NCBI GenBank assembly: GCA_046533775.1
Contig: JAWDOO010000007.1
Coordinates: forward strand, 1 to 28,389
Length of the DNA: 28,389 bases
Direction of reading: 5' to 3'
DNA from: Candidatus Nanopusillus sp.
Lineage (GTDB): Archaea; Nanobdellota; Nanobdellia; Nanobdellales; Nanobdellaceae
Every line of letters starts with the position of its first letter. Position 1 is the first letter of the stretch. Below, one piece after another: positions 1 through 28,389 of this stretch. Below the pieces are notes generated by a model. It saw nothing but the letters and a program-made list of their open reading frames with translations, did no database searches and was not told where the DNA came from. The position numbers and the translations under genes are program-made.

Positions 1-354
1 ATATTCATCATAATTTTTTATTTTCTCAATTACTTCAAATATTCTACTAATCTTATTTTCAGTAAACATATCATCATCTTCTAATAAAAATATTAAATTA
101 TTAGAAGCAGCTTTTATTCCTTCAGAAAATGTTCTACCAATATAATGATCTGGATCATCTGGATCTAAATTTATTATTTTATAATTGGGAAAATTTTCTT
201 TAATATAATTATCTATTTTTTCATCTTGATAATATTTTACTACAATTACTTCAATATCGTTTAAATCTATTCCTTTTTGATTTTTAATACTTTGTAATGC
301 ATCTAAAATATATTTTTTTCTTTTATAATCAATAACTACTACCGAAGCTTTCAT
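1..354 (-). CDS. Family-2 glycosyltransferase, 5' portion only (second copy of the 8522..9421 gene, truncated by the window edge)
   Basis: Minus-strand ATG at 352..354. The 354 nt match the first 118 codons of ORF 8522..9421 (MKASVVVIDYKRKKYILDALQSIKNQ..., LLEDDDMF DxD-type motif) except one synonymous C/T difference (343 vs 9410). The ORF runs off the window start. Confidence 0.75.
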   Translation of the reverse strand, partial: MKASVVVIDYKRKKYILDALQSIKNQKGIDLNDIEVIVVKYYQDEKIDNYIKENFPNYKIINLDPDDPDHYIGRTFSEGIKAASNNLIFLLEDDDMFTENKISRIFEVIEKIKNYDEY

Positions 355-357
355 AAA
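1..357. repeat. Copy A of a 357-bp near-identical dispersed duplication (partner 9068..9424)
   Basis: Base-by-base comparison by eye: offset 9067, one mismatch (343 C vs 9410 T). Identity ends 3 nt beyond the shared start codon. The left boundary is unknown because the window starts inside the repeat. Confidence 0.9.
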
Positions 358-387
358 GAATATTTTTAAATTAAAAATTATATAAAA

Positions 388-596
388 TTATTTCCTTCTT
401 ATACAATGTAGTATTCCTATTTTTTCATTTATTCCTCTTCTAATAAATTCACATTCAAAATCATTATTTAATTTATCTAATAATCTATTAACAGGAATTT
501 TAGTATTATAAGCAAGCTTGAATATATGTTTTTGATTATTTTCCTTGAATTATATATTGATTTAGGTGCAATTATTATCTTTCTTATTTTATTCAT
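388..596 (-). pseudogene. Internally deleted FkbM-family methyltransferase remnant (ghost of a 5202..6177-like gene)
   Basis: Minus-strand ATG at 594..596 opens MNKIRKIIIAPKSIYNSRKIIKNIYSSLL, matching MNKVKKIFVGSRALFSSRKLIKNLSSSLY of the 5551..6177 ORF. A different frame ends ...KLAYNTKIPVNRLLDKLNNDFECEFIRRGINEKIGILHCIRRK* (stop 388..390), matching ...YAYKTKILASKLLERLSKDFECKIIKGGIDREGILHCIRKR* of 5202..5411. The 5' flank 601..635 resembles 6180..6215. About 770 bp of the middle is missing. Confidence 0.7.
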
Positions 597-734
597 CATT
601 ACAGAATTTTTAAAAAATTTTTAAAATATTATATAATAAGCTTAAGATTTTTAATGCTTGACAATTTTCATACATAGTTTTTAACATATTTACATATTTT
701 AGCAAATAATAAATTATATATCAAAAAATAAGAA

Positions 735-1319
735 TTATTGCTTTAAAAATCTTATATCTACAGCATGAGATTCTTTTTCATTAATTAATAATGGATTGAC
801 TTCAATTTCCAACAATTTTTCTTTTTTATATAATTCATACAATTTTATTATATTTTCATATAATAAATTAACATTTACTTTTGGTCTATTTCTAAAACCA
901 TTTAACATTGGGTATAATTTTAAATCTCTTAATCTTTTTTCTAAAATATTTATATCAAAAGGTAAAGCTAATATAATAAAATCTTTTAATAATTCTGTAT
1001 ATATTCCACCAATTCCTATTAAACATATATCTCCAAATATTTTATCATATTTTATTCCAATTATTACTTCATTAAATTCTCCAATTACTTGTTCTTGTAT
1101 AATTATATTTGTATTAAATTTTTTCCTAAATTCTTCGTAATATTTTTTTAATTCGCTATAATTTTGTATATTTAATTTTACTGCACCCAAATCTGTTTTG
1201 TGATTTAAATCTGCTTTTATCACTAATGGAAAATTTGAATGAAGTGGTATTTCATTTACCCAATATTTAGGAATCTTTATTCCATATTTTTCTAATAATT
1301 CAAAACCTTCTGATAACAT
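735..1319 (-). CDS. acdB: Acetate--CoA ligase (ADP-forming) beta subunit, ATP-grasp domain protein
   Basis: 194-aa ORF with an ATG start. Blocks HKTDLGAVKLNI, GIGGIYTELLKDFIILALP, LYPMLNGFRNRPKVNVNLL and EIEVNPLLIN...AVDIRF line up with recalled Pyrococcus ACD-beta blocks (HKSDAGGVKINI, GLGGIFVEILKDVSFRVAP, AYPILAGARGEKPVNIEAL, ELDINPIFA..AVDARM). Confidence 0.75.
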   Translation of the reverse strand: MLSEGFELLEKYGIKIPKYWVNEIPLHSNFPLVIKADLNHKTDLGAVKLNIQNYSELKKYYEEFRKKFNTNIIIQEQVIGEFNEVIIGIKYDKIFGDICLIGIGGIYTELLKDFIILALPFDINILEKRLRDLKLYPMLNGFRNRPKVNVNLLYENIIKLYELYKKEKLLEIEVNPLLINEKESHAVDIRFLKQ

Positions 1320-1377
1320 ATTTTAAAATAGGTTTATTATAATTTATAAAGAATTATAACTATCAAAAATTGATAAT

Positions 1378-2160
1378 TCATATAATTTCTTTATAATGTA
1401 ATAGTGATAAAGTATAATATATAGCTTCTTCAGTTCTAATAGTTTCTAATTTTTGATCTGGACATATATTTATTGATATATCAAATTTTTCTTTCCAATT
1501 TTTTATTATATCTTCAATACCTCTTGCAAAAGATCCAAAAGCAATTGCGATTTTATCTTTTTTTTCAATTTTTGCATTTTTTATATCTTCTCCATATCTA
1601 GATGTTGCTATTAAATAAAAATTTTCTTCTTTTAATTTTTTAATTAATTCTTCTAAATTTTTATTATAATAAAATGCTTCATAACCAAAATAAAATTCCG
1701 TTTCATATGGATACAATAATTTATTATTTATTTTATCATAAATTAATATATTTGTTTTTCTATATTTTTTATTTACATTTACATAAAATTTTTCTTCTCC
1801 ATTTGTTACATAAAATTTATCATTTTCTCTTTTTAATATATAAACATATTCATATCTTGTTCTATCTTTATGATAGTATACATTCAAAGGTAAAGCAGAA
1901 CCAATATATTTTAATTCTTTATCAATTGGAAATGCAATTTTTCTAATATATGGCGGAGTATTTAAATATTTCAATACTTTTAAAATAAATCTTCCTAAAC
2001 CATGTGAATTAAATTTTGGATCATCATCATAATATATTCCCACTTCATTTATTCCAAAATTAACAATTGCTCTTGCTAATTGTGATATTAAAAATATTCT
2101 AATTTTTTGATCTCTTTTTTCTCCAGTAAATGTTGACGGAATTAATAATAATTTTCTCAT
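1378..2160 (-). CDS. SPOUT-superfamily RNA methyltransferase-like protein (DUF171 / COG2106, SPOUT1-C9orf114 type)
   Basis: 260-aa ORF with an ATG start. The C-terminal ...ICPDQKLETIRTEEAIYYTLSLL matches the family TIRTEEA motif as I recall it. The N-terminal LARAIVNFGINEVGIY block and the length also fit. Confidence 0.55.
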   Translation of the reverse strand: MRKLLLIPSTFTGEKRDQKIRIFLISQLARAIVNFGINEVGIYYDDDPKFNSHGLGRFILKVLKYLNTPPYIRKIAFPIDKELKYIGSALPLNVYYHKDRTRYEYVYILKRENDKFYVTNGEEKFYVNVNKKYRKTNILIYDKINNKLLYPYETEFYFGYEAFYYNKNLEELIKKLKEENFYLIATSRYGEDIKNAKIEKKDKIAIAFGSFARGIEDIIKNWKEKFDISINICPDQKLETIRTEEAIYYTLSLLHYKEII

Positions 2161-2189
2161 ATATAATTGTTAAAAAATAAAAATAAAAG

Positions 2190-2284
2190 TCCGGGCGGTG
2201 GGACTTGAACCCACGACCTGCCGGTCTCTGCGGCCAATTCAACCACTACAGCCGGCCGCTCTACCAGGGCTGAGCTACGCCCGG
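2190..2284 (-). tRNA. tRNA-Tyr(GTA) with a 20-nt intron (2226..2245) at the canonical 37/38 position
   Basis: Hand-folded cloverleaf. Acceptor CCGGGCG/CGCCCGG has the C1:G72 pair typical of archaeal tRNA-Tyr, with discriminator A. D arm GCTC/GAGC, anticodon stem GCCGG/CCGGC, loop CTGTAG^A, T arm GTGGG-TTCAAGT-CCCAC. The intron TGGTTGAATTGGCCGCAGAG forms a central 4-bp helix (CUGU:GCAG) flanked by 3-nt bulges AG^U and AG^A. No encoded CCA. The tRNA is GC-rich against an AT-rich background. Confidence 0.92.
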
Positions 2285-2405
2285 TATTTATTATAATTAA
2301 TAAGATAATATATATTAAAAAATTTTAACTTTTATAGATTATATCCAAAAATTCATATTAAATATTTTGTTTTTTATAATTTTGTTAATAAAAAATTTGC
2401 GTATT

Positions 2406-3737
2406 TTATATTTTTTCTATTTTTATAAAATCAGTTCTTCCAATTTCTGATTTAGGATCTCCACCCAATATTAATATATATCCATTATTAATATATTTCT
2501 TAGCTATTAATTTGGAATTATTTATTATATCTAGTATATCTTTACTTTCTGCACTTTCTAGTTCAGGATATACTCCATATAATAAGTATAATTTCCTATA
2601 TAATTCCTTATTTGGTGTAACTCCTATTATAATTTGTTTTGGTCTTAATCTTGAAACTCTTATTATAGAATTTCCAGTTCTACTATGTGAAACAATTAGT
2701 TTTATATCATTATCAAATTCTGAAGTACTTACTGCACCTGCTGCTATAGAATCGTCAATATTATTTGGAGGTAATAATTCTGACTTTACTTCTTTTTCTA
2801 CATTTAATATTATTTCTTCTAATATTTTTACAGAATCTATTGGATAATTACCTATTGCCGTTTCATCACTTAACATTATAGCATCTACACCTTCTAATAC
2901 AGATAAAGAGGCATCTATTATTTCAGCTCTAGTTGGTACTGTATTATTTACCATAGATTCTAATACTTGTGTAGCCAATATAACAGGTTTTCCATATAAT
3001 CTTGATGTTTTAATTATTCTTTTTTCTGCAAATATTAAGTTTGAAAATCCTATATCTACTCCCAAATCTCCTCTTGCTACCATTACACCGTCAGATACTT
3101 TAATTATGTTTTCTAAATCATTTAAAGCTTTTTTAGTTTCTATTTTAGCAATCACCCAAGCTTTATCTTTTACTATTTCTTTGACTTTTATTATATCTTC
3201 TTTTGATAAAACAAAGGATACCCCTATAAAATCTGCACCCAAATCTAAAGCTTCTTTTAATAGTTCTAAATCTTTTTGTGTTACTCCAGCATCTAAATTT
3301 ATATCTGGAATATTTATTCCTTTTCTAGATGTTAATATTCCCCCATCTAGAACAGTTCCTTCTACCTTATTATTATCTATTTTATCTATATGAACCTTTA
3401 TATTTCCATCATCTAAATATATATCAGTATTTTCCTTAACTACTTTATAAAATAATAAATCTTCTACTGGGATACCATCATCTTGAGAAAATATTATTTT
3501 ATCCCCAGGTTTTAATAATATTTTTTCTTTTAGATTTCCTATCCTTAGCTTTGGCCCTGGTAAATCTACTAATATGGGTTTTTCGCTATTTTCTCTAATT
3601 ATTTTAAAATATTCTTCATGACTTTTTCTATCTCCATGCGAAAAATTTATTCTATATACATCTACATATTTATCCAATTCTTTTATCTTATCTATACTAC
3701 TTGGACCTATTGTAGCAACAATTTTTGTTTTTTTCAT
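2406..3737 (-). CDS. pyk: Pyruvate kinase
   Basis: 443-aa ORF. Motifs: KTKIVATIGPSS N-terminus, RINFSHGD, VMVARGDLGVDIG, ATQVLESM. Confidence 0.9.
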   Translation of the reverse strand: MKKTKIVATIGPSSIDKIKELDKYVDVYRINFSHGDRKSHEEYFKIIRENSEKPILVDLPGPKLRIGNLKEKILLKPGDKIIFSQDDGIPVEDLLFYKVVKENTDIYLDDGNIKVHIDKIDNNKVEGTVLDGGILTSRKGINIPDINLDAGVTQKDLELLKEALDLGADFIGVSFVLSKEDIIKVKEIVKDKAWVIAKIETKKALNDLENIIKVSDGVMVARGDLGVDIGFSNLIFAEKRIIKTSRLYGKPVILATQVLESMVNNTVPTRAEIIDASLSVLEGVDAIMLSDETAIGNYPIDSVKILEEIILNVEKEVKSELLPPNNIDDSIAAGAVSTSEFDNDIKLIVSHSRTGNSIIRVSRLRPKQIIIGVTPNKELYRKLYLLYGVYPELESAESKDILDIINNSKLIAKKYINNGYILILGGDPKSEIGRTDFIKIEKI

Positions 3738-3860
3738 AAAAGATGTATAAAAATTGAAACTTTTAATTACAAAAAATAAAAATATTATTTAACTTAAATA
3801 TATTATTATAAATTTATATGGTTGATAAGATATTTAAATATCAAAAATTTAAAGTTAATC

Positions 3861-5165
3861 ATGAGTGGGGTATTTAAATTATATGATATTAGAGGTATAT
3901 ACGGACAAGACTTAACAGATGAACTATTATATAAAATTGGATATGCATTGGGAAGATATCTTAATAACTATGAATCAATAGGGATTGTAAGAGATATAAG
4001 ATTGTCCTCTCCAAGAATAAGAGATATTTTAGTAGAAACATTAGTTTATACACATGATGTATTAGATTTTGGAATTGGATCTACGCCAGAAGCACATTAT
4101 TTAGCAAAGGTATATAATATTCCAGTATTAATGATAACTGCATCTCATAATCCTCCACAATATAATGGAATAAAACCAATTAATAGTAATGGAAATGATT
4201 TACCAAAAGAAGAAATCGATAAAATTGAAAAATTAACATATGAAGATATAAAACCATCACAAAAAGAGGGAATGTTAGAAGTTATTGAAGAAGCAAGAGA
4301 TATTTATAAAAAACATTTAAAAGAGAAATTTAAAGGAGTAAGTGGATTTAAGGTTGGTTATGATCCTTCAAATTCCGTATTGACTCTAATGAAGGATGTA
4401 TTGATAGATTTAGGAAATGAAGTTGTAGCAATTAATGATAATATAGATGGAACTTTTCCTGGTCATGGACCAGATCCTTCAAAAGATGAAAATATTAAAC
4501 CTTTACAAGAATTAATGAGAAATAGAAAAGATCTTGATATTGGATTTATGTTTGATTCAGATGGAGATAGATTGGGTGTAGTAGATAAGTATGGAAATAG
4601 AATTAGAATGGATAAATATTTAATACCTTTTATTAAAAAAGATAGGACATATGTATTAGAAATTTCTTTACCAATTTATTTAAGAAGATTAGTTGAAGAA
4701 AGAGGAGGAAAAGTAATTATAAAAAGACCTGGTCATACATTTATTAAATTTGCAGGTCAACAAAATAGAGCATATTTATGTATTGAATATACTGGTCATA
4801 TTTATTTTGCTGAAAATGATTATATTGATGATGCATTATTTGGTGCATTAATGTTATTAAAATATATGAAAAAAGGTGTAGATATAAATAATTTAAATAT
4901 TCCAGAATTTACATGGTTGGAAAAAGATATATCAAGAAATAATCCTAATTTAATTGATAAAGTAAAAGAATATGGAAAAAATAATGGATTTACATTAAAT
5001 GATTTAAATGGAGATTTAGACGGTATAGAATTATTAAAAGATAACTTAAGAATATTGGTAAGATATTCTGAAACAGAACCATTATATAGAGTTGTAATAG
5101 ATTCTTATGATAAAAATATAGATGTTAATAAAATATTTGAAGAAATAGTAAAATTAAATATATGA
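3861..5165 (+). CDS. Phosphomannomutase/phosphoglucomutase (alpha-D-phosphohexomutase family)
   Basis: Phosphoserine loop TASHNPPQYNGIK and Mg-binding loop FMFDSDGDRLGVVD. I prefer the ATG at 3861 (MSGVFKLYDIRGIYG) over the ORF track's TTG at 3822. Confidence 0.85.
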   Translation: MSGVFKLYDIRGIYGQDLTDELLYKIGYALGRYLNNYESIGIVRDIRLSSPRIRDILVETLVYTHDVLDFGIGSTPEAHYLAKVYNIPVLMITASHNPPQYNGIKPINSNGNDLPKEEIDKIEKLTYEDIKPSQKEGMLEVIEEARDIYKKHLKEKFKGVSGFKVGYDPSNSVLTLMKDVLIDLGNEVVAINDNIDGTFPGHGPDPSKDENIKPLQELMRNRKDLDIGFMFDSDGDRLGVVDKYGNRIRMDKYLIPFIKKDRTYVLEISLPIYLRRLVEERGGKVIIKRPGHTFIKFAGQQNRAYLCIEYTGHIYFAENDYIDDALFGALMLLKYMKKGVDINNLNIPEFTWLEKDISRNNPNLIDKVKEYGKNNGFTLNDLNGDLDGIELLKDNLRILVRYSETEPLYRVVIDSYDKNIDVNKIFEEIVKLNI

Positions 5166-5201
5166 ATAATTTTTGTTTAAAAGAAATTTTTATTAATAAT
5201 A

Positions 5202-6177
5202 CTATCTCTTTCTTATACAATGTAATATACCTTCTCTATCTATTCCTCCTTTAATAATTTTACATTCAAAATCCTTACTTAATCTTTCTAATAGTTTACT
5301 AGCAAGTATCTTTGTTTTATAAGCATAGTGTTCGATTCCGATTTCATCAAAGTTCTTTATAATATCATAATCTTTTAAAATTATATCATATTCACATCCC
5401 TCACAATCCATTTTTAATATTTGTGCATCTATATTATACTTTTTAATAATATCACTTAGTTTACCTGCAGGTATCTTAATGCCATTATTATTAGAATTGA
5501 AAAAAGAAGATGATGCTCGAAATATATCTTTAACATTAATAGTTACATAGTCACCAATATAGCTTATCCCTATATTTATTGGAATAATTTTTATCTTCCA
5601 TATTATTTAATTTTATATTTTCTAACATTTCTTTATAAGATTCGGGATGTGGTTTTATTGAATAAACCTTTTTAGCTCCCTTTAATATAAAATATATTGC
5701 TGAATCTCCTACAAATGCTCCTATATCTAGTACATTTTTATCTTTTACATTAAGAAATTTATGATCTTCTCTTTCGAAAATTTGAAGTATTGTACCATAA
5801 AGATGTTTAAATTTTATTCCATTCTTCTCCCAATAATCTCTTTTATAATCCCAACCAGATTTTATAGCTTTAATAACATTATAAATACCATCAGAATAAT
5901 AAAAATTATTTGTTGGTATGGAATATGTTTTATTGTTTATTTTGAATTTTATTTCGTTTTTATTTATATCTATAATATATCCACGATAGTAATAGTATAC
6001 TATCTCTGAATAAGTAGATCTTGATACTACTAAAGTTTCTCCATTTCTCAATTTTAATTCAATATTCTTCTTTCTTAAAATTAAATATTGATATAAACTT
6101 GAAGATAGGTTCTTAATTAATTTTCTTGAACTAAATAATGCTCTAGATCCAACAAAAATCTTCTTTACTTTGTTCAT
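5202..6177 (-). pseudogene. FkbM-family SAM-dependent methyltransferase interrupted by a single-base frameshift (ORFs 5551..6177 and 5202..5411 plus the unlisted stretch between them)
   Basis: The N-terminal ORF carries the SAM-binding VLDIGAFVGDSAIYF. Removing one A from the minus-strand A5 run (T5 at 5588..5592) gives ...NIKLNNMEDKIIPINIGISYIGDYVTINV...DAQILKMDCEGCEYDII..., continuous with the 5202..5411 ORF. LKMDCEGCE is equivalent to the FkbM LKIDVEGAE motif. Confidence 0.8.
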
Positions 6178-6240
6178 TATAATGGAATTTTTGAAAAATT
6201 TTTAAATATATAGAAAGTTATAATATTAATAAAAATTAAA

Positions 6241-7425
6241 TTATTTATATTTTTCTAAAATATTTTCAAGCTTATCATCTAATTTTTTAGCAAAAGAATC
6301 CCAAGATATATCAATATTCTTTATATAATGTTTATTTTCTTTTCCTTTTTCTATTAATTCATCCTTATTTTTTATAAAATATTCTAGTGAATTGTATAAT
6401 TCATTAATCGTACTTTCTTCATAAAATCTTTCTTTTATCCAATAAATTCCAGGTGCATTCTTTAATAATTCATAACTTCCAGAAGGATAAACATTAATTA
6501 AATATTTTCCAGAAGCTAATGATTCTAATGGCACTATTCCAAAATCTTCCATATATGGTATATAAATACATGCCGAAGATTTTGCGTATAATTCTCTCAA
6601 TTTTTCATCAGATAAGTTTTGATATAATTTTACGTTATTTTGTAAATTATATTCTTTAATTAATTTCAATATTTCTAAATAATATTTTTTATTTTCAACA
6701 TTTCCAACTAAATATAATTTATAATCTTTATATTTTTTAATAAATTTTGCAAATGCTTTAATTAATATATCTTGTCTTTTTGATAATCCAATTCTGGCTA
6801 CATATAAGAAATAATCTTCCGGATTATCATTATAAAAATTAGATAAATCTGCACCTGGATATATAACATCTGTTTTTTCTTTATCTATTAAATTTTTATC
6901 TAATGATCTTTTTCTAGATAATTCTGAATTAAATATTGCAAAATCTATTTTCTTCCAGGATTTTCTTTCTAAATAATTATAAACATTTAAAGCTACTTTA
7001 TAAGGTAAATAATAATATTTTCTAAATCTATATTTAATGTTCCAATAGATATCATATTTATATGCAGCCCTTAAAATTGTATGAGTATATGTAACTTTTG
7101 GTATACTAACATCCTGATAAGATAATATTAATTCTGCAATACCTCCCGTAGATATTAATAATAAATCAAAATCATCAATTTCATATTTTATTAATAAATT
7201 TAGTAATGAAAATCCACCTCTAATTAAATATCCCCTAAAAATTCTTTCATATTTTTTATCATATAAACTAATTATATCTTTTTCCTTAAAGTCATAAGTT
7301 TTTTCCTTAATATAATTCCAAGTTAATATTTTTATTTTATGTTTAGATCTTCTATAATATTCATAAACAACTCTTTCTGCACCTCCTTTTGATTTTAACC
7401 ATGGATGAAATAATAAAATTTTCAT
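6241..7425 (-). CDS. Glycosyltransferase, GT4 (GT-B fold) family
   Basis: 394-aa ORF with the E-x7-E motif region YMEDFGIVPLESLASGK. It sits in a same-strand run of glycosylation genes. Confidence 0.8.
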   Translation of the reverse strand: MKILLFHPWLKSKGGAERVVYEYYRRSKHKIKILTWNYIKEKTYDFKEKDIISLYDKKYERIFRGYLIRGGFSLLNLLIKYEIDDFDLLLISTGGIAELILSYQDVSIPKVTYTHTILRAAYKYDIYWNIKYRFRKYYYLPYKVALNVYNYLERKSWKKIDFAIFNSELSRKRSLDKNLIDKEKTDVIYPGADLSNFYNDNPEDYFLYVARIGLSKRQDILIKAFAKFIKKYKDYKLYLVGNVENKKYYLEILKLIKEYNLQNNVKLYQNLSDEKLRELYAKSSACIYIPYMEDFGIVPLESLASGKYLINVYPSGSYELLKNAPGIYWIKERFYEESTINELYNSLEYFIKNKDELIEKGKENKHYIKNIDISWDSFAKKLDDKLENILEKYK

Positions 7426-7437
7426 AATAAAAGATAA

Positions 7438-8487
7438 TTATGAAGATTCATAAACTTTATTAAACATTTCTTCTATTTTTGGCAATATTATATTAGAATC
7501 AAATTTACCCGCAATTTCTCTAGCTTTTTTAGATAATTCTTCATATTTTTCCTTATTATTTTTCCATATTTGATAATATCTTAATATTCCATTAATGTAA
7601 TCTTCTACATTATTAAGTTTTGCATAATAAATTGATTCAGATTCTCCAAATGCACTAATTACATCTAATAAATTTGATACAACTATAAGATTTCCTACTG
7701 CTAAATTTTCTAATACAGAAAAGGAAAATGCTTCTTGTCTAGTTGGTAAAAACATTAAATTTTTATCACTTATAACATCAATATATTCTTCTTCGCTTAA
7801 CATTCCTAAATACTTAACATTAGTTGGCAAATTTTCATATATTGGTATATTACCAGTAATATAGAATTCTATATCATTATATTTCTTTAAATTTTCTGCA
7901 ACTTTTACCAAAATATCTATTCCTTTTTCAATATTAATAACTCTAGGACAAATTATCTTAAATTTATCATAATTTTTCTCTTTTGGTTTATACTTCTCTA
8001 ATTCGATAAAATTCGGAATTACAAATATATTCCTAAAACCTTTTTTTCTATATATATTTGCTCTATATTCAGTTAAAAAATGATGATAAGAATCTTTTAT
8101 TTTTCTAGCAATTATGTTTTCTAATAAAGAATAATAAATCTTTTGAATAGGCCTATCTAAGGGAGAATGATGACCAAAAATAACTTTATTTGAATATTTT
8201 AATATATCAATTTGTGTTCCAAACCAAACATAAAATGCATAAGTTATATCTGTATCTTTTAAATAACTTTTTATTTCACTTATATCATGTAATAAACCAT
8301 ATTTCTTCTTATGCTTAATTACTATATAATCAAAATCCAAATTATTTAAATTATATTTTTTATTAAAATCTGTAGTTATAACTTCAACATCATATTTTTT
8401 AGATAAATAAGATGCAACTTTTATTATCCATTTTTCCCCTCCTCTATTAAAAGATAAATGCGGTAAGTTAAATATAGTAATTTTCAT
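7438..8487 (-). CDS. Glycosyltransferase, GT4 (GT-B fold) family
   Basis: 349-aa ORF with TRQEAFSFSVLENLAVGN (E-x7-E). It lies 12 nt upstream of the next GT4 gene. Confidence 0.75.
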   Translation of the reverse strand: MKITIFNLPHLSFNRGGEKWIIKVASYLSKKYDVEVITTDFNKKYNLNNLDFDYIVIKHKKKYGLLHDISEIKSYLKDTDITYAFYVWFGTQIDILKYSNKVIFGHHSPLDRPIQKIYYSLLENIIARKIKDSYHHFLTEYRANIYRKKGFRNIFVIPNFIELEKYKPKEKNYDKFKIICPRVINIEKGIDILVKVAENLKKYNDIEFYITGNIPIYENLPTNVKYLGMLSEEEYIDVISDKNLMFLPTRQEAFSFSVLENLAVGNLIVVSNLLDVISAFGESESIYYAKLNNVEDYINGILRYYQIWKNNKEKYEELSKKAREIAGKFDSNIILPKIEEMFNKVYESS

Positions 8488-8521
8488 TAATCTATTGAAG
8501 ATAAAAAAGTTTTATAAATTT

Positions 8522-9421
8522 TTAGATATTTTGAGCATTTAAGTCTGTATATGTATATTCTCTAAAATAATATTTCTTCAGATAATTTCTAAATAATTTA
8601 TATAAAATAATTTTTGATAATCTTTTTATATAATTTTTATCAAATATCGATAAATATTCTATATAATCTTTTAATGATATATTATAACCGGTATTATAGA
8701 TAACATTTAATTGAATTTTATAACTTATTATTCTATCTATTTGATTTTTACATCTTGATTTTTCATAAATATATTGATGATCATGCAAAGCCATTTCCAA
8801 CATTTGTTTATTAAATTTGCCACTTGTTAAGTTTTCTTCATGTCTTCTAAAGTATGTTAATGGCTCGTCTAATTTTATAATTTTTTTATTGAAATAACAC
8901 AAAAGACCATTATCTACAGAATAATATATTTTTCTTAGATATTCTATTAATTTATTTTTGTCTTTAATATTTAGAATTATACAGCTATCATTACCTTTTA
9001 TATATTCTGGTTTTTTTAGTGGTCTACCTTTCCAATCATGAGTTACTATAATTTTATGAAATATTATATATTCATCATAATTTTTTATTTTCTCAATTAC
9101 TTCAAATATTCTACTAATCTTATTTTCAGTAAACATATCATCATCTTCTAATAAAAATATTAAATTATTAGAAGCAGCTTTTATTCCTTCAGAAAATGTT
9201 CTACCAATATAATGATCTGGATCATCTGGATCTAAATTTATTATTTTATAATTGGGAAAATTTTCTTTAATATAATTATCTATTTTTTCATCTTGATAAT
9301 ATTTTACTACAATTACTTCAATATCGTTTAAATCTATTCCTTTTTGATTTTTAATACTTTGTAATGCATCTAAAATATATTTTTTTCTTTTATAATCAAT
9401 AACTACTACTGAAGCTTTCAT
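8522..9421 (-). CDS. Glycosyltransferase, family 2 (GT-A fold)
   Basis: 299-aa ORF with an N-terminal SVVVIDYKRKKYILDALQSIKNQ Rossmann-like start and LLEDDDMF (DxD). Confidence 0.8.
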   Translation of the reverse strand: MKASVVVIDYKRKKYILDALQSIKNQKGIDLNDIEVIVVKYYQDEKIDNYIKENFPNYKIINLDPDDPDHYIGRTFSEGIKAASNNLIFLLEDDDMFTENKISRIFEVIEKIKNYDEYIIFHKIIVTHDWKGRPLKKPEYIKGNDSCIILNIKDKNKLIEYLRKIYYSVDNGLLCYFNKKIIKLDEPLTYFRRHEENLTSGKFNKQMLEMALHDHQYIYEKSRCKNQIDRIISYKIQLNVIYNTGYNISLKDYIEYLSIFDKNYIKRLSKIILYKLFRNYLKKYYFREYTYTDLNAQNI

Positions 9422-9424
9422 AAA
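9068..9424. repeat. Copy B of the 357-bp near-identical duplication (partner 1..357)
   Basis: See the 1..357 feature. Covers the first 118 codons of the GT2 gene plus 3 nt of 5' flank. Confidence 0.9.
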
Positions 9425-9466
9425 AAAATATAATAAAAAATAAATTTAAAATAATTTATTAATAAG

Positions 9467-10291
9467 CTATACTACCATATAATTTAAATTTTCATCTAAT
9501 GAATAGAAGTCAATAGATAATAATTTTTTAGCTTTTGAAATATCAAGAGAAGAATCAAATGGTCTTTTTGCAATCCAACTTTTTACATTATCTACCTCTT
9601 TTATTATTCCATCAAGATTAAATTTTTCTTTAATTTTTAAAGCTAATTCATATCTTGAAATTCTTTCTCCTGCAATATTAATTATTCCAGTTTTTTTATA
9701 TTGAATTATTTCATTAATAGCTTCAGCAAGTTTTCTTGCAGATATTGGAGAATAATAACCTTTGAATGCATTAACTTCTTTATTCTCTTTTAATGTTTTA
9801 TAGACATAAATAGGAAAACCTTTATTCCTAAAGATTCCAGAAGTTCTTATAACTAAACTATCATCATATGATAAAGCATAAGTATCCCCCAACAATTTTG
9901 TAAGTCCATAGTAATTTATTGGATTAGGTAGATCTTCCTCTTTATATAAACCTTTTTGTCCATCAAATACGTAATCTGTACTTATTTGTATAAAATATGC
10001 CTCTATAACCCTAGCCACTCTTACTATATGTTTTACTACCTCTGCATTAACTTTATATGCAATATCTTTTTCAGTTTCACATTTATCTACATCTGTAATA
10101 GCAGCAGTATTAATTATAATATCTGGCTTTTTCTTTAATATGAAATCTTCAACTATAGAAAAATTAGTTAAATCTAATTTATATCCATCTTTTATTTCAT
10201 TTGAATTATAAACTTTAATTAAATCTCCCTGTAAAATATTAGAAAGTTCTAAACCCAATTGTCCAGAAGCACCAAATAGTAATATTTTCAT
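9467..10291 (-). CDS. rmlD: dTDP-4-dehydrorhamnose reductase
   Basis: MKILLFGASGQLG Rossmann N-terminus (ATG at 10289..10291, preferred over the ORF-track start at 10339, which would overlap rmlC). YYGLTKLLGD contains the YxxxK catalytic pair. Confidence 0.85.
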   Translation of the reverse strand: MKILLFGASGQLGLELSNILQGDLIKVYNSNEIKDGYKLDLTNFSIVEDFILKKKPDIIINTAAITDVDKCETEKDIAYKVNAEVVKHIVRVARVIEAYFIQISTDYVFDGQKGLYKEEDLPNPINYYGLTKLLGDTYALSYDDSLVIRTSGIFRNKGFPIYVYKTLKENKEVNAFKGYYSPISARKLAEAINEIIQYKKTGIINIAGERISRYELALKIKEKFNLDGIIKEVDNVKSWIAKRPFDSSLDISKAKKLLSIDFYSLDENLNYMVV

Positions 10292-10328
10292 AGTTAAATT
10301 GTTTAAAATTAAAAATATAAAATTTTTC

Positions 10329-10862
10329 TTAAAATTCAAAAACTTCTGCTTTATCTAATATAGGACACTTAGAATCTTTTTCACTAACTATTATATCTTT
10401 TATAGGCCAATCTATTATTGAATAATGAATACATCTTTCATGTTGCGGTGAATATTCATTGTTTGTTACAAAATACAATACTATTGAATCTTCTAAAGCC
10501 TGAAATCCATGAGCAAAACCTGACGGTATCCATAACATATAATGATTTTCTTCACTTAATTCTACAGAAACATACTTTCCAAATGTTTTAGAATTTTTTC
10601 TTATATCTAATGCAACATCTAATATTTTACCTTTTATTACTGTTACTATTTTCCCCTGCTCTTTTGGATCTATTTGATAATGTAAACCTCTAACTACTCC
10701 TCTTTTAGAATAAGATATATTAACCTGCAATGGCTTTGGAATTCCTATTTTTTGAAAATCAGATTCCTTAAATATTTCTTTAAAATATCCTCTATTATCT
10801 AGAAATACTTTTGGTTTAATTAAGATTAATCCTAGTTCTAATTTTTCAAATTCAAATGGCAT
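10329..10862 (-). CDS. rmlC: dTDP-4-dehydrorhamnose 3,5-epimerase
   Basis: 177-aa cupin with VVRGLHYQ and GFAHGFQAL motifs. Confidence 0.9.
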   Translation of the reverse strand: MPFEFEKLELGLILIKPKVFLDNRGYFKEIFKESDFQKIGIPKPLQVNISYSKRGVVRGLHYQIDPKEQGKIVTVIKGKILDVALDIRKNSKTFGKYVSVELSEENHYMLWIPSGFAHGFQALEDSIVLYFVTNNEYSPQHERCIHYSIIDWPIKDIIVSEKDSKCPILDKAEVFEF

Positions 10863-10912
10863 TAAATAATTTAGTAAATAAATTTTTAAAATAGAATTTG
10901 AATAAACTATTT
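10863..10912. promoter_or_regulatory. Divergent promoter region between rmlC-rmlD (minus) and rmlA-rmlB (plus)
   Basis: This is the only non-coding DNA between the two divergent gene pairs (50 nt if rmlA starts at 10913). It contains the TATA-like aaatttttaaaata about 20-35 nt upstream of the rmlA ATG. TATA-like strings are not discriminating in DNA this AT-rich. Confidence 0.3.
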
Positions 10913-11950
10913 ATGCAAGCAGTAATATTACATGGAGGTCAAGGAACTAGATTAAGACCTTTAACACATACAGGACCTAAACAATTAATAAAAATTGCTG
11001 GAAAACCTGTATCTCAATGGGTTTTAGAACAATTAAGAGACTCTGGAATAAAAGATATAATTATTATTTTAGGTAATAATAATCCAAACAGAGTAACTGA
11101 ATATTATGGCGATGGTTCTCAATTTGGAGTAAATATTACATATGTATACCAAGGAAAAGCCAGAGGATTAGCAGATGCTGTATATAGAGTAAAAGATTTA
11201 GTTGAAGATAAATTTATTGTTTATTTGGGTGATAATATAATACCATATCATGATCTTCCTTCTTTTATTTCTTTTAAAGGTTCTGCATCTATACTTTTAG
11301 CAAAAGTTCCAAATCCAAGTAGATTTGGTGTAGCTATAATAAAAGATGGAAAAGTTATAAAATTAATAGAAAAACCAAAAGAACCAATATCTGATTTAGC
11401 ATTGGTAGGTGTTTATGCATTTACAAGAGATATATTTGATATAATAGAAACATTAAGACCATCTTGGAGGGGAGAATTAGAAATAACAGATGCTATACAA
11501 GGTTTAATAGATAACGGAAAGGAAGTTGAATATAAAATAATTGATAGCTGGTGGAAAGATACAGGAACTCCTGAAGATATTTTAGAGGCAAATTCTTTTC
11601 TTTTAGATATGTATATTAAAAGAAAAATAGAAGGCGAAATTATAGAATCAAATATAGATGGGAGGGTATATATTGAAAAGGGAGCAGTAATTAAAAATTC
11701 TATAATTAGAGGCCCTGCTTTTATAGGAAAAGGAAGTATAATAACAAATTCATATATAGGTCCATTTACTTCAATTGGAGAAAATTGTGAAATATCTAAT
11801 AGTGAAATAGAATATAGTGTAATATTAGACAATGTTAAAATAGATGATGTATCTATAATAGACTCTTTGATTGGAAATAATTCAAATATAAGAAGGGGAA
11901 GAAAAAAGAGCAAATTAATAATAGGAGAAAATTCTCAAATAGAAATATGA
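10913..11950 (+). CDS. rmlA: Glucose-1-phosphate thymidylyltransferase (long archaeal form with a C-terminal left-handed beta-helix)
   Basis: MQAVILHGGQGTRLRPLT nucleotidyltransferase signature and C-terminal hexapeptide-like repeats (IGKGSIITNSYIGPFTSIGENCEISNSEI...). ATG at 10913 is preferred over TTG at 10898. The stop overlaps the rmlB start (ATGA). Confidence 0.85.
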   Translation: MQAVILHGGQGTRLRPLTHTGPKQLIKIAGKPVSQWVLEQLRDSGIKDIIIILGNNNPNRVTEYYGDGSQFGVNITYVYQGKARGLADAVYRVKDLVEDKFIVYLGDNIIPYHDLPSFISFKGSASILLAKVPNPSRFGVAIIKDGKVIKLIEKPKEPISDLALVGVYAFTRDIFDIIETLRPSWRGELEITDAIQGLIDNGKEVEYKIIDSWWKDTGTPEDILEANSFLLDMYIKRKIEGEIIESNIDGRVYIEKGAVIKNSIIRGPAFIGKGSIITNSYIGPFTSIGENCEISNSEIEYSVILDNVKIDDVSIIDSLIGNNSNIRRGRKKSKLIIGENSQIEI

Positions 11951-12903
11951 AAATAGCAGTTTTAGGGGGTGCTGGATTTATAGGATCTGCTTTTGTAAGA
12001 GAATTAAATAAAAGAGGAATTAAACCTATTGTAATAGATTTATTAACATATGCAGGAAGATTAGAAAATTTAAAGGATACAGAACATGAATTTATAAAAG
12101 CAGATATTAGAGATTCTTCAACTCAAGAATTATTACAAAATGTTGATATAGTAGTTAATTTTGCTGCTGAAACTCATGTTGATAGATCTATTTATAAACC
12201 TCAAGATTTTGTAACTACAAATGTTTTAGGTACAATAAATATTTTAGAAGCTGCTAGGAGATTTAATTTTAAATATGTGCATATTTCTACAGATGAGGTA
12301 TATGGAGATTTATATGGAGAAGAATGCGCAGATGAAAATTCTCCATTAAATCCCTCATCCCCTTATAGTGCATCAAAGGCTTCCGCAGATTTATTTATTA
12401 AAGCGTATATAAGAACTTATGGAATTAATGCAATAATAATTAGACCTTGTAATAATTATGGTCCAAGGCAATTTCCAGAGAAATTTATACCAAAAGCAAT
12501 AATAAGAACTTTAATAGGATTAGAAGTTCCAATATATGGAGATGGTAAACAAGAAAGAGATTGGATGTATGTAGAAGATACCGCAAGAATTATTTTTGAT
12601 ATAATTTCTAAAGCAAATTGGAAAGGAGAAGTATATAATCTAACTGGAAAACAAAGAGTTACAAATTTAGAATTAATTAAATTATTGGGAGAAGTGATAG
12701 GAAAAGAAATAAAAATAAAATTTGTATCTGATAGGCCAGGTCATGATAAAAGATATTGTATGAAAACTTCTCTATCTTATGAAGTAACACCATTAAAAGA
12801 AGGATTAAGAAAAACCTATGAATGGTACGTTAAAAATGAATGGTGGTGGAAACCTTTAATAAATGATAAATTCTTCAAAGAAGATGAACCTTGGAAAAAA
12901 TAA
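11947..12903 (+). CDS. rmlB: dTDP-glucose 4,6-dehydratase
   Basis: 318 aa with GGAGFIGS, STDEVYG and YSASKASAD (YxxxK). Confidence 0.9.
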   Translation: MKIAVLGGAGFIGSAFVRELNKRGIKPIVIDLLTYAGRLENLKDTEHEFIKADIRDSSTQELLQNVDIVVNFAAETHVDRSIYKPQDFVTTNVLGTINILEAARRFNFKYVHISTDEVYGDLYGEECADENSPLNPSSPYSASKASADLFIKAYIRTYGINAIIIRPCNNYGPRQFPEKFIPKAIIRTLIGLEVPIYGDGKQERDWMYVEDTARIIFDIISKANWKGEVYNLTGKQRVTNLELIKLLGEVIGKEIKIKFVSDRPGHDKRYCMKTSLSYEVTPLKEGLRKTYEWYVKNEWWWKPLINDKFFKEDEPWKK

Positions 12904-12938
12904 TTAAAAATTCTAATATAAAAAATACTTAAAAAATT

Positions 12939-14306
12939 TTATGAAGAAACTGAATTTATAATTGTGTTGCCTTGTCCTGATTGTAATACTATTATTGGAA
13001 TATATGTTTGTCCTACATTATATTCTGGATAAGGTGTAGATGTACCTGTATATACACTTATAGTTCCATTAAATATACTATAAGTATTGATAAGTCCCGT
13101 ACTTGTTGGATTTGGGTTATTTATACTATTTATAACCTGATCTGCAATATTTATCATAGTCTCTGCTTCTTGCTCTTGACCATAATTTTGGAAATTTATA
13201 ACAACACTACCTCCACCACTTGAAGGTGCGCTGGGTAGATAACCCCATAATGCATTGGGATCACCATACACAATATAGCCATCTTGATTGCCATCCTGAA
13301 TTAACATAGTATACTGACCTAAGTTATTTAGTACATCATCAAGAGTTGAACCATTAGCTGGTGATGCAGTCACTGCAATATTTGCAGGTTCATTAGGCTG
13401 AATAGATATTACTGGTATATTATTTTGATTACTTGATAGACTCATATATTGCAGATCTGCTCTATCAATAAGTATATATGCATTCCAATTATTTTGTTGT
13501 GCAGCACTAACTAAATCTTGTATAGTAATATAATTATTATTTTCTGGATTATAAACTTCTACATATTGAACTGGTATTTCTAATATTACATTAGCTCCAC
13601 TAGAACTTACAGTTCCTTGTACATATGCGATTCCATTTTCTATTTGAACAGAATTAATTTGTATTGCTGAAATATCGTAAGGATTATTACCAAATAATGT
13701 TTCTTCTAGAGTATTCATATTCTGTAATTCACTTTCTAAATTCTGATATTGTTGTTCTAATCCTTGATATTCATTTTGTAAATTCTTTAGTTGGTTTTGT
13801 AAATTCTGATCTTGGCTTTGTAAATTTTGTAACTGTTGTTGTAATTCTTGATATTGCTGATCTGTTAATGATTCTTGATATTGATGATTTAAAATATGAA
13901 AACTTCCTAATAATATTGCAGCACCAAATCCTAAAACGCTACCAATAGAACCTGCTATAATAGGAACTATAATATTAGATCTTCCATAATATATTTTTCC
14001 TTTTTCTGCCTGTTTTTCCATATTGTAATAAATATATGCTTTAGCACTATAATATGCAATTCTACCATACTCATTTGAGAAAATTAATGTTCTCATTAAT
14101 GCATTAGGTATAATATATTTAGCCGTCTCTACTTTTTCTTTAATTTTATTTCCTGTATTTGTAACATATTTATTAGCTATCTCTAAATCTTCTCTAATTA
14201 TATTTCCTATTCTATTTCCTAAATTTTTTATTCCATATACAACTCTATTTCCTGTATTCTCAAATCTTTGTTTAGGGAATAATATTTTCTCTAATAAACT
14301 TACCAT
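12939..14306 (-). CDS. Membrane-anchored Q/N-rich coiled-coil protein with a beta-rich C-terminal domain (putative surface protein)
   Basis: One hydrophobic span (IIVPIIAGSIGSVLGFGAAILLGSF), followed by QYQELQQQLQNLQSQDQNLQNQLKNLQNEYQGLEQQYQNLESELQ, then about 260 aa rich in N/S/T/G/Y/I. ATG at 14304..14306; the ORF track extends to a TTG at 14366. No family recognised. Confidence 0.6.
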   Translation of the reverse strand: MVSLLEKILFPKQRFENTGNRVVYGIKNLGNRIGNIIREDLEIANKYVTNTGNKIKEKVETAKYIIPNALMRTLIFSNEYGRIAYYSAKAYIYYNMEKQAEKGKIYYGRSNIIVPIIAGSIGSVLGFGAAILLGSFHILNHQYQESLTDQQYQELQQQLQNLQSQDQNLQNQLKNLQNEYQGLEQQYQNLESELQNMNTLEETLFGNNPYDISAIQINSVQIENGIAYVQGTVSSSGANVILEIPVQYVEVYNPENNNYITIQDLVSAAQQNNWNAYILIDRADLQYMSLSSNQNNIPVISIQPNEPANIAVTASPANGSTLDDVLNNLGQYTMLIQDGNQDGYIVYGDPNALWGYLPSAPSSGGGSVVINFQNYGQEQEAETMINIADQVINSINNPNPTSTGLINTYSIFNGTISVYTGTSTPYPEYNVGQTYIPIIVLQSGQGNTIINSVSS

Positions 14307-14443
14307 ATAGTAATACTTAAGTAAAAATTTAAAAGGCTTATTTTTACCTTTATAACTAAAAAACAAGCGATCAAATATTATAATTCGATAAATTATATTT
14401 ATTTAGTAAATATTTAGATTTAGAAAACATTATTAATATTACA

Positions 14444-14985
14444 GTAAAAGCAATAATATTTTCAGATGAATATAATAAAAGATTATTTCCATTAACTTTA
14501 AAAAAGCCAAACTATAGATAAAAATAAAAGATAAACTAATTTTACAATGGCAAATAAAATGGTTAATTAAACAAAATATAAAAGAAATAGTTTTAGCTGT
14601 TGGATATTTAAAATCTAAAATATTTGAAACCATAGGTGATGGTTCTCAATTTGGAGTAAAAAATATATTATAGTGTCAAAGAAGAACCTTTAGGAACTGG
14701 AGGAGCTATTAAAAAGGATAAGATATATTGATGAAAATATATTTATATTATTAAATATGGAGATATAATTAATAATCTTTCTATAAGACCCCTAATAGAA
14801 AATATAAATAATGATGTTATTGCATCAATTGCTTTAGTACAAATGAGAAGCTCATATGAGATAATTCAAATTGCTAAAGAAAATTATATAACCGAATTCA
14901 GAGAAAAACATTATTAGATTATTTAATTAATGCTGGAATTTATGTTTTTAATAAAGAAATATACAATTATCTACCGGATAAAGGT
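14444..14985 (+). pseudogene. Decayed, 3'-truncated NDP-sugar pyrophosphorylase (nucleotidyltransferase) gene
   Basis: Recognisable pieces in shifting frames: VKAIIFSDEYNKRLFPLTLKKPN (start codon position reads GTA; the GGxGTRL loop is degenerate), LILQWQIKWLIKQNIKEIVLAVGYLKSKIFETIGDGSQFGVK, YSVKEEPLGTGGAIKK, GDIINNLSIRPLIENINNDVIASIALVQM, LINAGIYVFNKEIYNYLPDKG. There are at least 5 stops or frameshifts. Confidence 0.75.
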
Positions 14986-15419
14986 AAGTTAATCTATTAT
15001 TTTTTAAAGTTTAATTATAAACAATATTTAACCATATATCAAATAACAATTAACATATAATAAGGCTATAAATAGCAATTGTATCTTTAACAATATTGTT
15101 AACACTAAGCCTTTATTGATCAATATATCAAGGAACTGACAATTCTAATATCCTCATAAAGTTACCTTTTACAGTTATAAGAAGTTATATAAGAATATGT
15201 AGGAATAACTTCAGAATTGTACAAAATTTATAAGCAGTGACTTATATAACATTATCTATGAAAAAGAAAAAGTATACTACTATGCTTCTTTTTGATTTAC
15301 AAAGCAATAAAAGAATATTGAGTTCGCTAGTAGAAATAGAAGATAATATCAACAAGCATATGACAGTAGAAAAGAATATATTAATATAAACACTAAATTT
15401 CCTAAAGCTACTGATAAAG

Positions 15420-16309
15420 ATGAATTTAAAAAATAATATTTTATTTGCATTGTGGATGTTAACAAAGCCTTATGGATTTCAAAATTTATTACATTTTTAT
15501 CTAAAAAAGGGAAAAATAAAATTTCCCAACAACTTTTCTATAACGATTAATAAAAATAATTTTATAGATATATTACAACTCTATAGGTTCGCAACTATAT
15601 ATGGAGTAAATATTAACAAACGTTGGAAAGTAAATGAACAGAACTATACTATTACTACTCCTTGTGGACTTAAATTTTCTTTAGAAGGTTTTGATGCACT
15701 AATTTTTGCTGAAACCTTTTGTATGATTCTCACTTCGTTGACTTTGATCTTACTGGAAAGATTGTAATACATGCTGGCGCTTATGTAGGAGAGACCGCAC
15801 TATATTATGCCAATAGAGGAGCTATAGTTTATGCTTTTGAGCCAAATCCAGATTGTTACAGGATAGCAAGCTTAAACCTTAAACTTAATCCTGAACTAGC
15901 TAAAAACATTGTTCTTGAGAATTATGCTATAGGCGAAGATAGTTATGTAGAATTTCCCAATATAAAATGCAATGGAGGTGCTAGCGTTTACAGTAATATT
16001 AAGGATAAAGTTAAAGTTAGGAGCATGAGTATTTCTACTATTTTAAAAGAATTCAAGATAAATAATCCAGATATACTTGATATAGATATTAAAGGTGAGG
16101 AGTTTAAAGTTATAAATGATAGAAGTTTAGAGAAATTTAAAATAATAAGAATAGAATATATAACTGAGATAGAAGGTAAAAAGTTGGGTAGTGTGGATGA
16201 TATAATAAATAAATTAAGAGAATATGGCTTCAATAAAATCAGAATTTATAAGCATAATGAGTTAGAATACGATCTTTCTAAACATGGAACAATATATGCA
16301 GTTAAATAA
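15420..16309 (+). pseudogene. FkbM-family methyltransferase paralog split by a single-base frameshift (ORFs 15420..15767 and 15719..16309)
   Basis: The downstream ORF has the SAM-binding IVIHAGAYVGETALYY and DILDIDIKGEEFKVI (FkbM motif). The upstream ORF parallels the N-domain of the 5551..6177 ORF (GLKFSLEGFDALIFAETF vs GIKFKHLYGTILQIFERE). Adding one T to the T4 run at 15717..15720 fuses them as ...IFAETFLYDSHFVDF.... GC is about 37-40% in two hand-counted lines. Confidence 0.75.
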
Positions 16310-16431
16310 CTAATTATAACATTAATAAGCTGGACGCTTCAATAGATTATTTTTATGAATCACTTAAGTTATGAAATATATTGGTTTCATTTATTGCTTA
16401 AGTCATAATATTATATTTATTTAATTAACTT

Positions 16432-16495
16432 TTATTATTCATTTTCTCTTCTTCTATTAAAAAGATAAATGAAGGTAAGTTAAATACAGCAAGTA
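16432..16495 (-). pseudogene. Fossil 5' end of a GT4 glycosyltransferase gene (homologous to 8421..8487)
   Basis: ttattattcattttctcttcttctattaaaaagataaatgaaggtaagttaaatac aligns at roughly 80% with ttattatccatttttcccctcctctattaaaagataaatgcggtaagttaaatat (N-terminus MKITIFNLPHLSFNRGGEKW). The start codon is lost and an indel is present. Confidence 0.55.
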
Positions 16496-16611
16496 CAAAT
16501 CCAATAAAAGTTTTATAATTTATAATATGAGAATATCTAAAACTTTTATGAAGAAACTGGGTTAATCTATATAATTTTCTATTAAAATTTCAAAATAAAT
16601 ACACAAAAAAT

Positions 16612-16635
16612 GTCGGATAACGTTAGTTATCCGAC
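16612..16635. other. Perfect 10-bp stem / 4-nt loop hairpin (gtcggataac-gtta-gttatccgac) in intergenic DNA
   Basis: Read directly. It is GC-richer than its surroundings and flanked by A-rich DNA. No function is assignable. Confidence 0.5.
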
Positions 16636-16846
16636 CATTAAAATACAAAATTAATAAGAACTATAGGGATTAGAGTAAAGGAATAATAAAGGTCTATTAG
16701 GTATAGAAAATTTCTCTTAATATAATAAATATATTTATATTCTAATGTTTTTACTCTAAATAAAACTTAATAAGACTAGACTAGTCTTAAAAGAATGCTA
16801 TATAATTTCTTAAAAGAAGTTTATCTAAAATATAAATAGCTTCTCA

Positions 16847-17683
16847 TTAATTTGTATTGTCCATTATATTAGGTAGATTTTCTAATAAGTAAATTAACAT
16901 ATTAGCTTTTATATTGATCGTATTTTTAGCATTTACATAATCTTTAAGTGCTTGATTAACTATTTCAGTTATTTTTATACCATCCTCTTCAGAAAAATAT
17001 TTGAAATTTTCTATTGCATCTTTTATATTTATTTTTGGTGATAATTTATATTTATTTAATATATTTTCATAAGCATATATAATATCATTTGCAAAACAAT
17101 ATCCTAGAGAATAGGGTAAATAGGGTAATGGATTTTTTTCTTGTATAAATTCTTCGCATTTTTGTGTATTTTGTTCCATAATTTTATACACTTCAGGATA
17201 TTTATACAATTCATTTTTATAGAAATATACTAAAAATTCAACAAAAGAAGCTTTCCATTCATCATTAATACCTATTGAACGAAATATAACATGTCCAATT
17301 TCATGAATTAATATTGATTCGGCATCAGCTTTTGCGATAATTTTTTCTATGTCATCATCATTTTTATATACTGGCCATAATATCCCATTACGTGGTATAG
17401 TAAATAGATTACCAATATAACTTTCATTCAGATTAATCGAAACTCTATCTACAAAATTTTTTATCGAGTTTTTTATAATATAAATTGTTCCTGAATCATA
17501 CATTCCGCCAGTATTTTCATTTACTTTATCTTTTCCATATTTTTGTATTAATTCTTCTGGTGATTCTAATATTTTTAATTTTAGACCATCTTTAACTTTT
17601 ATACCATTATTATTGAAATATTCTATAGCTTCTTCAAAACTCTTTTTTATAATGTCGTCTAAATTATATCTGTTTTCTGACAT
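16847..17683 (-). CDS. Uncharacterised HExxH (zinc-metallopeptidase-like) protein, paralog 2
   Basis: HEIGH at 17291..17305. Collinear conserved blocks with the upstream paralog are listed in the findings. ATG at 17681..17683 (MSENRYNLDD) aligns with the paralog's N-terminus; the ORF track extends to 17743. Confidence 0.6.
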   Translation of the reverse strand: MSENRYNLDDIIKKSFEEAIEYFNNNGIKVKDGLKLKILESPEELIQKYGKDKVNENTGGMYDSGTIYIIKNSIKNFVDRVSINLNESYIGNLFTIPRNGILWPVYKNDDDIEKIIAKADAESILIHEIGHVIFRSIGINDEWKASFVEFLVYFYKNELYKYPEVYKIMEQNTQKCEEFIQEKNPLPYLPYSLGYCFANDIIYAYENILNKYKLSPKINIKDAIENFKYFSEEDGIKITEIVNQALKDYVNAKNTINIKANMLIYLLENLPNIMDNTN

Positions 17684-17767
17684 TACCATATAATAGTAGC
17701 AAAGGCTTATAATTTTTATTATTTCAAAATTTAGTACATTCAAATATATATTTCATAATTTTTTAAG

Positions 17768-18700
17768 CTAATAAATTATAATTTTAGTTATAGCATCTAA
17801 TTTAGATAAATTTTTAACTTCTTCTATAACATCTTTTATATTTAAATATGATGTTTTTTTATTTTTATCTATAATAATATTTGCATAGCATTCACCTAAA
17901 CCATAAGGATCAGTTATTAAGTTCTCAATATATTTTTTACATTCTATTATATTTTCTTTTATGATTTCATACGTTTCCGAATATTTTAGTAAATTGTACA
18001 TATCAATGTATGTTATATATTGCAAAGCAGAAACTGATAATTCCCAATCTGCTAAGTCCTCTCTATCAACAATAAAATGGTCTATTTCATGAATTATCTT
18101 ATTAGCAGCAAAAACTTTTGCTACATCTTTTTTTATATTTTTTCTCTTTGTATATAAGGGAGCAGATACAATACTAAATAGTGGCCATCCCAATCTAATA
18201 ATAGATGGTCCATTTATATTTACAGGACCCAATTCATTTAATATTTCATCTATACCTTTTTCTAATTGGTCTTTTATAATGTAAATTTCTTTTATTTCTG
18301 GTATACTCATCCCATAAATTTTTTCATTTTCAATAGGATATATAACATATTTAAGTATCTTCTTATTTAATTCCTTTATATCATCTGTATTATATATTTG
18401 CTTAAATAAATATATCTCACCTATATAAAATTCTCTAAGATTTTCTTTATTTATTATATATATATTATCATAATTGGATATTTGCTCCAATAAATTTTTA
18501 TCAATTGTATTAAGCTCTTGCTTTAATTTATTTATATCATATGTATTTATCATATAAGATAATTTCGATAATAAATCTGGAGATTCCAATACCCTCAGTC
18601 TTACACCTTTAATTTCTATACCAGCTTTTTTAAGATACCCTTTAAATTCTTTATAAAATTCTCTCATAATATAATCCAAACCATATTTATCTGCTGTCAT
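17768..18700 (-). CDS. Uncharacterised HExxH (zinc-metallopeptidase-like) protein, paralog 1
   Basis: 310-aa ORF with an ATG start and HEIDH at 18077..18091. Shares GVRLRVLESPDLL, IYIIK, GWP, LGECYAN and NIKDVIEE blocks with 16847..17683. Confidence 0.6.
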   Translation of the reverse strand: MTADKYGLDYIMREFYKEFKGYLKKAGIEIKGVRLRVLESPDLLSKLSYMINTYDINKLKQELNTIDKNLLEQISNYDNIYIINKENLREFYIGEIYLFKQIYNTDDIKELNKKILKYVIYPIENEKIYGMSIPEIKEIYIIKDQLEKGIDEILNELGPVNINGPSIIRLGWPLFSIVSAPLYTKRKNIKKDVAKVFAANKIIHEIDHFIVDREDLADWELSVSALQYITYIDMYNLLKYSETYEIIKENIIECKKYIENLITDPYGLGECYANIIIDKNKKTSYLNIKDVIEEVKNLSKLDAITKIIIY

Positions 18701-18769
18701 TAATACATAGTAATAAAAAATTTTATGATTATTATTTTTTAAAATCCTTTTTTATCAAATTTAATAAAT

Positions 18770-19974
18770 TTATATAACAGCTAAAAATAATGGTAAATTA
18801 TTTTCATCTAAAATTATTATATCTTTTGGATAATTTTTATGAGCTCTTTTAGATTTAATTTCTATTTTTAAATCATTTGCAATAACATCTATCTCATAAC
18901 TATTTCTATAATAATATACTTCTCTAAATCTTCTTTTTAAATGTGATTGCACAATCCATTCGTATAATGCACTTTCTAGAAATTCTACATTAGTCCATAA
19001 ACTTAAAGATTTTGCTAAATAAGGATCTAATATAAAAAATTTTCTCTCTTTTCTCCAAATTATCTGTTTTTCTTTAAATAGAGCATAATCTAATATGAAT
19101 AATCTTCTAAAAATTTCAATATAATCTTCAACAGTCTTATAAGAGACTCCAACTTCTTTTCCTATTGATAAAAAAGATAAAGGAGATGGGGCTTTAGATA
19201 AAATTGTAGATATAATTGCTTTAGATAATCCAATATTTCTTTCTGATCTTAAAATTTCATTTTCTATAGAATTTATAATTTGAAGACTTGCATCTCTATA
19301 ACTATTTATTGATAATGGATATCCACCAGTTTCGATATAATTTTCAAATTCTTTAAATATTTTTGGTTCTAATCCAGATAAATTATTCATACCTTCTAAA
19401 ATATTTTCATATCTATTTATTTTTATTCCTTTTATATTTAAATATTCTCTAAAACTTAATGGATAAACATATACATCCTTTCCATTCCCCCTTCTACCTG
19501 GAAACAATTCTACTTCTCCCTTTAATTTTATAGAGGAGGAACCTGTAATAGTTATAACATCATTTTTAAATTTTCCTATATCTATATATAATTTAATTGT
19601 TCTCCACCAATCATTTACATAAGTAATTTCATCTAAGAATATATATGATGTTTTTATATTTCTTTTTTCTTTTATTTTTAAATAATAATCAATTACTCTT
19701 CTTAACTCTTCAAAATTTGTTAAATTTGAACAATCATAATAAAATATAGACCAAGAATCTTTGTTTTCCAATAATTTATTTATTAACAATTTTATTCCAG
19801 TTGTTTTACCAACCTGCCTAGGTCCTATAATAAAATTTAGTGAAAAAGGTTCTAAAGAAATATCTTTTAACCATCAGGTACCCATCTTATTTTCATATTT
19901 TCCCATCTTTCTATTACTATATCTTTTTGATTAATATACCATGGGTTAAAGTAATATAATAGTTCATCATTCAT
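18770..19974 (-). pseudogene. COG1373-type AAA+ ATPase (AAA_14 + DUF4143-like C-terminus) with a frameshift near the 5' end
   Basis: Walker A GPRQVGKTT (19799..19825) lies upstream of the listed ORF (18770..19789, TTG start) in the same frame. That frame is closed by TGA just upstream of WLKDISLEPF. A different frame carries ATG 19972..19974 with MNDELLYYFNPWYINQKDIVIERWENMKIRWVPDG*. The C-terminus YEIDVIANDLKIEIKSK fits a D...ExK nuclease-like core. Confidence 0.7.
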
Positions 19975-20219
19975 ATTAGAACTAATACTTCTAATATATT
20001 TATAAATCATTAGAAGTTATACTTCTAATATTAAGGACTTATATAAAGTTTTATCTAACCTTCACTACTTAATTTTTATCAATAAGTTGACAAAACTAAA
20101 ATACAAAATTATTATTAATAAAAAATTATTAGAAGTGTAAATTCAACACAAAAGGTTATTAGTAGTATATTAATGTTTATTGCTTTATTATTATTAATTA
20201 TATAAGATCTTAATAATTT

Positions 20220-21236
20220 TTAGTTGGAATTAGAATTATTAACCATATAGTTTATTAAATTATTAACATATGGATTATTCCATAATCCAAAAGGATCTCC
20301 ATATCCATTCCAATTATATATTCCAATTATATTTATACCCATTTCATGTAACTGATTAATTATATCTTCATAATATTTTATTGTAGCCCGATATCCTTGT
20401 TCAGAAGTACCATTCCAATATCCAAGACTCCCAGAATTTATATAACCTTCCAAATCTCCATTTCTAAATCCCAATTCGCCTATGAAAAATTTAATATTAT
20501 TATTATCTGCAAATTGTTTATATTGCATAATAATACTTTTCATATATTCATTCATTGAAATATTTCCATTATTATAAATATAAGTTCCATATAATTTTAA
20601 ACCAACCATATTCAATTTTATTCCATAATTATTTAACAAATAATTATATAATTCTACTATTCTTTTAGAATTTCTCATATCTACATAATAAAATAAATTT
20701 AAGTTTGGTAAATACTTTTTCATTAAAGAATAATAATATGCTAACTTTTCTATTGGGACTTTATCAATTCCACTAAATCCAATAATAATATTTTCTCCGC
20801 TATTAGTAATATTTGATAAATATTTTAAAAATTCTTTAATATTTTGATCATATTGCGATAAATTTGGAATATTATCTCTATCAATTGTGACAAACAAATT
20901 TATATAAATTGGTTTTTTATTTTTATTATTTTCATATAAATATAATATTTGATCTAAAGAATGTTTATAATTGTCATTAAAAGTTACTATAACACCTTCT
21001 GTAATAGGAAAATTGCTTTGAAAATATGGATTCAATAATTTATAAGTTTCATTGCCAGGTTCCCATGGAACATCCCAAAATATATATTGTAAATTATTCA
21101 AATTATTTGAGAAATTTTTATATAGACTATTATTTATTCCATATTTAAAAAATTTAAAAATTAATGTTCCTAAAACAGCAGCTCTAACTAATTCAGTCAA
21201 ACCCAATAAAAATTCTCTTTTACTTTCATCTACCAT
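20220..21236 (-). CDS. Putative secreted or membrane-anchored TIM-barrel glycoside-hydrolase-like protein (family not assigned)
   Basis: The N-terminus SKREFLLGLTELVRAAVLGTLIF resembles a Tat-type signal or anchor. There is an alternating beta-strand-like pattern, and FFIGELGF resembles the clan GH-A nucleophile motif. No clear NEP acid/base motif was found. Confidence 0.35.
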   Translation of the reverse strand: MVDESKREFLLGLTELVRAAVLGTLIFKFFKYGINNSLYKNFSNNLNNLQYIFWDVPWEPGNETYKLLNPYFQSNFPITEGVIVTFNDNYKHSLDQILYLYENNKNKKPIYINLFVTIDRDNIPNLSQYDQNIKEFLKYLSNITNSGENIIIGFSGIDKVPIEKLAYYYSLMKKYLPNLNLFYYVDMRNSKRIVELYNYLLNNYGIKLNMVGLKLYGTYIYNNGNISMNEYMKSIIMQYKQFADNNNIKFFIGELGFRNGDLEGYINSGSLGYWNGTSEQGYRATIKYYEDIINQLHEMGINIIGIYNWNGYGDPFGLWNNPYVNNLINYMVNNSNSN

Positions 21237-21424
21237 TATTTAATATAAAAATTACAAGTTTGAAAAAGTAGATAATCTTGTACCTGCATTAATACTAGTG
21301 ATATTTTAGTAACTTCTGATGATTTCTCTAACTTTAAATAATAAGCTAAATTAAAGAAGCTTCCAATACACCAAATACCTGCTGCCAATAAACATTTTTG
21401 AAACTCTCTTCTAGTAAGCGCCAT
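21236..21424 (-). CDS. Small ORF with a twin-arginine-like N-terminus, overlapping the downstream gene start (TAATG)
   Basis: MALTRREFQKCLLAAGIWCIGSFF (RR motif plus a hydrophobic span). Its stop overlaps the ATG of 20220..21236 by 1 nt. The C-terminal half looks like low-information sequence, so it may be a remnant N-terminus. Confidence 0.3.
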   Translation of the reverse strand: MALTRREFQKCLLAAGIWCIGSFFNLAYYLKLEKSSEVTKISLVLMQVQDYLLFQTCNFYIK

Positions 21425-21572
21425 ATAATAATAATATTAAAACATTCTATAAATTTTCTATCTTAACAGTCCTGACGATGATAAATATATTTATATATTA
21501 ATAGCATTTAAAAATTCTACAAAATTTTATGAGAAAATATATTAATGCTTAAATATTCAATAAAATAACTTA

Positions 21573-22217
21573 TCAAATGTTTTCTAATATTTTTTTAATT
21601 TCCAATAATTTATTTTGTAGTAACTTATATCTATTAATTATTTCCTCCTTTTCTCTACTAATTTTATCTAAGTCAGATTTTATTCTACCAATTTCTATTT
21701 GTAAACTTTTTATTGTTTCTTCTTTATTATTTATGATATTTTTTAGTTCATCTCTTTCCATTTTTAATTTTTCAATTTCTTCTTTAAGATTTTTTACCTG
21801 ATTTTTTAGATCATCTAATTCTTTATTAGAACTATTAAACGATAAAATTAAATTTAATTGTCCCGATTTTATCTTTTCATACGTTTCTATTATAAGAGAA
21901 CCTGCCTTCGTTTTTCCACTAATATGATTTCTTATAGTTTCTTCTGATCTACCCAATTCATCTGCAATTAAACTTATTGGCATTCCTGCTTTATATCTTG
22001 CATAAGCTGCTGCTGCAATTGCTAAACTATCAATCCATGTAGATCTTTCATTTGGATCTTTTATTAATTCCAATATTTCTGGTCTATATAAAGTACCTAT
22101 AATTAGAAATGTTTCTAATTTTTTTATATCATTCTTTCCCAATGGATTTAATGGTATGCTTTTAAAATCTATATCTATTTTTTCAGATTGTGATTGTGAA
22201 GATATAGTATCTACCAT
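21573..22217 (-). CDS. HTH DNA-binding protein (COG1318-like) with a long C-terminal coiled coil
   Basis: The MPISLIADELGRSEETIRNHISGKTKAG helix-turn-helix block is followed by about 90 aa of heptad-like K/E/L/I sequence (LDDLKNQVKNLKEEIEKLKMERDELKNII...). Confidence 0.5.
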   Translation of the reverse strand: MVDTISSQSQSEKIDIDFKSIPLNPLGKNDIKKLETFLIIGTLYRPEILELIKDPNERSTWIDSLAIAAAAYARYKAGMPISLIADELGRSEETIRNHISGKTKAGSLIIETYEKIKSGQLNLILSFNSSNKELDDLKNQVKNLKEEIEKLKMERDELKNIINNKEETIKSLQIEIGRIKSDLDKISREKEEIINRYKLLQNKLLEIKKILENI

Positions 22218-22317
22218 AACAATATAGTTGTAAATTAACTTTTATAAATCAAATAAAAAGAATAAAATTTAATATATAAAAAATAAATATAAACTCTGAA
22301 ATAAAAAGTATTAAAAA

Positions 22318-22686
22318 TTATTCCTTATCAATTTTCCAGATAGTAAAAGCCAATAATATTTCTACTATATCTATTACCAATGCTATCTCAGCCAATACAT
22401 TTGTAAATAAAGCATTTATATTACCTCCTCTAATATATTGAACATATCCTACAGATAATGTTAATAGCATTATTATCCAAAATATAATATTTGGCAAATA
22501 ATATTTCTTCCAATTTAATAAGAATACTAGTCCAGATATTATAGATAATGCCACAAACATTCCTACAAATGCTCCAAATAATAAAGATACATTTACTGCT
22601 ACTGCTCCTGCTACTAACATATGTACTCCAGCCCAAAAAGTTGCTAATAACATTCCAATCCAACCAATTATTTCTTTTAATTCCAT
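22318..22686 (-). CDS. Small integral membrane protein (about 4 predicted TM helices), unknown function
   Basis: 122 aa, almost entirely hydrophobic segments (GWIGMLLATFWAGVHMLVAGAVAV, LLFGAFVGMFVALSIISGLVFLL, IIFWIIMLLTLSVGYV, LAEIALVIDIVEILLAFTIW). Confidence 0.55.
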   Translation of the reverse strand: MELKEIIGWIGMLLATFWAGVHMLVAGAVAVNVSLLFGAFVGMFVALSIISGLVFLLNWKKYYLPNIIFWIIMLLTLSVGYVQYIRGGNINALFTNVLAEIALVIDIVEILLAFTIWKIDKE

Positions 22687-22755
22687 CTTATAACTTTGTT
22701 ATAAAGGTTTATAAAATGTATAAAATTTATATTTAGGTGAGTATTATAAATATAA

Positions 22756-22935
22756 ATGAGAAGAAAAATTTTTGATGATTTTATGATTTTTATATGTTAT
22801 TATCTTCCAATATTTATTATAATTCTTGCAAGAGTTATATTTATTTTAACTTCAATATTTAAATATTACAATATTAATAATTCATCACAATATTATATTT
22901 CAATAAAAAACCAAAAATCAAAATTATTTATCTAA
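22756..22935 (+). CDS. Candidate 59-aa small membrane protein (not in the ORF track)
   Basis: ATG at 22756: MRRKIFDDFMIFICYYLPIFIIILARVIFILTSIFKYYNINNSSQYYISIKNQKSKLFI*. It has one hydrophobic span after a basic N-terminus and occupies an otherwise empty 321-bp intergenic region. It could be chance in AT-rich DNA. Confidence 0.25.
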   Translation: MRRKIFDDFMIFICYYLPIFIIILARVIFILTSIFKYYNINNSSQYYISIKNQKSKLFI

Positions 22936-23007
22936 TTTCTTATAAAACTCATATTTAATTAAAATTAAATTAATTCTTAATAAACAATAATATAATTTAA
23001 AAATAAT

Positions 23008-23463
23008 ATGAGGCTTTGGTCTTTACATCCAAAATACTTGGACAAACTTGGTCTTTTAGGTTTATGGAGAGAAAGTTTATTAGCACAAAAAGTATTGCTA
23101 GGAAAAACAAAAGGATATAGAAATCATCCACAATTAATAAGATTTAAGAAAACAAAAGATCCAATATTATATATAGGAACATATTTATATTATGTTTATT
23201 TAGAAGGAAAAAGAAGAGGATATAATTTTAATAAAGATAAAATAATTAAATATGATTTAAGATTAAAGATGCCAGTAACAATTGGTCAAATAAATTTCGA
23301 ATTTCAACATTTGCTTGAAAAACTTAAAGTAAGAGATAAAGAAAAATATGAAGAAATAAAGAATGAAAAAACAATAGAACCAAATCCAATATTTTATATT
23401 ATTGATGGAGATATTGAAGATTGGGAAAAAGATAAAAAAGTTTTAAATAAAAAGAAAAAATAG
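23008..23463 (+). CDS. Pyrimidine-dimer DNA glycosylase / AP lyase family protein (Pyr_excise, T4 endonuclease V-like)
   Basis: The N-terminus MRLWSLHPKYLDKLGLLGLWRESLLAQKVLLGKTKGYRNHPQLIRF matches the family signature as I recall it. Confidence 0.7.
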   Translation: MRLWSLHPKYLDKLGLLGLWRESLLAQKVLLGKTKGYRNHPQLIRFKKTKDPILYIGTYLYYVYLEGKRRGYNFNKDKIIKYDLRLKMPVTIGQINFEFQHLLEKLKVRDKEKYEEIKNEKTIEPNPIFYIIDGDIEDWEKDKKVLNKKKK

Positions 23464-23555
23464 TTTTTATCTTTAAAAATTATCTGAAAATAAATTATAT
23501 AAATGTTAATAAATCAAAACCAATATGATAAATCTTGTTAAAAAATATTTTATAT

Positions 23556-25199
23556 TTATAGATTTTTTATGTAATTTAATATTTCCTTAACTGAAAATGG
23601 TTCTCCAGAATGTTTTAATAATCTATTTTCAATTTCAATTCCCAATTCTTGTCTTATTAATTTTGATAATTGTCCAGTTAAATTATGCTCAATTGATACT
23701 ATTTCTTTTGATTCTTCTAACAAATATTTTATTTCTTTTGGAAATGGAGATAGATAAGATATATGCAAATATTTCCAACCTTTTAAATATTTTAATGATT
23801 CTAATATTGTCATCTTATTTGAACCCCAAGAAACAATTAATTTATTTCCTTCCCCATATATTTGATATGGCTCAAATTCTTTTACTTCCTTTTCAATTGA
23901 TTCTAATTTTTTCATTCTCTTTTCACTCATTTTTTGTCCAATTTCATGATTTTCTGTTTCTATACCAAATTCGTCATGTTCATATGATGATGCTTTTACA
24001 ATTGCATCAAAACCAGGTATCGCCCTTAATTGATAACCTTGATCATTTATTTTATAATTTTGATAATTCTTTGGAGGTTCTAAATCTATATATCTTGATA
24101 TTTCTATATTTGGTACATATATATAATCAAAATTCGTTTTGGATTCTCCTAAAAATAGATCTGACAATAATATTACTGGATTATTATATTTATATGCAAT
24201 ATGAAATGCTTCAATTGTCCTTTCAAAAGCTTCTGCAGGATCTCCAGGTGCAATAACAATTCTAGGAAATTCTCCATGACCAATACTTAATGATTCCAAT
24301 AGATCTGATTGATCTGTATGTGTTGCCATACCTGTTGAAGGTCCATATCTCTGAGCCCAATAAATTACTAAAGGAATTTCTGACATACCTGATAAGCTAA
24401 TTGCCTCCGCCATTAAATCTATACCACCTCCTGAGGATCCAACCATTACTTTTGCACCTGCATAAGATGCACCTAAAGCGATATTAATTACACCAATTTC
24501 GCTATCTGGTTGATATGTTATAATATTATATTTATCCCTTAAAGATGCTAAAATATGTAAAACTGGAGAAGCTGGAGTCATTGGATATGCAATATATATA
24601 TCTAAACCAGCAGCAATTGCTCCCAATGCAACTCCTTCAGAACCAGATAAATAGAATTGTTTCTTATATATTCTTTTTTCTATATTTTCTTTACTATTAA
24701 TATTTTGATCATTATAAACAATATCAATTAACTTTAATTCTTCAGGATCATTTATTCTTTTTTCAAATACATCTTTAACTATTTCTTTATCTATATTTAA
24801 ATATTTAAAAAATGCTAATAAGATAATTGTATTTTCATATTTTTTATTAATATTATATTTTTTATGATAATAATCTAAATCTACATCGATTTTTTTATTA
24901 TATACAACATTTTTTGGTCCAATTATTAATCCATTTTCCTTTAATTTTTTACTATGTAAATTTACTGTATTTTGATCAAATGCGATTATATAATCAAAAT
25001 CTTCAAAATATGGTGAATATATTTTCTCTTCAGATATACTAACAATATTATAATTATGTCCTCCCCTAATTAAACTCATATACCATCTATAATTAAATAC
25101 ATTATATCCCAATTTAATGAATACTCTTGATATCATATCTGCAGCAAAATCAATTCCCTGACCAGCCTGACCACCTATTAAAATATTTAGATCCACCAT
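23556..25199 (-). CDS. 2-oxoacid:ferredoxin oxidoreductase, fused gamma-alpha subunit
   Basis: N-terminal gamma-type LIGGQAGQGIDFAADMISR...IRGGHN, then the alpha-type GSEGVALGAIAAGLDIYIAYPMTPASPVL. No TPP-binding beta subunit gene lies on either side. Confidence 0.8.
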   Translation of the reverse strand: MVDLNILIGGQAGQGIDFAADMISRVFIKLGYNVFNYRWYMSLIRGGHNYNIVSISEEKIYSPYFEDFDYIIAFDQNTVNLHSKKLKENGLIIGPKNVVYNKKIDVDLDYYHKKYNINKKYENTIILLAFFKYLNIDKEIVKDVFEKRINDPEELKLIDIVYNDQNINSKENIEKRIYKKQFYLSGSEGVALGAIAAGLDIYIAYPMTPASPVLHILASLRDKYNIITYQPDSEIGVINIALGASYAGAKVMVGSSGGGIDLMAEAISLSGMSEIPLVIYWAQRYGPSTGMATHTDQSDLLESLSIGHGEFPRIVIAPGDPAEAFERTIEAFHIAYKYNNPVILLSDLFLGESKTNFDYIYVPNIEISRYIDLEPPKNYQNYKINDQGYQLRAIPGFDAIVKASSYEHDEFGIETENHEIGQKMSEKRMKKLESIEKEVKEFEPYQIYGEGNKLIVSWGSNKMTILESLKYLKGWKYLHISYLSPFPKEIKYLLEESKEIVSIEHNLTGQLSKLIRQELGIEIENRLLKHSGEPFSVKEILNYIKNL

Positions 25200-25259
25200 T
25201 ATTTTTTAATAAACTATAGCATATTTAAGATAATATTTTACCAAATTAGTAGTAAATTA

Positions 25260-26558
25260 TCAATATAATGTTTTTTCTAATAAATTTTCTTCCTTTATTT
25301 CTAATAATTCGCCTCTTAAATCAAACGATGTAATATTATTAATTTTTACTTTTATTGTTTTTCCCAAAATATTTCTATTAGATTTTACTATAATTTGTTT
25401 ATATGCATAGTTTCTAGCAATCCATGTATTTTCATATTTTCCCTTTGATTCCACAACTGCATATCCTTCCCAATTTATCCATTCTTTATTTCTTTCATAT
25501 GCATATTTATCAAATATAATTTTTAATTTTCTAGATCTTTCTTTTACAATATGACCAGGTAATTGTTTATATAATTTATATGATAATGTTTTTGGTCTTG
25601 GCCAATATTTTGATATATTTATTATATCAAATTTTATATTTTCAACTAATTCTAATGTCTTTTTAAAATCTTCTTCAGTTTCTGTAGGATATCCAACAAT
25701 TATATCTGTTGAAATTGTTCCTTCATAATATCTTTTCCTTATTTTTTCAACCAATTCATAGAAATCTTCAATATTATATCCCCTACCCATAGTTTTCAAT
25801 ACATTGTTTGATCCTGATTGAACCGGTATATGAAAGAATTTAAATATATTTTCATTATCATAAGATTCTAATAATTTATCAATAAATTTATTTAAAATTC
25901 CTGGATTTGCCATTCCAATCCTTATATAATATTCTCCTTTAATATCTTTTAATCCAAATAATAAATCTGCTAAATCAATATTTAAATCATAACCATATGT
26001 TGCCAGATCTGTTCCTGTAAAATATATAATTTTTAATCCCTTTAATTTTGCATCTCTTACTTCTTTATAAATATATTCTGGAGGATATGATTTTGCATTA
26101 CCCCTTGCTAATTTTGTAGCACAATATAAACAATTCCATAAACATCCTTCTTGTAATATTATTGTTTTTATTGGATATTGATCTATAGAGGGTAATAGCA
26201 ATTTATTTATATTTTTTCTATCAATTAGTACATCTATTTTTCCATTTAAATAATCTTCCAAAACTTTATCTACTTCATCTATATGATCTAAACCAATTAA
26301 TGGATATCCTTTAAATAATTCGGGTTGATGTTGTACTAAACAACCTGCTAAAATTAATTTTTTATCTTTATATTTATTTAATAATTTTATTGACTTTGCT
26401 TCTGTAGGTCCTTTAACAGTACATGTATTTATTATTAATATTTCACTTTCATCAGGATTTTCTGTATATTGATATCCCTTTTTAATTAGTATATTTTTCA
26501 TTATATCTCCTTCAGCTTTATTTAATGTACATCCTAAGGTAATTATACTAAATTTCAT
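25260..26558 (-). CDS. Radical-SAM methylthiotransferase, MiaB/MtaB family (archaeal t6A37 tRNA methylthiotransferase type) with a TRAM domain
   Basis: N-terminal MTTase domain (KFSIITLGCTLNKAEGD), radical-SAM cluster EGCLWNCLYCATKLARG, and a C-terminal TRAM-like KTIKVKINNITSFDLRGELL. ATG at 26556..26558 is preferred over TTG at 26564. Confidence 0.8.
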   Translation of the reverse strand: MKFSIITLGCTLNKAEGDIMKNILIKKGYQYTENPDESEILIINTCTVKGPTEAKSIKLLNKYKDKKLILAGCLVQHQPELFKGYPLIGLDHIDEVDKVLEDYLNGKIDVLIDRKNINKLLLPSIDQYPIKTIILQEGCLWNCLYCATKLARGNAKSYPPEYIYKEVRDAKLKGLKIIYFTGTDLATYGYDLNIDLADLLFGLKDIKGEYYIRIGMANPGILNKFIDKLLESYDNENIFKFFHIPVQSGSNNVLKTMGRGYNIEDFYELVEKIRKRYYEGTISTDIIVGYPTETEEDFKKTLELVENIKFDIINISKYWPRPKTLSYKLYKQLPGHIVKERSRKLKIIFDKYAYERNKEWINWEGYAVVESKGKYENTWIARNYAYKQIIVKSNRNILGKTIKVKINNITSFDLRGELLEIKEENLLEKTLY

Positions 26559-26581
26559 AATCAAATTTTTTTAAAAAATTT

Positions 26582-27196
26582 TTATATATATTCATCTAGC
26601 CTTTTATTTTTATATTTATTTAAATATTCTCTATATTTTTCCTCATTATATTTTACTTCAATATTATCTAATCTTTTAATTGGTTTTAATTTATCATAAT
26701 ATTTAACCGCAATATAATAAAATACATATTTTGATGATACATTTAAGAAATGTGGTATAACTAAATATAAACCATTATTTGGTATTTCTTTATTTTTAAC
26801 TACTAACCAAAATAGATCTTCTAATATTCTTATATTTATTCTCAAATTATTTAATTTTTTGATTTCTTCATCATCTATATCTGAAAAATCTATAAAATTC
26901 CTTATTTTTTCTTTACCAATTTTTTCCAATTCTTCTGCCTTTTCTTCAATATATATTACATATTTTAAATATTTTTCATTTTCTTCAGGTTTAGATATCA
27001 ATAAATATATATTATTTAAAAATAGTCTAATTATTTCTAAAATTTCATCATTTATTTTCGGAAATTCATTTAATGTCTTTTCTATATATTCATAAAATAT
27101 AAACAATTCCACCCTTTTTCCTTTTTTTATAAAATCTTTATCATTTATACAATATGTATAAAAATGCTTCTTTTCGGGATCATCCTTTGGATTCAT
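26582..27196 (-). CDS. Hypothetical protein (K/E-rich, no motif recognised)
   Basis: 204-aa ORF with an ATG start and codon usage like its neighbours. Divergent from the wHTH gene across only 33 nt. Confidence 0.5.
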   Translation of the reverse strand: MNPKDDPEKKHFYTYCINDKDFIKKGKRVELFIFYEYIEKTLNEFPKINDEILEIIRLFLNNIYLLISKPEENEKYLKYVIYIEEKAEELEKIGKEKIRNFIDFSDIDDEEIKKLNNLRINIRILEDLFWLVVKNKEIPNNGLYLVIPHFLNVSSKYVFYYIAVKYYDKLKPIKRLDNIEVKYNEEKYREYLNKYKNKRLDEYI

Positions 27197-27229
27197 AAAA
27201 CATATACATTTTTCAGAATTATTAAATAT

Positions 27230-27547
27230 ATGTCAGAAGAAATAAAATTATTGGCAAAAATGTTAAAAGATGATCCTGATTATTTTAAAGTTCTAAATCA
27301 CTTAAAGATTGCGAATTTAGATTATGCAAAAAACATATCAAAATATACAAAAATTGATATTAATAAAGTAATTAAGATATTAGAAGAATTAAAAGAAATT
27401 GGTTTGATTGAAGAAGTACATATTAAAACTGTTAAGAGAACAAAAGCAAGATTAAAGAAACAATTTCAGGTTAGAATGCATCATACATATTATAAATTAA
27501 CATTATTGGGAAAACAAGTATATAAGTATTTAAGAGATAATAACTAA
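27230..27547 (+). CDS. Small winged-helix DNA-binding protein (DUF2250-like archaeal wHTH)
   Basis: 105 aa from the ATG at 27230 (MSEEIKLLAKML...). The block NISKYTKIDINKVIKILEELKEIGLIEE is typical of a wHTH recognition region. The ORF-track start at 27164 would overlap the divergent gene. Confidence 0.45.
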   Translation: MSEEIKLLAKMLKDDPDYFKVLNHLKIANLDYAKNISKYTKIDINKVIKILEELKEIGLIEEVHIKTVKRTKARLKKQFQVRMHHTYYKLTLLGKQVYKYLRDNN

Positions 27548-27548
27548 T

Positions 27549-28166
27549 ATGCCCATACTATGTTTAATAAGGCATGGTGAATCATTATGGAATAAAGAAA
27601 ATAGATTTACTGGATGGGTAGATGTACCATTAACAGATGAAGGGAGAGAACAGGCAAAAAAGGCTGGAGAAATATTAAAAGGATTAAATATAAAATTTGA
27701 TATTGCATATACAAGTTTATTATCAAGAGCAATTGAAACATTAGAAATTATTATAAAAACATTAGGATATAATATACCAATAATAAAAGATATTAGCTTA
27801 AATGAAAGACATTATGGTGATCTACAAGGATTAAATAAGGATAAAGTTGCAGAAATATATGGAAAAGAACAGGTAAAATTATGGAGAAGAAGTTTAAAAG
27901 TAAAACCTCCAAATGGGGAAAGTTTAGAAGATACACAAAAAAGAACTTTACCATTTTTTGAAAGGGCAATAAAGGGAGATTTAGAATTAAATAAAAATGT
28001 TTTAGTTGTTGCTCATGGAAATAGCTTAAGGTCAATTGTTTCATATATTGAAAATTTAAATGAAGAACAAATACTAAATTTAGAAATTGAACCTGCAACA
28101 CCAATTTTATATGATTATGATATAAATAATAAGAAATTTTATAATAAGAGAATATTAAAAATTTAA
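27549..28166 (+). CDS. gpmA: 2,3-bisphosphoglycerate-dependent phosphoglycerate mutase (histidine phosphatase superfamily)
   Basis: LIRHGESLWNKENRFTGWVDVPLT (RHGE catalytic motif) and VVAHGNSLRS. It starts 1 nt after the wHTH stop. Confidence 0.85.
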   Translation: MPILCLIRHGESLWNKENRFTGWVDVPLTDEGREQAKKAGEILKGLNIKFDIAYTSLLSRAIETLEIIIKTLGYNIPIIKDISLNERHYGDLQGLNKDKVAEIYGKEQVKLWRRSLKVKPPNGESLEDTQKRTLPFFERAIKGDLELNKNVLVVAHGNSLRSIVSYIENLNEEQILNLEIEPATPILYDYDINNKKFYNKRILKI

Positions 28167-28169
28167 TAT

Positions 28170-28244
28170 GCCGCGGTGCCCGAGTGGCCTAAGGGGGAGG
28201 GCTGCAGACCCTCTTCATCAGGGGTTCGAATCCCCTCCGCGGCT
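28170..28244 (+). tRNA. tRNA-Cys(GCA)
   Basis: Hand-folded. Acceptor GCCGCGG/CCGCGGC with discriminator U (a Cys identity element). Anticodon stem GAGGG/CCCTC with loop CTGCAGA. T arm AGGGG-TTCGAAT-CCCCT. No encoded CCA. The D arm (CCC-GAGTGGCCTAA-GGG) and the 6-nt variable loop are somewhat atypical. Confidence 0.85.
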
Positions 28245-28389
28245 ATTTTGTTATAAAATCTTTTCCAGCATATTGCCTTAATATTCCAGGTATTAATATT
28301 CTATTATTTTTATAATCATAGTTATTTTCCATTATACATGTTAATGTTCTTTGTATTGCAGATAATGTACAATTTAATGTATGTACGTA
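28243..28389 (-). CDS. serS: Seryl-tRNA synthetase, C-terminal 48 codons (partial, runs off the window end)
   Basis: The minus-strand translation YVHTLNCTLSAIQRTLTCIMENNYDYKNNRILIPGILRQYAGKDFITK* matches the class-II motif 3 / C-terminal pattern of SerS (HTLNG..A..RT..AILEN...IP..L..Y). The stop at 28243..28245 overlaps the last 2 nt of tRNA-Cys on the opposite strand. Confidence 0.65.
   Translation of the reverse strand, partial: YVHTLNCTLSAIQRTLTCIMENNYDYKNNRILIPGILRQYAGKDFITK

Follow-up and report, generated by a model that had tools for sequence, protein, structure and literature searches.

A PDC-S01-type ATPase gene beside two tandem genes for zincin-like HExxH proteins in Candidatus Nanopusillus: probably neighbouring independent units

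The locus analysed here probably consists of two independent units that lie side by side, one being the gene of a COG1373/PDC-S01-type ATPase and the other a pair of genes for HExxH proteins, HExxH-A and HExxH-B (A and B hereafter). A functional module of these genes is unlikely, and adjacency of independent units is the likelier explanation of their arrangement. The window, that is, the whole stretch of DNA analysed, is a 28.4-kb contig (28,389 nt) from a Candidatus Nanopusillus MAG. As the first-pass annotation had reported, three genes follow each other in the same direction on the minus strand, with the ATPase at 19974..18770, A at 18700..17768 and B at 17683 (or 17689 or 17743)..16847; the intergenic distances are also as given there, with 69 nt between the ATPase and A and 24–84 nt between A and B, depending on the start codon chosen for B. 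The same annotation placed the genes in clearly accessory DNA. This is overstated: the flanks hold strain-variable sugar-nucleotide and glycosyltransferase genes, some of them broken, and the rest of the contig is housekeeping. Rfam and tRNA scans found no RNA genes in the locus. On the minus strand 212 nt 3' of B, a G+C-rich hairpin followed by a T-run (16612..16635), 92% conserved in locus L006, is a possible terminator or small structured element.

The main frame of the ATPase (18770..19873, minus strand) carries a Walker A motif (GPRQVGKTT), a Walker B motif (LDE), an HTH-like segment and a C-terminal PD-(D/E)xK core (E...EID...EIK), as judged from Pfam, PADLOC and motif columns. The AAA_14 plus DUF4143 layout of COG1373, first recognised from the sequence by eye, is confirmed by Pfam (1.1e-25 and 5.9e-9, respectively), DUF4143 being listed among the PD-(D/E)XK families (PMC3424549). 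The EID...EIK string previously described as compatible with a nuclease-like core also holds up: in 23 homologues, with identities down to 47%, its residues E361, D363, E372 and K374 are invariant, as are the upstream E339 and the GxRxxGKTT and LDE motifs. When the query is the N. stetteri orthologue, which is intact and shares 93% identity with the copy in the window, PADLOC returns PDC-S01 at 9.7e-38 along with six further PDC-S01 models, which supports the earlier view of the first gene as an AAA+/PD-(D/E)xK ATPase of a defence-linked kind. PDC-S01 appears in the catalogue as a system of one gene and as a phage-defence candidate; its family is enriched in archaea and readily moves from lineage to lineage, and most PDCs still await validation (PMC12988326). 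The ATPase is, in other words, an already catalogued, unvalidated, single-gene defence candidate. The likeness to PDC-S01/COG1373 extends over both domains, the HMM match, both Walker motifs and the invariant nuclease-like core; the window copy differs in being frameshifted and in being followed by HExxH genes, which is the case in this clade only. We would therefore see in the first unit a self-contained cassette of P-loop AAA_14 domain, HTH-like segment and DUF4143 nuclease-like domain. Its domains suggest that the protein may bind nucleic acid, with ATP controlling the nuclease, the same activity as has been proposed for PDC-S01.

Inside the clade, ATPase orthologues are 92–95% identical and evolve with a dN/dS of 0.12–0.14 (about 0.13). 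The next closest homologues are at 64% identity and then at 47–60%, and come from Thermoprotei, Methanomethylicia, Bathyarchaeia and Korarchaeota. Going by such identity levels, the Nanopusillus/Nanobsidianus lineage probably acquired the ATPase horizontally from a TACK-type archaeon.

An uninterrupted ATPase reading frame is absent from the window copy, which was overlooked in the first-pass annotation. Alignment of the DNA with the N. stetteri orthologue (96% identity) reveals a 1-nt deletion (CCTGAATGG>CCTGATGG; 19873..19876, minus strand), which at about position 19874 separates codons 1–35 from the P-loop and makes an in-frame TGA. The resulting 5' fragment (19867..19974, minus strand) comprises 35 codons (MNDELLYYFNPWY...RWVPDG) and a stop, is out of frame with the remainder, and matches collinearly the N-terminal end of the 401-aa orthologue, which is intact. 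The sole product in the NCBI annotation is a 339-aa protein without the P-loop (P0183). An alternative genetic code, considered for the in-frame TGA, is ruled out by the 1-nt deletion seen in the orthologue alignment. The window ATPase has thus either been freshly inactivated by a real mutation or appears broken through an error of MAG consensus or assembly; given the dN/dS of 0.13, any inactivation would be recent.

The repeated palindromes noticed earlier upstream of the ATPase are real and consist of two 19-bp sites, for which a scan gave four matches (two sites on both strands) against 0.14 expected. All the promoter features lie on the minus strand. The distal operator-like palindrome, TTAGAAGTATAACTTCTAA (20010..20028), is found at -54, and the proximal one, TTAGAAGTATTAGTTCTAA (19976..19994), which ends 1 nt short of the ATG, at -20, both in 17/17 Nanopusillaceae loci. 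Between them lies the TATA-like box TTTATAAA (19999..20006), about 25–32 nt before the ATPase ATG, to which we ascribe its putative function from its sequence. The order palindrome, TATA, palindrome, ATG is kept at 17/17 clade loci, and likewise at L018, L020 and L021. Distant ATPase homologues have equivalent palindromes with clade-specific half-sites: TTAGAA-N7-TTCTAA, allowing up to two mismatches, is matched in 33 of 53 distant loci, and other clades carry the symmetric variants TGAGAA/TTCTCA, TTGATA/TATCAA, TTGGGA/TCCCAA and TTGAAA/TTTCAA. The density of perfect 6+6 palindromes is 10.4 per kb in the upstream regions, compared with 1.2 per kb elsewhere. A sigma-70 promoter scan gave matches that were not above those in shuffled sequence, the bacterial model being irrelevant to an archaeon. 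Across several archaeal phyla, ATPase genes of the PDC-S01 type thus have a common palindrome–TATA–palindrome promoter whose half-sites co-vary with the clade of the protein, an arrangement of which we found no description in the literature searched. That the half-sites vary with the ATPase clade points to a dimeric, sequence-specific binder as the repressor. This binder would most simply be the ATPase itself, acting through its own HTH. Such autorepression is a directly testable hypothesis for what is among the commonest unvalidated defence candidates.

The second unit would be made up of A and B as tandem paralogues of a family of Nanopusillus/Nanobsidianus type. The two proteins are 33% identical (E=4e-19), and the motifs first noted in them stand where they were reported. 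A (17768..18700, minus strand) is a divergent paralogue of 310 aa with HEIDH at 18091..18077, an insertion of about 80 aa that is soluble, and a dN/dS of 0.64–0.97. B (16847..17683, minus strand) is a putative zincin-like metallopeptidase of 278 aa from the ATG at 17683, with HEIGH at 17305..17291 and a dN/dS of 0.39–0.54. The family has 243 homologues, and those with a named source come without exception from Nanopusillus, Nanobsidianus or unclassified Nanoarchaeota MAGs; among 1.84 billion proteins it forms 34 clusters at 50% identity, and among GTDB species representatives there are six loci, all from this clade. Each genome has about seven paralogues at three loci, a single one of which carries the ATPase, and the MAG of the window encodes a further paralogue elsewhere (type-3, P0315). 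The literature searched yielded nothing on a Nanopusillus metalloprotease, and the single-cell paper of Jarett 2018 makes no mention of these HExxH proteins.

Residues conserved in the family are the HExxH motif itself, E151, Y155, N174, C178, G196 and C198 (B numbering). A chance pentapeptide is ruled out by the conservation of the motif, which is 90% or more across the family. In B, H129, E130 and H133, each at least 90% conserved, are on a predicted helix at residues 114–137, and the candidate third ligand E151, at least 90% conserved in the B/C set, is on the helix at residues 144–158; the alignment and the secondary structure are the basis on which these candidate metal ligands were chosen. 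At the third-ligand position A has Gln, and P0137, which retains HExxH, has Gly. HExxH is absent from P0130, P0131, P0147, a 265-aa protein of L015, and the A copies of L025 and L034. The two genes of the pair also differ in their persistence: in most strains A is absent, split or broken, or without HExxH, and B is intact at all loci examined bar L039. With Gln at the position of E151 and a dN/dS near 1, A has the appearance of a relaxed or decaying copy.

AF2 models of B are confident (pLDDT 88–89, pTM 0.86–0.89), with a beta-sheet leading into the HExxH helix and from there into a helix bearing the Glu, and together with the HExxH...E layout they suggest a zincin-like fold. The claim that these proteins are outside known peptidase families is borne out, as no Pfam, NCBIfam, PADLOC or PDB match exceeds threshold. 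In Foldseek searches with full-length and core-only models there was nothing at E<=1e-3 in PDB or BFVD, the best values being 0.15 and 0.34 against PDB and 0.067 against BFVD. The sole recurring neighbour was ERAP1, an M1 aminopeptidase (probability 0.4–0.75, TM about 0.36–0.42); matches to gyrase and nuclear receptors, with TM of about 0.1–0.2, were discarded. PDB sequence-profile searches produced weak unrelated matches and no peptidase, and Pfam/NCBIfam scans, run on the window proteins and on sets of 57 and 24 family members, yielded nothing beyond scattered and inconsistent matches below threshold. Among these are M64, SprT-like and M48, once each, mTERF, and DUF6364, which 17 members match in their C-terminal helix (E no better than 0.0026). 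A PADLOC match of A to Cmr4 (E=0.0032) is within the low-complexity insertion and was judged spurious. The HExxH proteins make up a previously undescribed family whose fold is predicted with confidence, and which is limited to a single clade of archaea that live as obligate symbionts.

Like the gluzincins of clan MA (M1 ERAP1, thermolysin), B has HExxH on a long predicted helix after a beta-sheet and a conserved Glu, the candidate third ligand, on the next helix, 18 residues past the second His. The family differs from them in giving no significant E-value, in its much smaller catalytic domain (about 230 aa), and in the invariant Cys pair C178/C198, Y155 and N174, which are peculiar to it. M1 aminopeptidases have the exopeptidase motif GxMEN and the spacing HExxH-x18-E; here the spacing is HExxH-x17-E and the alignment has no GxMEN, with a GxY(D/E) conserved about 65 residues before HExxH, on the side where M1 has GxMEN. 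The best Pfam match of B is to peptidase M64 (IgA peptidase, PF09471) and covers residues 123–194, which hold the HExxH helix and the next two helices, but at E=0.0021 and 17.7 bits it is under the 26-bit cut-off and is seen in one of 57 family members. B would most likely be a cytoplasmic gluzincin-type zinc metallopeptidase, with Zn held by H129, H133 and E151, and with E130 as the general base.

It is also conceivable, if unlikely, that the HExxH proteins are not proteases at all, but fast-evolving structural or binding proteins, pseudoenzymes or metal-dependent hydrolases of some other kind, in which an HExxH helix has been kept by happenstance, with a role at the membrane or between symbiont and host. 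The lack of any significant peptidase-family match by sequence or fold is consistent with this, as are the elevated dN/dS, the hydrophobic hairpin-like insertion in the type-3 paralogues, and the fact that the family-wide invariant residues are Y155, N174, C178, G196 and C198 rather than HExxH. Moreover, because several paralogues have lost HExxH, peptidase activity of the family remains putative. Protease families, however, often mix active with inactive paralogues, and the way in which the motif is lost speaks for a metal site, since E151 disappears along with HExxH in P0130 and P0131. The overall conservation of HExxH, a predicted topology that fits a zincin, a gluzincin as the only repeated fold neighbour and a peptidase family as the weak Pfam match also argue for the metallopeptidase reading.

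The reading of the three genes as one ATPase plus HExxH module, put forward in the first-pass annotation, is supported by adjacency throughout the clade, where a same-strand gene of the HExxH family is located just downstream of the ATPase in 24/24 metagenomic loci of Nanopusillaceae type, five other loci and the window. The distance between the two is about 100 nt or less. As this adjacency is constant despite rearranged flanks and the variable presence of A, there may have been selection for linkage. On the other hand, the module is at odds with the distant loci, with the independent decay and differing dN/dS of its genes, and with HExxH loci that are free of ATPase. Co-occurrence of HExxH genes with COG1373 ATPases across independent genomes is not borne out: it is confined to one clade, and beyond it an HExxH-family ORF is present in 0 of 56 loci with ATPase homologues of 41–65% identity. 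Three distant ATPase genes that were looked up directly are solitary, in unrelated housekeeping contexts. Conversely, of the three HExxH loci in each genome, two are without any ATPase. Since co-occurrence is limited to one orthologous locus in one close clade, it is indistinguishable from inherited adjacency.

The three genes decay independently: many strains have lost A or carry a broken copy of it, B is intact nearly everywhere, and the window ATPase is frameshifted; in strain RSNS15, both the ATPase and A are deleted and B is intact. Their rates are also dissimilar, with dN/dS of 0.13 for the ATPase, 0.6–1.0 for A and 0.4–0.5 for B. Upstream of A, a region with a TATA-like element, putatively its promoter (18701..18769, minus strand), is homologous by alignment to the region upstream of B (17684..17767, minus strand), in which the TATA-like AAATTATAA is about 24–31 nt before the ATG at 17683. 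The latter region is kept in the strain with the ATPase and A deleted, and in strains without A the alignment shows it abutting the 3' end of the ATPase directly. Each gene thus has a TATA-like box about 24–32 nt before its own ATG, and the three are probably transcribed separately, with the proviso that TATA-like strings are common in DNA of 22% G+C.

These observations bear on a further interpretation, in which a lineage-specific system of two or three genes would pair the acquired PDC-S01 ATPase-nuclease, as sensor, with a resident zincin-like protease, as effector or regulator, B being obligatory and A an optional, diversifying adaptor. We consider it improbable. It would account for the B-like gene that follows the ATPase on the same strand at all 24 metagenomic loci and the other clade loci examined, and for an adjacency that outlasts both flank rearrangements and the gain and loss of A. 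The dN/dS of A, near 1, could mean diversifying selection, and the second HExxH locus adjoins VapBC and MNT/HEPN-like genes, indicating that the family keeps the company of conflict genes. Yet all of the loci represent the same orthologous locus, sampled in close relatives (dS about 0.2–0.3), and so do not count as independent; PDC-S01 is a candidate of one gene, whose homologues elsewhere are solitary; and five of about seven paralogues per genome sit away from any ATPase. B has remained intact in RSNS15, which has lost the ATPase, and beside the frameshifted copy in the window, the selective regimes of the genes are very different, and the operator-flanked promoter of the ATPase is conserved whereas the HExxH genes have separate TATA-like elements. 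The locus resembles conflict systems composed of an NTPase and a protease (STAND/Avs-type NTPases with protease effectors) in that a P-loop NTPase gene is beside protease-like genes, but differs from them in its separate genes and promoter-like elements, in a pairing found in one clade only, and in the lack of a PADLOC match for the HExxH proteins. It is a long shot that an acquired PDC-S01 ATPase-nuclease has been wired to the clade's own zincin-like family as a new two-component conflict system, with the protease as effector or regulator and the wider family engaged in conflict between symbiont and host or virus.

The reading as a three-gene defence module holds up poorly. Expansion has brought the HExxH family to about seven copies, in a genome of roughly 0.6 Mb; given a total of about 600–650 genes, this would be roughly 1% of them. 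The family mixes motif-bearing with motif-less copies and soluble copies with those that have a hydrophobic insert, and some of them are fast-evolving. Lineage-specific expansions in reduced symbiont genomes are candidates for functions in the interaction with the host, a subject on which knowledge is so far scant.

The minus strand of this region does carry three co-directional genes, as the first-pass annotation had claimed, and every motif that it quoted is found. The ATPase gene (19974..18770) is followed after 69 nt by HExxH-A (18700..17768), and after another 24–84 nt by HExxH-B, which ends at 16847 and has candidate starts at 17743 (TTG) and at 17689 or 17683 (ATG). Of these, sequence comparison favours 17683, because the homologues open with MSE.... 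A point overlooked previously is that the ATPase reading frame is broken: codons 1–35 (MNDELLYYFNPWY...RWVPDG) run into a stop in one frame, and the part carrying Walker A lies in a different frame, behind an in-frame TGA. Alignment with N. stetteri DNA (96% identity) locates one missing A at 19867–19876 (CCTGAATGG>CCTGATGG). The intact orthologue has 401 aa; for the window ATPase, the NCBI annotation gives only a 339-aa product (P0183) that starts after the P-loop. The single-base deletion may be a recent inactivation or an error in the metagenome-assembled genome (MAG) consensus.

The ATPase is a member of a known family and matches Pfam AAA_14 (1.1e-25) and DUF4143 (5.9e-9). Among 23 homologues, with identity down to 47%, Walker A (GxRxxGKTT) and Walker B (LDE) are invariant, as are E339, E361-x-D363 and E372-x-K374 towards the C-terminus, which confirms the proposal that the EID...EIK string belongs to a nuclease-like core. 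PMC3424549 lists DUF4143/COG1373 as one of the PD-(D/E)XK families whose function is unknown. The intact orthologue matches PADLOC PDC-S01 at 9.7e-38, a single-gene putative defence candidate in which an ATPase is fused to a PD-(D/E)xK domain, and which a 2026 survey found to be very common, archaea-enriched and repeatedly transferred, with most PDCs still awaiting validation (PMC12988326). Horizontal acquisition of the ATPase by the Nanopusillus/Nanobsidianus clade is probable, judging from identity levels: these are 92–95% inside the clade and then drop to 64%, and to 47–60% in Thermoprotei, Methanomethylicia, Bathyarchaeia, Korarchaeota and Nitrososphaeria. Three homologues outside the clade, looked up directly, are solitary genes with unrelated neighbours, such as PfkB kinase, GH31 and AIR carboxylase.

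The "repeated palindromes" reported upstream of the genes correspond to two 19-bp copies of TTAGAA-N7-TTCTAA, one at 20028..20010 (distal) and one at 19994..19976 (proximal), which flank a TATA-like box (TTTATAAA); the proximal site stops 1 nt before the ATPase ATG. The same palindrome–TATA–palindrome–ATG layout lies upstream of 59–64%-identical homologues (loci L018, 4018–4070; L020, 3946–4000; L021, 3950–4000) and of the ATPase match among loci L024–L103, and is common to COG1373/PDC-S01-type ATPase genes of several archaeal phyla. Among 80 metagenomic ATPase loci, both sites occur at -54 and -20 in all 17 clade loci with enough upstream DNA, and TTAGAA-N7-TTCTAA with at most two mismatches in 33/53 distant loci. 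A perfect 6+6 palindrome lies within -100..+5 in 41 of 52 distant loci, with 10.4 perfect palindromes per kb upstream versus 1.2 per kb elsewhere. The half-sites differ among clades: among matching loci, the clade at 44–47% identity has the symmetric variant TGAGAA...TTCTCA, and others have TTGATA...TATCAA, TTGGGA...TCCCAA, TTGAAA...TTTCAA or TGTCAG...CTGACA at the same positions. Such symmetric co-variation with the protein clade is what a dimeric regulator moving together with the gene would be expected to produce. Since the half-sites are clade-specific and change symmetrically, autoregulation is suggested, the simplest candidate regulator being the ATPase's own HTH-like segment (GVSYKTVEDYIEIF); Pfam calls HTH_11 in one homologue (P0262). 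For the module question, what counts is that the ATPase gene is a self-contained cassette.

HExxH-A and HExxH-B share 33% identity across 190 residues (E=4e-19), their N-termini matching as well, and are paralogues. The family they form is new and narrowly distributed; its general kind is known. HExxH-B (RXQ68_02660 at 100% identity) yields 243 homologues with E<=0.01, whose named sources are exclusively Nanopusillus, Nanobsidianus or unclassified "Nanoarchaeota archaeon" MAGs. Searched exhaustively by profile, 1.84 billion representatives yield just 34 clusters, and the GTDB species representatives hold just six loci, all from N. stetteri or Nanopusillus sp. The family occupies three locus types per genome. 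Type 1, that of the window, is the ATPase followed by HExxH-A (where present) and HExxH-B. Type 2 lacks the ATPase and consists of a 74-aa gene and a PIN gene (VapBC-like), then a B-like gene, C, and a divergent gene, D; it adjoins CTP synthase, with serpin or MNT/HEPN-like genes close by. In N. stetteri (Nst1_C2; L014, 6440–7871) the C gene is broken into two ORFs of 78 and 125 aa, and upstream lie the 74-aa/PIN pair and a minimal-nucleotidyltransferase-like gene that has a small ORF as partner. The serpin gene (457 aa; L007, 3722–5095; L008, 164–1537), which adjoins the type 2 locus in some nanoarchaeal contigs, places a protease inhibitor beside putative protease genes. Type 3, also without ATPase, adds three paralogues that lie, along with marC, between the genes for PCMT and Asp-tRNA synthetase (L015, 5110–8533; L023, 2213–5774); two of the three lack HExxH. 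Where HExxH-A has a soluble 80-aa insertion, most type 3 paralogues have a hydrophobic, hairpin-like one (Kyte–Doolittle mean over 19 residues at least 1.6, versus ~1.0 in HExxH-A and HExxH-B). A type 3 paralogue of the window's own MAG sits on another contig (RXQ68_03090). There are about seven paralogues per genome, ~1% of genes in a genome that we take to be ~0.6 Mb with 600–650 genes.

Residues Y155, N174, C178, G196, C198 and I226 (HExxH-B numbering) are invariant across the entire family, and HExxH, P106, Y108 and S148 are each at least 90% conserved; E151, 18 residues past H133, is at least 90% conserved within the B/C set. Confident AlphaFold2 models (full length, pLDDT 88.1 and pTM 0.86; core, 88.9 and 0.89) predict an N-terminal helix, a five-stranded sheet, the long HExxH helix (114–137), a helix with E151 and Y155 (144–158), two helices with N174/C178 and Y193/G196/C198, and, in HExxH-B, a C-terminal helix of 44 residues. 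A sheet, an HExxH helix and a Glu helix in this order are the zincin/gluzincin arrangement. Pfam, NCBIfam, PDB profile and Foldseek searches gave no significant match to a described family: the best Pfam hit was M64 in one of 57 members (E=0.0021; 17.7 bits, below the 26-bit cut-off), NCBIfam returned no match, PDB profiles no relevant match, and Foldseek nothing at E<=1e-3 in PDB and BFVD. The sole recurrent Foldseek neighbour was the M1 aminopeptidase ERAP1 (probability 0.4–0.75, TM 0.36–0.42). On these grounds, we class the family as zincin-like, probably of the gluzincin sort, and outside every described peptidase family. HExxH-A has Gln at the E151 position, P0147 has HEVTD in place of HExxH, and P0130 and P0131 carry Gly at the E151 position and no HExxH, a joint loss that would fit a shared metal site. 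A wholly non-proteolytic family seems to us improbable.

The window, an entire 28,389-bp contig (~22% G+C) from a MAG labelled Candidatus Nanopusillus sp., carries chiefly genes for housekeeping and sugar nucleotides (pyruvate kinase, phosphoglucomutase, an RmlA-D-like set, glycosyltransferases, pyruvate:ferredoxin oxidoreductase, a MiaB-like radical-SAM enzyme and two tRNAs), and so represents chromosomal DNA from a reduced symbiont genome. One of its calls, tRNA-Thr(TGT) at 2189–2284, exceeds a standard tRNA at 96 nt, which suggests an intron. The immediate flanks of the locus vary among close relatives. Downstream, 14407–16309 shows signs of gene decay: an FkbM-family methyltransferase is seemingly split into overlapping ORFs (15420–15767 and 15719–16309), and 14407–14985 is 87–90% identical to part of the relatives' NTP-transferase gene and here lacks a long ORF. 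In the long non-coding stretch after HExxH-B, a G+C-rich hairpin with a 10-bp stem (16612–16635), 92% conserved in L006, precedes a T-run. Upstream of the ATPase (20220–21424 region), a 338-aa gene has a hydrophobic N-terminus after SKREFLLG, and abuts a 62-aa ORF (21236–21424) whose first residues, MALTRREFQK, resemble a twin-arginine signal motif; the two may reflect a duplicated or frameshifted signal peptide. Beyond these, 21573–22217 encodes a 214-aa protein with a "near_KaiC" regulatory HTH domain (TIGR03879, 1.7e-18) and a long coiled coil.

One set of observations favours a module of all three genes. An HExxH-family ORF lies directly downstream on the same strand in 24/24 clade-type metagenomic ATPase loci, in N. 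stetteri and in other MAG loci, an adjacency that persists despite differing flanks and the presence of HExxH-A in just 11 of the 24. However, the clade loci all represent a single orthologous locus among closely related genomes (dS 0.17–0.34), co-occurrence does not extend beyond the clade (0/56 loci with 41–65%-identical ATPases), and the majority of HExxH paralogues lie away from any ATPase. The genes also decay independently. The ATPase is frameshifted in the window; in Nanopusillus RSNS15 (L012, 2759–2850) a clean ~2.05-kb deletion has removed it and most of HExxH-A, leaving ATPase codon ~11 next to the final ~40 codons of HExxH-A and retaining the palindromic promoter and a full-length HExxH-B with HEIGH. 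HExxH-A is split in L005/L006 (HExxH lost), L011, L033 and L042, lacks HExxH in L025 and L034 and is absent from 13/24 loci; HExxH-B is broken in L039 only. Selective regimes differ too (Nei–Gojobori dN/dS, five or six orthologous comparisons per gene): 0.12–0.14 for the ATPase, 0.64–0.97 for HExxH-A and 0.39–0.54 for HExxH-B, against 0.36–0.41 for the neighbouring 338-aa gene and 0.06, very strong purifying selection, for the near_KaiC gene (versus L010). The upstream regions of HExxH-A and HExxH-B are mutually homologous, each with a TATA-like box 24–31 nt before the ATG, and in strains without HExxH-A the ATPase 3' end joins the HExxH-B upstream region; this would fit tandem duplication of gene and promoter, or loss by recombination between repeats. 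The arrangement would also fit separate leaderless transcription units, though only suggestively, given how frequent TATA-like strings are in DNA this rich in A+T. We consider true functional coupling of the ATPase and HExxH genes unlikely, and the three-gene system as proposed is not established.

The reading towards which we lean makes the ATPase an autonomous PDC-S01 cassette that probably represses itself and whose ATP-controlled PD-(D/E)xK domain would act on nucleic acid. HExxH-B would be a cytoplasmic zinc peptidase in which the metal ligands are H129, H133 and E151, E130 acting as the base, and HExxH-A would be a relaxed or decaying duplicate. Their adjacency would have arisen as the cassette landed, or was retained, upstream of a resident HExxH paralogue. 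Two leads are of modest interest: PDC-S01-type genes have a conserved operator architecture that co-varies with the protein clade, and a minimal symbiont genome has expanded an orphan zincin-like family seven-fold.
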